Source of the DNA: Candidatus Freyarchaeum deiterrae
GTDB lineage: Archaea; Asgardarchaeota; Jordiarchaeia; Jordiarchaeales; Jordiarchaeaceae
Assembly (NCBI GenBank): GCA_037305845.1
Contig: CP147778.1
Coordinates: forward strand, 1,376,001 to 1,440,000
Direction of reading: 5' to 3'
Length of the DNA stretch: 64,000 nucleotides
Shown here: one piece after another, positions 1-64,000 of the stretch
Layout of the letters: every line of letters begins with the position of its first letter
How positions within the stretch are numbered: the first letter of the stretch is position 1
Translations under genes and position numbers: made by a program
The notes under the pieces: model-generated
The model's input: only the letters and a program-made list of their open reading frames with translations
Told to the model about the DNA's origin: nothing
Databases searched by the model: none

Positions 1-407
1 TGGGCTAGGCACTCAAGTCTTATCGCTTCGAGCCCGTGTAATCCAGCCTCGAGTTCCAAGGGAAGGTCTTTATCTTTAAACTGTTTTTCCTTCACCAATT
101 CTTTTACAGTAGTTATTGCTGTTTTTATATCTTCTATGGCTTTAGTGTAACTATTTGCGGCGGATTCATAGTCACGCATTTTGAAGTTTAAATGGTCTGC
201 GATTGACTGGTGATAATAGGAACGAGCCTGATAGAGATTTCCTATAGCAGTGTTTTGAAGCGGCTCGTCTAGTTCCTCTTCTCTTAATTGCTCAAAGAGA
301 TCTACAGCCTTCTTAAAGTGATTGGAAGCTTCTTGATATTCCTTGCTGCCGTGCGCTTCCACTCCAGAGACAAACTCTGAAACTGCTTCATCAAATTTTT
401 TACTCAT
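1..407 (-). CDS. TPR-like alpha-helical protein (N-terminal part, runs off the window edge)
   Basis: ATG at 407; the frame stays open to the window start: MSKKFDEAVSEFVSGVEAHGSKEYQEASNHFKKAVDLF...YESAANSYTKAIEDI. Helical TPR-like pattern. Not in the ORF track. Confidence 0.6.
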   Translation of the reverse strand, partial: MSKKFDEAVSEFVSGVEAHGSKEYQEASNHFKKAVDLFEQLREEELDEPLQNTAIGNLYQARSYYHQSIADHLNFKMRDYESAANSYTKAIEDIKTAITTVKELVKEKQFKDKDLPLELEAGLHGLEAIRLECLA

Positions 408-524
408 CGAAGCTTACAACCTTTTCCTCTTTTTCGTAATATATAATATCGAGGAAGTATTTTTGGATATCCATAGAATCTGTGTTTAAATTTTTAAAAT
501 GGTTAATCTAGGTAAAAATAGTTT

Positions 525-3500
525 CTAAGTGTCGGTTTTAAGCCACGATATTAATTCCTGTAAGTCTCTTTCTACAGTATAAGTTTGGCGTGGAATTTTC
601 GCGTTAGATGCTTCCATTATCTCTGTGAGAAAGGCATTAAGGTTGCTGAGGCATCCCATTATAAGTGGGATTCTCCATTGGCTATTCAGATTTTCAGCCT
701 CCTCAAGGTCCTTATCGTGGAGAAATAGGACAACAACTCGGTTGGACTTCAAAAATAGTTTTTGAAATATGTTTTTCAGTTCATTATCATCAGGAATGTG
801 TGTGATTAATTTCAGAATATGGGAGTCGATTTGCCCGTCTGCCCCAGTTTCAGGATCTCTTTTTACTGTCCAGTTGATACCCTTTTTGAAGCACCACTCT
901 TCTAGGTTGTCTTTTAAGTATTTATCCTGTACACTTTCGTACTTGAGTCCAGTTTTGGAGTAGTATAACGGAATGTTGGCTTTGTTTCCAACGACTGGGA
1001 CATATATTCTTTGGATTTCTAAATCTTCACCTAAGGCTTCGAGTATAATTTTGTTAACAGTTTTGGGGGGAAGACCTGTTACTCTAGATATGTAAGTATC
1101 CGTTAGGTACACTTCGTTCTCAAGCACTTGGGAAATCTTATTCACAAAAGCTGCTATCTGCTCCCTACTAAGATTGTAGTTTAATTTATACGGCGTTTTG
1201 GTTGGGTTACGGAATCCTCTAAAAAGTTGATCTGCGGTTATAAAATCGTCTTTCAATAGGGAGTTTTGGTTCTCGGAATCTAGGTTATCCTGAATTTCTT
1301 CTTTGGGTTTTTTAGAAAGAGTTGTTGTTTTAAGCTTTCTTTTAATATGATCCTCTTGAAGTTGAGAGATAGGTTTTTCCTTGGCTACTAGGTTTTTGTC
1401 GTAGTCGGGGTAAAGTGTTATTGAGTTCTCTGTTCCTGGAATTACCATTAAAGCCTTCTCATGAACGCTTTCTATTTTCCCCGATTTAATTCCGGTCAGT
1501 TCAGGTTCATTCTCAGCCCCACTAATAGTGTCAAAAATAATTTTATAACTGGAATCCAAATTGCTGAAGCAATTGAAATCTTGAGGATGCAAAGCGGTAA
1601 AAATTAGGCCTTCGCTGGTACTCAGTGGTGTAGACTTATCAAAAATCATCTTGATAAGGAAATTAATCAGTTCCGAGTTATTTTCGGGACTATTTATTAC
1701 AGTTATATGTTTAGTTCCATCCTCATCCTTGGTTAAATTATTGAAAAGGCGCATCATAATGTAGGTCAATAGAAATTTAAGTTCTCCAGTGTCTACTTTG
1801 GGTATGGTCTGTTTTAAATTGATAACTAAACGTTCATTAGTCAGTTTTCTTAAATCTATATTTGAATCCCCGCTGGTGAAGACATTGCCCAGAATACCGT
1901 GCTGAAGACTATGAAGCAGGGTTACAAGCTTCCGGATAACCGACTCTTTCTGAGAATTTTTACATTCTATTATTTCATCGAATGCCTTGTTCAGATCCAT
2001 AAGTCCCTGCTTATGTCTATCCATACTACAGAAATGGCTCAAAATTCTTTGGACTGAGCTCTCCAAGTGACCAAAATCGGTTTCAAAAATTTTTTTGAAG
2101 ACACTAATCAAGAATGATGCTTGTTCATCTGGTGATTTTTCGCTGGGATCAAAGAGGTTGATTCTTAGTGGTTCTGAATCGGAGTTGGGAGTAAAAAATG
2201 AAATTGAATCATCATGCAAGTCTTTTAGTTTTGCAAATTCACCATTAAAATCTAAAACTATCCAAGGTTTGGAAATTTTTTGGATAAGACTTAATGCGAA
2301 ACGAGTTTTTCGATCGGAATCACCAAAAATAATCAAGTGTTTTGTAAAATCATCATAATCCATCCACACTGGTACAGAGCGCCCACTCAGAGTGGTTTTA
2401 CCCAACAAAACTCTGTTATTTTCAAAATCTTTAATTTTTATTTCACTATTGGGAATCTTCACAGGAGGCTTCACCTTCCCTCCTATACTCTGGTTGGGAA
2501 TTCTCAAATAGGTACCCAAATTTTGGATGCAAAAAACTTCTCTTTCCGGGAGTAGCCGCCTGCAGATTATGCGGTGCAAGAATTTCATGGTATCGTCTGA
2601 GTCTAAAAAATCTACACCCACCCTCTTTTTAATTCCAGACCAAGCTGCACTGGCAGCATCGCTCACCCTGTTCGCGTGATTCTTAACACTCTCGAGAGAG
2701 GAACCCCTCACAACCAAGTAAGGGGAGGTTTCCAAGTATTTCACGGGAAGTTTACCGTTAACTTGAATACGAACTTTTAAATCCTTCCTTAATGCATACT
2801 CAGAATCACTTGCTTTTATAAATCGGAAAGGAACAACAAAACTGACATCCATATCTAAGTTTTGAATGGAATTCACAAAGAGATCCATGCATCCCTGATC
2901 TAATGACCCGTAGTCGGGAAAACCCTTCAAAGCAATGACGGTAGCATAAGTAGCACTTTTTTCCGCCTCAAGAAGCAAAACGTTTTTTTCACCCTTAATC
3001 TTATGAACACTGGTGAAGTATTCTCCTCCTACCATGTCCAAGAAGGTATCTTCCAATACGTCATAACGCATCTTTACATAATTAGTATTTAGGTTAAAAG
3101 AGGTAAGTATAGATTGCACCTCTGCATCCAATTCTTCTTCACTAAAAGACCCTCGGGTAAAAATATAGAAGCAAGTAGAAATCCTTTTTCCATTAATGGT
3201 TACTTCATATGCTAATTCCATCTTCTCATTCAATTCATCGAAAAGCAGAAAATTTTTGTAAGAAGGAAGTTCAGAATTCTTTCCACTTGGACTTGGAAAC
3301 AATTGGAAGACAGACTCCTCCGCAACAGTGCTTTTTCCCTTAAGCAACTTAACCTTATCCTGCGTAAGCAGATACTGAGAAAATGATACCTTTCCGTCAG
3401 AGAAAACGATACCAAAAAATACCATGAAAAGCAAGGAAAATGATCCCAAATGAAAGGAACAAGGTAAGCTAAAACGTTGCAAAAAAGGAACAACTATGGA

Positions 3501-3617
3501 TAGCTGATTAACATAAAGTAGGGACAAAAATGGCATATATCCACTGAAATGTAATAAAACAGTAATACACAGAGCATAATACATTTTAAACACGAACCCT
3601 TCTGCTAATCCAATCAA
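525..3617 (-). CDS. Membrane-anchored HerA/VirB4 (DUF87)-like protein with degenerate Walker motifs
   Basis: Hydrophobic N-terminus. 'LGKT...DFTKHLIIFGDSDRKT...WIVLDFNGEF...LRINLFDP' matches the HerA/DUF87 layout, but Walker A and Walker B are eroded. Confidence 0.6.
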   Translation of the reverse strand: MIGLAEGFVFKMYYALCITVLLHFSGYMPFLSLLYVNQLSIVVPFLQRFSLPCSFHLGSFSLLFMVFFGIVFSDGKVSFSQYLLTQDKVKLLKGKSTVAEESVFQLFPSPSGKNSELPSYKNFLLFDELNEKMELAYEVTINGKRISTCFYIFTRGSFSEEELDAEVQSILTSFNLNTNYVKMRYDVLEDTFLDMVGGEYFTSVHKIKGEKNVLLLEAEKSATYATVIALKGFPDYGSLDQGCMDLFVNSIQNLDMDVSFVVPFRFIKASDSEYALRKDLKVRIQVNGKLPVKYLETSPYLVVRGSSLESVKNHANRVSDAASAAWSGIKKRVGVDFLDSDDTMKFLHRIICRRLLPEREVFCIQNLGTYLRIPNQSIGGKVKPPVKIPNSEIKIKDFENNRVLLGKTTLSGRSVPVWMDYDDFTKHLIIFGDSDRKTRFALSLIQKISKPWIVLDFNGEFAKLKDLHDDSISFFTPNSDSEPLRINLFDPSEKSPDEQASFLISVFKKIFETDFGHLESSVQRILSHFCSMDRHKQGLMDLNKAFDEIIECKNSQKESVIRKLVTLLHSLQHGILGNVFTSGDSNIDLRKLTNERLVINLKQTIPKVDTGELKFLLTYIMMRLFNNLTKDEDGTKHITVINSPENNSELINFLIKMIFDKSTPLSTSEGLIFTALHPQDFNCFSNLDSSYKIIFDTISGAENEPELTGIKSGKIESVHEKALMVIPGTENSITLYPDYDKNLVAKEKPISQLQEDHIKRKLKTTTLSKKPKEEIQDNLDSENQNSLLKDDFITADQLFRGFRNPTKTPYKLNYNLSREQIAAFVNKISQVLENEVYLTDTYISRVTGLPPKTVNKIILEALGEDLEIQRIYVPVVGNKANIPLYYSKTGLKYESVQDKYLKDNLEEWCFKKGINWTVKRDPETGADGQIDSHILKLITHIPDDNELKNIFQKLFLKSNRVVVLFLHDKDLEEAENLNSQWRIPLIMGCLSNLNAFLTEIMEASNAKIPRQTYTVERDLQELISWLKTDT

Positions 3618-4007
3618 GTCCTAAAGATCGACTTGTTTAAAGTTTTTCAATATAGTTTCTAGATATCAGAAAAGCTTGTGTAACAGCTCTTCTCAAATAA
3701 ATATCATTAAAAAGATATTTAAAATCCACAAAAAAAATACAATTTTATCCAATATCTAAAACCATGGACTAAAATTTATAATACACAATTCTGATTCTCA
3801 ATCCAGATACGAAAAGAAGTATTTAAAGATAAGACAGAGATACTAAAGAACAGGGCATGGAATGTGTGCCCTCGCCTATTATAACTCTATTAACATAAGT
3901 TACCAGCTTAATCATTTAACTATAGTCTAAGAATAAAAATATTAAACATAAATTAAATTCCTTTTTCCAAGTAAAAAAACGCTAAATTGTTGGCAACACT
4001 ATTCGAT

Positions 4008-4532
4008 TCAAGTTTCTTCGTCCAGTTCTTTTTTATTTTTGGATTTAGAGCCGGGGCGTACCCAGTCCCAGACCCAGGCCAGCATCTCGAAGAATTCCAT
4101 GACCTTTTTCTGGGCGTCGGGGTTGTCTCCCGCGATGGCTTTGGCTAGTCGTTCTTTTTCCAGGTTTAGGAGGTCTCGGAAGTAGTCGAAGTGGCTTCCC
4201 GCGTAGGCTACGATTTCCTTCAGCAGGGTCACAGAGTCCCTCTCATAGTAGTCTCTCAAAAATTCGAGCAAAGACGTGCGGAATTCATCCCTCAGATTCG
4301 TGAATAGTTCTGATTTCTGGAACTCTGCGAAGAATTTGTTTGTCCACGCCACCTCGCGGTCAGCGAACGCTGAGTCGCCGATGCCGAACGCCAACAGTCT
4401 GGCGGCGGACTCGTTGAAGGAATACCCGTAACGATGCGCGTACTTCCAGATCTTCTCGTACATGTCTCTGGGAACCCGCAGAGTAACCTTAACCAGTTCC
4501 TCAGGCTCAAACCTTCTAGGCTTACCCGGCAT
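4008..4532 (-). CDS. Ribbon-helix-helix (Arc/CopG-like) DNA-binding protein
   Basis: 'VKVTLRVPRDMYEKIWKYAHRYGYSFNESAARLL' fits the RHH pattern. Start placed at ATG 4532. Confidence 0.6.
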   Translation of the reverse strand: MPGKPRRFEPEELVKVTLRVPRDMYEKIWKYAHRYGYSFNESAARLLAFGIGDSAFADREVAWTNKFFAEFQKSELFTNLRDEFRTSLLEFLRDYYERDSVTLLKEIVAYAGSHFDYFRDLLNLEKERLAKAIAGDNPDAQKKVMEFFEMLAWVWDWVRPGSKSKNKKELDEET

Positions 4533-4759
4533 AAAAAACACCCCGATAAAGTCCGTATAAACACTCAAAAATAATTAAAACTCCAATATAAACATTGTTA
4601 AAAAAGCAATAGTGTATTTTACACTGTTTCCATTACTTTTCTTTGGAGTTAAAATCAATAAATTGCAAAATTTGAAGTTTTATAATAAAAAAAAGATAGG
4701 GAATTTGAGCCACCAAACTTCACTTCCGCCTTTAACCCCTTAGCCTATTGATGATTCTT

Positions 4760-5092
4760 CTAGATTGAGCTGCCTGTATCCTCTCTTTCTTCTCGGGTTC
4801 TTTTAACCCGACGTCTGACTGGGGGTTGGGGGGCGGTGCTTTGTCTGCTGAGCCGAATCCTTACGCGGCCGTACGCGAATACAGTGAATCCTCCGACCCA
4901 AACCACAGCCAATCCTATTAGCGACGTGAAGAGTATAGGTAGTGTGGATACTCCGTTAAGCCCGGTTCCTATCACCATCGAGAGCAACAGACCCACCACG
5001 AAAGCTATGACGGTTACTACCATTAGAATCCAGCCCCAAAGGCTGAGCCGTTCAAACAACTCGATATTAGCCATATCTCTCAAGACCTCCAA
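4760..5092 (-). CDS. Small two-TM membrane protein
   Basis: Two hydrophobic segments and a basic tail; directly downstream of the large surface protein gene. Confidence 0.6.
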   Translation of the reverse strand: MEVLRDMANIELFERLSLWGWILMVVTVIAFVVGLLLSMVIGTGLNGVSTLPILFTSLIGLAVVWVGGFTVFAYGRVRIRLSRQSTAPQPPVRRRVKRTREEREDTGSSI

Positions 5093-5111
5093 ACTTCATT
5101 TCTCACTCACT

Positions 5112-8100
5112 TTATGTGTTCTCTCTGCCTTTGCTGAAAAGCCTCTTGAATGCGTCTCTCAGGCGTGCGCCTTGGTTCTTTAGGATGATCAGCATTACGC
5201 CAGGCATTTGAACCAGCATCCGCCTGTCCTGGTATCCTATGTAGATGCCTCTGGCCACCACGAAGATTGTGCCTATGGCCATTATGCCTAGTGCTAATAG
5301 TGCCAGTGGGTTAAATATTAGAGATATGTGTGGGACTGGTATTCCGCTCAGGGATGCGCTGTTCATTTCGAGGATTGTTGATGATGAAATCGAGGGAGTA
5401 CTGCTTGTGTAAAGTGTGCCCGATAGGCCGACTACACCGTTAATCACGACTCCGGAGGGTGTTACGCTCATGGAGCCTATGATGTTGGTGCCTCCGTTGA
5501 TTATGGTCGTACCGGACATTACGGTGTTTCCGGTGATGGTCATTACGCCGTTGATTGTTCCCAGGCCGCCCATGCTCATGATGCCGTCGGTTACCATTAA
5601 GCCGGTCATACTCATGGGCATCGCTATCTTGAAGTTGCCGTTCATGGTCACCATTCCAGCGTTTGTTACTGTTCCGGACACGTCAATCTTGTCGCTGGTG
5701 ATGCTGGTTTCGCTGTGGATTGTGGTTCCAGTTGTACTCATGACTATTGTACCGTTTACCGTTACCGCTCCGTTGGTCAGGGTCATGCTTCCGACGGTTT
5801 GCATGTAGCCGCTGGATACCGCTATGGTTCCGGTTCCGCTCATTGAGCCGCCGTTGATGTTCAGGTTCGTGTTGGATATGGTAACCGGTCCGTTAATGGT
5901 GCTGCTTCCCATCGTGAAGAATGCGCCCTTTATTGTGGTGAGGCCGGTGATCGTGGTGGTTCCCTGGGTAGTTATCTGTTCGCCGGTTACGGTGATGGTA
6001 TTGCCCATGATGAACGAGCCGGTGGAGTTCATAACCATGGTGATTGTGCCCGGTAGGTTTATCTCACCGCTGGTTACGGTCATGGATCCATCGGTTTCCA
6101 TTGTGCTGATGTTGCTTATGAGGGGGTTGATTGGGTTGATGGTTATGGTTAGGTAGCCTGTGGTTTGGCCGTTGTTTACATCCATGTTGCCCTGAACGGT
6201 TATCGAGGAGTTGCCCTGAAGGTAGTTGTATCCCGAGAGTCCGATAGTATCACTTTTTATTTTGGCAGTGCCGGTAAAGTTGATGTTTCCGTTGACCGCG
6301 GTTGAGACCGTGGTTGAGCCGCCCATTATGAATGAGCCTGAAGAGTTCATAACCATGTGGCCGCCCGTGATGTTTATCGCACCATTGGCTATGTTCATGG
6401 TTCCCGTGGTATTCATAACACCGTTAGGCAGGTTGAGCGTGGCTACAATCAGGTTTCCAGTCATATAGTTGAGCCCATTGATTCCGATGTCGCCGGTTAT
6501 TGAGGCGTTGCCGTTGAAGTCAACGTTTCCAGTGACACTGATAGGGTAGCCCGTGATAAATGAATCTGTGTTGTTCATATCCATGGTACCGTTTGAGATA
6601 CTTATCGCACCACCGGTTATGTTCATGTTTCCCGTGGTGTCCATCACACCGTTCGTCAGACTGAACAGTGAAGATGTAATGCTAATGTTCCCCTGCATGT
6701 TGTTGTGTCCCGAGAGTCCAATAGTATCACTTTTTATTGTAGCTATGCCGTTGAAGTTGATGTTTCCGGTGACCGCTATATCGCTGCCTATGATAAACGA
6801 GCCTGTGGAGTTCATAACCATGTGGCCGACCGAGATGCTTATATTACCACCGAGTATGTTCATAATTCCGTTGGTGTTCATAGTACCGATGGGCAGGCTG
6901 AGCGTATCTACGGTAATACTATTATTTCCCTGCATGTAGTTGAGCCCATTGATTCCGATTCCGCCGGTTATTGAGGCGCTGCCTTTGAAGTCAACGTTTC
7001 CAGTGACACTGATAGGGTAGCCCGTGATAAATGAACCTGATGAATTCATAACCATGTGTCCAGTTTGAACGTTTATTAAACCGTTGGCTATGTTCATGTT
7101 TCCCGTGGTGTCCATCACACCATTCGTCAGGGTGAGCAGTGGAGATAAAATGCTAATGCTGATGTTTCCCTGCATATTGTTGTGTCCCGAGATTCCGATG
7201 TTGTCGCCGGTTATTGAGGCGTTGCCGTTGAAGTCAACGTTTCCGGTGATATTGATAGTGTTGCCTGTTATGTATGAGTCGGTGTTATCCATGGTCATGT
7301 TTCCGTTGGGGATGCTTATCGCACCACCGGTTATATTCATGTTTCCCGTGGTGTCCATCACACCATTAGTCAGACTGAACAGTGGGGATATAAGCGGCGG
7401 GGATATAATGTTGATGTTTCCCTTCATGTTGTTGTGTCCGGTGATTTCTATGTCGCCTTTGATGGAGATGTTTCCTGTTTGGATCATGGTGCCTGTGGCG
7501 GTTAGTGTGCCGTTAACTATCTTGGTTATGTTGTTAACGGTGGTTCCGGTGACAGTTAGGGAGCCGTTTGTCATGGTGGTGTTTCCCTGTCCGTTAACTA
7601 CCTGTTGCTGGGTTGTTACGTTCATTACCGCTTTGGGGTACTGTGGGCTGGATGTTACACTGAAGCCCGCGTTGGATGAAGCGTTTTGTAACTGGAAGAA
7701 CATGGTGTCATTGGATGACATCTGGACATAGCTGTCATACATGAGGACCACACCCGGGTACAATGCGAACGAGGGACCCCAAGCCTGAAATATGGTGCCG
7801 TTTGACCACGACAGGGAGCTCATGGGGGTTATCGGAGTAATGAATGCGCTTAGGAGCAACCCGTTGGTGTTATTGTTGAATTGCCCGTCGGCTTGGAGTT
7901 GGCTTATGTTGGCTATGCCGTTGTACGGTGGTCCTGCTATAGGAATGGTATATGACATACTTCCAAGACCTGGGGGGTATGCTTCGAACAAGATTATCTG
8001 GTTTGTGATGAAGATGTATGTGGGAATGCCGACAGTACCTCCTATCGTGGCTGTGCCGTAGATTAAGAGTGTTCCGCTGGTTACTTTTATGGCGTCCAGA

Positions 8101-8723
8101 ATGTTGAGGGGTAAATCGTTTTGGCCTCTGGTGCTTCCTATGTATCCGCTTCCGCTGGCGTTAACGTACTGGGTGAAGTTGCTCATGTAAAGGACTACGT
8201 TTGGGTTACCGATTGTTGTGTTTCCGCAGAGGGTCACTACTGTGGGGTTCTCCGAGGATCCGTGCAGGGTTATGCTGTCGTTTACAGCGGTGGGGCTGTT
8301 TATGTTTATGCTGTCTGCGATTATGTTCATGGTTCCGTTTGAGGATAGTGGCCCGAGGATTAAACTGTCAAAACTTGAGATGTTCAGAAGCCCGCTTAGC
8401 GAGGTGGTGCCGAGGTTGGTCAGGTTTCCGATCAGGGTCATGCCGCCGCCGTTGCTGCCGCTTCCGGTGCCAGCCAGAGTTGTTAATATCTGGTTAATGT
8501 CCCCTGGGGATATTCCACCACCACCGCCGGGGTTTACACTATTCGCCTGCGGTGTTAGTAAAGGATAGGTTTTATTTTGGCTTGATGCTGCTAGGGGTAT
8601 GGCAATAATACAGGCTAAAATTAGGATTGCTGAGAAAGCTAACAGAGTGTGTTTGGTTTTGCCTCTAAGGATTCTTGATTTTCCCTTGTATTGTGTTGTG
8701 TTATTTCTATTGTTTCCGTCCAC
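5112..8723 (-). CDS. Large cell-surface beta-solenoid repeat protein
   Basis: N-terminal signal/TM and C-terminal TM anchor. G/N/T/I/M-rich ~60-aa repeats (e.g. LTNGVMDTTGNMNI three times) and many N-X-S/T sequons. Confidence 0.7.
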   Translation of the reverse strand: MDGNNRNNTTQYKGKSRILRGKTKHTLLAFSAILILACIIAIPLAASSQNKTYPLLTPQANSVNPGGGGGISPGDINQILTTLAGTGSGSNGGGMTLIGNLTNLGTTSLSGLLNISSFDSLILGPLSSNGTMNIIADSININSPTAVNDSITLHGSSENPTVVTLCGNTTIGNPNVVLYMSNFTQYVNASGSGYIGSTRGQNDLPLNILDAIKVTSGTLLIYGTATIGGTVGIPTYIFITNQIILFEAYPPGLGSMSYTIPIAGPPYNGIANISQLQADGQFNNNTNGLLLSAFITPITPMSSLSWSNGTIFQAWGPSFALYPGVVLMYDSYVQMSSNDTMFFQLQNASSNAGFSVTSSPQYPKAVMNVTTQQQVVNGQGNTTMTNGSLTVTGTTVNNITKIVNGTLTATGTMIQTGNISIKGDIEITGHNNMKGNINIISPPLISPLFSLTNGVMDTTGNMNITGGAISIPNGNMTMDNTDSYITGNTINITGNVDFNGNASITGDNIGISGHNNMQGNISISILSPLLTLTNGVMDTTGNMNIANGLINVQTGHMVMNSSGSFITGYPISVTGNVDFKGSASITGGIGINGLNYMQGNNSITVDTLSLPIGTMNTNGIMNILGGNISISVGHMVMNSTGSFIIGSDIAVTGNINFNGIATIKSDTIGLSGHNNMQGNISITSSLFSLTNGVMDTTGNMNITGGAISISNGTMDMNNTDSFITGYPISVTGNVDFNGNASITGDIGINGLNYMTGNLIVATLNLPNGVMNTTGTMNIANGAINITGGHMVMNSSGSFIMGGSTTVSTAVNGNINFTGTAKIKSDTIGLSGYNYLQGNSSITVQGNMDVNNGQTTGYLTITINPINPLISNISTMETDGSMTVTSGEINLPGTITMVMNSTGSFIMGNTITVTGEQITTQGTTTITGLTTIKGAFFTMGSSTINGPVTISNTNLNINGGSMSGTGTIAVSSGYMQTVGSMTLTNGAVTVNGTIVMSTTGTTIHSETSITSDKIDVSGTVTNAGMVTMNGNFKIAMPMSMTGLMVTDGIMSMGGLGTINGVMTITGNTVMSGTTIINGGTNIIGSMSVTPSGVVINGVVGLSGTLYTSSTPSISSSTILEMNSASLSGIPVPHISLIFNPLALLALGIMAIGTIFVVARGIYIGYQDRRMLVQMPGVMLIILKNQGARLRDAFKRLFSKGRENT
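6230..7460 (-). repeat. Internal coding repeats of the surface protein
   Basis: Near-identical DNA blocks: ttcatgtttcccgtggtgtccatcacacc at ~6622, ~7093 and ~7336; agtcaacgtttccagtgacactgatagggtagcccgtgataaatga at ~6518 and ~6989. Confidence 0.8.
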
Positions 8724-9022
8724 CTTTTTTTTTCTCCTTTCTCCATTTTTTATTGTTTTTTGAATTTTGCTTTATAAGTAAGGCAAATAAGTAGAAAATA
8801 TGCCCTCCTTATTAATTCAAGGATTTGCTTTGCCTTTCTATTTAAATTTTTCGGGAAAATGGCTTATCTTTACGGCAGTTATTCACAAGTTACCCTTATA
8901 GGAATCATAAGAGATATTGGTGCCTTCTTACCAAGGCGGTACAAGAACTGTGGTAGATGGAAGGAACTGTATAAAGATATGGAAAAGCAAAAAAGAAGAG
9001 TAAAGTTAAATCTTCATGGAAA

Positions 9023-9328
9023 ATGAAAGGATATGGAAGGCTTAGAATGAGTGAAAAAGTAGTTTCTTCTGAACTTGTCGAAAGAAAGAAGGAGATAATT
9101 CCTAGACTAGCGAAAAAATTTCGTATATCTGAAGAAAAGGCGACGAAATTCCTCAAGTTAGCTGTAGAAGACTGCGCAAGGTCAAAATACAGACTTAGCG
9201 TAACCAACGACACTATTTCAGGACAGCCTGACAAAATAAAAGAAATGATAAAAGAAATAGAAAATTGGACTGACGACGAATTCGATAAGGAAGATTTCGA
9301 AATAATAGGCTACTGCAAGAACTTATAG
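9023..9328 (+). CDS. Hypothetical protein (likely start 9047)
   Basis: Protein-like composition; convergent with the next gene. Confidence 0.6.
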   Translation: MKGYGRLRMSEKVVSSELVERKKEIIPRLAKKFRISEEKATKFLKLAVEDCARSKYRLSVTNDTISGQPDKIKEMIKEIENWTDDEFDKEDFEIIGYCKNL

Positions 9329-9368
9329 GTTAAGTAGCAAAGTGAATATTGGTTTGGAGTTCCACCAG

Positions 9369-10844
9369 CTAAGTGCCAGCTTGTTTAAGGATGTTCTCTA
9401 TTGGTTGTTCTATGTGCTCCTTTAGAGCTTTTTCCAGTTTCTCTGCGGTTTTCTTTTTCACCTTCTTAATCCCGGGAAGATACGTATTTTTGAAGAGAGA
9501 AAGCGATTTTTCTAAATCAATTCTAATCCAATCTTTCTCTACACGAACCGCTCCGTCTTTACCAAGCTCCATAAAAGGCTCCACTTCGAAAGATCCGTCA
9601 ATAGGGAGGAAATAATAATCATAAACTAACTTGGATAGATCTTTCATAGTAAAACCGGGTTTTTCAGGAGCTATCACCATTTCTAGAACTTGGGAAACCA
9701 TTTCAATGAACAATTTAAGTCTCTCGTAAATATCCTTAACATCCTTTCCAGTATAAGTTACTGCTTCAGACGGAGCTACTTTTACAGCCTCAACCGTTGA
9801 CACCTCAGTAGTAAGTTTCTTAGTAACTGAGACCTCTACTGGTTTAACAATGCTAGGCTTCACAGCAACAGGCTTCTCAACCACAGCGGGCTTCTCAACC
9901 ACAACGGGCTTTACAGTAAAGGTTTCCTCAATAAAAGTAGGCTTCACAGCAACAGGTTTCTCAACCACAGCAGGCTTCACAGCAACAGGTTGTTTAATTT
10001 CCTTGACCTCATGCTCTTCAACAACGGGTTCCTTAATCACCTTGGCAGGTTCGGTTGTGGTTTCTAATGTCGCTATTTCTTCTGTAGGTGTGGTTTCTAG
10101 AGTTAAGGGTTCTTTAGCTTTGATTGTTTCTTCTGTTTTTGCTGGTGTTATGGGAGTTGGTATTGCACTTACAGCTTCTTGTATGAAGTATTCTTCTTCA
10201 AGGGTGCCGAGTAAAAGCCCTTGGCTCAACATGTAGTTTATTCGTTGTCTGGTCTCGTCCTCAGATATACCTAAAACTGAGGAAATTTGAGCTATACTCA
10301 GTTTATCATACTCTTTTATGTAAGTAGCTAAAGCTGTATCAATGGGGTCTAATGCTCTTTTAATTTCCACTTCGGAGGTTGAAACAGTTGGTTCTTCCTT
10401 TTCAATTTCTTCGTATTCGGGTAGCTTAGGTTTAGTCTCAATTCCAGGAGCACCAGCTACGCCAGTGACGCTTTTGATTTTTATTTGAATTTTATCAACA
10501 TTTTGTCTTAATTTGTCAGCTCTATCTTTATCCGTATGCTCAATTTCTTTGAGAAACATATTCATAAGCATCAAGACGCGGGTCATGTTAAGACGGTATT
10601 TGCCGCGTGTGTACAATAGTGCAGCACCGTTTTCTAGCTCTTCTACGAATTCTTTGTCAAGTGTGCTGACATCTATTGGTTGACGATCACGAATGTCCCT
10701 GAAGAACTCTGGCCTGTTAAAACCGCCATCCTTGTAACTATTTACCGCATCGAGAACCAGATTAGTAAGTTTATCACAATTTAACGATAAAAATCTGAAA
10801 CGTTGCCTAGTTCGAGTGAAATGGGGTTCCTCAATGTAAGACAC
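9369..10844 (-). CDS. PCI/winged-helix domain protein with a K-P-V-A-E repeat linker
   Basis: 'YDKLSIAQISSVLGISEDETRQRINYMLSQGLLLGTL' is a PCI-like wHTH; tandem KPVAV/KPAVVE repeats. Confidence 0.55.
   Translation of the reverse strand: MSYIEEPHFTRTRQRFRFLSLNCDKLTNLVLDAVNSYKDGGFNRPEFFRDIRDRQPIDVSTLDKEFVEELENGAALLYTRGKYRLNMTRVLMLMNMFLKEIEHTDKDRADKLRQNVDKIQIKIKSVTGVAGAPGIETKPKLPEYEEIEKEEPTVSTSEVEIKRALDPIDTALATYIKEYDKLSIAQISSVLGISEDETRQRINYMLSQGLLLGTLEEEYFIQEAVSAIPTPITPAKTEETIKAKEPLTLETTPTEEIATLETTTEPAKVIKEPVVEEHEVKEIKQPVAVKPAVVEKPVAVKPTFIEETFTVKPVVVEKPAVVEKPVAVKPSIVKPVEVSVTKKLTTEVSTVEAVKVAPSEAVTYTGKDVKDIYERLKLFIEMVSQVLEMVIAPEKPGFTMKDLSKLVYDYYFLPIDGSFEVEPFMELGKDGAVRVEKDWIRIDLEKSLSLFKNTYLPGIKKVKKKTAEKLEKALKEHIEQPIENILKQAGT
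9850..9990 (-). repeat. Short tandem coding repeats (15/18-bp units; KPVAV, KPAVVE)
   Basis: Repeated ggcttcacagcaaca and ggcttctcaaccacagc units. Confidence 0.75.
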
Positions 10845-11176
10845 GAAAAACCAGCTCCACCAATCACTTCTTTAGTAGAATAATGGCAATCCGATAATAA
10901 TAAAACTTTTCGAACGGTAGACGCCTATAAAAATATTTTGACTCTATATATAATATAAAGTAATCATTCCTTAAAAAGTCAACAGTTCCAGAAAATAAGT
11001 AAGAGAGAGAAATTATTAAAATAGCAGACAATCAAAGGAGTAAAATGTTCAGAATTCCCATAAATCATTAAAAGCAAGTGGAATGGTACATCATAAAAAG
11101 AGGGAAGTAAATCATAGATCCTTACATTGTGAATTATCAATCTACATTATTTCTTAACGAAAAATGAAGATGTATA

Positions 11177-12340
11177 TTATAATATGGTAGGCTCGATTGG
11201 AGTCTTAGCTAAAGGTTCATTGCCGTTTTTGGTTATTAGTACTGGGTACTCCAAACGATAACCTGCAACGCCAGGCTTACTAATAATACAAACAGCGACT
11301 TCAATCATGTTCGGTTCCAATGTCTTCTCACCATAAGGACCATAATTGATAATTGGAAGATACCACTCATCGCCGATTGAACCAAGTCCATGCCCAAATA
11401 TTTGAACCACATTATTTCCGTACCCAGCCTTCTCAAAAGTTTTAAACACCTTGTTGGCAATATCTCTGACCTTCACTCCGGGCTGCATAGAGTCAATCAG
11501 AATGCTCGCAGCTTCAACGTAAACTTCCGCAAGTTTCCTCTGTTCAATAGTGGGATTGCCAACGATAATGTTATGAGTCACTTGTGAAAGGTGAAGTTCG
11601 TACATGCTATGTAAATCTACTACAACATTGTCTCCGTGCTGTATTATGCGCTTGGTTGCAGGAGTTGTAGCACCCATATGGTAAGTGGCTCTATTACCGG
11701 AGCCCACCTCATGTCCTCCTGTCAGAGCCCAGGCCCATTGACTCCCCGCTCTTCTCATAGCTTCTTCAACGATACCTACAAGCTCTGTTTCATTCATGCC
11801 GGGAATAATCGTTCCCCGTGCTACATCCACTCCAACATCCGCGATTGCCGCAGCTTGCCTTAGAAGCTTAATAGCGCCCTTCTCTTTAATTACAATAACT
11901 TCATCAAGGGTTTGAACTGCATTTTTGAACACCGCATCCGGGAGACCGTTTTTTAGTTCTTCATATTCAGAGGCGAACAGGTATCCCTCATTAACCCTAA
12001 TTGTGTATCCTAGATTAACTCCTATATTTGATTTAGCGAGATTATGCTCCTTAAGATAAGCAATCACTTGATTCGTCCAGGAAAGGCCGGGGATAGGGGT
12101 GTAAGTTGAAACGTTTTCTATCCAGCTGTCATCCTTAATTCTCTCAGCATCACTCAACACGGTATAAAGTTGAATTTCACCATCCAGAGGCACAACCATA
12201 ACACTTCTCCAAGGCAGAAAGGCGCCAGAAATATAGGTTAACTCCTTATTTCTCGTTAATACTAAAACGTCAAATCCACTACCTTCCATTGCAGCCCTAA
12301 CGTTTTCAACTCTCTTCCAATAATTTATGGGAACATTCAT
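11177..12340 (-). CDS. M24 (Xaa-Pro aminopeptidase/creatinase) family protein
   Basis: Creatinase_N-like N-terminus; pita-bread motifs FGHGLG and GYRLEYPVLIT. Confidence 0.8.
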   Translation of the reverse strand: MNVPINYWKRVENVRAAMEGSGFDVLVLTRNKELTYISGAFLPWRSVMVVPLDGEIQLYTVLSDAERIKDDSWIENVSTYTPIPGLSWTNQVIAYLKEHNLAKSNIGVNLGYTIRVNEGYLFASEYEELKNGLPDAVFKNAVQTLDEVIVIKEKGAIKLLRQAAAIADVGVDVARGTIIPGMNETELVGIVEEAMRRAGSQWAWALTGGHEVGSGNRATYHMGATTPATKRIIQHGDNVVVDLHSMYELHLSQVTHNIIVGNPTIEQRKLAEVYVEAASILIDSMQPGVKVRDIANKVFKTFEKAGYGNNVVQIFGHGLGSIGDEWYLPIINYGPYGEKTLEPNMIEVAVCIISKPGVAGYRLEYPVLITKNGNEPLAKTPIEPTIL

Positions 12341-12545
12341 AAAAACACCTCAAAATAATACCATTAATCTTATCAACTGTCGCTTTTAAAAATCTAATCT
12401 CAAGAGCATTAGAATAACGAAAAATGATTCCGTCACAAGTCAGAAAAAGCTTCTATAACTGTTTTCAATTTATGTGACTAATTAAATTAATATAATTTGG
12501 TTCCAATATTATATATTAACGAATAGAAACAGGAGAATTATCCTC

Positions 12546-13151
12546 TTGGCGAAAATCTACTTGGTTAAGGAAGGCGGTTATGAGCAGATAGCGCAATCTG
12601 TCTTTTCAACCGGAGACACTTACATTGTGGACGCAGGAACCAAAATTTGGATATGGCTTGGTGAAAAAACCACAGTTGACGAAAAATTCGCCGGTGCCTT
12701 CATAAGTGAATTGCTAGATAAGGAACGGCGAAACGAACCCAAAGTTGAAACCGTCGAACAGGGCAGCGAGCCTATGGAATTCAAAAAAACCGTAGGCGCT
12801 ATGCGTATAGTTGACCAAGACCTTGCTAAATCTATACTCAAAAAAACAGCGAAAAAAACACACCCAGTAGTCATGTACAAAATATCCAGTGAAAAATACG
12901 AAACACTTGAGGATGTCCAATTCACTCAAGTCCCTCTGTCCAAAGATGCTCTGAGCTCTGATGAAGTATTCGTAATAGACACCTATGACGCAATTTACGT
13001 TTGGCAGGGTAAAAACTGCAGCATTCAGGAAAAAGTAGTGGGCGGTCGACTAGGAAGACAATTGGACGCAGAAAGGGTAGGTGTTCAAAAGGAAATCTTT
13101 GTCGAAGAGGGAGATGAGCCGGACAAGCTAAAGAAGATTTTAGGTCTCTAA
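12546..13151 (+). CDS. Two-domain gelsolin/villin-like actin regulator (Asgard 2DGel type)
   Basis: Two gelsolin repeats: 'FSTGDTYIVDAGTKIWIWLG...EQGSEPMEF' and 'LSSDEVFVIDTYDAIYVWQG...EEGDEPDKL'. Confidence 0.85.
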   Translation: MAKIYLVKEGGYEQIAQSVFSTGDTYIVDAGTKIWIWLGEKTTVDEKFAGAFISELLDKERRNEPKVETVEQGSEPMEFKKTVGAMRIVDQDLAKSILKKTAKKTHPVVMYKISSEKYETLEDVQFTQVPLSKDALSSDEVFVIDTYDAIYVWQGKNCSIQEKVVGGRLGRQLDAERVGVQKEIFVEEGDEPDKLKKILGL

Positions 13152-13319
13152 TACTAGTTCTCTTTTTTATAATTCTCTACTTTTCTTTCCTTTTTTAAGA
13201 TACGAGGTGAAACATTTTTATGATAAAACGACTCTCGTTTTGAGGCTAATCTTATTTAGAGATTTGAATCATATCTTATATTGTTTTGTTCCAAGTAAGT
13301 TTGAGAGAGGCGTTTACAA

Positions 13320-14855
13320 ATGCAGGTATTAGTTGCCATAGATGTTGGTACTATTGGTTGCCGTACCATAATTTTTGATGAAAATGGAATAGAAATAGCA
13401 AGAGATTATCAAGAGTACCCGAGTACATATCCTCGCCCAGCTTGGGTTGAGCAAAACGCTATGGATTGGTGGAGAGCAGTCTGCAATACGTCACAGAGAG
13501 CAGTTGAAAAAGCAGGTATTAGCTCAGGGGATATCGTAGGTATAAGCGTTACTAACCAACGTGAGACAACGGTTCCCGTGGATGATGAAGGAAACCCCTT
13601 GAGGAACGCTATTATTTGGCAGGATCGTAGGACAGTTAAACAATGTGAAGAGATAAGACAGAGTGTAGGTGTTAGTGAGGTTTATCAAACCACGGGTCTA
13701 ACAGTTGACCCCTATTTTTCGGCTCCTAAGATTTTGTGGATAAAGGAAAACGAACCAAAAATTTTTGATTCCACTTACAAATTCATGCTGGTCCACGATT
13801 TCATAGAAATGAAATTGTCAGATATGTTCATAACAGACTGGTCAAATGCATCCAGAACACTCCTTTTTGATGTCGAAAAGTTCTGCTGGTCAGAGAAAAT
13901 CTGCAACGCCTTGGAAATTCCACCAGAAAAATTGAATGAAACCTACGCTTCCGGTGTGAAAATTGGAGAGGTAACTGCCAAAGCAGCCAAAGAAACTGGT
14001 TTTGCCGAGGGAACACCGATAGTCGCAGGAGGGGGGGATCAGCAGTGCGGTGCATTAGGGGTAGGTGTAATAAAGCCTGGCAGAATAAAAGCGACCATGG
14101 GTACCGGAACCTTTCTACTGGCATACGCGGATAAGCCTAAACACGATCCTAAGAAGCGAATACTCTTTAGCTGTCATGCAGATCCAGGAAAATGGGTTGT
14201 TGAAGCTAGCATGTTCACAACCGGAAGTGTCTACAGATGGTTTAGAGACCAGTTGGGGCACCTGGAAAAAAATATGGCGCAGATTCTGGGAAAAGACCCC
14301 TACGATATTCTGTGTGAAGAAGCAGCACAAGCACCTCCAGGCTCCGGAGGAGTACTTTTGATACCCCACTTCGTGGGCGCGGGAGCCCCCTACTGGGATC
14401 CAGATGCGAGAGGCGTTATAGTAGGCTTAGCCCTAGGTCACACACGGGCGCATCTTATTAGAGCCATATTGGAGGGAGCTTGCTTCGAAATTCGTAAGAA
14501 TATCGAGATAATGAGGGAATTGGGTCTTGAATTCGATGAGGTTCGAATTACCGGAGGCGCGACCCGCAGTCCACTATGGAATCAGATTCAAACGGATATT
14601 TACGATATTCCAGTAGCTAGGGGAAAGGTTGAGGAGGCTACTGCATTAGGTGCGGCTATTTTAGCAGGTGTTGGCGTTGGAATCTACAGGAGTGTTTCAG
14701 AAGCCTCGGAGAGCATGGTGCAGATAGGTGAGAGAAGAAAGCCGGACGAAAAAAATAGAGAAGTTTACGACAAACTGTATAAGGTTCACAACGATGTTTA
14801 CATGGCGTTAAAGGATAGGGGTGTTTACGCGAGCCTTTCAGAATTTTCCGAGTAG
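13320..14855 (+). CDS. glpK: FGGY carbohydrate kinase, glycerol kinase-like
   Basis: Motifs IDVGT, TNQRETT, IIWQDRRT, DPYFS, NASRT, GDQQ and GAPYW; first gene of the glpABC operon. Confidence 0.7.
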   Translation: MQVLVAIDVGTIGCRTIIFDENGIEIARDYQEYPSTYPRPAWVEQNAMDWWRAVCNTSQRAVEKAGISSGDIVGISVTNQRETTVPVDDEGNPLRNAIIWQDRRTVKQCEEIRQSVGVSEVYQTTGLTVDPYFSAPKILWIKENEPKIFDSTYKFMLVHDFIEMKLSDMFITDWSNASRTLLFDVEKFCWSEKICNALEIPPEKLNETYASGVKIGEVTAKAAKETGFAEGTPIVAGGGDQQCGALGVGVIKPGRIKATMGTGTFLLAYADKPKHDPKKRILFSCHADPGKWVVEASMFTTGSVYRWFRDQLGHLEKNMAQILGKDPYDILCEEAAQAPPGSGGVLLIPHFVGAGAPYWDPDARGVIVGLALGHTRAHLIRAILEGACFEIRKNIEIMRELGLEFDEVRITGGATRSPLWNQIQTDIYDIPVARGKVEEATALGAAILAGVGVGIYRSVSEASESMVQIGERRKPDEKNREVYDKLYKVHNDVYMALKDRGVYASLSEFSE

Positions 14856-14863
14856 GGATTATT

Positions 14864-16441
14864 ATGTCGAAATTCGACGTAATTATAATAGGTGGCGGTG
14901 CAGTAGGAAGCGGTGTTCTGAGAGACCTATCGCTCAGAGGAGTTCACACCCTACTTGTGGATAGAGGAGACCTTGCCTCAGAGGCTTCGGGTAGAAACCA
15001 TGGGCTTCTACATAGTGGAGCGCGGTATGTTGTTAGCGACCCTGAATCGGCGTTGGAATGCGCTGAGGAAAATATTATTCTTAAAAAAATAGCCAAGCAC
15101 ACCATAGAAGACACGGGGGGGCTCTTTGTAGCAGCTGAGGAAAAGAATCTCGAATACTTGGATCCCTTCCTTAAGGGTTGTACTAAATGCAAGGTTGAGA
15201 ATAAGGAGATAACAGTTGAAGAAGCTCTGAAAAGGGAATCCTTTCTGAATGCGAATATTAAGGCCGCGGTTTGGGTTAACGATGCAGTTGTAGATCCTTT
15301 TCTACTCGTCGTTTCTAACGTGTTATCGGCTCTAAGGAACGGAGCGGAGGCATTAACTTACACCAATGTTAGACCGATAGTAGAGGATGGTACGGTTTCA
15401 GGTGTCGAAACGTTCAGAAACGGAAAGGGTGAAAAATACCTCTCTGAAATCGTAGTTAATGCTACTGGGGCTTGGGCGGGTAAAGTTGCTGAGCAGGCAG
15501 GAGTAAAATTGGAGATAAGACCTAACAAGGGCACTCTGGTAGTTCTCAATAACCGAGTAACAAATCATGTGATTAATTATCTGCGCCCACCATCTGATGG
15601 GGATATAATCGTCCCTCACTATTCAACCATGATTTTGGGAACCACCTCAACCTACGTGGAAAACCCGGATAACATTCTCCCAGAGAAAGACGAGATCAAA
15701 AAAATCGTGAAGGAGTGTGAAAAGATGCTCCCTATTGTTGCAGACTCCCGAATTATAAGAGCCTTCTCTGGCGTTCGCCCTCTTTTCGGCAAAGGTTCAG
15801 GTCGAGCGGTCACTCGAGGAATGTTGCTAGTCGACCATGAGGTTGACGGTGTAGAGGGATTTGTAACCATCACAGGTGGTAAACTCACCACATATAGACT
15901 TATGGCTGAAAAGGCAGCAGATCTTGTTTGTGAAAAGCTGGGAGTTAGAGCCAAGTGCAGAACAGCAGAAGAACCGCTCCCGGGAAGCGATGGAACACCT
16001 CCATCGGCGGATGAAATCCAAAATAGTTTTCAGGTTAACACCCTAACCTCAAATGAAATCGTAAATAAATATGGAACAATTTCCTCGGAAATGCCTCGGA
16101 AACCCGGGTTAATATGCGAGTGCAGCCTCGTTTCACGAGCTGAGATAATCCATAGTTTTCAAGAGCTTTTAGCCAAAAACTTGATAGACGTTAAAAAACG
16201 CACCAGACTGGGTATGGGAACCTGCCAAGGCCAATTCTGTATACACAGAGCTGCAGAGGTTATGGTTGAGGATCTCAATTTCTCGGCGAAAGAGGCTTTG
16301 GATTCGCTAGCCAATTTTTTGGACGAGCAGTGGAAGATAGCTCACATACTCGAGGGAGATCAACTCCGACAACTCATGTTTGCCAAAGTCATGTTTGAGA
16401 TGGTGGGAAACATAAGACGGAGGAATGAAAAGAGTGATTGA
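14864..16441 (+). CDS. glpA: Anaerobic glycerol-3-phosphate dehydrogenase subunit A
   Basis: GGGAVG FAD motif, GRNHGLLHSGARY, GGKLTTYRLMAE, and C-terminal CEC...RLGMGTCQGQFC. Confidence 0.9.
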   Translation: MSKFDVIIIGGGAVGSGVLRDLSLRGVHTLLVDRGDLASEASGRNHGLLHSGARYVVSDPESALECAEENIILKKIAKHTIEDTGGLFVAAEEKNLEYLDPFLKGCTKCKVENKEITVEEALKRESFLNANIKAAVWVNDAVVDPFLLVVSNVLSALRNGAEALTYTNVRPIVEDGTVSGVETFRNGKGEKYLSEIVVNATGAWAGKVAEQAGVKLEIRPNKGTLVVLNNRVTNHVINYLRPPSDGDIIVPHYSTMILGTTSTYVENPDNILPEKDEIKKIVKECEKMLPIVADSRIIRAFSGVRPLFGKGSGRAVTRGMLLVDHEVDGVEGFVTITGGKLTTYRLMAEKAADLVCEKLGVRAKCRTAEEPLPGSDGTPPSADEIQNSFQVNTLTSNEIVNKYGTISSEMPRKPGLICECSLVSRAEIIHSFQELLAKNLIDVKKRTRLGMGTCQGQFCIHRAAEVMVEDLNFSAKEALDSLANFLDEQWKIAHILEGDQLRQLMFAKVMFEMVGNIRRRNEKSD

Positions 16442-17594
16442 TGTTGACGTGCTTATAATAGGTTGCGGCATGGCAGGTCTGGTGGCTGCCCGAAAAATCA
16501 GCGAATCTAACCTTTCAACTATGATAGTTTCAACCGGTTTAGGCAGCACTGTGCTCTCATCAGGCACCATAGACTTGATTGGATATTTTGACGGCGGCGA
16601 AGTCAGAAAACCCATAGAAACTCTGGACGAGTTTATTAGCCAGAATCCGAGTCATCCCTATGCAGTTGTCGGTAGAGAAAGAGTTTTGAAAGCGTTTCAA
16701 GAGTTTAATGAAAAGTATGATTCGTTCATCAGATACGAAGGCAACTTGGAAAAAAACATGACCCTTCTAACCCCACTTGGGCTCTTTAAACCCACTCTTT
16801 TAGCCCAGTCTAGCATGATAGCAGGAAAGAGAGAGAACTTAGAAGGTTCTAAAGTTCTTGTAGTTGGTTTCCGTAACTTACTGAATCACACCCCGGCTTT
16901 AATTGCTAAATCACTCAAAGAGAATTGGGGAATAGATGCGGATTACATAAAACTGGATAGAAGTGAAACCCAGCCAGTCCAACTAGCATTATTACTGGAG
17001 ACCAATAGAGAAGATATAATCAAAAATCTGAATGAATACAATTTGGGAAATTATGATTACTTAGCATTCCCCCCTGTTCTAGGGATAAGGCAAACAGGGG
17101 AGATTCTATCCGAATTCGAGGACAGTTTAGGCGCTAAGGTTTTTGAAACCATGTCCTTTCCGCCTTCTGTTCCCGGTCTAAGACTACAACAGTTGTTGGA
17201 ACACCCCTGCATACAGAACGGTGTAGAAATCAGACTTGGATGGCGAGCGATAGAAATAAAGACGATAAAGCAGGGCTGCCAAACCCAAGTTGCCGAGGAT
17301 GATAACAGACAAGAAATCTCCTCCAAAGCAGTTATAGTAGCTACCGGACAAATAATGAGAGACGAAATCAACATAACAAGTGAAAAAAACTTCCAAGGTT
17401 CCATCAACCCACAAATATTAGAGTATCTGAACACTGACAAGGAAATGCGACTTATCTATGAAGGAAAAAGTTTTGAACACGTTTTTGTTGCCGGCTCAGC
17501 CCTATCAGAAAAAAACATGACCGGACTGGGAACACCCCTATCTACAGGATACGCGTCCGCCACCGAAGTAATAAACTATCTAAGGAGGAATTGA
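16425..17594 (+). CDS. glpB: Anaerobic glycerol-3-phosphate dehydrogenase subunit B
   Basis: GCGMAG, SSGTIDL, TPLG...PT and PPSVPGLRL motifs; operon position. Confidence 0.85.
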   Translation: MKRVIDVDVLIIGCGMAGLVAARKISESNLSTMIVSTGLGSTVLSSGTIDLIGYFDGGEVRKPIETLDEFISQNPSHPYAVVGRERVLKAFQEFNEKYDSFIRYEGNLEKNMTLLTPLGLFKPTLLAQSSMIAGKRENLEGSKVLVVGFRNLLNHTPALIAKSLKENWGIDADYIKLDRSETQPVQLALLLETNREDIIKNLNEYNLGNYDYLAFPPVLGIRQTGEILSEFEDSLGAKVFETMSFPPSVPGLRLQQLLEHPCIQNGVEIRLGWRAIEIKTIKQGCQTQVAEDDNRQEISSKAVIVATGQIMRDEINITSEKNFQGSINPQILEYLNTDKEMRLIYEGKSFEHVFVAGSALSEKNMTGLGTPLSTGYASATEVINYLRRN

Positions 17595-17595
17595 A

Positions 17596-18720
17596 ATGTC
17601 GGAAAAAACAGACCTTCTTAAAAAAACGGACAAATGCATACGATGCGGAACCTGTATTGCGTACTGTCCAGTTGCGCGAGCTGGAACATCGGTGAACCCA
17701 AGGTACTTAGCTTCCGAGGGTTTCAGAACCTCGAAAAGAGAGAAACAAACTTCTAAAGATTCCTTTAACTGCACCCTTTGTATGGCATGTGTTAATGTAT
17801 GCCCGAGAGGAGTGCCAGTTCCTCTAGTTGTGGAGTATCTCAGAGGACAAGCTGGAGAAAAAGAGCTCCCTAGCAATATAAAACAGATGGTAGAGAATAT
17901 TGAGAAGTCCGGGAATATTCATGGCGCGGCTAAGGAAGATTGGTTGATGTGGACCTATGAACTTGACGAGCCCGTGGAGGACCGCATAAAGGTTCCCGCA
18001 GAGGTGGGCTATTTTGTTGGCTGCAACTCTGCATACAGCCCCTCCACAGCAAGGATTCCTGTGGCGACCGTGAAGCTGTTTCGTATGGCAAACGTGGATT
18101 TCACCATTCTGGGTCCAGATGAAACCTGCTGCGCAGCACCCCTACTCATGGCAGGGAGACTGAGAGAGGCTAAAAAACTCATCGAGGATAATGTAAAAGC
18201 TTTCAAGGATCTCAAAATAAAGACACTGGTAACCTCATGCCCTGCTTGTTTCAGGATGTGGAGAGACGTTTACCCCAAAATCACTGAAATCCCCTTCAAG
18301 GTGGAGCATATAACCCAGTACATCTCCGGACTCATAGAGGAAGGGAAACTGAAACCAGAATCCGTTGGTGACCTTCGGGTAGTTTACCACGACCCTTGCG
18401 AGTTGGCTAGAGGCTGTGGAGTGATAGAAGAGCCCCGTAAAGCGCTCAAAAAGATTCCGGGACTGAAACTGGAGGAATACAAGCAGTGTAAAGATGAGGC
18501 GATATGTTGCGGAGGAGGTGGCCTACTGCGAGCTTACAATTTGGAGACTGCTGAGGAAGCCGCGAAAAACAAAATAAGAGAAGCGGAGGAGCTGGGCGTT
18601 GATGCTATTGTCACATCATGTCCAGCCTGCCTGCAAAACCTAATAAAATCCAAGAGCAAAATTAAGATAATAGATATAGCCGAATTATTCCAAGGGCGGA
18701 ATTCTGAAACCAAAAGCTAG
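17596..18720 (+). CDS. glpC: GlpC/HdrD-like Fe-S oxidoreductase
   Basis: Two CxxCxxCxxxCP motifs and two CCG domains. Confidence 0.75.
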   Translation: MSEKTDLLKKTDKCIRCGTCIAYCPVARAGTSVNPRYLASEGFRTSKREKQTSKDSFNCTLCMACVNVCPRGVPVPLVVEYLRGQAGEKELPSNIKQMVENIEKSGNIHGAAKEDWLMWTYELDEPVEDRIKVPAEVGYFVGCNSAYSPSTARIPVATVKLFRMANVDFTILGPDETCCAAPLLMAGRLREAKKLIEDNVKAFKDLKIKTLVTSCPACFRMWRDVYPKITEIPFKVEHITQYISGLIEEGKLKPESVGDLRVVYHDPCELARGCGVIEEPRKALKKIPGLKLEEYKQCKDEAICCGGGGLLRAYNLETAEEAAKNKIREAEELGVDAIVTSCPACLQNLIKSKSKIKIIDIAELFQGRNSETKS

Positions 18721-19136
18721 TGGGAATCAGACGGAGAGATTAAGTCTAATTTTCTAAGGCCCACTGCCAATTTTGATGTCTGAGATATTAAACCGGCAAT
18801 CATTATTGCATCAAATATCTCATCTTGAGACACCCCAAGATTTATAGCCGCTCTTATGTGAAAATCTATGCAATATTCACATCCAATAGCTGTTGCTGCA
18901 GCAATGGCTAAAAGTTCAGCGGTCTCCTGGGAAACTGCTTTGGGCTGCTTTGTGATAAACAGTGTTTGCATCGCATTAAAGATGAATGCTTCCGGTCTCC
19001 TTTTACTCATAGATTTCGATATGTAGGAGATATCACCATACTCCTCTTTCATACTTTTCAATATCTCATCAACAAGTTTCTTTGGGTCGTCACCCAAAAA
19101 TTTTCTTATACGGTCACCTAGCGACATCCATATCAC
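18717..19136 (-). CDS. Carboxymuconolactone decarboxylase/AhpD family protein
   Basis: 'ELLAIAAATAIGCEYCIDFH' is the AhpD core. Confidence 0.85.
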   Translation of the reverse strand: MIWMSLGDRIRKFLGDDPKKLVDEILKSMKEEYGDISYISKSMSKRRPEAFIFNAMQTLFITKQPKAVSQETAELLAIAAATAIGCEYCIDFHIRAAINLGVSQDEIFDAIMIAGLISQTSKLAVGLRKLDLISPSDSH

Positions 19137-19213
19137 CGCTATGAGATTGATGCGGTATTGTATATTACTTTTTTCTAACTTGTCGCTAGGATCTGAAGTT
19201 TCAACTCTTAAAA

Positions 19214-19732
19214 TTAGTCTTCAAGCGTGAATACGAAATCGCAGTATTCGTCTCCCATTCCCATCTTTTTGGGTTTTTCCACCTTGATTTTGGGATTTAT
19301 CCCTTCGCTCCAGGTGTGGTAAACAATTTCGCAAACCGGGTCACATATTTTGGGCGCAAATTTTTCTCTACTCGACCTTCTGAGTCCCTCAAGCCAAGGA
19401 CAACTCAACACACGCAAGACGCTCTTTTTTGGACCGTATTCCATGACTTCAAATTTCCATTTTTCCATAGTCCAACGTAAGACAATGGTATCAGCCACTG
19501 TTCGCGCGTCTTCTCCCTCAATGTCGAACATCTTTTTCACTCTTTTAGCTAAAATCTTCGCGAACCTCCTCCAAACCTCGCCATCTAAGTACAGAGCAGT
19601 ATCAAAATCGTACTCATCCTCACAGACTATAAACCAAACTCCATCAACACCGGTATAGGCTCCGTGAAGAAATTCAATCTGCTTTTCCGGAGTCAATTTC
19701 TTTAAGACATCCATCTTAACCATCGCAGTCAA
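19214..19732 (-). CDS. DUF6125/ATC-hydrolase-like small Cys-containing protein
   Basis: Pattern 'DGVWF', 'CPW', 'ICD..C', 'CDFVF'. Confidence 0.55.
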   Translation of the reverse strand: MTAMVKMDVLKKLTPEKQIEFLHGAYTGVDGVWFIVCEDEYDFDTALYLDGEVWRRFAKILAKRVKKMFDIEGEDARTVADTIVLRWTMEKWKFEVMEYGPKKSVLRVLSCPWLEGLRRSSREKFAPKICDPVCEIVYHTWSEGINPKIKVEKPKKMGMGDEYCDFVFTLED

Positions 19733-20183
19733 CTCCAGCTAAACCTGAATCGCCCCAGAAAGTAACTGTTCCACAAGTTATCCAAACCAGTTCATAACAG
19801 CAAAACAGATTATGATTTATTTCTAACAATTCAATCAAGCGAGGGGCGTAGCATCATATTCCAGCCATCCAAGTGTTAGCTACAATTTAAATGTTTTATC
19901 AAAAGTTTTTGTCACCACGAGTCAACAACCAAATTTAAAACACTTTTTTCTTAGTTGAAACTATATCGACAGTTTTGAACCACGATATGTTAATTTTAGC
20001 AAAATAGAATTGGTGTGTAAAATATATAAATTAAAGATTTTATTTTGGATTATCAAAAGATAGTGAGAGGAGTCCTTATACCAAACATTTATACATTGAT
20101 GTGCTGCTTATTAGGAAAAGACTCTTATTCACTCGTGTCCTTTTGTCGTTTTTAAATGATTCTGTTAAATCATAATTTGAGTT

Positions 20184-20564
20184 GTGGTAAAGATGGAAGT
20201 TTACTTCTTTAAAACTGGAAATAAATGGGCTTTCAAATATTATTTTGATGACAAGAGCATATTCCGGGAACTAGCCAATTACTACAATAGAAGCAATTAC
20301 TGTTTCGAAATGAGCTCAACCCAAGATCGAGACAAGGTGAAAGCAATCCTAGAATCCAAGGGTTTTGACGTAGAAATCGTGGAGGATACCCATGATTTTC
20401 TGGTTAGGATACCAAAGAATCAAAAGTACGCTTCGATTCTCAAGAACTCGGTGTCGAACTGGGTGGAAAACGAATGGAGAATATTCCTCATGAAAGATAA
20501 AATTTCAGCAGAACTAGCAGAGATGGAAGAAGGAGCGGAAAAGGTTCCCAGCAAAACAACTTGA
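20184..20564 (+). CDS. Conserved hypothetical archaeal protein
   Basis: Clean ORF; no motif I can assign confidently. Confidence 0.6.
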   Translation: MVKMEVYFFKTGNKWAFKYYFDDKSIFRELANYYNRSNYCFEMSSTQDRDKVKAILESKGFDVEIVEDTHDFLVRIPKNQKYASILKNSVSNWVENEWRIFLMKDKISAELAEMEEGAEKVPSKTT

Positions 20565-20654
20565 GCAATTTACTTATTTTTTTCCGAACTGTGAAAAAGA
20601 AAATCAAAAGAGGATTCTCGAAAAAAGAGTATAAAAATAGTTTAAGAATAAGCG

Positions 20655-21881
20655 TTACTTTTGCATTTCCGCTTTACCCCTAGGAGGGTTTGGAACCGGT
20701 ACAGGTATTTCCGATTTTCCCATTTCGGCTTTTATGCTATATTCTCTGTAAACTTCTCTTTGAATCAGGAACCTCATTATCTCGGAGGTACCGCCTCCAA
20801 TCATTCCTATTCGGACATCCCTCAAGTACCGCTCAACAGGGTATTCCGTGGTGTAACCGACTCCACCCAGTACTTGCAAGGCTTGGTTACAGATATCAAA
20901 CGCGTTATCAACTGCAAAAACCTTAGCCATAGCGGACTCCTTGCTCGCCCTATCACCATTATCAATCATTCTTGCTGCACGTAACGTTAAAAGCTCCGCA
21001 GCATCGAGCAGGGTAGCCATATCCGCAACCTTAAAGTTTATTCCCTCAAATGAGTTAATCGGTCTATTGAACTGCACACGCTCAGAGGAATATTTTACCG
21101 CCGTCTGAAAGGCTGCACGAGCAATTCCAATCATTTCCCCAGCAATAGAAATTCGCTCAGTATTCAACTCATCCATAAGTATATTGTAGCCCATACCATC
21201 CCGATCAAGAATATTCTCAGCAGGAATCCGGCAATCCTCAAACCTCAAATGCGCAATACGCATCCCATGCATACCCATAAGACCATAAATCTTCTCAACC
21301 CTAAAACCATCCGTATCCGTAGGGAAAATGAAAGCACTCATACCACGCTTCTGCGCTACCTCAGGATTAACCGCAAAAAGAGTAATAATATTAGCATCGG
21401 CTCCATTTGTTATAAAACGCTTTTCACCGTTAATGACATACTCGCCTCCATTTCTGACCGCAGTAGTTCGCATGGCTGCAGTGTCTGACCCCACGTTTGG
21501 CTCAGTTATGCCTATGGCTCCGATTATTTCCCCCTTTATTAGAGGAATCAAGTACTTTTTCTTCTGTTCATCGTTTCCGAATCTGGATATGGGAATTGCA
21601 CATAGTGTGGCTGATGCGGTACGCGACATATCTGTGGGAGCACTTACCCCAGCTATCTCCTCCGCAACAATCAACTCGTGGACCACGCCCTTATCTGTTC
21701 CGCCAAACTCCACGGGATGCAAATGCTTCATAAATCCCGCTTCACCAATTTTCCTTAGGAGCGGGGCCGGATACATTCCGTTCTCAACTTCCTCAGCGTG
21801 GGGAGCAATCACTTTATCCGCGAATGCTTTAACTCTCGCTCTGAAATGCCTTTCTTCTTTATTGAAAAAGAGAAACTTCAT
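20655..21881 (-). CDS. Acyl-CoA dehydrogenase
   Basis: ITEPNVGSD, INGEKRFITNG, RVQFNRPI, QVLGGVGY and GGTSEIMR motifs. Confidence 0.92.
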   Translation of the reverse strand: MKFLFFNKEERHFRARVKAFADKVIAPHAEEVENGMYPAPLLRKIGEAGFMKHLHPVEFGGTDKGVVHELIVAEEIAGVSAPTDMSRTASATLCAIPISRFGNDEQKKKYLIPLIKGEIIGAIGITEPNVGSDTAAMRTTAVRNGGEYVINGEKRFITNGADANIITLFAVNPEVAQKRGMSAFIFPTDTDGFRVEKIYGLMGMHGMRIAHLRFEDCRIPAENILDRDGMGYNILMDELNTERISIAGEMIGIARAAFQTAVKYSSERVQFNRPINSFEGINFKVADMATLLDAAELLTLRAARMIDNGDRASKESAMAKVFAVDNAFDICNQALQVLGGVGYTTEYPVERYLRDVRIGMIGGGTSEIMRFLIQREVYREYSIKAEMGKSEIPVPVPNPPRGKAEMQK

Positions 21882-22245
21882 AACATTTCAAACCTCGACA
21901 AACTCTAAGATGAACAGCACAAGTCTATATAGGTATGCAAAAATAATTAACCATATCGCATCTCTACACTTAAGCAATTATCATAGTTCAGAACAAAAAT
22001 AAGAGAGAGAACCAACCCCGAAAATTGGGAAGAATTTTTTTCTTCAAAAGAGTGAAAAAGCTTCAAGTTATTGCTGGGAGATTCGCATCCAACCCGTTAC
22101 GCATCCCCAAAAACAATGCGGATTATACTAGAACTAGGACAATGGCCAGAAAGCTAAAAAACACAAGAGCGAACAATACTAAGTTTCCAAGAGATTAAAT
22201 ATATTATTCAACTTGCTTATGGATTCATCCTATTTTTTGGTTGAA

Positions 22246-22995
22246 TTATTCATCTGATTTATATTTTTTATATATTTGGCGTATGTATTTATGATCAATT
22301 ACTTCAAATTGTGGATTCTTTATACTGACAGAAGCGGCTTTTTTGATACCTTCAATTACAGAGAATGCTGTTTCATGTGGGTTAAGATAGAAGATTGAGG
22401 CATTGTCATTAGAAAAAAGAGATGAACATTGACGATACAGAATATCGCCTTCACCCCTTTGTTTCATAATTGGCTCTGCTTTTACAACAATATAAGTAGC
22501 TTGAGATAACATATAGATAACCTTATCTGCTATTTCATCACCAGAGTGTAAACTTGGTTTTGTTTTCGTGACTTTTGAAAGTATCCTAATCCAACAATCA
22601 GCTTTTTTGTTGTTCATACAGTCATAACACTCTTCTAATGAAACACTTGATTTACATTTTTCTTTTATTGTTAGTACTTCTTCCTCAACTTCAATCGCTT
22701 CATCCTGTTCATTAATGAAAGGAAATAATTCAAATAATTTAGAAAAAATGTCTGTTAAAACAAGCTTCGCTTGACGTTTACCGTTCTTCCCCTCATATGT
22801 AAATTCAATATCAATTTTATTGTTTGTAATACGATGAAAGGAAACTAAAGCAGACCCAAATACGTTAAAATTTTCTTCTTCTAAAGTATATAATTTACTA
22901 ACACATATTCGTAAATCCAAATATTTAATTTCCCATTCTTTCCCTGTTCTCTTATTATATGAGAGGGAAGTGAAGGGGGAGGTGGGATACGTCAC
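22246..22995 (-). CDS. Putative PD-(D/E)xK nuclease-fold protein
   Basis: 'HSGDEIADKVI...YIVVKA...LYRQ' preceded by CxxC-x7-C. Confidence 0.4.
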   Translation of the reverse strand: MTYPTSPFTSLSYNKRTGKEWEIKYLDLRICVSKLYTLEEENFNVFGSALVSFHRITNNKIDIEFTYEGKNGKRQAKLVLTDIFSKLFELFPFINEQDEAIEVEEEVLTIKEKCKSSVSLEECYDCMNNKKADCWIRILSKVTKTKPSLHSGDEIADKVIYMLSQATYIVVKAEPIMKQRGEGDILYRQCSSLFSNDNASIFYLNPHETAFSVIEGIKKAASVSIKNPQFEVIDHKYIRQIYKKYKSDE

Positions 22996-23546
22996 TCTTC
23001 GATCACTTCGAAAAATTTAATCCTGCCTTTAGGTAATATTTGAACCCCCACTTCTTTGTCTTTGAATTTGAATATATGTAAAGAATCAGGGTTTAACGCA
23101 TCTAAATTAATTTCTATTTTTATTTTATCTTCAACTCCGCTCACATCCTCTTCAACTTTGATTGCTTTAAATTTTTCAGGTTTTTCTGGAGGAAGCGATA
23201 TTTCATCTTTACACAGTTGTAAAAGGTTTAAGGAGACTCGTGCTTGGTAACGCTTCAAGGATACTTTAAATAGAGACTTTGTGTTACTGTATAAGCTCAG
23301 AATCGACTCGTTTTGGCACGTTAAAAAAAGGCGCTTCGCCTGCAATGTACTTTCCTCTGAGTACCATTTTGTCATATCTTTATAGAGACTACTATACACT
23401 GAACATTCTTTTTCTTCTTTTATTCTGTCCATCATTAGAGCCCCATATCGGTTTTCTACAAATGAGCAGTACTTTTCCTTCTCAGGGTACGTCTCTTGTT
23501 TCGAAAGTAGATACTGCCTCTTTGAACTTAACTTGAGATTTTTCAT
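22992..23546 (-). CDS. Hypothetical protein
   Basis: ATGA overlap with the downstream gene; RBS-like ggtgg upstream. Confidence 0.55.
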   Translation of the reverse strand: MKNLKLSSKRQYLLSKQETYPEKEKYCSFVENRYGALMMDRIKEEKECSVYSSLYKDMTKWYSEESTLQAKRLFLTCQNESILSLYSNTKSLFKVSLKRYQARVSLNLLQLCKDEISLPPEKPEKFKAIKVEEDVSGVEDKIKIEINLDALNPDSLHIFKFKDKEVGVQILPKGRIKFFEVIEE

Positions 23547-23568
23547 CTTTTGCCACCTATTTTATCAA

Positions 23569-24192
23569 TTAAGCCCAACCTTTTACTTTTATATGCAGAT
23601 TTCTTACCAATTCTTTAATAGTTTCTTCTAATGATTTAATAGTTTTTTTCTCTCTCACCTCATTTAATAAAGTTTGAAGTAATTCTGAACAGATTTCGTT
23701 TATTTCTTCAAGTATTTTATCCGCAGCTTTACTTATACAGCCAAAAATTAGCTTCCCGTATTCTTCCCCCCTAAATACCTCTTCCAACACGTTTATGACG
23801 GTCATATTTGCTTTTATAGCGCTGAAGTTTAGTATGTAATCAGGACCAAAGCAATCGTCAAATGATAAAGTTCCAAACTCCCGAGAAATCATGTTTTTAA
23901 TCTCTTGCGGTATAGATGTTTTATTTAACTCTTCCTTACTTAAAATATCGATTTTTCTATCAAAGTATTCATCGAACAGTTTTCCAACATATTGAATTAA
24001 TAGTATAGAGTTTAGCAAATCAAGACATCGAAAATTGTTCATAATCGACGTTAGATTACTTCCTAGAACAAATACGGTAAATCGTGGATGCGACCCTTCT
24101 GAAGGGACACTGAGTTCCTCTAAGACGTTTTTAATACGCTCAATCAAAATCTCTGTCGCATCATTCAATCTCTTTCCTCCTTCAAATATCAC
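23569..24192 (-). CDS. Hypothetical protein
   Basis: ORF co-directional with two downstream genes. Confidence 0.5.
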   Translation of the reverse strand: MIFEGGKRLNDATEILIERIKNVLEELSVPSEGSHPRFTVFVLGSNLTSIMNNFRCLDLLNSILLIQYVGKLFDEYFDRKIDILSKEELNKTSIPQEIKNMISREFGTLSFDDCFGPDYILNFSAIKANMTVINVLEEVFRGEEYGKLIFGCISKAADKILEEINEICSELLQTLLNEVREKKTIKSLEETIKELVRNLHIKVKGWA

Positions 24193-24798
24193 TTCTCTAT
24201 GTATTCAATTAGTAATAGAGAGTAAATAATTTTTCGTTAAGTGCATTAAAAAGTTTTTTGGTATTTCAACCATCTTCCAATTATTCAATTGTAATCCTTC
24301 AAACTTACAGCCATGTTCATAACCACAATTATGAAGCCCCTTTTAATCAAGAAATATATCCACTCTCTTCAGTTTAATCTTCTACTAAGTAATATATATA
24401 CTCCCCCCGTTTTTCAAAAAATTATCATAGTGAGGTTTCACCCGATTCGAATAAAAGCATATCTAAAAGTTGCTATAAAAAAGTCCAGAAACAAAAATTG
24501 CATGCAATTCTTAAATACAATCCAAATAGATAACCAAACTAACACACTTAACCCTCAAAGGTGACAACAGGTGGACTGGAACCAATTAGAAAAGAAATAG
24601 CAGGAAAACAAGACGAAATAGTAATTTAAAATGTAACAAAAATTTTTTAATTAAAGCGATGGTATCCTCAAGGCAAAAGAGAACAACATTTGAGTATCGT
24701 AAGGATTTTTACTATAATCTTTCAGACGACTAATTATGCTTAGCGATATTTTTACTACTATCAGCAGTTAAAACCAAAGAAAAAAATAACAAGTTTAA

Positions 24799-26841
24799 CT
24801 AATCCTCATATGTTTTTTCGGAGGTACGTTCAGGAGATTTAAACATTTTATTTACCATATATTCGAGTTGAGGATTATATTCCCATTCTTTTTCCAATAA
24901 TAAATAGCTGTACGACCGACCTTTAGAATTCGATGGTTCACTAGCTACTCCTAACCAAAGTTTACATTTACAAAGATATTGTGCTGCCATGCTTATTTCT
25001 ATCAATTCGTTGATGCGTTCTTCATGCTTTTTTGGAGTGAACAGTAAGGTAATACCGAAGCTAGTACTATCTGGTTTTATTGAGATATGGTGAAATTTTC
25101 TATCTAACGCAGCTTGCATTGATTTTTCTAGAGCCTTTCTACCTACTACTCTTCTTTCCGTTCTAGAAAGTTTACTTAAATTAGTTATAACCTCAAATGC
25201 AATCAAATCATTGGATTCGTGGGCTCTTCCTATTATATCATCGAAGAATACACAATATTTGTCTCTCTCAATTTTCTTTCTTAATAATGGAGCTCTTTCT
25301 CTATTGAATTCCTCCCAAGACAAAAATATAGAAATAGTATTCGGTGCTTTCTTATCTTTTGGTGCTGCTATTTGAAAATCATATTCGTTTAATAAGTAAT
25401 AACCAAGTAAATCTAACTCATCAAGAATAGTTACAATTCCTTTTGAATTTAGTTCAATTCTCTTCTCTAAGTATTCTATAAACTCTAAGGGCGTAGAAAG
25501 TTCATGTGTTATTATATCAAGGTCATAAAGATTTACTAGAAATGGATATCCTTCTTTTTTAAAATCTATAAAAGATTCTAGGTCTTTCAAGAATAAAATA
25601 GGAAATCTGTCTTCGAGAGTAATTATAAAATAAATTTTATGAATGTTAGAAATTTTAATTGGAACATCGTTCCACTTATTGTTAGTTAATTTCGACAATT
25701 TACCAGCTAATAAATTTCCCTTTGCATTTACGCACTGTTTATAGGCTTCTATAATGGAATTCTGCAAATCTTGTTTTATTGCTTCAACATCTCCTTTTTG
25801 TGCTTCAATAGTCAAAAGTTTACTCTTGTTTTGAACTATTAGTAAGATATCATCAAAAAGTATGATTAAATCAGCAATTTCGTGTTCACCTCTTTTATAT
25901 TGGAATTTTGGATTTGGAAAAAGAAAGTCTGACGGAAATGCTTGAACAAAAAATCGGAAGCATCGTTCTTCAGACACTTTACCCTTCTTTTTTTCAAATT
26001 CCGGCAGATAGTCAGGATCTTTTTCAATGATATCATAATAGAAAGTTTCCGAAATAGCTTGGCAAAAAGTAGGAAAAAGAGGAACTAAGAAAGAATCATT
26101 GATATTGATAATCGGAGTTTTATAAAGATGATTAAAGTCTATATGATTTTTGATCTTTGGAAAGCTACCTAGTTTTTTACCGAGTCTCAAGAGAATGTGA
26201 TTTAGTGTACGTTCGGGAATACCCAAAGACGCAGATAACGCGTTCTTGGAAAAGTTAACAGCATCTTTTGCTACATTTATAAGATTTGTATTTGGGACTT
26301 TAACAAAGGGGGGCTCTTTTAGAGCTTTTGCTATATATTTATTTTCCGATCTATCAGAAATCAAATCAATTGTTTCGTATAATTTCTTTTCAAAAAAATT
26401 TGCCAATTTTATACAATCTTTGATTGTGAAACCTAATTTAGTTTTGAACCAATTATTGTGTGGTTGGAATCTTTCATATGCGGCATCCAACATTAGATAC
26501 GGATATGTTTTCAATCTAACAGCTGCTCTTGTTAGATAAAAGTCTCTTTGTATTTCACTTATGGGTCCTTTAAAATCTATCATAGTGTCAGATGATTGTT
26601 TTAGTTTGATTTGTTGAGAAAGGACTATCAATTCTTCAAAGTTTTCAGGAGTACATTTTTTATTGTTCTCGATTTTGCTTGTCGAACATGCGTTAGCGAT
26701 TATGAATTCTAGGTCTGCATACACTACTTCTATATTTCCACGAATAAAAAGGGTAGCCACAGCAAAATAGATTACACTAAGTGGATCTAATTGGGTAATT
26801 AGAGATTCAAATTGCTTGTATAAAGCATCTTCTTTTTCCAT
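24799..26841 (-). CDS. NERD/PD-(D/E)xK-like nuclease-domain protein
   Basis: 'KGKVSE...EIADLIILFDDILLIVQNKS...DLQNSIIEAYKQC' and 'FIEYLEKR...DELDLLGYYL' resemble NERD-containing accessory proteins. Confidence 0.6.
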   Translation of the reverse strand: MEKEDALYKQFESLITQLDPLSVIYFAVATLFIRGNIEVVYADLEFIIANACSTSKIENNKKCTPENFEELIVLSQQIKLKQSSDTMIDFKGPISEIQRDFYLTRAAVRLKTYPYLMLDAAYERFQPHNNWFKTKLGFTIKDCIKLANFFEKKLYETIDLISDRSENKYIAKALKEPPFVKVPNTNLINVAKDAVNFSKNALSASLGIPERTLNHILLRLGKKLGSFPKIKNHIDFNHLYKTPIININDSFLVPLFPTFCQAISETFYYDIIEKDPDYLPEFEKKKGKVSEERCFRFFVQAFPSDFLFPNPKFQYKRGEHEIADLIILFDDILLIVQNKSKLLTIEAQKGDVEAIKQDLQNSIIEAYKQCVNAKGNLLAGKLSKLTNNKWNDVPIKISNIHKIYFIITLEDRFPILFLKDLESFIDFKKEGYPFLVNLYDLDIITHELSTPLEFIEYLEKRIELNSKGIVTILDELDLLGYYLLNEYDFQIAAPKDKKAPNTISIFLSWEEFNRERAPLLRKKIERDKYCVFFDDIIGRAHESNDLIAFEVITNLSKLSRTERRVVGRKALEKSMQAALDRKFHHISIKPDSTSFGITLLFTPKKHEERINELIEISMAAQYLCKCKLWLGVASEPSNSKGRSYSYLLLEKEWEYNPQLEYMVNKMFKSPERTSEKTYED

Positions 26842-26874
26842 TTATTTGCCCTTCATAAAATAGTAATAAAGATA

Positions 26875-27693
26875 TTATACCAATATGTTTGACTGCTCCC
26901 ATCTTTTATCGAAATTTTCAATCAGAGCTTCAACTATATTTTCACACGTATTTTTATTCAAGATTATGGCGAAAGATTCCTTTGCCCCCAAATTTTGAAT
27001 GCTATATCCTAAAATAACTAAACACTCAGATGAAATTATATACCTGTCATGAATATCTCCAAGCGTATAGCTTCTAAACTCTATGTTAGGACGTTCTGAT
27101 TTAAAGTCTTTAAGATGACGTAAAAAGCTACTTTTCTTATTTCTAAGTTTCTCAATATTAGTTAGAAACCTAACAACTTCATTTTTAACATTCTCTAAAA
27201 TATCTAAGGTTCTTACACCACAGTAAGGATCAACAATTCTTAATTCACCATTAAGACTACCCAAAATGTTCTTTGACAAAATTCTCTTACTCGTATATCG
27301 TTTACCCGGTTCAAAATAAAGTATATCTATAGAACCCTCTTTTGCCTGAGAAAGTAAATGGTCTTTTCCAGGTTTCATAATCTCAAAATAAACCTTCCCA
27401 CCCTCTTGATAAGCATGAATTTTATCTCCCGCTCTATTAAAGGATAGAGTGATGGACTTTGCATTAATATTAATCTCTTCGATATCTATAATAATTGAAG
27501 CTATTTGCTCAGCAGTCAGACTTCTTATTCCCAACTCTTCCTTTGCAACCCATAAAATCCAAAGACCCATTTCGAGAGGCTTCTCATAACTATAGAAATC
27601 AGGATAGCCAGAAGCATCTATTTCCGCAAACCTTTTTGAAATTTCTACTTCCTCAAGATTCTTTCCTTCTTCATTCATAATATCGGCTCTCAT
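26875..27693 (-). CDS. wHTH + PLD-like (DPY...HDR) domain protein
   Basis: C-terminal 'IVDPY...IHDRYII...LGYSIQNLG...FDKRWE'; N-terminal winged-helix-like segment. Confidence 0.6.
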   Translation of the reverse strand: MRADIMNEEGKNLEEVEISKRFAEIDASGYPDFYSYEKPLEMGLWILWVAKEELGIRSLTAEQIASIIIDIEEININAKSITLSFNRAGDKIHAYQEGGKVYFEIMKPGKDHLLSQAKEGSIDILYFEPGKRYTSKRILSKNILGSLNGELRIVDPYCGVRTLDILENVKNEVVRFLTNIEKLRNKKSSFLRHLKDFKSERPNIEFRSYTLGDIHDRYIISSECLVILGYSIQNLGAKESFAIILNKNTCENIVEALIENFDKRWEQSNILV

Positions 27694-28208
27694 TTTGCTT
27701 CAGCAAGCTCTTTTATAGTTTTTAACCCTTCCTTGATACCAGGCAAGTTTATTTTATAACTAAAGTTGGTACTGCTTGGTATTCCCACAGGAATTATAAA
27801 CTGTTTATACTCTTCAAAGGTTTGATTCAAATTTCCCAAGGAACCTATACCTAGCCATTTTAATTTTTTACGCAAGTCCCGGGATTTTATTTCATCCTTT
27901 CCGTAGCAATAGTGATAGGCTGTAAGAATACATACAGTAGCTTTAAACTGTTTTTCAGCCTCAGATTCGCCACATACAGAAATTTTCAAGTTCAAATCAT
28001 TTTTATCGAAAACAAAAACGTTTCTTACTTGTTCTTCTTTAATCTCTGCCTCTTTGGAAAATTTTAATATAACATCTTCAATATCAACACCAGTATCTTT
28101 TAGCGGCATTTCTTTTTCTTGTTCGAAAGGTTCTTCTAATTTTTTAATTCTCTTCTCATGGTCTTCCAATTTTTTCTTTATTTCATTGATTTCTTCATCT
28201 GATACCAT
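27690..28208 (-). CDS. Winged-helix-like hypothetical protein with N-terminal coiled coil
   Basis: 'NLNQTF...SYKINLPGIKEG' resembles a wing motif. Confidence 0.5.
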   Translation of the reverse strand: MVSDEEINEIKKKLEDHEKRIKKLEEPFEQEKEMPLKDTGVDIEDVILKFSKEAEIKEEQVRNVFVFDKNDLNLKISVCGESEAEKQFKATVCILTAYHYCYGKDEIKSRDLRKKLKWLGIGSLGNLNQTFEEYKQFIIPVGIPSSTNFSYKINLPGIKEGLKTIKELAEAK

Positions 28209-28210
28209 TT

Positions 28211-28663
28211 TTACTCACCCTCTGCACTTTTTTCTATTTTTCTTTCTTCAATGAATTTTATCCCCTTAGTTAGAATCCTCCACGCTTTCAAGTCAGCTTT
28301 AGTTCTACTCTCAATGAAATAATCTTGTTCACAGGCCTTTGCTATTATATCATTCAAATTCGTTGGTAAAGGACGTCTAATCGCATTGTACAAATTCTTA
28401 ATATCGTTTAAATTAAATGTATTAATCCCCTCGAACTTGTAGAGATAATAGGCCATACCAATTACGCATTCAGTATGAGACTCCAAATCTTTCTCTTTTA
28501 TAAACTGAAGTATAGCAGGCTTCTCAGCGGATAAAGGCTCCCTGTAAAGACCAGAGATAAGATCTATTATATCAAGTAAAACATCCCTAATCGGTTCATC
28601 AAGTTCTGCAGCTCTAGCTTTAATATTTTCAATCCGATTTTCAACATTGCTCATTACAAGCAC
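28211..28663 (-). CDS. Winged-helix-like hypothetical protein
   Basis: 'FNLNDIKNLY...PTNLNDII...WRILTKGIKFIE'. Confidence 0.55.
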   Translation of the reverse strand: MLVMSNVENRIENIKARAAELDEPIRDVLLDIIDLISGLYREPLSAEKPAILQFIKEKDLESHTECVIGMAYYLYKFEGINTFNLNDIKNLYNAIRRPLPTNLNDIIAKACEQDYFIESRTKADLKAWRILTKGIKFIEERKIEKSAEGE

Positions 28664-29037
28664 CTCCCTCGATTTTCTTTAAAATTTCGTACAAAAATTT
28701 TTAAAAAGTAGTCATAACAACTCGGTTATTTCCAAGCTCCATCTTTTATATAACCTAAGTTAACAAGACCACTAAACATACCGCATGTAACTTTCTCATC
28801 TACTTTGCAAAGTTGAGATATCCTAAGAAATAATTAGGTCTAACAGCTATTAAAATTTATTATTTACTTATCAATATAACAAAGTTATAATTTTTATGCA
28901 ACTAATTTTAATGTGTAGTATAATAGCAATATCTTATAAATTTAAATAATTATATAGAAAAGCTTAATTTCTATTATACACATAACAAATAAAATATTTA
29001 TGAGCAATCAAGTTAAAAAATATGTATTGGTGTTACT

Positions 29038-29802
29038 TTGGAGAATGAAATTCGTATGATGTTGGAGAGCGGCTTCCTTTCAAATATACGCGGTTTGTTT
29101 TATGAGTATCACAATCGCTATTTGGTTGACGATACATTATCCGATGTAAATGTGTTTCTTTTAGTTATAGCTATGGTCGAATCAATGAATAACACTGCAG
29201 GCGCAGAACGTAGTCGATGTATGGAGTTATTTGAGTTTTTAGGAAGGAGAGGAGAAAATTTTAGAACAGTGGTTTCTAGAGCCAAAGAGCGGAAGCTGAT
29301 AACTGAAACAAATGAAAATTTGTCTTTTCTTGTCGCTGGTTTAAAAGAACTAAATAAGATTTTAAGTGGAGTTCAGAAATCCTCAGTATATTTGGTGAAG
29401 TCTGATGAGTTCTTTAGCGGCATAATTTTATTTGAACAGTTTCTTCAGAAAGAGATAAAGAGCGAGGAAGTTTTACTCTGCGACCCTTACATTTCTTATT
29501 CTACGTTGCAACCTTTTTCAGTTTTAAGTGGACAAACATTCTCAATGAAAATTTTAACATCGAATATAGAGGAAAGTGACAAATTTGAAGAATACAAAAA
29601 GAAATTTGACAGGCAATATAAAATCTCTGTGGAAGTTAAAACTAGCTTTAAGATCCACGATAGATACTTGATCTATGAAAACAAATGCTGGTCTATTGGA
29701 ACAAGCATAAATAGTCTAGGAAATAAGGACATAATAATCAAAGATATAAGTGAAATTACAGATTCCTTAAAAGCCTTGTTTAATGAAAGGTGGAACGAAT
29801 AG
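29038..29802 (+). CDS. wHTH + PLD-like (DPY...HDR) domain protein, paralog of 26875..27693
   Basis: 'LCDPY...IHDRYLI...IGTSINSLG...FNERWNE'. Confidence 0.6.
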   Translation: MENEIRMMLESGFLSNIRGLFYEYHNRYLVDDTLSDVNVFLLVIAMVESMNNTAGAERSRCMELFEFLGRRGENFRTVVSRAKERKLITETNENLSFLVAGLKELNKILSGVQKSSVYLVKSDEFFSGIILFEQFLQKEIKSEEVLLCDPYISYSTLQPFSVLSGQTFSMKILTSNIEESDKFEEYKKKFDRQYKISVEVKTSFKIHDRYLIYENKCWSIGTSINSLGNKDIIIKDISEITDSLKALFNERWNE

Positions 29803-29974
29803 ATAACGTCAATCAAAACTAGACCTCCAATGTGAATGCGAGGTATATGACTAATGACCAAATAAATCGAAAATTTATTGCGTAACTAAATAGGAATTAC
29901 TACAATTTTAATTCTTTAATGAGCCTCGTATAAATTCATAAAAAGTCATATGCTGCAAGTGGGAGTGGTTAACC

Positions 29975-30793
29975 ATGGTATTACCTCATCAAGAATTTCA
30001 AAAAAAACTAAAAGCTTACGAAACTTTTCAAGAAAAAATTAAGTCTAGGTCTTCTAACCTTTGGGTACTCGCTTCAGTATTCATATCTATTTCTTGGCTT
30101 ATATTTGCCCAAGGGATAGTATCCGCAGAAAGTATAGGATTATTCAAACTTTCATTGATCGCAATTGCCTCAATCTCAAGTTGCGTCCTACTGTCCGTAT
30201 ATACCTGTCACACTCACAGAAACAATAAGATGGATCAAGAAGGTCTAGAAAATATCGAAGTAGAACTAAATATGAACGTATTCGGAAATCAAGCAAACAA
30301 AATCCGTGAAAGTAAAATAACAAAAGTAGCCCATAACGCTATTTACATTCTAACAGGTATAATTTGTGCTACATGGTTTGTGTTCATTTTTGACAATTTA
30401 CTCAACCCTCCCATAGTTTCGACAATTACCCTTTCTACAAGCTATATTTTAACATCACTTCTTAATCCACAGATTCTATTCGTTTGGTCTGTAACCCAAA
30501 ACCTGTTTAATAAGCAACCTGACTTCCCAATTTTAATATTGGTATACATAGCAATGCCTATAGCTATTATTGTAGTAATAAGCGGCTTTTTTGGGTATTG
30601 TGAAAAAATAAAGAAGGAAGGAATAAAACCCACAATTTATATGTTTAAAGGAGATAACGATAAAAAAGTCTTAATCTTTGACTCGGGTGAAAATGTTTAC
30701 TGCTACTGTTATCCTTGGGATATGAACCGAGACGTTTTAGACCATCAGAAGAAAAACGAAAGGCCGGAGATATGGATAAAAAGTGATTGCTAA
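29975..30793 (+). CDS. Multi-pass membrane protein
   Basis: 4-5 hydrophobic segments; preceded by the RBS ggagtgg. Confidence 0.6.
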   Translation: MVLPHQEFQKKLKAYETFQEKIKSRSSNLWVLASVFISISWLIFAQGIVSAESIGLFKLSLIAIASISSCVLLSVYTCHTHRNNKMDQEGLENIEVELNMNVFGNQANKIRESKITKVAHNAIYILTGIICATWFVFIFDNLLNPPIVSTITLSTSYILTSLLNPQILFVWSVTQNLFNKQPDFPILILVYIAMPIAIIVVISGFFGYCEKIKKEGIKPTIYMFKGDNDKKVLIFDSGENVYCYCYPWDMNRDVLDHQKKNERPEIWIKSDC

Positions 30794-30973
30794 AAGCTAC
30801 TTTAGTACCCACATACTTATATCAACTAGTAATAAAATATGATTACTCTCTTTAATCTTATTTTCTATCTCCGAACATATATCGCCCTGATTTCGTTGAA
30901 AAATATCAGAGTTTTCACGATTTAAACAAAATCATTTTTGAAAAACGCTTCACTAAAAATCCAGCAACAAAAA

Positions 30974-31014
30974 TTACACACAATTCTTAAATATCCTCTC
31001 AATGGATAACCAAA
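30974..31014 (+). promoter_or_regulatory. Promoter/operator element upstream of leuS (copy 1 of a 41-bp repeat)
   Basis: TATA-like TTAAATA followed by a TATC-N9-GATA palindrome; 35/41 identical to 41007..41047. Confidence 0.55.
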
Positions 31015-31047
31015 CTAGTAACACATAACCCTCAAGAGCGAATACGT

Positions 31048-33879
31048 ATGGACTGGAATCAAATAGAAAAAAAATGGCAAGACAAATGGAAAGAAGCAAA
31101 AATATTCCAAGCAACCCCGCCACCAAAGAACAAAAGAAAAGGAAAACAAAAGCAAGGAGTACTATGCACATTCCCCTATCCATACATGAATTTGACTTTG
31201 CATTTGGGTCATGCTTTGACCTGTTTGCGTGTTGATATTTATGCTCGTTTTAAGCGTATGCAGGGTTTTAATGTTCTTTTTCCTTTTGCTTTTCATTATA
31301 CTGGTGAGCCTATTGTGGGTGTGGCTAAGCGTGTTGCTGAGGGTGATGAGAAGCAGATTGATATTCTGGTTAGGAGTGGTGTGCCGCGGAGTGAGATGGG
31401 TAAGTTTAAGGATCCGAAATACATCGGGGATTATTATAGGGGCGAGGCTACAGAGGCTGTTAATAGGATTGGGTTTAGTGTTGATTGGCGGCGGCAGTTT
31501 ACGACTGTTGATCCTCCTTATAACAAGTTTATAGAGTGGCAGTATTGGACTTTGCGTGATAAGGGCTATGTGGTTTTGGGTACTCATCCGGTTGTTTGGT
31601 GCCCTCGGGATCTTTCTCCTACGGGTGATCATGATCGACTGGTGGGTGAGGGTGTTTCTCCCATCGAGTATACTTTGTTGAAGTTTGAGTGTGATGGTGC
31701 TTTTCTTGTTGCTGCTACTCTGCGTCCTGAGACTGTTTTTGGTGTTACTAATATGTGGTTGAATCCGGATGCGGTTTATGTTCGTGTTAGTGTTGATGGT
31801 GAGGAGTGGATTGTTAGTGAGGCGGCGGTTCAGAAGCTGCGGGATCAGCTTCACGAGATTGAGGTTTTGGATGAATTTGAGGGACGGAAGTTTATTGGTA
31901 AGTCCTGCCGTAATGTGATAGTAGGTAATGATGTTCCTATTTTGCCAGCTTCTTTTGTTGATCCGCTTAATGCTTCGGGTGTGGTTATGAGTGTCCCTAG
32001 TCATGCTCCTTTTGACTGGGCGGCTATCGCTGATTTGCGTAGGCATCCTGAGATTTTAGAGGAGTATGGTATTGATCCGCATGTGGTGGAGGAGTTGGAG
32101 CCTGTTTCTTTGATTGAGACTGAGGGTTTGGGTGAGCATCCTGCGGTAGAGCTTGTTGAGGCGGCGGGTATTAGTGATCAGAATGATGAGCGGTTAGAGG
32201 AGATAACTAAGGAGGTTTATCGGAAGGAGTTTCATAAGGGTGTTCTTAGGGAGGTTACTGGTAAGTATGCGGGGCGTGGTGTTAGTGAGGTTAAGAAGGA
32301 GTTGATTGCGGATTTTGTGGATGAGGGTAAGGCGAGTAGTTTGTGGGAGACTGCGGAACCCGTGATTTGTCGTTGCAATACGCGTACTATTGTTAAGATT
32401 TTGGAGAATCAGTGGTTTTTGAAGTATAGTGATACGGAGTGGAAGGCGAGGGTTAGGGAGCTTATGGGGCGTATGGTTATTGTTCCGGATGAGGCGAGGA
32501 GTGCTTTTGAGTATACTGTGGATTGGTTGGAGGATAAGGCGTGTGTGAGGAAGAGTGGATTAGGTACTAGGCTTCCTTGGGATCCGGAGTGGATTGTGGA
32601 GACTCTGTCGGATTCTACGATTTACATGGCTTTCTACACGATTGCTAATTACATTTATGGTTTGGGGGTTCCTGCTGAGAAGTTGATTCGTGAGGTTTTT
32701 GATTATGTTTTGTTGGGTAAGGGTGTTGTGGATGAGGTTGCGGGTAAGAGTGGTTTGGATGAGGAGCTTTTGGAGAGTATGCGGGATGAGTTTGAGTACT
32801 GGTATCCTGTGGCTCTCAGGAATTCGGCTAAGGAGCTGATTTTTAATCACTTGACATTTTTCTTGTTTCAGCATGTGGCTATTTGGCCTGAGGATAAGTG
32901 GCCTCTGATGGTGGGGGCTAATGGTATGATTCAGATTGAGGGGCAGAAGATGAGTAAGTCTCGGGGGATTTTTATTACTATGAAGGAGGCTTTGGATCAG
33001 TATAATGCGGATCCCACTCGTGTGGAGTTGGCTTATTCTGCGGAGGGGCTTACTGATCCGGATTGGAGGGTTCAGGAGGTTGTGAGTCTTCGTAGGAGGC
33101 TGGAGATGTTTTATGATTTTGCTACCGAGCTTCCTGAGACGAAGGCTTTGGACCGGGATATTGACCGCTGGCTTTCGAGTAAGCTTAATAGACGTATTAA
33201 AGCGGCTACTGATTACTTTGAGGTTATGAGGAATCGCTCCGCTCTTCAGGAGTGCTTTTTCGATTTGTGGAATGATATTCGCTGGTATATGAAGCGGACT
33301 GATGAGTATTCCGATGTTTTGAGGTTCACTTTGGAGGCTATGACTCTGATGCTTGCTCCTGTGGCGCCTCACATCTGTGAGGAAATCTGGGAGAAAACAG
33401 GTCATAAAAAATTCATTGTTCAGGCATCTTGGCCGGTTTATGATGAGAAGTGTTGCGATGAAGAGTTGGAGATTGAGGAGAATCTTATCGGTAGCATCAT
33501 TGGGGATGTTAAGGAGATTCTCAAGGTAACTAGAATTGAGAAGCCGTCCAAGATTGTTCTTTTCATGGCTCCGAGTTGGAAGTATAGGATTCTGGAGGAG
33601 TCGATTAAGAGCAGGGAAGATTTGATTAAGAGGGTTATGATGGATTCTGAGGTTAAGAAGCAGGGCAAGTCGGCAGCGGATTATGCGCAAAAACTGCTTA
33701 AGAATCCTCGTTACCAGTTGATGGCTCCGGAAAAGGAGTATCAGACTCTCGTAGAGGCAAAAGATTTTCTTGCCAAAGAGCTTGGAGCGAATATTGAGAT
33801 CCTGAAGGCTGAAGAGTCAAAGCATGAGAAGGCCAAAGTCGCAGAGCCTATGAAGCCAGGGGTTCTTATAGAAACATAA
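31048..33879 (+). CDS. leuS: Leucine--tRNA ligase (archaeal type)
   Basis: PYPYMN..LHLGH (HIGH motif), KMSKS, editing-domain TLRPET, and C-terminal AEPMKP. Confidence 0.95.
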   Translation: MDWNQIEKKWQDKWKEAKIFQATPPPKNKRKGKQKQGVLCTFPYPYMNLTLHLGHALTCLRVDIYARFKRMQGFNVLFPFAFHYTGEPIVGVAKRVAEGDEKQIDILVRSGVPRSEMGKFKDPKYIGDYYRGEATEAVNRIGFSVDWRRQFTTVDPPYNKFIEWQYWTLRDKGYVVLGTHPVVWCPRDLSPTGDHDRLVGEGVSPIEYTLLKFECDGAFLVAATLRPETVFGVTNMWLNPDAVYVRVSVDGEEWIVSEAAVQKLRDQLHEIEVLDEFEGRKFIGKSCRNVIVGNDVPILPASFVDPLNASGVVMSVPSHAPFDWAAIADLRRHPEILEEYGIDPHVVEELEPVSLIETEGLGEHPAVELVEAAGISDQNDERLEEITKEVYRKEFHKGVLREVTGKYAGRGVSEVKKELIADFVDEGKASSLWETAEPVICRCNTRTIVKILENQWFLKYSDTEWKARVRELMGRMVIVPDEARSAFEYTVDWLEDKACVRKSGLGTRLPWDPEWIVETLSDSTIYMAFYTIANYIYGLGVPAEKLIREVFDYVLLGKGVVDEVAGKSGLDEELLESMRDEFEYWYPVALRNSAKELIFNHLTFFLFQHVAIWPEDKWPLMVGANGMIQIEGQKMSKSRGIFITMKEALDQYNADPTRVELAYSAEGLTDPDWRVQEVVSLRRRLEMFYDFATELPETKALDRDIDRWLSSKLNRRIKAATDYFEVMRNRSALQECFFDLWNDIRWYMKRTDEYSDVLRFTLEAMTLMLAPVAPHICEEIWEKTGHKKFIVQASWPVYDEKCCDEELEIEENLIGSIIGDVKEILKVTRIEKPSKIVLFMAPSWKYRILEESIKSREDLIKRVMMDSEVKKQGKSAADYAQKLLKNPRYQLMAPEKEYQTLVEAKDFLAKELGANIEILKAEESKHEKAKVAEPMKPGVLIET

Positions 33880-33980
33880 CAAAATCTTTCTTTATTGGAT
33901 TTTATCCGGAAAAATTGAAGCCCATGCAACCTTTTTTATTATTTTGGAAATGTACAAAAAGGTACTGAAAAAATGAGGAG

Positions 33981-35546
33981 TTATTTTTTTGGCCAGGTTA
34001 CTGTTTGGGGGACTTCGGGGAGTTTGTCGCCTATGTACTTTTTGATTTTTTTTGGCCAGTCGTCATAGTTGAATCCGTGGCGAATTAGGTTGACGTATGC
34101 GAATCTTGATGGTCCTATGCCTACGCAGCCAGTGTAGACTGTTTTTCGGGTTTTGTCTCGGAAGTGGAATCTTTTTGCGTAGAAGTCGGTGTGTACGTGG
34201 AAGCTGGCGATTTCTAGTTCGGCTTCGGGTCGGCTTTTGGTTTCGAAGGGTAGTATTACTGTGAGGTCGTAGGTTTTAACGAATTCTTCTTTTTCCTTTT
34301 TTTCTTCTGTAATTCCGGCGTGTTCTAGGTATACAGCGGTGGTTGCGTCTACTCGGTATTCAAGGTCTAGGTCTTTGTCTACAATGATTTTTGCTTTTTC
34401 GAGTATTTGGTCTCTGATTTCTATGGTTTTTTCGGGTGGTGCCATGTAGACGAATTCTATTCTGTGGAATTCGTTTAGGCGTTCTAGTCCTTTTAGTCCT
34501 CCTCCCTCCCATCGCCAAGTGGGTCCGTTTTTGTCATATAGCTTTATAGGGTTTTTTCCCAGTTCCTCTACGTCTACTATTTCTTGGGAGAATAGTTCAT
34601 AGAAGGGTTCACATTGTGCGTAGGCTAGTCCGAACGTTGGGGGGCGGAGTTTTTTCTGTAAGAGTTCTACGGGAGGGGTTCCAGTTATTTCCGCGTAGTC
34701 TAGGATCTCTTCGAATTCTTTGGGGTCTCGGGATATTGGGGGGCAGGCCCATATTATTTCGTTGGCTATTCCGAAATGTCCCTTTCTCATCTCTACGTCG
34801 AGTGGGATTAGTCGAGGTAGAATAACTTCTTTGAAGCCTAGGGGTTTAGCGATTTCTTCGACCACCATGCTTTCCACGGCTCGAATGAGTGCTGCGTAGG
34901 GGGGCATTATCTGCCAGATGCCCGCTCCTAGGAATTCTTTAACCCACCCTAGTTTGATCGCTGTTTCGGTTGGATCCTCTCGGAACTTGTATTTTTGTAG
35001 GCCTTTATTGCTCCTTTCCACTGTGCGGGTGAATTCAGCCTTTCCCGTGATGTGTTGAGCAGCAATTTTTTCTTCGAGTCGCCGCAGTAGACGGTCGGGG
35101 TAGTTTCTTTTGAGCTCACTTTCGTCCATTTCCACCATAGTAATGTAAGCCTTTTTGTCTTCGATTTTTAATTGCTTGGTGAAGGGCAGTGTTAAGGGCT
35201 CTAAGGGTTCTTTTTCGAGCTCGGCTTCAATCTGGTACTCTGTAGCAACCGTTTTTCGAACACCAACATGGTATTTCTCTCCTAAGAGCTCGGATAGGGA
35301 GTTTGATAGTCTGAGTACCGCGGCGTGTGCTCTCACATACCTGCCGCTGATTATTTGCAGTTCTACTTTATTACCCTTCAGAGTCCATCTTGTTACTTCT
35401 GCTCCCTCGGACTCCTTCCCTTTGGGGGCTCCTTTTTTGAGCACTTTTTCGTTAGCGTCATCAAAAAAGGCCTTTAATTCATTTTGAGCTTCTTTGGGTA
35501 GATTATCGCTAAGTTCAAGGTAACCATTCAATTTTAAAAGCAACAT
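33981..35546 (-). CDS. serS: Serine--tRNA ligase, type 2 (methanogen-type)
   Basis: N-terminal 'SGRYVRAHAAVLRL'; Zn-ligand motifs YAQCEPF, NEFHRIE and TGCVGIG. ATG 35546 follows the RBS GAGGTGA. Confidence 0.88.
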   Translation of the reverse strand: MLLLKLNGYLELSDNLPKEAQNELKAFFDDANEKVLKKGAPKGKESEGAEVTRWTLKGNKVELQIISGRYVRAHAAVLRLSNSLSELLGEKYHVGVRKTVATEYQIEAELEKEPLEPLTLPFTKQLKIEDKKAYITMVEMDESELKRNYPDRLLRRLEEKIAAQHITGKAEFTRTVERSNKGLQKYKFREDPTETAIKLGWVKEFLGAGIWQIMPPYAALIRAVESMVVEEIAKPLGFKEVILPRLIPLDVEMRKGHFGIANEIIWACPPISRDPKEFEEILDYAEITGTPPVELLQKKLRPPTFGLAYAQCEPFYELFSQEIVDVEELGKNPIKLYDKNGPTWRWEGGGLKGLERLNEFHRIEFVYMAPPEKTIEIRDQILEKAKIIVDKDLDLEYRVDATTAVYLEHAGITEEKKEKEEFVKTYDLTVILPFETKSRPEAELEIASFHVHTDFYAKRFHFRDKTRKTVYTGCVGIGPSRFAYVNLIRHGFNYDDWPKKIKKYIGDKLPEVPQTVTWPKK

Positions 35547-35733
35547 CCTCACCTCTTGAGTAGAAAAAAATCTGAATTTACCCCAGCAAGAGAAAACATA
35601 GATTGATTGGTGCTTCAATGATTGTTAATTATGTATTGCTGAAATCTCCTTTTTAGAGGGATTACAGTGTACCCACTTGAAAAGGCAGTGTATAAAAACG
35701 TTTTGGAAAGGAAGGCTTTTTCGTTGTTTGAAT

Positions 35734-36165
35734 TTAGGGAACTTCAGCAGTCGGTGTCATGATGGTGTACTTTACTAGTTTAACACCCTTGAGGGCAAGG
35801 AGTTCATTGTTTAGTTTTTCAACATCCTTTACGTTTCCTCTTACTGCCAGAACTATCATACATTCCCTCTCATCTAGGTGAACATGCATCGAAGACGCGA
35901 CGAGGTTAATGTTTTTATGCTCTAGTTCGGTGATTTCATCCATTATTCCTGTGACTTCATGGTCCAGTATAATGGTTATGGAGCCCGCCATTGAGCCCGC
36001 ACTGTTATGCATCCAAGTGTAGTTTACTATGAAGTCTCGCATCGCCTTGCGTATTGCGTCTGACCTGCCTTGTATTCCAAGTATCTCAGTCACCTTATCA
36101 AAGTCTTTGAGCAAGTCTTCCGGAAGAGAGACACTGAAACGAATAACTTTTTCCGTTTCTGTCAA
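35734..36165 (-). CDS. nikR: Nickel-responsive regulator NikR
   Basis: RFSVSLP RHH start, RSDAIR, and the H...HVHLD..C nickel site. Confidence 0.9.
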   Translation of the reverse strand: MTETEKVIRFSVSLPEDLLKDFDKVTEILGIQGRSDAIRKAMRDFIVNYTWMHNSAGSMAGSITIILDHEVTGIMDEITELEHKNINLVASSMHVHLDERECMIVLAVRGNVKDVEKLNNELLALKGVKLVKYTIMTPTAEVP

Positions 36166-36187
36166 GGTTTCGACCGCCGATGATTTT

Positions 36188-37948
36188 TTAGGAAAGCAAG
36201 TTGAGGATGGTTAGAGCATAGATTTTGGCTGCTGTGAGCAACTCATCTACAGATATACTCTCGTTAGCGGCGTGAGCTTCCTTAGAATCTCCCGGCCCAA
36301 AAACTGCTGTGGGAATGCCGCGTAGAATGCATTGTTTGGCCACTGTAGCGCCTCCTATTCCGATAAGCTTCGGTGAGCTTCCTATTACTTCCTGAACTAC
36401 ATTTGCAAGTACCCTAACAACGGGGTCTTCAGGGGATACTTCTGTGGGAGGGTCTGAAGCTATAGGTTCTATGGTGACCTCCAATTCTGGATTCTCCCTC
36501 TTGACGCTCTTCACTAACTCACGCAGTTCGTTCACTATCTGTTTAGGTTCTTGGGAAGGTAAATATCTAATGTCCACTTTGGCTTCAGCGGAAGCTGGAA
36601 TCATATTAGTGGCTATTCCGCCCTGAATGGTTCCCACATTTATGGTTGGAGTATTAAATAATGGATGTTCAACATATTCCATTTTTAGATTTTCTATTCG
36701 GGCTAAAACTTTTGAAAGATTCACAATCGCGTTAGCACCCTTTTCAGGCATACTACCGTGACCCTGCGTACCCGTGCTCCTCAACTTAACCCATAATCGT
36801 CCTTTCTCCGCTATCTCGATTGATTTACTCTTGGTCTGTTCAGCCACCAGAGCATAGTCGGCAGTCAGCCCCCTCTCGTTTAATAGGTATTTTATGCCAA
36901 GCTCATTTCCAGTTTCCTCATCCGCCACAGCAACAAACATTAGACGCCCTCTGATAGGGAAATTAAACTCCTTAAGTGCCTGGAGGGCGAGAAGAACAGA
37001 GGCTGCAGGACCCTTATCATCCACCGAACCCCTACCGGCTATTCTACCATCAGTAGGAGTTGCCTTAAAGGGGTCATATATCCATCCATCTCCCGGTGGT
37101 ACTACATCAAGATGAGTTATAATCATTAAAGCGGGTGAAGCTCCCTTATCAATCCAACCCACCACATTGGTTCTACCACTCTCCTTCTCATAAGTCTCAG
37201 TGTGCAACCCAATCCTGTACAGTTCTCCCTGAACAACATCCGCGGCAAGCTTCTCGTTACCCGGTGGGTTAACAGAATGAGCAGTAATCAAATCCCCAAG
37301 AAGGTGTAAAAGATATTCCCTACGCTGATCAATGAATCCTAAGACCTTGCTTTTAACCTCGGGAACCACCACGCCCTTCGTTACTGAGGAGGGTTTCTCT
37401 TCAATACCCAACAAACGTCGAGCGATGCTTTGAAATGCCATGCTCACCTTATCGCCGGTCTTAGCACTAGTTTCTATATAGGGAGCTCCTAAACTTCTTG
37501 CAAACCTCTCAGCCTCTTGCTGAGAAACTACACGCGCACTGGCAAGATCATTCTTGTTTCCGATTATAACAATCGGCACCTCGCCGCAAACATTAAACAA
37601 GTCCTTCTGCCAAGCAGAAACATTCTTAAAAGACTTTGTGTCGGTGAGGTCAAAAACAATTATACCACCCTTAGAACCTTGATAAAAAAAGGATCTAAGA
37701 TGAGAAAATGAAGGCTGCCCACCAAGATCCCAGACCTGCAAAGTCACAATGGAATCTGCCACATTCATAGTATGAGCAGCGAACGAGGTTCCCAAGGTCA
37801 TCTTGTAATCTTCGGAGAACCTGTTTTCGGTCAATCTCACTATTAGGCTTGTCTTACCCACACCGCCATCTCCAACTACTACGACTTTGAATGCGTATTC
37901 TTCTTGTTTGGAGCTCATGTCCAGTCCACCCCTTTTTTCTTTTGCCAT
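36188..37948 (-). CDS. Rab-like small GTPase fused to an M20 (ArgE/DapE) metallopeptidase
   Basis: G motifs GDGGVGKT, WDLGGQ, NKND and ETSAK, then M20 motifs THLDVVP, GRGSVDDKG, DEE and AHAANE in one frame. Confidence 0.85.
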   Translation of the reverse strand: MAKEKRGGLDMSSKQEEYAFKVVVVGDGGVGKTSLIVRLTENRFSEDYKMTLGTSFAAHTMNVADSIVTLQVWDLGGQPSFSHLRSFFYQGSKGGIIVFDLTDTKSFKNVSAWQKDLFNVCGEVPIVIIGNKNDLASARVVSQQEAERFARSLGAPYIETSAKTGDKVSMAFQSIARRLLGIEEKPSSVTKGVVVPEVKSKVLGFIDQRREYLLHLLGDLITAHSVNPPGNEKLAADVVQGELYRIGLHTETYEKESGRTNVVGWIDKGASPALMIITHLDVVPPGDGWIYDPFKATPTDGRIAGRGSVDDKGPAASVLLALQALKEFNFPIRGRLMFVAVADEETGNELGIKYLLNERGLTADYALVAEQTKSKSIEIAEKGRLWVKLRSTGTQGHGSMPEKGANAIVNLSKVLARIENLKMEYVEHPLFNTPTINVGTIQGGIATNMIPASAEAKVDIRYLPSQEPKQIVNELRELVKSVKRENPELEVTIEPIASDPPTEVSPEDPVVRVLANVVQEVIGSSPKLIGIGGATVAKQCILRGIPTAVFGPGDSKEAHAANESISVDELLTAAKIYALTILNLLS

Positions 37949-38291
37949 TTTTTTCTGGTCTGTGATTATTTAATTATTTTTTTGGGTATATATTGTTTTA
38001 GTTTTTTTAACGTATATTTTTAGCGGTTACTTGATTTTAATATCAAATCTTAATTTTAGTAAAGTTAGATATCCGAGCTAAAAGTCATTTATAGCGTGTT
38101 TTTGTCGTTGTTGTGGTTGGGAAAGGTCGTGCGGTTGCAATAACCCTTCTCTCATAGTGCTCTAAACTGGGAGTTTTTATGGATTATAAGCTTGTTGAGG
38201 ATATAACTAAAATTTTGTTTTGGGAAGGAAAATGAAAAATTTTTATTAAGTAGGGAGTTTAGAAAGAATTATAGTTTATTTTTTAGAAGAA

Positions 38292-39245
38292 TTGAAGGTG
38301 TTTGATTTGTCAGTTGAGAAGCAGCTTTTGATTTGTGGTGCTGGGCCAGCTGGTTTAAGCGCCGCTATTTATGCTGGTAGGTTTGGTTTGGATACGGTGG
38401 TCTTGGAGGAGAAGGTTTCTGGTGGTCAGGCAGCCATGGCCGCTAATGTTGAGAACTATCCCGGATTTACTAGTATCAGGGGAATGGAGCTGATGGATGT
38501 CATGAGGAAACAGGCTGAGCAGAGCGGTAGTGAGATTCGGGATTTGGTGCCTGTTAAGAAAATTGAGAGAGAAGGAGAGAAATTTAAGATTGTCTCACAG
38601 ACAGATACGTATATAGTGGATGCAGTTATTATTGCAACTGGACGTGAACACACCAAGCTTGGTGTGCCGGGGGAGGAAAGGCTTACTGGTAGGGGTGTTA
38701 GCTACTGTGCGACCTGTGACGGCCCCCTGTTTAAGGGTAAAAGGGTGCTTGTTGTTGGTGGCGGGAACACCGCTTGCTCTGAGGCATTGTATCTGAGTGA
38801 GATTGCGGGTAAGGTGCATATGGCTCACAGGAGGGATGACCTAAGGGCGGAAGCCTATTACAAAAGAGTCTTGCAGGATAGGGAGGTTCATATTCACTGG
38901 AACACTGAAGTAAAGGAGATTGAGGGAGATAAAATTGTAAAGAGGATTCGTCTCTTCAATAATAAAACGGGAGAGGAGATTTTGTTGGATGTCGATGCGG
39001 TGTTTATAGCAGTGGGCTATGAACCTATGAGTGAAATTGCGAGAGAAGCTGGAGTCGAAGTAGACAACGAGGGGTATATAATAGTTGATAGAGAGCAGAA
39101 AACAAACGTAGAGGGAATTTTCGCCGCTGGAGATGTTACGGGTGGTGGTGTCTTTCAGATTGCTAAAGCAGTTGGTGAAGGAACTACGGCGGCAATAAAC
39201 GCCTACCTGTATATCAGAGGCGGTTGGTATGCTACCAAAGAATGA
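38292..39245 (+). CDS. trxB: Thioredoxin reductase
   Basis: GAGPAG, VSYCATCDG, GGGNTA and FAAGD. Confidence 0.9.
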   Translation: MKVFDLSVEKQLLICGAGPAGLSAAIYAGRFGLDTVVLEEKVSGGQAAMAANVENYPGFTSIRGMELMDVMRKQAEQSGSEIRDLVPVKKIEREGEKFKIVSQTDTYIVDAVIIATGREHTKLGVPGEERLTGRGVSYCATCDGPLFKGKRVLVVGGGNTACSEALYLSEIAGKVHMAHRRDDLRAEAYYKRVLQDREVHIHWNTEVKEIEGDKIVKRIRLFNNKTGEEILLDVDAVFIAVGYEPMSEIAREAGVEVDNEGYIIVDREQKTNVEGIFAAGDVTGGGVFQIAKAVGEGTTAAINAYLYIRGGWYATKE

Positions 39246-39448
39246 AGCGTTTTTATAACAGAATGAGTGGGTTCAATCCTTTTTCACATGTTCTGCGAGT
39301 TCTATATTTTTCTAAGTTCAACGGTAGTAAAAAGTTACTTATGGTAGGATTGGATAAAATTCTCAAAAATTAGGCCTTCGTGATAACTGAACAGTCCAGC
39401 GCTTTTAGCTGAGATTTTATAGGGAGGATGTAAGTTAATTTGAAAGAT

Positions 39449-40396
39449 TTATTTTTGGTCCCAGTAGGGTTGTCGAATGTATTTGTACGCATTGAGGGCA
39501 GCTTTGATTCCTTCTCCTATTGAGGTTGAGATTCTCATAGCTCCACCCGCTACGTCCCCAGCTGCGAAAATTCCTTCTACACTTGCTTTTTGGTCACAGT
39601 CGACTTTAATTGTGCCATTTTGGTCGATTTCTAGGTGCAGGTCTTTTAGAATTTCGCTACCGGGTATCGTGCCGAAGCAAAAGATAACTTGGTCCGCTCT
39701 CATTTCATTTTTGTTTTTGGTTTTGTTGTTTTGAAGTGTGACTTTTGTTACCAGGTTGTTTCCTTGGATCTTTGTTATTTCAGAGTTATAGATTATGTTT
39801 ACTCTACTTTTGCTTAGTTGTTCTACAAGTACCTCGTCTGCTCTGAAGGATTCACGTCTGTGCACGAGGTGGATCTCTTTTGCTATGTCTTTCAACGTCA
39901 GGGCGGTTTCTATAGCAGTTTCTCCTCCGCCTACCACGATCACTATTTTGTCCTTCATGCCGGAAGGATTTGCAAGCTCGTAACTCACGCCCTTATTTTT
40001 AAATTCCGTCTCTCCCTCAATTCCGCCTACAGAGCTTTTAGAGTGGGAACCGGTGGCAATTATGACCGCTTTCGCTTTGTAGGTTTCTCCATCCTCTGTT
40101 TCAATCAATTTATCACTGTTTTCAATCGAAACTTTGGAAACTCTAGAATTGCATTTGATTTCTGCTCCAAATTTTTCCGCTTGACGGAGCAGGGCTTCTC
40201 CAACTTCTTTTCCCTTCACTCCCTCAGGGAACCCGATGAAGTCGTCTACGATTTTGGTTCCATATACGTTTGCTGGTTTACCGCCAACTCTATTAGCCGC
40301 TTCTAGGACGAGAGTTTTTAGTTTTCTCCTTGCGGCAAAGGCTGCAGCTGAAAGCCCCGCTGGTCCAGCTCCGACTATTACTACATCATATTGCAA
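39449..40396 (-). CDS. TrxR-fold NAD(P)/FAD oxidoreductase lacking CxxC (ferredoxin-NADP reductase-like)
   Basis: GAGPAG, GGGETA, HRR and FAAGD; 'VSYELANP' replaces VSYCxxC. Confidence 0.75.
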   Translation of the reverse strand: MQYDVVIVGAGPAGLSAAAFAARRKLKTLVLEAANRVGGKPANVYGTKIVDDFIGFPEGVKGKEVGEALLRQAEKFGAEIKCNSRVSKVSIENSDKLIETEDGETYKAKAVIIATGSHSKSSVGGIEGETEFKNKGVSYELANPSGMKDKIVIVVGGGETAIETALTLKDIAKEIHLVHRRESFRADEVLVEQLSKSRVNIIYNSEITKIQGNNLVTKVTLQNNKTKNKNEMRADQVIFCFGTIPGSEILKDLHLEIDQNGTIKVDCDQKASVEGIFAAGDVAGGAMRISTSIGEGIKAALNAYKYIRQPYWDQK

Positions 40397-40490
40397 GAGT
40401 TAACCTCTCCAAAATTATAAAAGTTGTATGAAATAGAGAATAAGAATAATAAAAGATTAACCCTATAAATTGTATAAATTGACTTACTAA

Positions 40491-40511
40491 ACTTTTAGAG
40501 TTGTTTAAAGA
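40491..40511 (+). repeat. 21-bp direct repeat, left copy (flanks the Nudix gene)
   Basis: ACTTTTAGAGTTGTTTAAAGA; 20/21 identical to 40911..40931. Confidence 0.8.
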
Positions 40512-40918
40512 TGGTTGCCTTAATCGCTACTGTGGTTATTAAGGATGATGAAGGTAGGGTTCTTTTGGTGAAGGAGAACGGATTATGGGCGGTTCCAGGT
40601 GGGAAGGTGGAGAAAGGTGAAAGGGTGATAGAAGCCGCGGAGAGAGAAATTAGGGAGGAAACAGGATACCAGGTTAATATCACTAGTTTAGCGAGGGTGT
40701 ACGAGTTAAAGAAGGCGGAGGATTACAATCTGTTTTTTGTGTTTAGAGCTAAGATAGTGAAAGGTGTGAGGGAGGGTGATTTAGGGTTTAGATGGTTCAA
40801 TGTGGATGAGATTAAATCATTGAATACCTACCCTGAAACATATATATTACTTAAAGGATTGGAGAAAAAATCCCCAAAATCGGCGGATTATCCCTTTGAG
40901 ATTCATTTTTACTTTTAG
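40511..40918 (+). CDS. Nudix hydrolase
   Basis: Nudix box [23 protein letters not shown]. Confidence 0.9.
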
Positions 40919-40931
40919 AATTGTTTAAAGA
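40911..40931 (+). repeat. 21-bp direct repeat, right copy
   Basis: ACTTTTAGAATTGTTTAAAGA; includes the Nudix stop codon. Confidence 0.8.
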
Positions 40932-41006
40932 AAAATATTATCATAATTATGATAAGGTTTAGCTCGAATAAGCTGATTTTCTAGATTTACTTTGAGTTAA
41001 GAATAG

Positions 41007-41047
41007 TTACACACAATTTTTAAATATCATCCAAATAGATAGCCAAA
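41007..41047 (+). promoter_or_regulatory. Promoter/operator element upstream of meaB-cobO (copy 2 of the 41-bp repeat)
   Basis: TTTAAATA followed by TATC-N9-GATA. Confidence 0.55.
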
Positions 41048-41127
41048 TATAGCTAAGTAAACATCGCATTATTTGAAACCTGGAGTCTTTATCTAAAGAA
41101 ATGAATGAAATCTTGGATGGTTGAGCA

Positions 41128-42096
41128 ATGCGCAGAGAGAATGATATACAGGAGCTCATGTCAAAGTTTTTGGAAAAAGATCGCATGGCACTTGCAAAAA
41201 TTATTACAATTGTGGAGAATGAACCTGAGAGATCCAAGGAAATTTTTGATATTTTATATAAGAACACAGGAAAGGCGTACATGGTTGGTATAACTGGATC
41301 TCCAGGCGCCGGAAAAAGCACATTGATTTGCAAGTTGGCACAAGAGATGAGAAATAGGGCGAAGACCGTGGGGATAATTTCTGTCGATCCCTCCAGTCCT
41401 TTCAGTGGAGGGGCTTTTTTAGGTGATAGAGTTAGGATGAGAGAAATTAACTCTGACCCTGAGATATTCATTCGCAGTGTGGCGTCGAGAGGAATGTCTG
41501 GTGGACTCTCCAAAGCCACTTATGATATCGCCACGGTGTTTGACGCTTATGGTAAAGACTACATAATCATAGAAACAGTGGGAGCGGGACAAGCCGAAGT
41601 CGACGTTATTAAAATCGCGGATACGGTAGTTTGCGTGTTTATGCCGGGGGCTGGTGATTCCATACAGGCTCAGAAAGCAGGAATCATGGAAATCGGTGAT
41701 ATAATGGTAGTAAACAAAGCGGATTTGGATGGCGACAAATTGGTGCTCCAACTGGAGATGGCATTAGATTCTTACACTAGGCAAACCGGTTGGCGCCCAC
41801 CAGTACTCAGCACAATAGCTACTGACGGCGTGGGAATCAGCGAGCTGTTAAACGCTATTGAGGAACACAGAAAACACATTGAATTGTCAGGTTTGTTTGA
41901 AGAAAGACGCAGAAACCATATTGAGAAGAAGATAAAAGATATTGTGGAATCAACAGTTCAGGAATACGTATACAAGTATCTCAACGAGGACAAAGAGATT
42001 GAAAAGCTTGTGGATAAAGTTTTCTCGAGAGAGGATAACCTTTACTCAGCGGCTAGCAAGCTTTTAAAACCAGTTATCAAGAAATTTGAGGAGTAG
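41128..42096 (+). CDS. meaB: Methylmalonyl-CoA mutase-associated GTPase MeaB/ArgK
   Basis: GSPGAGKST, VDPSSPFSGGAFLGDRVRM, ETVGAGQ and NKAD. Confidence 0.93.
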   Translation: MRRENDIQELMSKFLEKDRMALAKIITIVENEPERSKEIFDILYKNTGKAYMVGITGSPGAGKSTLICKLAQEMRNRAKTVGIISVDPSSPFSGGAFLGDRVRMREINSDPEIFIRSVASRGMSGGLSKATYDIATVFDAYGKDYIIIETVGAGQAEVDVIKIADTVVCVFMPGAGDSIQAQKAGIMEIGDIMVVNKADLDGDKLVLQLEMALDSYTRQTGWRPPVLSTIATDGVGISELLNAIEEHRKHIELSGLFEERRRNHIEKKIKDIVESTVQEYVYKYLNEDKEIEKLVDKVFSREDNLYSAASKLLKPVIKKFEE

Positions 42097-42637
42097 AGCA
42101 ATAACCTTGAGACAGAGATTAACTAAGGGAATAATTCAGGCGTACTATGGTACTGGAAAAGGTAAAACCACAGCTTCGCTAGGACTAGCCTTTCGTGCCA
42201 CAGGGCACGGGTTTAAGGTACACATGATACAATTCATGAAAGGAGAAGTGAATTACGGAGAGATAAAAGCCTCTAAAAATTATCCCAACATTAAAATAAC
42301 ACAGTTCGGAAGACCGGAAATAATCGCAGAACCAGAAAAAGTTGACATAGAACAGGCAAAAGAAGCATTAGAACTAGCCAAAAAAACAATCGAAGAAGAC
42401 GAGTACGACGTTCTTATCCTAGACGAGGTGGGAGTAGCCATTGAAATGGGATTAATAAACGTCAAAGACGTTATTGAAATATTGAAAAAAAAGCCCCCAC
42501 AGATGGAAATTGTTCTTACCGGCAGATACATGCATCCCAAACTACTAGAAATTGCTGACCTAGTAACAGAGATGAGAATGGTAAAACACCCCTTCGTCAC
42601 CCAAGGATTACAAGCCAGAAAAGGCATCGACTTCTAG
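42086..42637 (+). CDS. cobO: Cob(I)alamin adenosyltransferase (CobO/BtuR)
   Basis: GTGKGKTTA, IQFMKG, LDE, LTGR and ADLVTEM..KHP motifs. Confidence 0.9.
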   Translation: MRSRAITLRQRLTKGIIQAYYGTGKGKTTASLGLAFRATGHGFKVHMIQFMKGEVNYGEIKASKNYPNIKITQFGRPEIIAEPEKVDIEQAKEALELAKKTIEEDEYDVLILDEVGVAIEMGLINVKDVIEILKKKPPQMEIVLTGRYMHPKLLEIADLVTEMRMVKHPFVTQGLQARKGIDF

Positions 42638-42668
42638 GAAAAATGGGTGAAGAGAAAACTTGTACTAA

Positions 42669-43439
42669 TTAGACGTGACTAACAAGCCAATCCACTATAG
42701 TCTTGAAGACTCTTTTTCTAACGGAAGGCGGAGTAAGATTGTGGTCCGCGTCAAGAATTATTAGTTCTTTTGGTTCCTTAGCCTTCTCGTACAAGGCTTT
42801 CACACCTTCTAGGGGTATTAATTCATCTTGAGCTCCTGCTACAATAAGAAGAGGCTTCGGAGAAATCTTATGCACGAGTTTTATAGGATTGTATTCTTTA
42901 GCTTCCTCTCTAAGAAGAGAGAGTAAGTTAGGATAATTTAGACCTACAACTTCTCCTGGAAGAAAGTATTCCATAGAGTTGATAGTCATTTCGAATAAAG
43001 GGTTACTAAACATCAGCTCTGTATCAAAAACAGGAGCTCTTACTGCAACCGCTTTAACATGATTATCCTCAGCTGCAAAACATATAGCCACCCCACCACC
43101 CATGCTTTCCCCGTAGAGACCTATACGGGATTTATCGACAAAATCGAGTTTGGTAAGATAATTTATAGCATTTCTGCAATCAGTTATCTCCCCCTTAAAA
43201 CTGAATGGACCCTCGAAATCAGGAGATGTACTTTCTCGATGCCCACGGAAATCAAAGCACAGGTAAACATAGCCCATTCTCGCTAGGCTCAAACCAATTT
43301 CGGTCTTGTTCGCGTCTCCTGGGAATCCGTGAAGATAGCAGACAGCGGGGAAAGGAGATTCATGGGGCGAGGAGGGTATCAATATATCACCAACAATATT
43401 TATCCCATCACTTACAAAACTTATTCGTTGGTGTTTCAA
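42669..43439 (-). CDS. Alpha/beta hydrolase
   Basis: HGF, GESMGG nucleophile elbow, and catalytic-triad D and H (QDE, ADH). Confidence 0.85.
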   Translation of the reverse strand: MKHQRISFVSDGINIVGDILIPSSPHESPFPAVCYLHGFPGDANKTEIGLSLARMGYVYLCFDFRGHRESTSPDFEGPFSFKGEITDCRNAINYLTKLDFVDKSRIGLYGESMGGGVAICFAAEDNHVKAVAVRAPVFDTELMFSNPLFEMTINSMEYFLPGEVVGLNYPNLLSLLREEAKEYNPIKLVHKISPKPLLIVAGAQDELIPLEGVKALYEKAKEPKELIILDADHNLTPPSVRKRVFKTIVDWLVSHV

Positions 43440-43592
43440 TTTATTCGCCTGTTGATTTGGTAAATCCGAATTTGATTTTGATGTTGTGGAATATTGGCGG
43501 GTAATTTCTTAAATTTATTGTTTGGCGTAGGTTGATGAAAATAGAAATTTAAGAAAGAGGCGTTTAGGATTTATTAGTGTCTTGTGTAAAGC

Positions 43593-44144
43593 TTGTTGAG
43601 GATTTGGGTAGGAATGGAAAACTTATCAGCTTTGGAGAGTGAGTGGTATATTCTTAACGAGATGCTTGGCGATCTGAAATCTAGGAAGATGCAAGTCCCT
43701 GTGAATGTCGTGGAGAATTTAAGGTATACTCGTTTCATAATTACGCATTACACGGAGTCCACGGAGGGAGAAACACACTCACATGAGGATTATCTTATGG
43801 ATTTAGAAGTAGCTCTAAATAATGTAAAGGCGGCACTGTTTGCTACAGCTCAGGAATTGGGTGAGGACTATGTTGCTCTATGGAAGAAGAAAATTGATGA
43901 GGCCCCACTGAATCCTCCGCCACAGCGTAAAAAGACTTTTGTTAAGGGAGTGCCTAGAGACAGCGGATTAGACTTTGTGCGTATTAGGTTTGATAGGGTT
44001 ATACCAGAATCGGAATTGACACATGTCGCCAAAAAGTATAAAGTCAGCATAGAGTTAGAGGAGAAAGAAAAAATGGCCGTTGTGTCGGGCGCTCGAGAGA
44101 ATGTTAAGGAAGCAATTCAAGAGATAGCAAAAAAATATTTATAG
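43593..44144 (+). CDS. DUF2096 family archaeal protein
   Basis: 'W.IL..ML.DL', 'FVKGVPR..DFVRIRF' and 'G..ENVKEAI' pattern. Confidence 0.6.
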   Translation: MLRIWVGMENLSALESEWYILNEMLGDLKSRKMQVPVNVVENLRYTRFIITHYTESTEGETHSHEDYLMDLEVALNNVKAALFATAQELGEDYVALWKKKIDEAPLNPPPQRKKTFVKGVPRDSGLDFVRIRFDRVIPESELTHVAKKYKVSIELEEKEKMAVVSGARENVKEAIQEIAKKYL

Positions 44145-44174
44145 ATTGTTATTGGTTTCTAAATTAGATTGGTT

Positions 44175-44972
44175 TTAGGGTAATTCCTTCTCTAGTCTTT
44201 CTTTTATTTTTATGATTTGTTTTATGGATGCAGATTCGGGGGAGCTATCTAACGGTGCTTCATCGTGCAAATCCGCTTTGATTATTTCACGATCGTAGGG
44301 AATCACGGCGATAAGTTCTAGCCCCAATTCCTTGCTAGCCTTCTGCAAAAATTTAGCTTCTTCATCATCAGCAACTTTATTTCCAACTATGAAGAGTTTC
44401 TGGACGCCTAATCCTTCTGCAAGCTCTTTGATCCTTTTAGCGAGATCCAGGGAACGTGATCCAGGCTCCACAACTATTAACATGGCGTCTACTGCTTTCG
44501 CTGTTCCCCGTCCTAAGTGCTCTATCCCAGCCTCCATGTCCATAACTACTATTTCGTCTCTTTTAAGCACTATATGAGACAATAGAGCTCTTATGAGGGC
44601 GTTGCCCGGACACATACATCCTCCGCTTGGTTGTGTAACTGTACCCATTACCAGCAGCTGGACTCCATCTGGGCCTATAACCTTGAAGCGGTCTGGAATA
44701 TCAGCTACCTTAGGGTTGATTATGAAGACGCCCCCCGAAGAACCAGGCTTCGCACCTGTACGTTCCTCCACAAGTTCATTCATCTCAGAGATAGGGGTTA
44801 CTTTCTCCATGGTTTCGCGGGCAATACCCAGCGCCTTGTAAAGATTCATACTGGGATCCGCATCAATTGCAAAAACTTTTAATCCTTCTCTTCCAAAAAG
44901 GCGTGCTAAACTTCCAGCCACAGTGGTTTTTCCTACTCCTCCTTTGCCGGCTACTGCGATTTTAAGACCCAA
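44175..44972 (-). CDS. cooC: CO dehydrogenase maturation / Ni-insertion ATPase CooC
   Basis: GKGGVGKT, IDADP, GCMCP and DMEAGIEHLGRG. Confidence 0.88.
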   Translation of the reverse strand: MGLKIAVAGKGGVGKTTVAGSLARLFGREGLKVFAIDADPSMNLYKALGIARETMEKVTPISEMNELVEERTGAKPGSSGGVFIINPKVADIPDRFKVIGPDGVQLLVMGTVTQPSGGCMCPGNALIRALLSHIVLKRDEIVVMDMEAGIEHLGRGTAKAVDAMLIVVEPGSRSLDLAKRIKELAEGLGVQKLFIVGNKVADDEEAKFLQKASKELGLELIAVIPYDREIIKADLHDEAPLDSSPESASIKQIIKIKERLEKELP

Positions 44973-45142
44973 GCAATGACCTCCGGGTTGATGTTTTTCT
45001 CTTTTTGTTTTTACCAGAAGGTGGGTTTTGCTTAATAACTTTTTGAGGTTTAGGATAGGAGTGGTTAATCCTTAAGTCCGTTAAATTATTTTAGTAGAGT
45101 AGTGTTAGGATTTATGGCTTTTATGCATAGAAATGAAATTAA

Positions 45143-45610
45143 TTGTATGGTGGTCTTATGGGTCAGGAACATGGTTTTTTGAGTAGGGAGATTAGAGCAG
45201 GGATTGAAGATTTTTTGAAGGGAGATTTGAGGTTATCTGAAAGTATGAAGTTTAAACAGAAAAAAAATGAAAATGCTGTTATTGTTACCACCAATATTTA
45301 TTTAAAAGAGAAATCTGAGCTCCAAGAATTTTTTTTACATATTTCTGCTGCTGTAGAATCTATTATTAAGAAACATTTGGCGCTTAATGGTGAAATAATA
45401 AAATTAAGCGCCGAGAAGGGAACGGTTAGCGACAGGGGAGAAATTTGGTTTGAGATAGTTGAAGGAGTGGTGTTTGAGGTTTATTGCTTCACCTGTAAGT
45501 CGATAAGCTTTGTAAGAGTCCTGCATGAAAAGCAGCTCTATGGAGAAAAAAATGAGTGGATAAGTTTAGACATAGACGAGTATTTGGATTCGCAATGGTT
45601 TGAAGAGTAG
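45143..45610 (+). CDS. Hypothetical protein
   Basis: Clean ORF with a CxxC near the C-terminus. Confidence 0.55.
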   Translation: MYGGLMGQEHGFLSREIRAGIEDFLKGDLRLSESMKFKQKKNENAVIVTTNIYLKEKSELQEFFLHISAAVESIIKKHLALNGEIIKLSAEKGTVSDRGEIWFEIVEGVVFEVYCFTCKSISFVRVLHEKQLYGEKNEWISLDIDEYLDSQWFEE

Positions 45611-45705
45611 GGAGATTTTTACTATTGAAGTCACAAAAATTTTATTTCAAGCCCTACTCGTACGAGAATTATAATCTCTTTATTAGGAGAGGATGATATT
45701 GCTAA

Positions 45706-46713
45706 CTATTTTCTTTTCGAAGTTTTCGGTGCAGTTTTAGGTGTTACTTTCGGCTCAGGCTTGGGTGCAGTTCCGGGTTTTGGTTTTTGTTCTGTTTTCG
45801 GTATTGCTTTTGGTTCTGGCTTTGCGAGTTCATCTCCACCTAGCTCAAAGAAGAATATTCTTTCTGGTTTAAATTGTGATGGACTTGGGGCTTTTTCTAC
45901 TTTAATTTGTCCCTTGATGAGTTCTATGTCTCCTGTAAGAGGATTCATTATGAATTCTTTCTCTTCGGTTTTCCCATCATGGGATGGAATTTTTACTTTT
46001 ATTAGTCCATCTTCGAATTGCCATTCGAAAGTTATTAGTGGTTTCCATTGTCCTTGTTTTCCCATTACGTATAGTTTGGGTATCGCTTTTGGATTTTCAT
46101 GCACATCCTCCATCAACGAGCTGAGTTTCGAGAAGGTTTTTTCTGTCCCATCGGGATAGGTGGCTTTAAATGGAGGAATGTACTCTACCAGGAAAAAATT
46201 TTGTTTTTCATCAATCATGGGATAAGACATATTGGTGGCTGTGATAAGAGATGTTCCCAGTTCTAACTCGAAGTTTATGAGAAACGTTGTTTCCGCTACT
46301 TCGTACAGCTCTTCGGTAAGTTTCTGAGCGTTAAATTTGATTTCGCTCCAGCTTAGTCCAAGCTTGAAGGAAGGGGCGCCCCCCTGTTCTTCGGCTTCGG
46401 ATAAAGTTTGAATAAAGTTTTTCTCAGGTTTATTTTTGGAAACTGTTTTTTTATAAAAATCCTCTAGTTTTTTCTCATGCTCCTCATCACAGTAGAGTTC
46501 AACCATGATGTCGAGACGTTTTAATTCACCTTTTTTACCGCTCAACATATCTTGTATATCAGCTGCTTTTAACGTGTCTCTGAGCCTCTTCACCGCGCCT
46601 CCGGTGAGGGCGAGTTTTCTGTAAAGTTTTCTATGCGCGGCTATTGTGTTGTATAAGGAATCGGAAATTGGGGGACGCGTTTCCTCCAAATATAATCGTT
46701 GGGTCTTTTCCAT
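45706..46713 (-). CDS. Hypothetical protein with a Pro/Lys-rich repeat tail
   Basis: Long ORF; C-terminal KPEPK/TAPK repeats. Confidence 0.65.
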   Translation of the reverse strand: MEKTQRLYLEETRPPISDSLYNTIAAHRKLYRKLALTGGAVKRLRDTLKAADIQDMLSGKKGELKRLDIMVELYCDEEHEKKLEDFYKKTVSKNKPEKNFIQTLSEAEEQGGAPSFKLGLSWSEIKFNAQKLTEELYEVAETTFLINFELELGTSLITATNMSYPMIDEKQNFFLVEYIPPFKATYPDGTEKTFSKLSSLMEDVHENPKAIPKLYVMGKQGQWKPLITFEWQFEDGLIKVKIPSHDGKTEEKEFIMNPLTGDIELIKGQIKVEKAPSPSQFKPERIFFFELGGDELAKPEPKAIPKTEQKPKPGTAPKPEPKVTPKTAPKTSKRK

Positions 46714-46803
46714 TTATAATCTTCTCCTGAACGGATTCTGAATCAGAAGTGTGTGTTATTAATATTATATTATGTAAGCACAAATACAAAAGTATTCTCC
46801 AAC

Positions 46804-47589
46804 TTACGCTAAAATAGACCCATAAATTACTAGGAAGATTAACATAATAGCATATGACGAAATGAACGCAGCAGTCGTAGATAGCTCGTTTACCTGCCGG
46901 ATCCCTAGCGCTATTATAAATGCCGCCCAGAGCCAGCAAGCGAACTCTATAATTGCAACAACATTCCAAACCGCGGACATGAAAACAAGGGTTATAGATA
47001 TTCCTGCCTGGAGGAGATTAGCGCCAACTGGAATAACTGTTGAAGGCAGGCTTGTAAAGAGAATTATAACGGATATAGCTCTACCTATGAGTACCGGCGT
47101 GTAAGCATAGCCGATTATTGATAAATCCCTTTTGTAGCTGCTCTTTTTTCCCACTAATTTGAACGGAAGCCAGTAGAGGAAACCAATAAACAGAAACTGA
47201 ATGAAGACCAACACAGCATTTGAGAATATTCTGCCTAAAATGGCTCCATTGCCCAAAGCACTAAGAATCCAATAATCCCCGAAAGGAAAAATATGATTCC
47301 ACCCTGCGGCATAGTAGAGGGCAAGGCCAAGGACGTTAAGCAAATATATTATAAAAGGTCCTGCAGCGTCAGGAGCTCTTGAAATATCGTAAAAGGCTTG
47401 GCTAGGGGCAATTATGGCTTTAGCTATTCGAACCGGAAAGGGCATTGCACTAATTGGTTCTTTTTCAGGCCTTTTGAGTAAAGGAAGCAGTCTCTCTAGA
47501 GTTTCTTCAGCTAACCGGTAATTACAATCCGGACAAACTTCTTCATCTGCTGCAACAAGTGCACCACACCTCGGACAACTCATGGTCAT
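46804..47589 (-). CDS. Zinc-ribbon + Yip1 domain membrane protein
   Basis: CPRCG...CPDC; Yip1 pattern 'P..AF..I', 'SIIGYAYTP' and multiple TM segments. Confidence 0.75.
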   Translation of the reverse strand: MTMSCPRCGALVAADEEVCPDCNYRLAEETLERLLPLLKRPEKEPISAMPFPVRIAKAIIAPSQAFYDISRAPDAAGPFIIYLLNVLGLALYYAAGWNHIFPFGDYWILSALGNGAILGRIFSNAVLVFIQFLFIGFLYWLPFKLVGKKSSYKRDLSIIGYAYTPVLIGRAISVIILFTSLPSTVIPVGANLLQAGISITLVFMSAVWNVVAIIEFACWLWAAFIIALGIRQVNELSTTAAFISSYAIMLIFLVIYGSILA

Positions 47590-47844
47590 ATGAACTTCTC
47601 CATTGTTTAATGGAATATTTCGCTTTGGCTTCCCTAATCAGACTTGATGAGTTGAATTACCCTTAGATGGAAAATTTCGTTCCCAATTTAAATGAACACT
47701 GGAATCGCAGGTTTTCGGTATTTAGCCTTGAAACCAAGAGTACAAGTACTCACCATTTGTGGAGAACTTTAGTGAATTAATAGACGAGAGTGAATATATT
47801 TTTTCTGTTTATTATAAATTGGCGCCAAAACACATCTAACAGAC

Positions 47845-48492
47845 TTATTTCAAAATTTTTCCGGTTTTCATGAACCATAAGTATAGGTCTAATTCCCCAA
47901 GAGATAGACCCACCCTTTCACTCAACATTTCCAATTTTTGCTCTATTTCAAGGTATTTTTTTCTGGTCAATGTTTTAGGAATTTCACTAATTAACCCATA
48001 TTCAAGCATAACTCTTAGGATGTGCCTATCGAGTATGGCAACATTCTTAAAGCCAACATTTCTAAGAAAGTGGCTAGCCTCTTTGTAGCCTAAACCCATA
48101 ACATTCTTGACCAACCATTCTCTAGCTACCCTTTCATCAGAAAAACTAGTAATAATTTCTTTGATATTGAGAAAATCTCTTGCACAAACAATAAAATCAG
48201 CTCTTCTCTCTGAAAATCTATGACCCTCTTCCCTAAGTTTGCAACAAAGATTTTCTTGGGGCAGTCTTAAGAAATCCTCACAGTTTAGATCTCTTTGAAT
48301 TTTTAAACCAAGCTCAGCGCTAGAATACGCCGTTAAAATACAAAAACAAAGCTCCGAAAACCACTCTTCATTTCCCTTATCATGAAGCCCCTTAAAATCA
48401 CTCATCCGCTTGGAAATTTGTCCACTTACTGAACCAGCTTTCAGCACATTTACTTTCTTAACCAAATCGTCTATTCCCAAGAGGGACACCAT
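47845..48492 (-). CDS. ogg: 8-oxoguanine DNA glycosylase/AP lyase (archaeal Ogg)
   Basis: ELCFCILTA, GLGYKEASHFLRNVG, ILDRH and LDLYLW. Confidence 0.92.
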   Translation of the reverse strand: MVSLLGIDDLVKKVNVLKAGSVSGQISKRMSDFKGLHDKGNEEWFSELCFCILTAYSSAELGLKIQRDLNCEDFLRLPQENLCCKLREEGHRFSERRADFIVCARDFLNIKEIITSFSDERVAREWLVKNVMGLGYKEASHFLRNVGFKNVAILDRHILRVMLEYGLISEIPKTLTRKKYLEIEQKLEMLSERVGLSLGELDLYLWFMKTGKILK

Positions 48493-48581
48493 TACTAGAT
48501 TATAAAAAAGGAAACCCCACTTTCATCTAAAATTAATAGAAACGAACAAGTACCAAATATAATTATTTTTTGAAAATTTTT

Positions 48582-48848
48582 CTAGAATATACCAATTTCG
48601 GTTGCCACATCAATCGCATTGTTTTCTGATGAAAGTTTTACGAAGGCCTTTTTCTTACCCCCGGGAAGAATCAGGGTAGTCACTTTATCAACCTTCACAT
48701 TGTAGAGCTCTTCTACAGCCCTCTTTATACTCGTCTTATTAGCGGTTCGATACACTAGAAAAACTATCTTATTTTGGGATTCTATCAGTTCCAACGCAGA
48801 TTCCGTGGTTACAGGCCTTATTATAACCTTGTAAGGATTAAAACCCAT
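48582..48848 (-). CDS. rpl23: 50S ribosomal protein L23 (uL23)
   Basis: IIRPVTTE, NK..IKRAVEELYNVKVDKVTT and GKKKAFVKL. Confidence 0.93.
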   Translation of the reverse strand: MGFNPYKVIIRPVTTESALELIESQNKIVFLVYRTANKTSIKRAVEELYNVKVDKVTTLILPGGKKKAFVKLSSENNAIDVATEIGIF

Positions 48849-49061
48849 TTGACTTGTCTCCTACATTATAACAATGCTCTGTAAAGCAAGAGCAGAGCCC
48901 TTAATTAAATTTTTCTTATCGAAAAGCCTTCGAACCAAATTAACCATCTACCCAAGAACACAAAAAGCCACATCTTCATATGTAGAATTACAAATTTTAG
49001 ATGTTCACCTTAACAAATAAAGACTGAAACATAAAAAGAATCGGTAGAGCATAATAGCCTC

Positions 49062-49943
49062 TTATTTTGAAGTGTTTTCGCGATACATATTCAAGACAGC
49101 TAATGCTGCTGATACTGCTTCCTCAGTTCTGACAGTTCGGGTTGCCTGGTTAGGTATAAAGTTTACCAAGAAATCCCCGATCTCCTGTGGGCTCTTTTTC
49201 TCCCTCTCAAGGAGTTCCTTTAATCCCTGATAAGGCCCGCCAAAAACTAAAATAAGTTTCCACGCATCTTTCCATCTTTCTAAAATCTTCTCCGAAACAT
49301 CCCTGAAAGCAGTACCATATTTAGAGGTTAAAATAATCAACGCCGGACGAAGCTTTTGAAGAGTCGAACCCAGAGAATCTCTAGAAATCGTAACCGAGTA
49401 CCCCCAATAATCCCGAATCTCATCCGGATTCGCCTCCTCTAAGTACAGCTCAGTATTTTTCACAACCACCTTAACGGTAACCCGGCTGTTCATTGGTAAA
49501 TTCGCCCCTATGAGTCTCTGAGGTTGCTCCACCCCAATATCCACCAAAGTCCCTTCTGAATCATTCACAACAACCACACCCTCTCTAAACTCTCCATTAC
49601 GCAAATCCGTTTTCCTACTCTGAAGAGGGTGATGAGGAGATGCAAGGGGGGGAAGAACCCCCGCGTACTTCAAAAGAGGTGACGGAGGAAAAAGACGTTT
49701 CTTTAAATACTGAGGCGCCTCCATATAATCCAAAATCTTCTTAATCAGAATCAAATCCTCTCTCTGCTCACTATAACTATGATCCGCATAAAGCAAAATC
49801 TCAGATACCCTAAAAATAGCAGCCAAACGCCCCACCTGCCCCACCTTCAGAGTTTTAAGCCTCAAATTCGGCGCATCCGAAATCAAAGAACCGGGAAGAA
49901 CAAGTTTAATATCCAAATATTTCAATCTAGGCAACTCTAACAC
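49062..49943 (-). CDS. SPOUT RNA methyltransferase (DUF171/MTH1 family)
   Basis: KVGQVGR.AAIFRV, PQYLKK, FGGP and PNQ.TRTVRTEEA. Confidence 0.88.
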   Translation of the reverse strand: MLELPRLKYLDIKLVLPGSLISDAPNLRLKTLKVGQVGRLAAIFRVSEILLYADHSYSEQREDLILIKKILDYMEAPQYLKKRLFPPSPLLKYAGVLPPLASPHHPLQSRKTDLRNGEFREGVVVVNDSEGTLVDIGVEQPQRLIGANLPMNSRVTVKVVVKNTELYLEEANPDEIRDYWGYSVTISRDSLGSTLQKLRPALIILTSKYGTAFRDVSEKILERWKDAWKLILVFGGPYQGLKELLEREKKSPQEIGDFLVNFIPNQATRTVRTEEAVSAALAVLNMYRENTSK

Positions 49944-50078
49944 ACCAAAAACTTTTCATCAACACATTATATTCTCCACTAACAAAAAGTTATATGCTTG
50001 ACTCAAGCTAAGCCGAACTAAACAAAAGAAAAGCAAAAGCCCTACTTTCACACTCAGAAGTTGAAAATTACAGAAAAA

Positions 50079-50291
50079 TGGTGGGGACGGAGAGATTTCC
50101 AAGGAGAAACAGAGTTTCCCATTTTGAACTCCCGACTAACAGGTTTCTTCAGCTCACTGCTCCAGAAGTTCATCATCTTCTGGTCAGCAAACCTGATTAT
50201 TATCATTGCCTCTGGAGCCTGCCGTGCTTCTTAGCCGAGTTCAGAACAACCAAACTATTGTCCCGAACAACTCTGACTACACTACGTCCCC
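50079..50291 (-). tRNA. trnW: tRNA-Trp(CCA) with three introns (18/19, 37/38, 59/60)
   Basis: Removing 50231..50272, 50145..50211 and 50096..50122 gives GGGGACG TA GTGT AGTCAGGAA GCAC G GCAGG CT CCA GA CCTGT TAGTC GGGAG TTCAAAT CTCTC CGTCCCC A CCA, a full cloverleaf. Each intron sits in a BHB-like motif. Confidence 0.9.
50145..50211 (-). ncRNA. Box C/D guide RNA encoded by the tRNA-Trp anticodon intron
   Basis: Box C ATGATAA, D' CTGA, C' ATGATGA, D GTGA. Guides CAGGTTT and TCTGGAGC are complementary to the pre-tRNA; the N+5 rule lands on C39 and C34. Confidence 0.85.
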
Positions 50292-50553
50292 ACCGAAATG
50301 GGTTAGGCAGCAACACACCAAACATGGTGCGTGTAAAAATGATAAGTGCAAGAATTACATAAAGTTTTTGTTTCCCTCCTCTTTTGCCTCTCAAACCCCG
50401 CACACCTAATTTCAGAACACAAAACCATTACAATAAACCATAAAACATCAAACCAGTAAGCAATAAAAAGCCACAAAAATCAAAAAAGTCCAAAAATAAA
50501 CAAACACACAAAACCGCAAAAAAAACACGAAATTAGGAATGCGGCGTCGCTGT

Positions 50554-50675
50554 TCCGTGTTCGGTAAGAGAACGGGTGATCCCCATGCACTATGACCGGC
50601 ACCGAGGCGCCAGCATTCGGTTTTTCCGCTCCCTCGCGGAGAGCAGTACTCACAGAATCGTACATGAGCTTAACT
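50554..50675 (-). rRNA. rrf: 5S rRNA, circularly permuted gene (3' half 50675-50606 precedes 5' half 50603-50554), enclosed by a BHB motif
   Basis: The 5' half GGTGCCGGTCATAGTGCATGGGGATCACCCGTTCTCTTACCGAACACGGA lies downstream of the 3' half AGTTAAGCTCATGTACGATTC...GCTCTCCGCGAGGGAGC...GAATGCTGGCGCC. Helices I-V all pair. Confidence 0.9.
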
Positions 50676-50713
50676 TTCACGCAGCGACGTCTATCTCTCA
50701 CATAACAAACGGA

Positions 50714-50721
50714 AATATAAA
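50714..50721 (-). promoter_or_regulatory. TATA box for the permuted 5S precursor
   Basis: TTTATATT on the minus strand, preceded by an A-rich BRE-like GAAA, about 25-30 nt upstream of the BHB outer stem. Confidence 0.55.
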
Positions 50722-50997
50722 CATTTCTAAGCAATAACAAACAATATACACACCCTCAAACTACAGGCATAAACACAAAAACATCATCATAAAAACACGT
50801 TAAATTACAAAGAAAAAAAACAAGTATGGCCGGTTGAAAACAATAATGATATTCTTATGAAAGTAGTAGCCTTGCAGATACAAATACGACTTAATCCACA
50901 CATCCTCCGCAAAAATTAACCAACTAGAGACAGCGTTCAACAAATGAACAGAAAAATTTATATTTTAAAGTTAATTCTAATCAAACACACAGAATGC

Positions 50998-51132
50998 GCC
51001 CAAGTGGTGTAGCCCGGTCTATCATCGCGGCCTGTCACGTCGTGGACACAAAAACGATGGTTTAGTGGCGGGAACCCGAGGCCAAAAAACAAAGGTTTTA
51101 TGGCGGGAATTCAAATCTCGGCTTGGGCGCCA
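50998..51132 (+). tRNA. trnD: tRNA-Asp(GUC) with two non-canonical introns (45/46, 53/54)
   Basis: Removing 51046..51073 and 51081..51109 gives GCCCAAG TG GTGT AGCCCGGTCTA TCAT C GCGGC CT GTC AC GTCGT GGAC CCGAG TTCAAAT CTCGG CTTGGGC G CCA. TATA-like TTTATATT upstream at ~50957. Confidence 0.9.
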
Positions 51133-51331
51133 ACACTTCTTCTATAAAGCAGTTTCCAATTATTGAGGATTTTTTAGGTTTTCCATTTTTAGATATGAAA
51201 TAGCTCTGCTGTGATTTTTAAAAAAATAATTATGTGATCTATGAATGAGTAGAGGAGGTTAAGCTCGGAACTCAGAAAGGGAAAAAAAATATAAATCTCC
51301 ATAGGCTATCTTAGGATGCTCTGAAAAATGT

Positions 51332-51497
51332 GGGCCGTTAGCTCAGGGGCGCAACGAAACCGTTGAACCGAGAAATTAGGTAGAGCGTCTGACTTCGGTG
51401 GACTTCCCCCCGAAGGGTGAAGCTTTTAACCAGGCGGTCGCGGGAAGCTTCTGAAACTTATCGGGGCTCGCGAATTCAAATCCTGCACGGCCCGCCA
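51332..51497 (+). tRNA. trnK: tRNA-Lys(UUU) with three non-canonical introns (15/16, 30/31, 53/54)
   Basis: Removing 51347..51375, 51392..51421 and 51445..51474 gives GGGCCGT TA GCTC AGTTAGGTA GAGC G TCTGG CT TTT AA CCAGG CGGTC GCGGG TTCAAAT CCTGC ACGGCCC G CCA. Confidence 0.9.
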
Positions 51498-51681
51498 AAA
51501 CTCATTCAGATTTTCTGTATTGAAAATTGAATGTTTTAGGTTGAAAAATTTGAGAGTTGTATGATAGAATAAGAATATAAAGTGCTTTGTTTTAGTTTTT
51601 CATTGTTGTTAGTTTCTTGTAGTCGCGTGGGATGGTTTAAAACAGATTTATAGTTTGTTTGTGATTGGTTGATTCCTAGAA

Positions 51682-54600
51682 GTGGTTGTTATGTCTAATG
51701 GTGAACAGTTGGATAATTGGCGTATTGTGGAAGCTTTCATCGAGGAAAATGGTCTGGTTCGGCAGCACCTAGATTCTTATGACGAGTTTATTAGACATGG
51801 ACTGCAGCAGGTAGTAGACGAGATTGCAGCCATTGAGCCGGAAGGAGAGAATTACTACGTTAGGCTGGGTAAAATTGAGATAGGGAAGCCTACAGTGAAA
51901 GAGGCTGACGGCTCAACCATGCCGGTTTTTCCCAACGAGGCCCGCATCCGTAACCTGACATATGCCTCAAACCTTCACTTGGAGATGGCTATAGTTTATA
52001 GTGACGAACGGGGAGGAGATACTGAAGAAGCCCCAGTTGAGGTTTACATAGGCAGAATTCCAATCATGTTAAAATCCGAAAAGTGTCCCCTTTCCCAGTT
52101 GAGCAGGGAGGAACTCATAACTCTGGGAGAGGATCCCGATGACCCGGGAGGCTACTTTATTATAAATGGAAGTGAGAGGGTTCTGGTCACTCAGGAAGAC
52201 CTCGCCCCTAACCGTATCCTTATTGAGGAGGCTAATAAGAGCAGTTCATCCACCCACGTTGCTAAAGTTTTTAGCACAGCTCAAGGTTTCCGAGCCCCAG
52301 TAACTATGGAGCGACGACGAGACGGCTCCCTCAGGATTTCTTTCCCCTCGGTTCCCGGAAAGATTCCGCTAGTAGTTTTAATGCGCGCCCTCGGGCTGGA
52401 GAGTGATAAACAGATCGCCGAGGCGATTTCCGATGAGGATGAGATTGTCCGCGAATTAATTCCCTCAATTGAGGCGGCGTCTACAATTATCTCCCGTGAC
52501 GAGTCACTTGACTACGTTGGCAAGCGTGTCGCCGTGGGTCAGACCAGAGACTACCGCCTGAAGAGAGCGGAACAGGTTCTGGACCGGTACCTTCTCCCAC
52601 ACATCGGTACTGACGCTAAGGACCGGTTAAGAAAAGCGTTCTACCTGGGCCAGATGGCTTCGCATATTATTGAGTTGGCTCTCGGCAAGAGAACCGAGGA
52701 TGATAAGGACCATTACGCTAATAAGAGATTGAAGCTCGCCGGTGACCTGCTGATGAGCTTGTTCCGGGTGGCTTTCCTCAGCCTCTGCAGAGACATTAAA
52801 TACCAGCTTGAGAGAAACGCCGTCAGAGGCAGACGGAGAAACATCAAGACTGCAGTTCGTGCAGACGTAATTACAGACCGCTTACATCACGCGCTCGCAA
52901 CAGGAAACTGGGTAGGCGGCAAAGCCGGAGTAAGCCAGCTTCTAGACAGAACCAATTATATGTCCGCCCTCAGCCACCTCAGAAGAGTCGTTTCTCCCTT
53001 GAGCAGAAGCCAGCCTCACTTCGAAGCTCGAGACCTGCACCCCACCCACTGGGGCAAAATCTGCCCTAACGAGACACCAGAAGGACCTAACTGTGGACTA
53101 GTTAAAAACCTAGCGCTCCTAGCTTACATATCCGTAGGCGCAGACGAAAAGGAGATTGAAAGCGTCTTCGTGGATCTAGGTGTGCAACCCATAGAAGAGA
53201 TAAAGAGAGAGAAGGGAGCCAAAGGCGCCCAAGTCTACGTCAACGGTCGACTGATAGGAGTACACATGCAACCTCTAGTCCTCGTAGCGGAAGTAAAGAA
53301 GCGGAGGAGAAGCGGCCAAATAAACAATGAGGTAAACATCGCCTACTACTCCGACACTAACGAGATACAGACCAACTGCGACCAAGGACGAGCAAGACGC
53401 CCCCTAATAATAGTGGAAAACAAGACCACCAAATACACCACAGAACACGCGACAAAACTCAGAAGCAAGGAATGGAAGTTCAGCGACCTAATACGCAGAG
53501 GAATAGTGGAATTCCTAGACGCAGAAGAAGAAGAAAACACCCACATAGCAATGACCCCACCGGACATAAACGAGAAAACCACCCACATAGAAATCGCGCC
53601 CACTTCAATCCTTGGAATATCTGCATCCATAATACCCTACCCCGAACACAACCAAAGCCCAAGAAACACTTATGAAGCTGGAATGGTAAAACAAGCCCTC
53701 GGATTATTCGCAGCCAACTACCGAACAAGAGCAGACACACGCGCCCATCTACTCCACTACCCACAAACCCCAATGGTGAACACAAAATCAACCACACCCA
53801 CAGGATTCGACAAAAGACCTGCAGGACAAAACTTCATAGTAGCAGTAATATCCTACGAAGGATACAACATAGAAGACGCCATAATAATAAACCAAGCCTC
53901 CATACAACGCGGACTAGGAAGATCAACCTTCTTCAGAAGCTACGAAGCTGAAGAAAGGAAATACCCCGGAGGACAAGAAGATAAATTCGAAATACCCGAC
54001 CGCAGCGTCAGAGGATACCGCGCCGCAGAAGCCTACCGCCACCTATCCGACGACGGAATAATCGAACCCGAAGTCGAAGTCCTAGGCGGAGAAATAATAA
54101 TAGGAAGAACAAGCCCCCCAAGATTCCTAGAAGAAAACGCAGGCTTCGAACTACCCACCCAAACCCGAAGAGAAACCTCAACCAGCATGCGACACGGAGA
54201 ACTAGGAACCGTAGACACAGTAAGCGTAACCGAAACCATAGACGGAAACAGACTAGTCAAAGTCAAAATCAGAGACCTAAGAATACCCGAACTAGGCGAT
54301 AAATTCGCAACACGCCACGGACAAAAAGGAATAATCGGACTAATAGTACCCCAAGAAGACCTACCCTTCACAGAAGACGGCGTAGTCCCAGACCTCATAG
54401 TCAACCCACATGCAGTACCATCACGAATGACCATAGGACAAATAATAGAATCCATAGCCGGAAAAGTAGGCGCACTCAGCGGAAGAAGAATAGACGGCAC
54501 AGCGTTCAGCGGCGAACCACTAAAAGACCTATACAAAGAACTGACCAGCAGAGGCTTCAAACACAACGGTAGAGAAGTAATGTACAACGGAATAACCGGA

Positions 54601-55032
54601 AGAAAATACGAAGCAGACATATTCATAGGAGTCGTATACTACCAAAAACTACACCACATGGTATCAGACAAAATCCACGCCAGAGCCAGAGGACCAGTAC
54701 AAATACTAACAAGACAACCGACAGAAGGACGAGCCAGAGAAGGCGGACTCAGATTCGGAGAAATGGAAAGAGACTGCCTCATAGGCCACGGAAGTGCGCT
54801 AATTTTGAAGGAGAAGCTTGTCGATGAGAGTGATAAGACTACTTCTCTTGTTTGTGAGGATTGTGGTATGCTCGCCGTGTACGATAAGAATAAGGGTCGT
54901 TACTATTGTCCGCTTTGTGGTGAGGATATTCGGGTTTCCAAGGTTAACATGAGCTACGCCTTCAAACTGTTGTTGCAGGAGCTTATGGCTTTGGGTATTG
55001 CTCCGCGTCTTAAGCTTGCGGAGAAAACTTGA
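51682..55032 (+). CDS. rpo2: DNA-directed RNA polymerase subunit Rpo2 (B), single chain
   Basis: GGYFIINGSE, ETPEG, GDKFATRHGQKG, GGLRFGEMERD and a C-terminal Zn ribbon. Confidence 0.97.
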   Translation: MVVMSNGEQLDNWRIVEAFIEENGLVRQHLDSYDEFIRHGLQQVVDEIAAIEPEGENYYVRLGKIEIGKPTVKEADGSTMPVFPNEARIRNLTYASNLHLEMAIVYSDERGGDTEEAPVEVYIGRIPIMLKSEKCPLSQLSREELITLGEDPDDPGGYFIINGSERVLVTQEDLAPNRILIEEANKSSSSTHVAKVFSTAQGFRAPVTMERRRDGSLRISFPSVPGKIPLVVLMRALGLESDKQIAEAISDEDEIVRELIPSIEAASTIISRDESLDYVGKRVAVGQTRDYRLKRAEQVLDRYLLPHIGTDAKDRLRKAFYLGQMASHIIELALGKRTEDDKDHYANKRLKLAGDLLMSLFRVAFLSLCRDIKYQLERNAVRGRRRNIKTAVRADVITDRLHHALATGNWVGGKAGVSQLLDRTNYMSALSHLRRVVSPLSRSQPHFEARDLHPTHWGKICPNETPEGPNCGLVKNLALLAYISVGADEKEIESVFVDLGVQPIEEIKREKGAKGAQVYVNGRLIGVHMQPLVLVAEVKKRRRSGQINNEVNIAYYSDTNEIQTNCDQGRARRPLIIVENKTTKYTTEHATKLRSKEWKFSDLIRRGIVEFLDAEEEENTHIAMTPPDINEKTTHIEIAPTSILGISASIIPYPEHNQSPRNTYEAGMVKQALGLFAANYRTRADTRAHLLHYPQTPMVNTKSTTPTGFDKRPAGQNFIVAVISYEGYNIEDAIIINQASIQRGLGRSTFFRSYEAEERKYPGGQEDKFEIPDRSVRGYRAAEAYRHLSDDGIIEPEVEVLGGEIIIGRTSPPRFLEENAGFELPTQTRRETSTSMRHGELGTVDTVSVTETIDGNRLVKVKIRDLRIPELGDKFATRHGQKGIIGLIVPQEDLPFTEDGVVPDLIVNPHAVPSRMTIGQIIESIAGKVGALSGRRIDGTAFSGEPLKDLYKELTSRGFKHNGREVMYNGITGRKYEADIFIGVVYYQKLHHMVSDKIHARARGPVQILTRQPTEGRAREGGLRFGEMERDCLIGHGSALILKEKLVDESDKTTSLVCEDCGMLAVYDKNKGRYYCPLCGEDIRVSKVNMSYAFKLLLQELMALGIAPRLKLAEKT

Positions 55033-55077
55033 GCGAGGGTTTTCTCCTATAAAAAAATTTTAATTTATTTTTCTTAT

Positions 55078-55512
55078 TTAGCCGAATTGGTCGGTTATCA
55101 TTAGGTCTTTCATTTTTTCTATTTCGGGTAGTTGGTCGACTTTTTTTTGTTTGAAGAGGGAGTAGCTTTCCATGTTTTTGCTTTTTACCATTGCTATGAT
55201 GTCGTAGACTCCGCTTGTGCAGATGTACACTTTGATGACTTCTGGGTATTTGGCTATTTTTTTTGCAGTTTCTTGTGTTTTTTGGTGGTTGGTTTCGATT
55301 AAAAGTATTGCTAGTATATCGTAGCCTAGTTTTCTCCAGTCTATGGATATTGTGAATTTTTTGATTGTTTCTAGGTCTAGTAGTTTTTTTATTCTGTTTG
55401 TAACTGTACCAGCGCTTACTCCGGTTTTTAGTGATATTTCTTTCACTTGTGAGCGAGAGTCATTCTCTAGTATGTCTAGGATTTTTCGGTCTAGTTTGTC
55501 GAGGATTTTCAA
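55078..55512 (-). CDS. Lrp/AsnC family transcriptional regulator
   Basis: LDKLDRKIL..L..DSR HTH plus a RAM domain (SG.YD). Confidence 0.88.
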   Translation of the reverse strand: MKILDKLDRKILDILENDSRSQVKEISLKTGVSAGTVTNRIKKLLDLETIKKFTISIDWRKLGYDILAILLIETNHQKTQETAKKIAKYPEVIKVYICTSGVYDIIAMVKSKNMESYSLFKQKKVDQLPEIEKMKDLMITDQFG

Positions 55513-55710
55513 GGCTTGGCCCCTCGGTTTGATTAACCAAGAATGGTTAAAGGAAGGATATAAGTATGCTGGTAATTTTTTTAATGAAATTTTTCGAAAG
55601 CGTAAAAAATATGTTTAATTATTATAGAGAAACGAAAATCGGATTAAATTGAAGTTGGGTAAGTTAGAAATGTGGTTTTTTTGGGATTTGAATTATGATG
55701 TGGTGGAGTG

Positions 55711-56127
55711 TTAGAGTAGCTTGTTGATCAGGCCTTTCTCGATAGCGGGGGAATAGTTATTTTTTTGGGTGGTCAACACTCCTTCAGCTTTCTTTAAACT
55801 TGTGACTGAAAGGACGAAGGCTTCTTCCACACCGACGGAATATGAGTTCATGATTTGTCCTGCGTCGGTAGCGATTCCTATATCGCATACTACTATGATT
55901 ACATTCAGGGTTTGCCTTAAAACTGCGAGCATTAAATCTATGTACTCGCCTTTTCCCTCTTGGAGGCTTTTTGAAGCAAAAAAGGCGATGGAAATCGTGG
56001 AGACGAAGATTCGATTCCCCTCAGCTTTTGCTTTTCCCCAAATTTCAGTGGTTTCTTCGTTTCCCTCAATAAGGCTTAAGAGGAAGGACGAATCCGCAAC
56101 AAGAATCAAGTTAATATCACCCAACAA
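55711..56127 (-). CDS. PIN-domain-like protein (possibly inactive)
   Basis: 'LVADSSFLL...IFVST' starts a PIN fold; the other acidic catalytic residues are poorly conserved. Confidence 0.55.
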   Translation of the reverse strand: MLGDINLILVADSSFLLSLIEGNEETTEIWGKAKAEGNRIFVSTISIAFFASKSLQEGKGEYIDLMLAVLRQTLNVIIVVCDIGIATDAGQIMNSYSVGVEEAFVLSVTSLKKAEGVLTTQKNNYSPAIEKGLINKLL

Positions 56128-56286
56128 CTCGTACTGTCGAAGATTGCAGTCGGCTGAACATTAATTATAACTCATTAACTGAAAAACAATAAAAACATTG
56201 CTACGGAAACAGAAAATAGTTGGAAAACTTGTGTGTTTCTCAATAAAAAAGGCGTAATTATGAGTGGGGCAAAACAGAGAAGTGTG

Positions 56287-57039
56287 TTATAAGTTGTCTC
56301 CGCAGCTGCAGAAGATTTCGTGGAGGAGGTCGAAGAGTTCTTCATATCCTTCTCGGTTTATTATTGATGTTGCGATTACTCTCACGGAGGGGTGTACTTT
56401 TTTTATGATTTTGAGCGCGTCTAGTGCTAGATCCGTGATTACTCCTCTCTGCTCCATGGTGGTTATTTTCTCTCTGAGCAATTCGGGGTCGTTGAGCATT
56501 TCTATAAACTCTTTGGACTTCAGCATGTCTGATTTGTGCAGGACAGTTATCAGACTAACCCCTAGTTGAATCTGGATGGCTATGCTCATTAGAAGAGCAA
56601 CGACGAATCCGGTGGTGGTGGGGGAGGTGTCTGCGCCTAGTAAGAAGATTCCGCATACCCGCATATCGCGAAGTTTTTCCATGAACAGGCTTCCGGTAGG
56701 TTTGAACGCAAAGACTTCTAACTGGCCCGGGGTATCAATTAATACGTAGTCAGCTTCGGTTTTTTTCATCCGTTCTATGATTTGATCTGACGACTCGTAT
56801 ATCATTTGGCTGGCTCTTATTATGGAGGCATTCGGACCTATGTGCTCTTTTTTCATTATTTCTGAAACTCGAAAAAAGTTCCTTATATCGAAATCCGGAA
56901 CGTAGGGCAGATACTCTGCCCCGGCGTCTAGATTAAAAAATTTTACTTTGTAACCTTTTTCGGCTAGGAACCCGCCGAAGCTTCCTGCCAGTGAGGTCTT
57001 TCCTGATCCCGCTGGTCCCAAAAAGGGAATTGCGAACAT
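56287..57039 (-). CDS. GPN-loop GTPase
   Basis: GPAGSGKT, NLD.G, GPN loop, DTPGQ and HKSD. Confidence 0.9.
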   Translation of the reverse strand: MFAIPFLGPAGSGKTSLAGSFGGFLAEKGYKVKFFNLDAGAEYLPYVPDFDIRNFFRVSEIMKKEHIGPNASIIRASQMIYESSDQIIERMKKTEADYVLIDTPGQLEVFAFKPTGSLFMEKLRDMRVCGIFLLGADTSPTTTGFVVALLMSIAIQIQLGVSLITVLHKSDMLKSKEFIEMLNDPELLREKITTMEQRGVITDLALDALKIIKKVHPSVRVIATSIINREGYEELFDLLHEIFCSCGDNL

Positions 57040-57266
57040 TTGTATTATCCCTACCTATCAATTTAAAATGAGAATTTAAAAATTAATTTTTATTTAGACG
57101 CGTGGTAATTTTGTTACTTTTTATACACTATGATTGGAGTATTGAAGAATTTTTAATCTTTTTTCTGAGATTTACTGTTAAGAATTGAAAAATCGTTTGT
57201 GTCAGTAATAAAACATGTGTCATATGGTGGAAATAACTAAAAAGAGAGGTTTATGAGTGGTTCCGC

Positions 57267-57548
57267 TTAAGCTAATTTTATTTCGGTTCCAATAGCTTGT
57301 CCTGGTAGACCGTGTTTGAAGTGGGCGCTTACTACGCCGTTTTTACCGTGAATCTTCGTGATTTTTCCTCTCATCTCTTTCCCTGAAGTGGTTTTCCATA
57401 TTACTGTTTTACCAATAAATTTGGCGGCTTCTTTGTCAGAATCGATTCCCTGTATCTTGATTAGCATGTATTTGTTTCTTTGGGTTCGTATTCCGTGGAC
57501 GTAATTTAAGATGGAACATTTTCTTCCGATAACTGTCTTGTCAGACAT
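57267..57548 (-). CDS. rpl35ae: 50S ribosomal protein L35Ae (eL33)
   Basis: 'LIKIQG...A.KFIGKTV.W...GKITKIHGKNGVV.A.F...LPGQAIG'. Confidence 0.9.
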   Translation of the reverse strand: MSDKTVIGRKCSILNYVHGIRTQRNKYMLIKIQGIDSDKEAAKFIGKTVIWKTTSGKEMRGKITKIHGKNGVVSAHFKHGLPGQAIGTEIKLA

Positions 57549-57810
57549 TTTTAGCACCTTCACACGATGGTTTCTAGGGTAAATTAGCAGCGTCCTCTAA
57601 AAAGGATTATGGTTAATTCTGTACATGCGTCACATAAATATGTATTATTTTTTGAATTAGAATTTTTAAATATTTGGTTTGAGTTACAATCAAAATTAAA
57701 ACAAGTGGCAAATCGGTAATCATAGTTTATTTTTGCTTTGAGTTAGTGTATTTGCGAAACATTTAATACCATGTTTATGTTAATGGTGGAATACTATTGT
57801 AAGGTGGTTT

Positions 57811-57882
57811 GGATTTGGTGATGCCCTGCCAATATCTAATGACTGGACTTGGATGTGGTGGTTCGGTGATGCCCTGCCAAAC
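57811..57882 (+). promoter_or_regulatory. Tandem hairpin / 16-bp direct repeat in the leader of the asd-aro operon
   Basis: GGTGATGCCCTGCCAA at 57817..57832 and 57865..57880; each copy can fold with the loop ATGCCC. Confidence 0.5.
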
Positions 57883-58050
57883 ATGCTTTTAAGTCTACAC
57901 CATATTGCTTTTTTTAGTTTGAATTCGATTTTCAGAGAGTGCAAAATTAAAATGCTGCTTTTAGAGGGAATGAACTGTGAATGCAGATGAGGGTATAGTA
58001 GTTAAATTTGGAGTTTGTGTCTGAATTAAAAAGAAACTGGAGGTTAAAGA

Positions 58051-59127
58051 TTGAAGAAGATAGACGTGTCAATTTTGGGTTGCACCGGTACGGTCGGTCA
58101 AAGATTAATAGAGATGCTTTCTAACCATCCCTGGTTCAACATTGTCTCTATCGCGGCTTCGGAGAGATCATCTGGTAAAACTTACAGAGATGCTGCGGTA
58201 AACTGGTATTTGCCAGAGGATATTCCTAAAGATTTGGGAGATATGATGGTGGTTAATACTGATCCAAGTGAGGCCGCAGCTCCTCTTGTTATTTCTGCTC
58301 TGCCTTCGGATGTAGCTAAAGACGTGGAAAGGAAATTCGCTGAGTCGGGTTGTGTGGTTGAGAGTAAGGCTAGTGCCTATAGGATGGAAAAGGACGTCCC
58401 CCTGATTATCCCTGAGGTAAACCCGGATCATGTTAAACTATTAGACGTTCAAAAAGAGAATCGGGAATGGGACGGATGCATAGTTACCGATCCCAATTGT
58501 ACGGCTATGGGTTTGATTATGGTTCTCAAGCCCATTCACGACCGTTTCAAACTTGATACAGTATACGTAAGCACGATGCAAGCTATTTCTGGAGCGGGTC
58601 TTCCCGGTGTACCCGGACTACTGATCACTGATAACGTGATACCGTTCATTAAAGACGAAGAGCAAAAAGTGATGAATGAAACTCGTAAAGTTTTAGGCAA
58701 AATTGAGAATAAGCAGGTTAAGTTAGCAGATTTCAAAATAGCGGCTTCATGTAACAGAGTCCCAGTGGTTGAGGGACACACTGAAACCGTTTTCATTAAA
58801 ACCAAAGAACCCGCGAACGTTGAAGAAGTTAAAAAATTGCTCAGAGAGTTTAAAGGCGAACCCGCAAAACTGGGTTTACCTAATGCGCCCAAAAACCCGA
58901 TAATAGTTAGAGATGAAATAGATAGACCTCAGCCACGTTTAGACCGTGATGCAGGCACTGTTCCAGGGATGAGCGTGACTGTTGGAAGAATAAGACCGGG
59001 TTTCGACGAGAATTCATTACTCTTGACGCTTGTTAGTCACAATACCATTAGAGGCGCGGCGGGAAACGCGGTGCTTAACGCGGAACTCCTTTACGCGAAA
59101 AATCTTCTGGGAGGCTCAAGAAATTGA
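58051..59127 (+). CDS. asd: Aspartate-semialdehyde dehydrogenase
   Basis: [28 protein letters not shown] and HNTIRGAAG. Confidence 0.95.
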
Positions 59128-59906
59128 GAGGAAAAGAAGTTAGGTTGAAACGAATAATAAAAAACGGCAAATCTGTTGTAGTTCCCATGGATCATGGAGT
59201 TACTAATGGTCCCATAAAGGGTTTAGAGAACATAAGGGAAATGGTTGAACTGGTTACACGAGGTGGAGCAACTGCAGTTTTACTTCACAAGGGTATACTA
59301 AGACAGCTAGAAAAGGTACCAGACTGCGGATTAATAATGCATCTCTCAGGAAGCACCGCTTTAGGCCCAGATCCCAATTGGAAAGTTATTGTTGGAACGG
59401 TAGAAGAAGCAGTTAAACTGGGTGTGGATGCGGTTTCCGTACACATTAACGTAGGTAGCGAAAAAGAAAATGAAATGTTAAGGGACCTCGGTCATATATC
59501 AGAAGACTGCGAGAATTGGGGAATGCCTCTAATCGCTATGATGTATCCCCGTGGAAAAAACATCGATGCGTTGGATCCCAAAGCAATTGCTCATATTTCA
59601 AGACTAGGTGCAGAACTCGGAGCAGACATAATAAAAACTCCATTTACTGGAAACGTCAGCACTTTCGAGAAAGTGGTTGAGGGGTGTCCGGTGCCCATTA
59701 TTATTGCTGGAGGTCCTAAGACAGAGACAGACCGCGAAGCTTTACAGATGGTTAAAGATTCTATGGATGCAGGAGCCGTAGGTGTGGCGATGGGAAGAAA
59801 CGCGTTTCAACATGAAAAACCAATGGCTATTGTGAGGGCAGTTTCAGAAATAGTGAAAAATGGAATTTCCGTTGAGGAAGCCTTAGAAATTTTGGAGTCT
59901 ACATAG
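59124..59906 (+). CDS. aroA': 2-amino-3,7-dideoxy-D-threo-hept-6-ulosonate synthase (class I aldolase family)
   Basis: [24 protein letters not shown] and GRN.FQ; lies between asd and aroB'. Confidence 0.85.
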
Positions 59907-59908
59907 CA

Positions 59909-60991
59909 ATGAAGAGAATAATAATAAGTTTAAAGGATAATTGGGAAGAAGCAAAGGAGTTAGCGGTAACCTCAATGACTTGTGGAATAAACACTTTCAT
60001 AGCGGATGAATCAATCATACCTCAACTCAGGGAATTAGGCTCTGTGACCGTTTTCTCTTTTTCAAAGAATGCTAAACCCGATGTGCTACTTACCACCGAA
60101 ATAAGCCCTGAAAAAATTTCCAAAGTTATGGAATATGAAAAAAGCGTCTCATGCTGGGTAAAAATTAAAACAAAGAAGGACGAGCAAACGGTGTTAGAAC
60201 TCTCAAAAAGAGGTGTTCCATACATTATTGTAGAAGCTGAGGATTGGAAGATAATACCCCTAGAAAACTTGATAGCAGAACTTCACAAATCTGAAACAGA
60301 ATTATACGCTGAAGCGGAAAGTAGCGAGGAAGTGAAGACCCTCTTTCAAACTCTAGAACTTGGTGTAGATGGAGTAGTTTTTACACCACAAACGGCAAGT
60401 GAAATATCTGAACTAGGGAAAATAATTGAGATGCCTACAAAACTTGATTTGGTTCCAGCAAGAGTCATCGAAGTAAGTGAAGTGGGTTCGGGAGATCGGG
60501 TCTGCATAGATACCTGTTCACTCCTAAGGAAAGGCGAAGGGATGCTAGTAGGCAGTCAATCACAGGGGTTGTTTCTTATCCATAGTGAAACCCTTGAAAC
60601 AGAATTTGCCTCCTCCAGACCATTCAGAGTAAACGCGGGAGCTGTCCACGCTTATGTATTGATGGTGGACAGGAAAACAAAATATCTCTCGGAGCTGGAG
60701 GCCGGAGATAATGTACTTGCAGTTGATTATCTGGGTGTTTGCAGAGAAGTCGTAGTTGGTCGTGTAAAAATAGAAAAAAGGCCTTTACTTCTCATAAAGG
60801 CAAAAATAGATGAGGGAAAAATAGTCCTAAAAACTTTGGTTCAAAACGCTGAAACGGTGAATATAGTAAACAAGGAGGGAAAGCCAGTTTCAGTAGCGAA
60901 GTTGAAACCAGGAGACGAAATACTAGTTTATACTATTACTGGTGGTCGACATTTTGGAAAAACCGTGGAGGAAACAATAATAGAACGATAA
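59909..60991 (+). CDS. aroB': 3-dehydroquinate synthase II
   Basis: WKIIPLENLIA, GDRVCIDT, RPFRVNAG, GRVKIEKRP, QNAET and GRHFG. Confidence 0.92.
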   Translation: MKRIIISLKDNWEEAKELAVTSMTCGINTFIADESIIPQLRELGSVTVFSFSKNAKPDVLLTTEISPEKISKVMEYEKSVSCWVKIKTKKDEQTVLELSKRGVPYIIVEAEDWKIIPLENLIAELHKSETELYAEAESSEEVKTLFQTLELGVDGVVFTPQTASEISELGKIIEMPTKLDLVPARVIEVSEVGSGDRVCIDTCSLLRKGEGMLVGSQSQGLFLIHSETLETEFASSRPFRVNAGAVHAYVLMVDRKTKYLSELEAGDNVLAVDYLGVCREVVVGRVKIEKRPLLLIKAKIDEGKIVLKTLVQNAETVNIVNKEGKPVSVAKLKPGDEILVYTITGGRHFGKTVEETIIER

Positions 60992-61040
60992 AAGTTGACT
61001 AAAGGTAAAGAGTTACCCAGATCTTTTAAGTTAAGAGTTA

Positions 61041-61529
61041 TTATCTTTTGTCTTTAAGGTTCAATATAATAGGTTTAAGTTCAAGTTTTTTGTATGCTTC
61101 TTTAATGAACTCTAAATTTTCACTGGGTTTTTTGCCTAGGTAAAGTAAATGGCTCACGCAGTCTCTTTCGCAGTCACTGGCACCAAATTTTCTGCATACC
61201 ACTTTTGCATTTTCTTTAAGCTCTCTCACCACATCATGCTCCTTATTTTCAGCAGCTTTCGCAAAAACTACACCTAAAACTTTGGAGAACTCATGTGAGA
61301 GGAGGTAGTCAATATGCCAGAATTTCTTCTTTTTATTAGAAAGATGCCTCGTTATTCTACCCATTAGACCGCTAGCGCCCTTTCCCATAGCGGAACCGGT
61401 GTATACATAAAATCCAGCGGGAAAGGTAATTTTCCCAAGTTTACCTATCTGAATCAGCGTCTCAGTCTCAAGCTCTATTAGTAGGGAGTAAACACCTTTC
61501 TGGTCAGCTCTAGTAAACATTGTTGTCAC
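61041..61529 (-). CDS. GIY-YIG/Uri superfamily endonuclease (DUF123)
   Basis: GVY, YVYTGSA, RH, WHIDYL and FGASDC..C.SHL. Confidence 0.88.
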   Translation of the reverse strand: MTTMFTRADQKGVYSLLIELETETLIQIGKLGKITFPAGFYVYTGSAMGKGASGLMGRITRHLSNKKKKFWHIDYLLSHEFSKVLGVVFAKAAENKEHDVVRELKENAKVVCRKFGASDCERDCVSHLLYLGKKPSENLEFIKEAYKKLELKPIILNLKDKR

Positions 61530-61878
61530 TAATCTTTAATTAATAGGAGAAGAGGGAGTATTTTGAAGCGTGTTGAGAGATTTCCCGTCTCAGCGTAACT
61601 ATAATCAATCATCCCTAAAGGTCATTCTTGCCGGTTTGCTTCATCGATTTCGGGTATTCTCAAAATTACTGTTTTTTCTATAATAGAGTATCTTAAAGCT
61701 GATTAAATCTTTTCTGACTAGGATTCAATTTGGTAAACAGTTTTTTATGAAAAATATTTAACGGGGTTCAGTCTTTAAAGTTAGATATAACTTCTGATTT
61801 CTCTATTTTTTTGTAAAACTTTAAATGTTTTAATGTTCTTATTCTTAACTTAGCAGAAGTTTTTTAGGAGATATTGGG

Positions 61879-63285
61879 ATGCAAAAGGAAAATCGTTCTG
61901 GAGCAAATAACACAGAATCTGCTAGTTTCTTCTCTATTGACCTGCTACGTAGAGGTCTTAGTAGTTTAGAGTCTAATGTGGAAGATGTTAGACTCGGATT
62001 GGACGCCTCCATTTCGGGTAGTTTGGAAAATTTGAAAGAGAATGTTCTCAATATGGGAGACGAAGTGAGTCAACGTGTTGTTTCCAAGATTCATATTCAA
62101 TTTGCTTCAGAACTAATTAAGAACACCTTTGTTGACACCGTATCGGAAGTCGTTGAAGAGATAAGAGATCAAGCGATACGTAACCTCTCTGATGCCACCG
62201 AAAAAGAAACGCTACTTTTTAGAGAAGGTATAAACAAGTTCGCTAATGATTTTCTCGGTGTCCTTCAGAAAGAGCAGGAAAGAGTAAAGTTGACAATGAG
62301 TCAGTTTGATCAACAACTTGTAGAAAAAGAGAATACATTAAAAGAGAGAGCTCGAATTCTTTCAGAGAGTGAAAAAGCACTCGAAACAACCAACACTCAA
62401 CTAGCAGCGAGAAGCAAAGAACTAAAAGATAAAGAAAAAGAATTGAACGCAAGAAGAGACGAACTAGAAAGAGCAAGAACCGAACTAGAAAGAGCAAGAA
62501 CGGAATTAGAGTCGACAAACAGAGAGCTATCAACCCTCCAAAGGACACTCGAAAGGGAAAGAACGAGGTCGGGTGAATTAGAGGGAAAATTGGAGGGGGC
62601 CCGACATGAGTTATCCAAGTTTGATGGTCAGATAAGAAATCTAGAGGGCATGGTTAAAGAAAGAGACGCCTTTATAGCGGAAGGCGTAAACATGATTAAA
62701 ATCAAAGAGAGAGAAGTTGATAGGCTAAAAACGCTAATTGAGGATAGGCGTAAAGACGTAGAATACAAGGAGCAAAGACTAAGAGAAGGACGGAAATTAA
62801 TCGAACAATTAGAAGAAGAAGCAAATGGAATACGAGCGGAGATCGAGGAACTGAAAAAGGATGAGGAAGCCAACGCTGACATCATCAGAGAAAAAGAAAG
62901 TAGTTTACATCTTAAGGAAGCGGAAATAGACTCTTTAAAGTCTGAGATACAGATAATCGAAAAACAAGTATTTGTAGGTAAGGACGAACTAGAAGCGCAA
63001 GTCAAAGAGTATGAGTCAAAGACCAAAGAATTAGAAAAAATGAAAGAAGAGCTAGAAAGAGAAAAGAAGGCTCGCGAAGAACAATTAGAGAAATACCGAG
63101 GAGCCATGACACTTGATCCCAGATTTAAAATATACTTCATAGTTGAGAGCATCAAGAAAATATCTATTGAAAACTTAATCAAATCCACAGGAATAGTTCC
63201 AGCACAAGTACGACTTAACCTTGCCTGGCTTGAAAGAGCGGGAATGGTAAAAGTAGAAGGAAATATGGTACTCGTCGCAAAATAA
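61879..63285 (+). CDS. Long coiled-coil protein with a C-terminal winged helix
   Basis: Heptad E/K/L-rich central region; C-terminal 'ISIENLIKSTG...VRLNLAWLERAGMVKVEG'. Confidence 0.75.
   Translation: MQKENRSGANNTESASFFSIDLLRRGLSSLESNVEDVRLGLDASISGSLENLKENVLNMGDEVSQRVVSKIHIQFASELIKNTFVDTVSEVVEEIRDQAIRNLSDATEKETLLFREGINKFANDFLGVLQKEQERVKLTMSQFDQQLVEKENTLKERARILSESEKALETTNTQLAARSKELKDKEKELNARRDELERARTELERARTELESTNRELSTLQRTLERERTRSGELEGKLEGARHELSKFDGQIRNLEGMVKERDAFIAEGVNMIKIKEREVDRLKTLIEDRRKDVEYKEQRLREGRKLIEQLEEEANGIRAEIEELKKDEEANADIIREKESSLHLKEAEIDSLKSEIQIIEKQVFVGKDELEAQVKEYESKTKELEKMKEELEREKKAREEQLEKYRGAMTLDPRFKIYFIVESIKKISIENLIKSTGIVPAQVRLNLAWLERAGMVKVEGNMVLVAK
62461..62502 (+). repeat. 21-bp tandem coding repeat (ELERART twice)
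   Basis: gaactagaaagagcaagaac occurs twice in tandem. Confidence 0.8.
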
Positions 63286-63342
63286 TATCTTTTAAACACA
63301 AGAACTCAAGTAGTTAGAATTTACTAAATTTGGTGGCAGTCT

Positions 63343-63504
63343 TTAGCAATCACAATTTAGACATAAGTGTTTACCGCAAAATTCACAGACTGTGCTATGT
63401 GTAATGCATACGGGGCGCCCGCAATCTTCGCAGTAATGTTCTGTTTTTTCATGGCAGATATAGCACAGGTCTTTTTCAGCTACTGTTTCATAGACTGCTA
63501 CCAT
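63343..63504 (-). CDS. Small Cys/His-rich zinc-finger protein (53 aa, B-box/AN1-like)
   Basis: MVAVYETVAEKDLCYICHEKTEHYCEDCGRPVCITHSTVCEFCGKHLCLNCDC; RBS AGGTGA upstream. Below the ORF-track cutoff. Confidence 0.75.
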   Translation of the reverse strand: MVAVYETVAEKDLCYICHEKTEHYCEDCGRPVCITHSTVCEFCGKHLCLNCDC

Positions 63505-63757
63505 TCTTACTTTCACCTTTAATTAAGTAGGTTCTAAAAAGATATTTTAAAATAGTGTACCAAAAGGAACACGAATCTTCCGGAATGATTCAAGTATAAC
63601 ATTAGCAACCGTAATCTTTTTGGGGAAGAGTAAAAGATATCAATTAATAGGGAAAGCCGAGAAAAAGAGAGTAACTTTTTCCAAGTTTCCTTTAAAGAAA
63701 ATTACTTAAGCGTTGAATTAGTTAATTAACTTATATGTTTCGTAAAGGGTGAGTTTT

Positions 63758-64000
63758 ATGCCTATTGATATGTCTCAGGTTAAGAAGATCCTTGGAACGC
63801 ACATAATTGATAATTACGGTCTTGTTTTCAGATTACGCAAATTGGATCTGGATGGAGGTTATTGGAAAGCGATATTTGGGTATCAACACATGGCTCTTGG
63901 AAAATATATTGGAGATGTGGGAGAAATAAGGGTAGATGCCAAAACCGGGAAAGTTATAGCGGCCCCGAGCAAAGAAGAAGTTAGAAGCAAGGTTCTTGAT
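63758..64000 (+). CDS. Partial CDS, PepSY-like hypothetical protein (runs off the window)
   Basis: RBS GGGTGA, then MPIDMSQVKKILG...EIRVDAKTGKVI. Confidence 0.6.
   Translation, partial: MPIDMSQVKKILGTHIIDNYGLVFRLRKLDLDGGYWKAIFGYQHMALGKYIGDVGEIRVDAKTGKVIAAPSKEEVRSKVLD

What the first reader, a model, noticed from the sequence alone, without database searches (positions are those of the whole stretch)
50545..50689. Circularly permuted 5S rRNA gene that a BHB splicing reaction would restore as a circle
Seen: on the minus strand the 3' half of 5S (AGTTAAGCTCATGTAC...GCTGGCGCC, 50675-50606) comes before the 5' half (GGTGCCGGTCATAG...CCGAACACGGA, 50603-50554). The normal termini (helix I, GGTGCCGGT/GCTGGCGCC) are joined by only 2 nt, forming a C(CUCG)G-type loop. 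The new ends sit in a splicing motif: an 8-bp outer stem CGTCGCTG/CAGCGACG, a 4-bp central helix CGTG/CACG, and 3-nt bulges AAA and GAA. The inner helix is weak, so the motif is relaxed (BHL-like). Cutting after the second nt of each bulge (the EndA rule) and ligating gives a 122-nt circle with junction CCGAACACGGA|AGTTAAG. That is the conserved 5S helix III segment with its AA bulge. Helix II (GTGCATGGG/CTCATGTAC) and the GCGA-capped helix IV are intact, and there is a TATA box upstream and a T-tract downstream. Established: BHB-dependent permutation is known for tRNAs (Thermofilum pendens, red algae) and for Thermoproteus SRP RNA. I know of no described permuted 5S rRNA gene. Inference: this organism makes 5S rRNA with the tRNA splicing endonuclease and RtcB, possibly as a permanently circular rRNA, and standard annotators would report 5S as missing or fragmentary.
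Basis: partly seen in the sequence, partly recalled or inferred. Interest (0 to 1): 0.96.

Follow-up and report, generated by a model that had tools for sequence, protein, structure and literature searches.

The report
Back-to-front 5S rRNA gene, Asgard archaeon
This soil Asgard archaeon (Freyarchaeia) encodes its only detectable 5S ribosomal RNA with the back half first, between tRNA-splicing-type cut signals, so a normal 5S sequence can arise only by cutting and rejoining, most likely as a 122-base ring; most Asgard lineages share the layout, which explains why their 5S genes seemed to be missing.

Summary
Confirmed at the DNA level. Window 50554-50675 (minus) is a circularly permuted 5S rRNA gene, the only 5S found in this complete Freyarchaeia genome. 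[quoted passage not shown] A permuted-5S model hits 89 of 151 Asgard genomes (20 of 27 families); six families keep the normal order. The flanking stem differs in sequence but stays paired (75/75 pairs in 15 representatives). Two cut registers at this site, a second site in loop C and a third in one metagenome contig all rebuild the normal junction under the BHB rule. The splicing endonuclease, RtcB and uL18 are encoded. No RNA evidence was obtained here: ligation (about 0.85) and a permanent ring in the ribosome (about 0.55) are inferred. Correction: permuted 5S genes are described in brown-algal mitochondria (linear, different break point). I found no paper on a BHB-flanked archaeal one. The scan has noted the same arrangement before in at least 63 genomes.

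The parts
50714..50721 (-). TATA-like box (TTTATATT) with purine-rich BRE-like stretch upstream (50728-50722)
   Evidence: sequence; similar ATTTATATT in the four congeners; function inferred
50682..50689 (-). 5' arm of BHB outer stem (leader)
   Evidence: 8 WC pairs with 50552-50545; pairing kept with different sequences across families
50678..50681 (-). BHB central helix, leader strand CGTG
   Evidence: pairs with CACG 50559-50556; CAGG/CCTG, CCGA/TCGG, CTGG/TCAG in other families
50675..50677 (-). 5' bulge AAA; predicted cut between 50676 and 50675
   Evidence: BHB rule; product junction scores best
50607..50675 (-). 3' half of 5S rRNA: end of helix III, helix II 3' strand, helix V, loop E, helix IV with GCGA loop, helix I 3' strand
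   Evidence: half-profile hit 41.5 bits, E 2.8e-10; covariation
50603..50606 (-). CUCG tetraloop joining the normal 3' and 5' ends of 5S
   Evidence: fold; UNCG in 38 of 81 permuted loci
50554..50602 (-). 5' half of 5S rRNA: helix I 5' strand, loop A, helix II 5' strand, loop B, helix III, loop C
   Evidence: half-profile hit 27.6 bits, E 8e-6; covariation
50553..50559 (-). BHB central helix strand CACG and 3' bulge GAA; predicted cut between 50554 and 50553
50545..50552 (-). 3' arm of BHB outer stem (trailer)
50518..50525 (-). T8 tract, probable archaeal terminator
   Evidence: sequence; T-rich trailers in relatives; function inferred

Best explanation
This is the organism's functional 5S rRNA gene. 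It is transcribed from its own promoter as a short precursor (inferred). Leader and trailer pair into a relaxed BHB motif (shown by covariation). The two-subunit tRNA splicing endonuclease cuts after the second base of each bulge, and RtcB joins the released 122-nt piece into a ring exactly as it does an excised tRNA intron (inferred from established archaeal splicing chemistry). The join rebuilds helix III with its AA bulge (ACCCGU / ACGG-AA-GU). The normal ends are permanently capped by a tetraloop, so the ribosome most likely carries a covalently closed 5S. My odds: cut and ligated about 0.85; ring kept in the ribosome, given ligation, about 0.65.
For: Only 5S found in a complete, long-read-validated genome; uL18 present. 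All five helices covary over 28 permuted genes: 90.5% of cells paired, 30 of 35 pairs with changes on both sides, 37-45% when slid. The helix III pairs that span the two gene ends are 100% paired with compensatory U-A/C-G/A-U changes. Outer stem 75/75 and central helix 57/60 paired in 15 representatives of 14 families, against 21-44/75 and 11-20/60 when slid. In a 13x13 grid of cut positions the best BHB rebuilds the normal junction in 61 of 67 loci (alone at the top in 50). Two registers (GGA|AGU and GGAA|GU) and a separate site in loop C (G054, G083, G131, G149, G068, L083) and one in loop B (L082) each obey the rule and each give the normal sequence. EndA catalytic and structural subunits and RtcB are encoded. 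The same rule correctly splices the neighbouring multi-intron tRNA-Trp, -Asp and -Lys. Precedent: permuted SRP RNA of Thermoproteus is matured to a ring this way (PMC4731332). Joined native ends are tolerated in E. coli ribosomes (PMC7283268). The helix I cap is a UNCG tetraloop in 38 of 81 loci and has no processing motif.
Against: No RNA read across the junction was seen here (the runs laid did not cover the gene). The inner helix of the BHB in this genome starts with a G-A mismatch, so the motif is relaxed. In family f14 the best BHB gives a product one base longer than the normal junction. Loci are related, so the counts are not independent. Permuted tRNAs and the Pyrococcus 23S rRNA are reopened after circularisation, so a ring need not be final. 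This genome's own cap is CUCG, not UNCG.
Confidence: 0.56

Rival explanations
1. Same cut and ligation, but the ring is only an intermediate: a nuclease opens the helix I cap and the ribosome carries an ordinary linear 5S, as with permuted tRNAs.
For: Permuted tRNAs of Thermofilum and red algae are circularised and reopened, with linkers as short as 1-7 nt (PMC3218864; PMC4267664). Six Asgard families have normal linear 5S, so free ends work in these ribosomes. Helix I is extended by several pairs in some families (f8, f17, f19), which could be trimmed.
Against: tRNAs must have free ends and have RNase P and tRNase Z to make them; 5S has no such need (PMC7283268). The cap is a stable tetraloop in most loci (55 of 81 four-base loops, 38 UNCG) and shows no shared cleavage signal.
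Confidence: 0.27
2. The BHB is cut (or the flanks trimmed) but the ends are not joined: the mature 5S is a linear permuted molecule nicked in the helix III bulge and held by base pairing, like brown-algal mitochondrial 5S.
For: Linear permuted 5S exists (PMC4267664). Helix III covariation needs only pairing, not a covalent link. No junction reads seen here.
Against: Different registers and sites all preserve the exact length and sequence of the joined product, which matters only if ends are joined. EndA ends are RtcB substrates and excised archaeal introns are circularised (PMC4731332). Nested introns at the same site in two Atabeyarchaeia genomes can be removed only after ligation. The mitochondrial model RF02547 does not match.
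Confidence: 0.13
3. Misassembly or a dead rearranged copy, with a normal 5S elsewhere.
For: The genome is metagenome-assembled; Rfam sees only a fragment.
Against: Complete genome validated by long reads (PMC11291895); no other 5S; same layout in 89 genomes; structure-preserving changes throughout; none of the 61 genomes searched with both queries held both forms.
Confidence: 0.01

Closest known systems
Permuted, circular SRP RNA of Thermoproteus tenax and T. uzoniensis (Plagens et al. 2015, PMC4731332)
   Same: Single essential RNA gene missed by annotation; ends moved into a conserved functional element; leader and trailer form a BHB; own TATA promoter; host with very many tRNA introns and a heterotetrameric endonuclease; mature RNA is a ring.
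   Different: Here the RNA is ribosomal; the layout spans 20 families of a phylum rather than one genus; several cut registers and sites exist; circularity is not shown. The SRP RNA of this genome is in normal order.
Circularly permuted tRNA genes (Thermofilum pendens, Cyanidioschyzon merolae; PMC3218864)
   Same: 3' half before 5' half; BHB at the new ends; short linker between native ends; can carry extra introns.
   Different: The tRNA ring must be reopened at the acceptor stem; the 5S linker is a stable tetraloop with no known need to open.
Permuted mitochondrial 5S rRNA of brown algae (Valach et al. 2014, PMC4267664; Rfam RF02547)
   Same: 5S with helix I closed by a hairpin and ends moved elsewhere.
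   Different: Break at the alpha/gamma junction, product stays linear and permuted, no BHB described; RF02547 gives no hit here.
BHB-dependent circular pre-16S/23S rRNA and circular or permuted 23S rRNA of archaea (PMC12918454, PMC7758197)
   Same: EndA/RtcB act on rRNA precursors; circular rRNA can sit in ribosomes.
   Different: Those genes are in normal order and the BHB lies outside the mature sequence; that paper states 5S is not processed this way. Circular 5S species seen in Halobacterium and Sulfolobus come from normal genes, have variable ends and are read as decay products (PMC12558985).

Membership tests
5S rRNA (RF00001) | Match to RF00001 above the gathering score in gene order | tested here: not met
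   17.3 bits against 38; expected for a permuted gene
5S rRNA (RF00001) | Full-length match to normal 5S after re-permutation | tested here: met
   74.3 bits, E 1.6e-20, against an HMM from 14 normal-order Asgard 5S that pass RF00001; RF00001 itself could not be run on a constructed sequence
5S rRNA (RF00001) | Five-helix structure with loop E and AA bulge in helix III, supported by covariation | tested here: met
5S rRNA (RF00001) | Present in the 50S subunit, bound by uL18/uL5 | not testable with these tools
   uL18 gene present; binding not tested
BHB-matured permuted RNA genes (Thermoproteus SRP RNA type) | 3' part encoded before 5' part, no normal copy in the genome | tested here: met
BHB-matured permuted RNA genes (Thermoproteus SRP RNA type) | Leader and trailer form a BHB whose cuts restore the conserved element | tested here: met
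BHB-matured permuted RNA genes (Thermoproteus SRP RNA type) | Splicing endonuclease and RtcB encoded | tested here: met
BHB-matured permuted RNA genes (Thermoproteus SRP RNA type) | Junction reads and circular mature RNA | tested here: inconclusive
   four RNA runs laid, none covered the gene
BHB-matured permuted RNA genes (Thermoproteus SRP RNA type) | Cleavage by the host endonuclease in vitro | not testable with these tools
   bench experiment
Mitochondrial permuted 5S (RF02547) | Match to the model; ends at the alpha/gamma junction | tested here: not met
   no hit at E up to 10; ends here lie in helix III

The most novel reading that the evidence does not exclude
Most Asgard archaea, probably since their common ancestor, make 5S rRNA as an excised, intron-like ring through the tRNA splicing machinery, and their ribosomes carry a covalently closed 5S; normal-order genes in a few lineages are reversions, and the break point has moved and gained nested introns in others.
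Probability: 0.4. Interest if true: 0.93.

Novelty: new variant of a known kind. Interest (0 to 1): 0.85.

Why it matters
It fills a stated gap: for two complete Heimdallarchaeum genomes the authors wrote that 5S genes could not be predicted (PMC8813620), and genomes of those two sizes each hold two permuted copies. It would make a universal ribosomal RNA depend on tRNA splicing, and would be the first rRNA gene whose own mature sequence is rebuilt by BHB ligation, as far as my searches reach. Because the layout is found across the archaea closest to eukaryotes, it bears on how the eukaryotic 5S gene, with normal order and free ends, arose. It also affects genome-quality scoring, which asks for a 5S gene. 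It is directly testable with small-RNA sequencing.

Tried and rejected
RNA: one search for runs and one laying of four wetland metatranscriptome runs; only rpoB pieces were covered, the 5S gene not at all. These are filtered contigs, so this says nothing for or against expression or ligation. A scan of JGI metagenome contigs for a joined form running through both the junction and the helix I cap gave 11 hits: nine ordinary 5S genes with a chance downstream motif and two genes permuted at other sites; no RNA-derived ring. Rfam at gathering threshold finds nothing in the window; ARAGORN finds no tRNA in the window because of multiple introns. The 86-aa ORF 50480-50740 over the gene was rejected as a by-product of the RNA gene. 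The sigma-70 scan does not apply to archaeal promoters. Two first-pass scripts mis-anchored some loci and were replaced. The RpoB tree leaves the deep forks open, so single origin with reversions is not shown. Genomes outside Asgardarchaeota were not surveyed. Literature searches for permuted or circular archaeal 5S found none, but the library lacks most subscription papers.

Full report
Source. The window lies in a single-contig genome of 3,576,204 bases. Relatives of a neighbouring protein are labelled Freyarchaeota and Jordarchaeia, and the size equals that of the complete, manually curated and long-read-validated Freyarchaeia genome from California wetland soil (PMC11291895). That paper reports introns in 92-95% of the tRNA genes of its three genomes and does not mention 5S rRNA.

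Observation. On the minus strand the order is: TATA-like box (50721-50714), outer arm CGTCGCTG, CGTG, AAA, the 3' half of 5S, CUCG, the 5' half of 5S ending CACG GA, then A and the outer arm CAGCGACG, then a T8 tract. Rfam finds nothing at its cut-off in the window. RF00001 over the whole genome gives one 17.3-bit fragment, at this locus. An HMM built only from 14 normal-order Asgard 5S genes finds two pieces in swapped order and nothing else in the genome; the same alignment cut and swapped at the helix III bulge gives one full hit, 66.8 bits, E 4e-18. The sequence joined at the BHB-predicted cuts scores 74.3 bits; every junction that differs in length or sequence scores less. A 4-bp central helix with an 8-bp outer stem at this spacing is found at 1.7e-5 of sampled genome positions, 4e-7 with Watson-Crick pairs only.

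Distribution. A DNA search of 60 relatives hit 23, mostly full length in permuted order. RF00001 passes its cut-off in 14 of the 61 genomes, all in families f7, f10, f12 and f16, and gives only split weak hits in the others; no genome showed both forms. A covariance model of the permuted gene hits 89 of 151 genomes of the phylum at 43 bits or more, in 20 of 27 families; six families have normal order and one small genome gave nothing (about 85 of the loci inspected). By the labels of identical or clustered RpoB proteins, permuted families include Jordarchaeales, Odinarchaeum, Baldrarchaeia, Njordarchaeales and Heimdallarchaeota; normal-order ones include Hermodarchaeia and a Promethearchaeota family. 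Genomes of 3.08 and 3.33 Mb, the sizes of the two complete Heimdallarchaeum genomes for which 5S 'could not be predicted' (PMC8813620), carry two permuted copies each.

The RNA is under selection as a 5S. Over 28 permuted genes, 90.5% of cells of the standard 5S structure pair, 30 of 35 pairs show changes on both sides, and sliding by 1-3 columns drops pairing to 37-45% (helix II is undercounted because of alignment shifts). The two helix III pairs that link the first bases of the gene to its 5' half are always paired, with U-A, C-G and A-U variants, so the two ends come together in the mature RNA.

The BHB is under selection. In 15 representatives of 14 families the first five outer pairs are 75/75 paired with many different sequences, and the central helix 57/60; slid controls give about a third. 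Scoring all cut positions within 6 bases of each end, the best BHB rebuilds the normal junction in 61 of 67 loci that have one, uniquely in 50 (loci are related, so this is not a probability). The strongest argument is that the rule holds in different settings. Register A (CGTG AAA / CACG GAA; this genome) cuts GGA|AGU. Register B (for example CCGA AAG / TCGG AAA) cuts one base later, GGAA|GU, and gives the same product. Several f9 genomes and one metagenome contig are permuted in loop C, and another contig in loop B, each with a BHB that restores the normal sequence. Two Atabeyarchaeia-sized genomes and most of family f5 have a nested intron at the junction. The exception is family f14, where the best BHB leaves one extra base.

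Machinery. The genome encodes two endonuclease paralogues. One has the Tyr, His and Lys of the catalytic site and matches a solved catalytic subunit at E 8e-43, including the loop that, from my own knowledge, marks the broad-specificity crenarchaeal enzyme. The other lacks the His, so the enzyme is probably the heterotetrameric, relaxed type (inference). RtcB and uL18 are present. The same cut rule turns the flanking multi-intron tRNA-Trp, -Asp and -Lys genes into normal tRNAs, an internal control that relaxed motifs are used here.

Ring or reopened. Four metatranscriptome runs did not cover the gene and a contig scan found no joined form; both are uninformative. For a lasting ring: the cap on helix I is a four-base loop in 55 of 81 parsed loci, UNCG in 38, with no shared processing signal; E. 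coli ribosomes work with a 5S whose native ends are joined by four bases (PMC7283268); the Thermoproteus SRP RNA stays circular (PMC4731332). For reopening: permuted tRNAs are reopened (PMC3218864; PMC4267664). I put ligation at about 0.85 and a lasting ring at about 0.55 overall.

Comparison with what is known. It works like the permuted SRP RNA of Thermoproteus and meets every sequence-level feature of that kind; the RNA-level features are untested. Circular 16S/23S precursors come from normal-order genes, and the 2026 survey of them says 5S is not processed that way (PMC12918454). Six searches found no report of a permuted archaeal 5S gene.

Earlier notes of this scan. The same arrangement was noted in at least 63 genomes; three notes claim joined RNA forms in other Asgard lineages. 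I could not check those claims and do not count them as evidence. One note was later priced at 93/100 for the observation and 35/100 for the closed ring being the ribosome's 5S.

Verdict. A real, conserved, BHB-flanked permuted 5S rRNA gene, typical of most Asgard lineages searched and apparently unpublished. New variant of a known kind. Interest 0.85.

Noticed in passing
window 50079-50291 (-), 50998-51132 (+), 51335-51497 (+): tRNA-Trp (3 introns), tRNA-Asp (2 introns) and tRNA-Lys(UUU) (3 introns) flank the 5S gene; removing BHB-rule introns gives normal tRNAs in ARAGORN. The middle Trp intron resembles C/D box sR3 (37.4 bits, below cut-off).
   Followed up: yes
L021 and L022 (G021, G031; 2.8-Mb complete genomes, Atabeyarchaeia by size): The leader holds a duplicated half-site: outer arm, CGTG, bulge, 22-23-nt hairpin, CGTG, bulge. 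This predicts two steps: circularisation, then removal of an intron from the ring at the same site.
   Followed up: partly
L068, L070, L071, L127, L128, L137-L145 (family f5, Heimdallarchaeum group): A conserved hairpin with loop like UGCGU sits between two CAG half-sites in the leader; probably the same nested-intron arrangement. G034 and G076 carry two permuted copies each.
   Followed up: partly
L067, L090, L091, L097, L100 (family f9) and JGI contig L083: 5S permuted at a second site, on the 5' side of loop C (CCGG AA|C ... CCGG TC|A), again a BHB that rebuilds the normal sequence.
   Followed up: partly
L082 (JGI contig, organism unknown) about 5100-5300 (-): 5S permuted at a third site, in loop B, with CCGA/TCGG central helix and three-base bulges.
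   Followed up: partly
L089, L093, L095, L096, L098 (f9) and L117 (f21): Permuted 5S genes with an additional BHB-type intron of about 30 nt in loop C.
   Followed up: partly
L111, L113, L114 (family f14): Best BHB gives a product one base longer than the normal junction (three-base bulge in helix III); G024 also has a partial duplicate of the gene start downstream.
   Followed up: no
families f7, f10, f12 (Hermodarchaeia by protein labels), f16, f23 (Promethearchaeota by labels), f26: Normal-order 5S genes; f23 is sister to the permuted family f9 in the RpoB tree, which suggests at least one reversion or independent gain.
   Followed up: partly
genome C1 1689630-1689990 (-), L179: SRP RNA is in normal order but about 45 nt longer than the model (103.6 bits); possible intron or insertion.
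   Followed up: no
genome C1 about 1805400-1806500 and about 1839400: 16S and 23S motifs lie about 33 kb apart and about 380 kb from the 5S gene: unlinked rRNA genes.
   Followed up: no

Follow-up and report, generated by a model that had tools for sequence, protein, structure and literature searches.

Conserved, sharp reversals of strand composition within essential genes of an Asgard archaeon and a possible origin in local DNA transactions

Composition at the rpo2 locus

The DNA analyzed here (the window) is a stretch of 64,000 nucleotides from the chromosome of Candidatus Freyarchaeum deiterrae (contig CP147778.1, positions 1,376,001 to 1,440,000), and positions are those of the window unless given as genome coordinates. 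Skew is (A+C-G-T)/N on the plus strand. The region around rpo2 contains the following features.

51500..52300, no strand: G/T-rich plus-strand tract covering the rpo2 upstream region and first ~200 codons (from reading of the sequence)
51682..55032, plus strand: rpo2, unsplit RNA polymerase subunit B, 1116 aa, which holds the flip; Pfam Rpb2 domains 1-7, E to 5e-140; ORF intact
52800..54792, no strand: A/C-rich plus-strand tract (minus strand G/T-rich) climbing toward the flip; skew in 400-nt windows +0.16 to +0.36
54752..54791, plus strand: DNA island coding for GLRFGEMERDCLIG, adjoining the flip on its left; kept across organisms, with other organisms' contigs aligning to this stretch only
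54790..54795, no strand: flip point, center between 54792 and 54793, rpo2 codon 1037/1038 of 1116 (from reading of the sequence)
54793..55512, no strand: G/T-rich plus-strand tract of the last 80 rpo2 codons, a spacer and the entire Lrp gene; skew -0.28, -0.32
55078..55512, minus strand: Lrp/AsnC regulator gene, convergent with rpo2; Pfam HTH_AsnC-type and AsnC_trans_reg

An earlier note on this DNA had described the synonymous sites of rpo2 as becoming progressively A/C, then turning to G/T at ~54795 and remaining so into the oppositely oriented Lrp gene, and the description is confirmed. The climb starts at about codon 350, and the A/C share of third positions rises from ~60% at 52732 to 92-98% over 53782-54681, where 287 of 300 (~96%) are A or C; after the flip, 54 of 67 are G or T. 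The computed change-point lies at 54789-54792. The flip is razor-sharp, with composition switching between two neighboring codons, and is directly preceded by the GEMERDCLIGHG motif of rpo2. In successive 400-nt windows the skew is +0.32, +0.36, +0.33 and +0.28 over 53201-54800 and then -0.28 and -0.32 over 54801-55600, and the AT skew around the flip has its maximum at +0.49. The G/T-rich tract spans a 45-nt spacer and all of the Lrp/AsnC gene before ending near 55510, and genome G005 has the same layout. Because the Lrp gene sits within this tract, its own sense strand is A/C-rich. The start of rpo2 is G/T-rich as well, the first 40 codons standing at -45 in this genome versus -68 to -74 in five relatives of the genus, and the gene is situated between two AC-to-GT jumps.

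Further reversals in the window

Switches near 37.9 kb and 51.5 kb had also been pointed out earlier. Both exist, the first at 37811 and the second as a broad switch between ~50.5 and 51.6 kb that is broken by two intron-bearing tRNA-like genes.

31188..33870, no strand: strong flip at LeuRS codon 46, ahead of the HIGH motif, with a G/T-rich plateau then spanning the gene; left +0.46, right -0.88
33977..35300, no strand: sharp G/T-rich onset where LeuRS and a class II aaRS-like gene converge; left +0.04, right -0.86
37811, no strand: flip at codon 56 of a Ras-M20 fusion gene (36188..37948, minus strand), in the GTPase switch I region; left +0.44, right -0.50
50380..50980, no strand: noncoding spacers, nearly pure A/C on the plus strand, between G+C-rich RNA-like islands (from reading of the sequence)
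50990..51500, plus strand: two multi-intron tRNA-like genes with readable acceptor-stem ends, flanked by the A/C-rich spacers and the G/T-rich leader of rpo2

The LeuRS plateau holds at ~-0.9 over 600 codons (~90% G/T), and the tract that begins at 33977 gives skews of -0.35, -0.26 and -0.20. The switches at 31188 and 33977 are stronger than those that the earlier note listed, and neither was in its list. The A/C-rich spacers at 50380..50980 contain no substantial ORF, and a 120-nt window within this noncoding DNA (genome 1426412, window 50412) reaches a skew of +0.72. The tRNA-like genes at 50990..51500 received no ARAGORN call and no Rfam match at the gathering score.

Polarity, decay and spacing across the genome

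Sharp AC-to-GT flips are 3- to 17-fold more common in the genome than sharp GT-to-AC flips. With 300-nt arms and all positions counted genome-wide, there are 192 versus 59 at a step of at least 0.4, 56 versus 15 at 0.5 or more, and 17 versus 1 at 0.6 or more. For flips skewed on both sides, the numbers are 41 versus 7 when each side is at least 0.35 and 14 versus 0 when each side is at least 0.45, which upholds for the whole genome the earlier statement that the sharp edges run from AC to GT on the plus strand. Shuffling codons within genes gave just 42.6 versus 20.8 flips at a step of at least 0.4 (mean of five shuffles), so that the observed AC-to-GT flips exceed this null. On a mixed track of third positions and noncoding DNA, 300 sharp edges had the "wrong" and 463 the "right" polarity; gene ends produce artificial edges on such a track. 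Transitions from GT to AC are gradual. The gradual decay away from the edges that had been described holds on average, the mean decay length being ~1 kb on both sides of the centers, but some tracts, such as that of LeuRS, are plateaus. The switch points are randomly spaced, at a median distance of 2.8 kb and with a coefficient of variation of 0.99-1.07 that reveals no regularity.

True dispersed origins, many kilobase-spaced sites at which bidirectional chromosomal replication starts, would yield this polarity, which matches the leading-strand skew at origins, and sharp flips: a jump of the origin type, with the outward 5'->3' strand G/T-rich, is present at both 54792/54793 and 31188. However, cumulative skew gives one global origin/terminus pair (the cumulative K-M curve is lowest at 57,556 and highest at 1,608,305), so the window at 1.376-1.440 Mb lies inside one replichore, and the rpo2 flip is not an extremum of the chromosome-wide cumulative skew. 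The excerpted text of a study of complete genomes from this Asgard group likewise describes bidirectional replication from cumulative GC skew (PMC11291895). Pfam detected no Orc/Cdc6 among the 51 genes of the window, so that the points there have no such neighbor. In contigs assembled from public sequencing runs, depth is flat along each contig. The earlier note had inferred bidirectional initiation sites of DNA synthesis or unwinding, as dispersed origins or repair entry points, and this is partly supported. The polarity, the sharpness and the way that the skew follows the strand agree with it, whereas the single origin/terminus pair, the irregular spacing, the want of a motif shared among 40 or 115 centers, and the independent activity of the two arms of a point (seen in aIF5B) all speak against dispersed origins, which we regard as extremely unlikely.

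The closest likeness in shape is to human N-domains, for which excerpts of two papers describe sharp upward skew jumps at origins with a gradual return between them (PMC2764438, PMC3320577). To the extent of those excerpts, both systems have a G/T-rich outward (leading) strand and a sawtooth of single-polarity sharp jumps and gradual returns. They differ in scale (1-3 kb here versus 0.1-1 Mb or a whole replichore), in amplitude (near saturation at 96% here versus a few per cent) and in that the jumps here lie inside coding motifs, alongside a separate, ordinary chromosome-wide skew and with no origin features found.

The skew as a property of the DNA strand

When 115 centers are folded together, third positions within the first 100 nt have a skew of 0.51; noncoding DNA reaches 0.26, and codon positions 1 and 2 reach 0.05-0.06. 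The direction is the same in every class, and each has faded by ~1.2-1.8 kb. Noncoding 120-nt windows reach ±0.6 to 0.73, and 24 of 9037 have an absolute skew of at least 0.6 (binomial expectation 2e-11). The skew carries on beyond stop codons, and the plus-frame third-position skews of adjacent genes correlate whether these are tandem (r=0.39), convergent (r=0.53) or divergent (r=0.30). Since neighbors on opposite strands share their plus-strand skew and noncoding DNA shifts too, the skew belongs to the DNA strand and not to codons.

This makes it highly unlikely that the flips arise from selection on synonymous codons or mRNA, with each flip a programmed slowing of translation. The logic of such selection would be that A/C-ending codons pair in Watson-Crick fashion with G34/U34 tRNAs, that A/C-rich RNA lacks structure, and that G/U-ending codons depend on wobble. 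It would suit flips that coincide with conserved protein motifs and recur at one site among paralogues (aIF5B/aEF2, AAA ATPases, Ras-like), as well as the greater amplitude at third positions. It is contradicted by the sharing of strand skew between neighbors, by the like shift of noncoding DNA and of positions 1 and 2, by tracts that run into opposite-strand genes and invert their sense composition, and by essential genes at opposite extremes (LeuRS ~90% G/T, rpo2 96% A/C).

Purine and pyrimidine counts at rpo2 third positions are constant while T and G disappear, and G+C is steady at 0.38-0.40. Such constancy in G+C and purine content indicates transitions, namely C>T and A>G on the strand that leads outward 5'->3', and the two components fall off together with distance.

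A possible local DNA transaction

We suggest that a fixed point in the DNA lies at the 54792/54793 flip and that a strand-asymmetric transition bias has acted outward from it, reaching ~1-3 kb in both directions. C>T and A>G changes would have enriched the outward 5'->3' strand in G and T, and its complement therefore in A and C. The skew would then be the footprint of a recurrent local DNA transaction starting at the point: either opening of the duplex would leave the outward strand single-stranded, or short-range resynthesis of that strand, begun at a nick or break, would introduce keto-biased (G.T-type) errors. This is the likeliest of the readings considered, and we put at roughly 45% the probability that such points are fixed entry sites of repair, recombination or unwinding whose mutational footprint we see, and that neither chromosomal origins nor codon selection is involved. 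The polarity, the flip within a few bases and the strand-following skew are compatible with DNA opening or synthesis moving outward from fixed points, and a saturated plateau followed by a fall-off, as in rpo2 and LeuRS, is expected of a strong source that decays with distance. We infer that mutation rather than fixation bias is the cause, that the sharp edge is where the process starts, and that the process is a transaction of this nature.

Vertebrate mitochondrial H/L-strand asymmetry arises from strand-displacement replication. As expected of mitochondrial-type deamination of single-stranded DNA, C>T and A>G affect one strand here, that which would stay single, with a graded decay over ~1 kb that resembles the mitochondrial exposure gradient, and genes on the opposite strand have almost no G or T left at third positions. 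Unlike mitochondrial DNA, this 3.6-Mb chromosome carries numerous short tracts that are bipolar about fixed points and neutral in G+C, and we know of no displacement replication in this organism.

Transcription offers a different route to single-stranded DNA. If divergent noncoding transcription started at the point, untranslated RNAs could form R-loops, and deamination of the displaced non-template strand (C>T, A>G) would make the outward strands G/T-rich, with the same polarity and transition signature as local opening or resynthesis. A gene-polar component tied to the 3' ends of genes would fit, as would the broad switch at the tRNA-like genes, the three of ~11 tRNA loci near strong centers, and the RNA-library contigs, lacking strand or ends, that cover parts of rpo2. 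From promoter geometry, two archaeal promoters placed back to back would be expected to leave a gap of tens of bases, whereas the flip occurs between adjacent codons, and no TATA-like A/T box is readable at 26 nt on either side of 54792. A promoter scan of bacterial type found nothing in this archaeal DNA. The rpo2 sense strand, 96% A/C over 300 codons, is the reverse of what its own transcription would be expected to produce, and the sign of the skew does not follow gene orientation, as the correlations of convergent and divergent pairs attest. We consider R-loop formation at the points unlikely. In excerpts of work on transcription-associated asymmetry and R-loop GC skew, sharp onsets are described near gene ends, with opposite skews at 5' and 3' ends (PMC3787257, PMC3315797). 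Compared with the systems in those excerpts, a gene-polar component is common to both, but the strong tracts here ignore gene orientation, the flips lie inside genes, and the rpo2 sense strand is A/C-rich.

Breaks offer a further comparison. Kataegis-like, strand-coordinated clusters of mutations in single-stranded DNA at double-strand breaks, as excerpts of PMC6786661 and PMC3521656 present them, share with our tracts the damage to one strand over kilobases and the switch of strand at a point. Around a break, 5'->3' resection and deamination would be expected to leave GT followed by AC, whereas the order here is AC followed by GT (the reverse bipolar order is found 0 versus 14 times at the 0.45 threshold), and the tracts represent an evolutionary equilibrium and not a single event. 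The expected order could be turned around if breaks occurred anywhere, so that the GT-to-AC signatures left by deamination of the 3' tails bared by resection cancelled on average, and if a fixed resection barrier shielded each side from breaks on the other; AC-to-GT with exponential decay would result. By the geometry that we worked out, textbook resection and deamination chemistry would then give the observed polarity, in keeping with a mean decay of ~1 kb on both sides and gradual GT-to-AC transitions. Such a barrier cannot yield the long saturated plateaus of LeuRS (~-0.9 for 600 codons) and rpo2 (>0.9 for ~300 codons), it predicts fewer changes near the barrier, where variability is higher, and we know of no reason why conserved codons should block resection. 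It is an improbable explanation.

Conservation and present state of the tracts

The positions are conserved among relatives. The earlier note had named two outcomes that would overturn its reading, GT-to-AC switches as sharp and frequent as the others and positions that differ between relatives, and neither was observed. The rpo2 flip falls at the same codon within ±5 in 6/6 genomes of the genus, and the LeuRS flip at the same codon, with a plateau of -0.7 to -1.0, also in 6/6. The aIF5B position is conserved in 4/4 genus genomes examined, its left arm being strong in this genome only. Synonymous divergence among the three lineages of the genus is 0.26-0.55, nearly saturated, yet the rpo2 flip codon is unchanged. 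A weak G/T patch occupies the LeuRS flip site in 4/5 genomes of the same order. The pattern is restricted to certain lineages: at a step of at least 0.4, AC-to-GT and GT-to-AC flips per 400 kb number 12-28 and 3-12 in this genome, 13 and 3 in a same-order genome, and 5 and 0 in another Asgard class, while 79 diverse archaeal rpo2 loci (659 kb) contain one sharp flip of each kind. We found no published pattern of such flips for any archaeon.

In four close genomes, third-position variability in rpo2 is 0.29-0.31 within ~85 codons of the center versus 0.15-0.17 in the first 400 codons. Recent third-position changes in the A/C part run from A/C to G/T 86 times and from G/T to A/C 29 times, and in the G/T-rich 5' part skew-eroding changes outnumber the opposite 15 to 4. 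Recent changes therefore erode the rpo2 skew in this clade, and the tract is not currently maintained there. This erosion fits episodic activity and equally fits fixation bias. Fixation bias would arise if recombination between genome copies started at the point and heteroduplex mismatches were resolved with a bias specific to both strand and base. Such strand-asymmetric biased gene conversion predicts recent changes that oppose the skew, as the 86 to 29 and 15 to 4 do; kilobase-scale tracts resemble conversion tracts, and the NucS mismatch endonuclease is present. On the other side, a single clade and a single gene show the erosion, and that clade has kept its LeuRS tract in full. To our knowledge, no repair bias gives a keto/amino strand asymmetry, and a literature search found none. 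We judge biased gene conversion to be very unlikely.

Sequence context of the reversal points

The flip points fall in ultra-conserved protein motifs and at matching sites in paralogues. In 24 Asgard sequences, the 12 codons to the left of the rpo2 center have a mean amino acid identity of 0.96, the 93rd percentile of the gene. aIF5B and aEF2 both flip before DTPGH, two AAA ATPases flip at the same site, and at the site of the 37811 flip the average over 34 Ras-like paralogues shows a family-wide flip. By eye, a strong center is found no more than 300 nt from three of the ~11 tRNA loci that could be detected. The earlier note had suggested testing the edges for shared motifs, and none emerged: no k-mer common to 40 or 115 centers survives correction for the number of tests, and the best are marginal after correction (GGAAT/ATTCC at 12/40 centers versus 3.6 expected; AAGGG/CCCTT at 23/115 versus 8.8). 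There is no excess of hairpins at the centers (p=0.19) or of repeated DNA at the flip points.

Two kinds of mobile element were considered and rejected. Nothing marks the flip as a target site of an intein or homing endonuclease: the rpo2 insertions in L043, L074 and G021 lie at residues ~458-494 and not at 1037; the other four rpo2 loci checked run continuously across 1037, and in the remaining loci match lengths, judged without individual alignment, leave no space for an insert there. Targeted mutagenesis driven by a retroelement (DGR-like) was rejected since no PF00078 reverse transcriptase was found in this complete single-contig genome; PF00078 had no match in 10 other searched genomes of the order and matched in 4/31 genomes overall. 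The genome has no match to Y-family polymerase (PF00817) and does encode UDG (two matches), endonuclease V (one) and NucS (one), so that neither an error-prone polymerase nor a gap in deamination repair is evident.

If the points are entry sites of local opening or resynthesis, they may persist only where purifying selection guards the sequence against erosion by their own mutagenesis. We infer this logic of protected sites, which would explain the ultra-conserved motifs, the RNA-gene neighbors, the same sites in orthologues and paralogues, and the lack of a motif. It is doubtful, though conceivable, that this Asgard order, and to a lesser degree one or more further Asgard classes, run a previously unknown site-anchored DNA transaction that fires repeatedly at the same nucleotide over evolutionary times, whether abortive micro-initiations of unwinding or synthesis or a system of nicking and repair, with entry sites that survive only in sequence that selection does not allow to change. 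If so, the process would locally outweigh all other mutation, and essential genes would use one "half-alphabet" to the left of a point and another to its right.

A gene-polar trend exists as well. Sense strands grow more A/C-rich toward their 3' ends in 72% of 1220 genes (gene calls from a crude ORF model), irrespective of replication direction, which a purely orientation-blind process does not predict, and the mean sense-strand skew leans to A/C genome-wide (+0.07).

A conserved composition flip in rpo2

The genome of Candidatus Freyarchaeum deiterrae is one contig (C1) of 3,576,204 bases with 40.7% G+C. Strand composition is given here as skew, (A+C-G-T)/N, positive where A/C-rich, and a sharp plus-strand AC-to-GT switch is called a flip. 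The window, whose gelsolin and Ras-family genes mark it as Asgard DNA, contains the following features.

51682..55032, plus strand: rpo2, an unsplit, intact RNA polymerase B gene
55078..55512, minus strand: Lrp/AsnC gene, convergent with rpo2
31188: additional switch, inside the LeuRS gene
33977: additional switch
37811: additional switch

The A/C share of rpo2 third codon positions climbs progressively toward the flip, reaching 287 of the 300 codons from 53782 to 54681; from 54832 to the stop codon, 54 of 67 codons instead end in G or T. The composition changes between 54792 and 54793 (codons 1037 and 1038), directly 3' of the codons for GEMERDCLIGHG, which bears out the switch at about 54795 claimed in an earlier note made from the sequence alone. 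Also as that note had it, the plus-strand G/T-rich state runs on into the oppositely oriented Lrp/AsnC gene, and the similar switch placed near 37.9 kb is present at 37811. The tract spans the 45-nt spacer and the Lrp/AsnC gene and ends at about 55510. The sense strand of Lrp/AsnC is A/C-rich because the gene sits in this G/T-rich tract. At the other end, the rpo2 leader and the initial approximately 200 codons are G/T-rich, and the noncoding spacers to their left, between RNA-like islands, are almost pure A/C. Together with the 3' flip, this gives rpo2 one AC-to-GT switch on each side, and the composition returns gradually over the stretch that separates the two. RNA-library contigs match five pieces of rpo2 from 51742 to 54190 and none right of the flip, an absence that is uninformative.

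Conservation and lineage range

Of 31 related genomes, 28 yielded an rpo2 orthologue; the alignment comprises 24 full-length sequences and omits 6 that were fragmentary or very distant. The flip lies at the same codon (±5) in all six genus genomes, its A/C side being 90-100 in Ca. F. deiterrae and the genus member G002 and 10-75 in the other four; it is absent at that site in the 3 same-order and 15 other Asgard genomes of the alignment. The genus consists of three deep lineages, in which third positions differ at 26-55% of codons for an identical amino acid. A flip held at one codon despite such divergence indicates that the pattern is maintained, not merely inherited. Switch positions are conserved beyond rpo2 as well. 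The LeuRS flip occupies the same codon in 6/6 genus genomes, followed by a plateau of -0.7 to -1.0 over approximately 600 codons, and 4 of 5 same-order genomes have a weak G/T patch at that site. The aIF5B flip was confirmed as one of many in the genome; its G/T side is strong in all four genus genomes fetched and its A/C side only in Ca. F. deiterrae, so the two arms evolve independently. G005, another related genome, retains rpo2-Lrp synteny as well as the G/T tract across Lrp.

Among four close genomes, rpo2 third positions vary more near the centre (0.29-0.31) than over the first 400 codons (0.15-0.17), and lineage-specific changes run mostly against the skew.

Lineage-specific third-position changes in rpo2, four close genomes
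Part of rpo2; against skew; with skew
A/C-rich part; 86; 29
G/T-rich 5' part; 15; 4

This direction is why a bias in fixation, through gene conversion, is retained as a rival to mutational explanations. A metagenome scan for close strains that might polarise the substitutions found no match above 71% identity.

Sharp AC-to-GT and GT-to-AC flips number 13 and 3 in 400 kb of a same-order genome, 5 and 0 in 400 kb of another Asgard class, and 1 and 1 in 659 kb from 79 diverse archaeal rpo2 loci, against 35 and 11 for Ca. F. deiterrae scaled to equal length. The phenomenon is thus specific to certain lineages.

Several rearrangements of rpo2 were seen in relatives. Insertions of approximately 1.4-1.6 kb, likely inteins, occur far from the flip at residues ~458-494 in other Asgard archaea (L043, 4479-5902; L074, 4200-5668; G021, L029/L026); none of the loci checked has an intein at the flip site itself, and that candidate was rejected. 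In the Asgard genome G018 (C137:4037-4264) the last ~76 residues are in another frame from about residue 1036, and in G002 (C332:4770-5006) residues 1029-1107 occur again, as a copy of 76% identity at the end of a contig. The two breaks fall where the flip is, and they may be artefacts of assembly brought about by the change in composition. As in a genus relative (L002, 1492-5339), rpo2 stands alone in the window (51682-55512), with the convergent Lrp/AsnC gene after it instead of rpo1.

Genome-wide polarity

The earlier claim that the sharp edges run one way, from AC to GT on the plus strand, extends to the whole genome, where GT-to-AC switches are much rarer. With 300-nt arms at all positions, AC-to-GT steps outnumber the reverse by 192 to 59 at a step of at least 0.4, 56 to 15 at 0.5 or more and 17 to 1 at 0.6 or more; on a track of third positions and noncoding DNA the counts are 81 to 21 (at least 0.8) and 21 to 2 (at least 1.0). 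Flips skewed on both sides number 14 to 0 at 0.45 per side and 41 to 7 at 0.35. When codons were shuffled within each gene, which keeps gene-level composition and orientation, only 42.6 versus 20.8 steps of at least 0.4 remained (mean of 5 shuffles), so most of the signal is structure inside genes.

Flips are spaced at random (CV 0.99 for 899 steps, 1.07 for 115 flips). Of the 40 strongest flips, 28 are intragenic and evenly spread along genes, the others lying in convergent (7), tandem (4) and divergent (1) spacers. In the set of 115, genes hold 56 flips, against 90.6 expected from their length, and convergent spacers hold 20, against 3.8 expected. A sorting of 463 tract onsets by gene end was not used as evidence, being confounded by a mixed track that makes edges at gene borders and gives 300 edges of opposite polarity too.

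A probable strand-level pressure

As T and G vanish from rpo2 third positions, the totals of purines and of pyrimidines stay constant; G+C around centres is steady at 0.38-0.40, and on the G/T-rich strand T/(T+C) increases and decays in step with G/(G+A). The pattern is thus one of transitions, C>T and A>G on the strand running 5' to 3' away from the flip. All four site classes show the skew, which fades over about 1-1.8 kb, and noncoding 120-nt windows reach 0.6-0.73.

Folded skew in the first 100 nt around 115 centres
Site class; skew
Third codon positions; 0.51
Noncoding DNA; 0.26
Codon position 1; 0.05
Codon position 2; 0.06

Plus-strand skew is common to adjacent genes in every arrangement, with r=0.39 in tandem, 0.53 in convergent and 0.30 in divergent pairs, and about seven opposite-strand neighbour pairs form one continuous tract (by eye, among the 70 most skewed genes per sign). 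In 140 genes that end A/C-rich, this composition extends ~100 nt into the downstream flank. Selection on codons or mRNA is ruled out as the main cause, since noncoding DNA and codon positions 1 and 2 are skewed and opposite-strand neighbours share the skew; the signal points to a pressure on the DNA strand, filtered by selection.

In beta-helix repeat proteins encoded at C1:599906-603776 and C1:3534769-3536881, codons end in A/C throughout the repeats, with a T/G-ending patch at each 'TLTG', and flip to G/T at the end of the array.

What sits at the flips

No shared DNA element emerged. Comparison of the 25 nt on either side of 40 and of 115 centres with composition-matched artificial junctions gave no clearly significant k-mer (4-7 nt), so the shared edge motif sought after the earlier note did not appear. 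Hairpins and palindromes are not enriched (mean best stem 3.79 versus 3.63 in controls, p=0.19), and exact matches of at least 16 nt elsewhere in the genome exist for 37% of the 115 centres, against 29% of the 690 controls. A link to BHB introns was rejected, the rtcB intron, the sole mRNA intron checked, having no skew centre. At the rpo2 flip site, 18 other Asgard sequences lack an intrinsic step at codon positions 1 and 2 (43.8th percentile).

What the flips share is constraint, not DNA sequence. Conservation across the 12 codons left of the rpo2 flip ranks at the 93rd percentile, and contigs of other organisms align solely to this conserved island. Further flips lie directly before DTPGH in aIF5B and aEF2 alike, at GPE..SKWVGESEK in two AAA ATPases and, in two class I aaRS, at the HIGH region; others fall in TBP, in AtpB, at an ABC Walker B motif and at ferredoxin Cys motifs. 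Averaged over 34 Ras-like paralogues, third positions pass from +0.2 to -0.25 at switch I.

The aIF5B flip lies inside a perfect 6+3+6 palindrome (ACCAGG CAT CCTGGT, C1:1453771-1453785), a single case among the flips, and four genus genomes (L169-L172) agree in all 18 nt around it even though synonymous sites elsewhere are saturated. Strong flips at C1:25001 and C1:3539144 adjoin long runs of G clusters, and noncoding DNA at C1:2591285 contains an (AAC)n run that is 120 nt or longer.

Mechanism and significance

At each flip, the G/T-rich strand is the one that runs 5' to 3' outward from the point. This geometry would fit an entry point from which the outward strand is exposed, displaced or as lagging template, and then deaminated, or alternatively is resynthesised with G.T-type errors. 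It would also fit divergent R-loop-forming transcripts starting at the point, except that these require two promoters, of which no sign was seen, and conflict with the sense-strand composition of rpo2; a promoter and terminator scan of bacterial type is uninformative for an archaeon. A barrier shielding each side from the resection tracts of the other has the right geometry too but cannot produce plateaus. True replication origins, which share the geometry, conflict with the global skew, the absence of origin features and the independence of the arms: cumulative skew gives one origin at ~57.6 kb and one terminus at ~1.608 Mb, and the chromosome-wide skew is ordinary, about ±0.045, added onto the local pattern. 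We favour entry points over these three because they give an adjacent-base flip, saturated plateaus with fall-off and higher variability near the point. A mutagenic process of this kind would erode its own entry sites unless selection protected them, and the location of flips at conserved motifs is, we infer, best explained by such survivorship.

The enzymes present, UDG, EndoV, NucS, one ordinary CDA-fold deaminase and a weak MutS_V match, include no suggestive candidate, and a Y-family polymerase was not found in the genome. A reverse-transcriptase model and an Argonaute guide model were rejected, the genome having no RVT_1 and no Piwi domain, respectively.

Sense-strand A/C skew also rises from 0.07 mid-gene to 0.19 in the last 25 codons. 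The rise is alike in co-directional and head-on genes, which rejects head-on replication-transcription collisions. Beside the strong tracts there is thus a transcription-polar component.

Replication and transcription normally leave a mutational asymmetry between strands that is weak and extends over the scale of a chromosome. In this genome the asymmetry is local, at about 1-3 kb, and close to saturation; it reverses from one codon to the next and keeps its codon through saturating synonymous divergence. Among the closest known patterns are mitochondrial strand asymmetry, the origin-associated skew sawteeth of human DNA, gene-end skews linked to R-loops and single-stranded DNA mutation clusters at breaks; none fits in scale, amplitude and position. 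No account of local keto/amino skew flips inside archaeal genes came up in full-text literature searches. If the footprint originates at fixed sites where unwinding, repair or synthesis enters the DNA, it would provide a map of these sites from sequence alone, with tens of strong and hundreds of weak ones in each genome, in a group, the Asgard archaea, that is used for inferring the ancestry of eukaryotic DNA transactions. Skewed tracts also distort codon-usage, dS and phylogenetic models for the markers rpo2, aIF5B, EF2 and aaRS, and flips may break short-read assemblies. The tracts create long spurious antisense ORFs such as 54033..54626 (minus strand, 197 aa); this one and 53480-53797 (minus strand, 105 aa), both within rpo2, are not genes but by-products of a composition poor in stop codons.

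RNA-like elements and other observations

For this Asgard group, the available text of a paper on complete genomes (PMC11291895) speaks of skew solely as cumulative GC skew along the whole chromosome, and it describes tRNA genes as very intron-rich. On the plus strand of the window, at 50990-51140 and 51333-51500, are two tRNA-like genes, each interrupted by several introns; neither ARAGORN nor Rfam at gathering score reports a tRNA in the 64 kb, multi-intron tRNAs being missed by both. Three of 115 strong flips (C1:1729527, 1725464 and 1230245) are within 300 nt of the ~11 detectable tRNA loci (by eye), against ~0.2 by chance. G+C-rich islands at 50080-50300 and 50540-50700, within spacers of ~95% A/C, match no Rfam family and are probably structured RNA-like elements. 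A single ORF at 36188-37948 (minus strand) fuses a Ras-family GTPase domain to an M20 peptidase.
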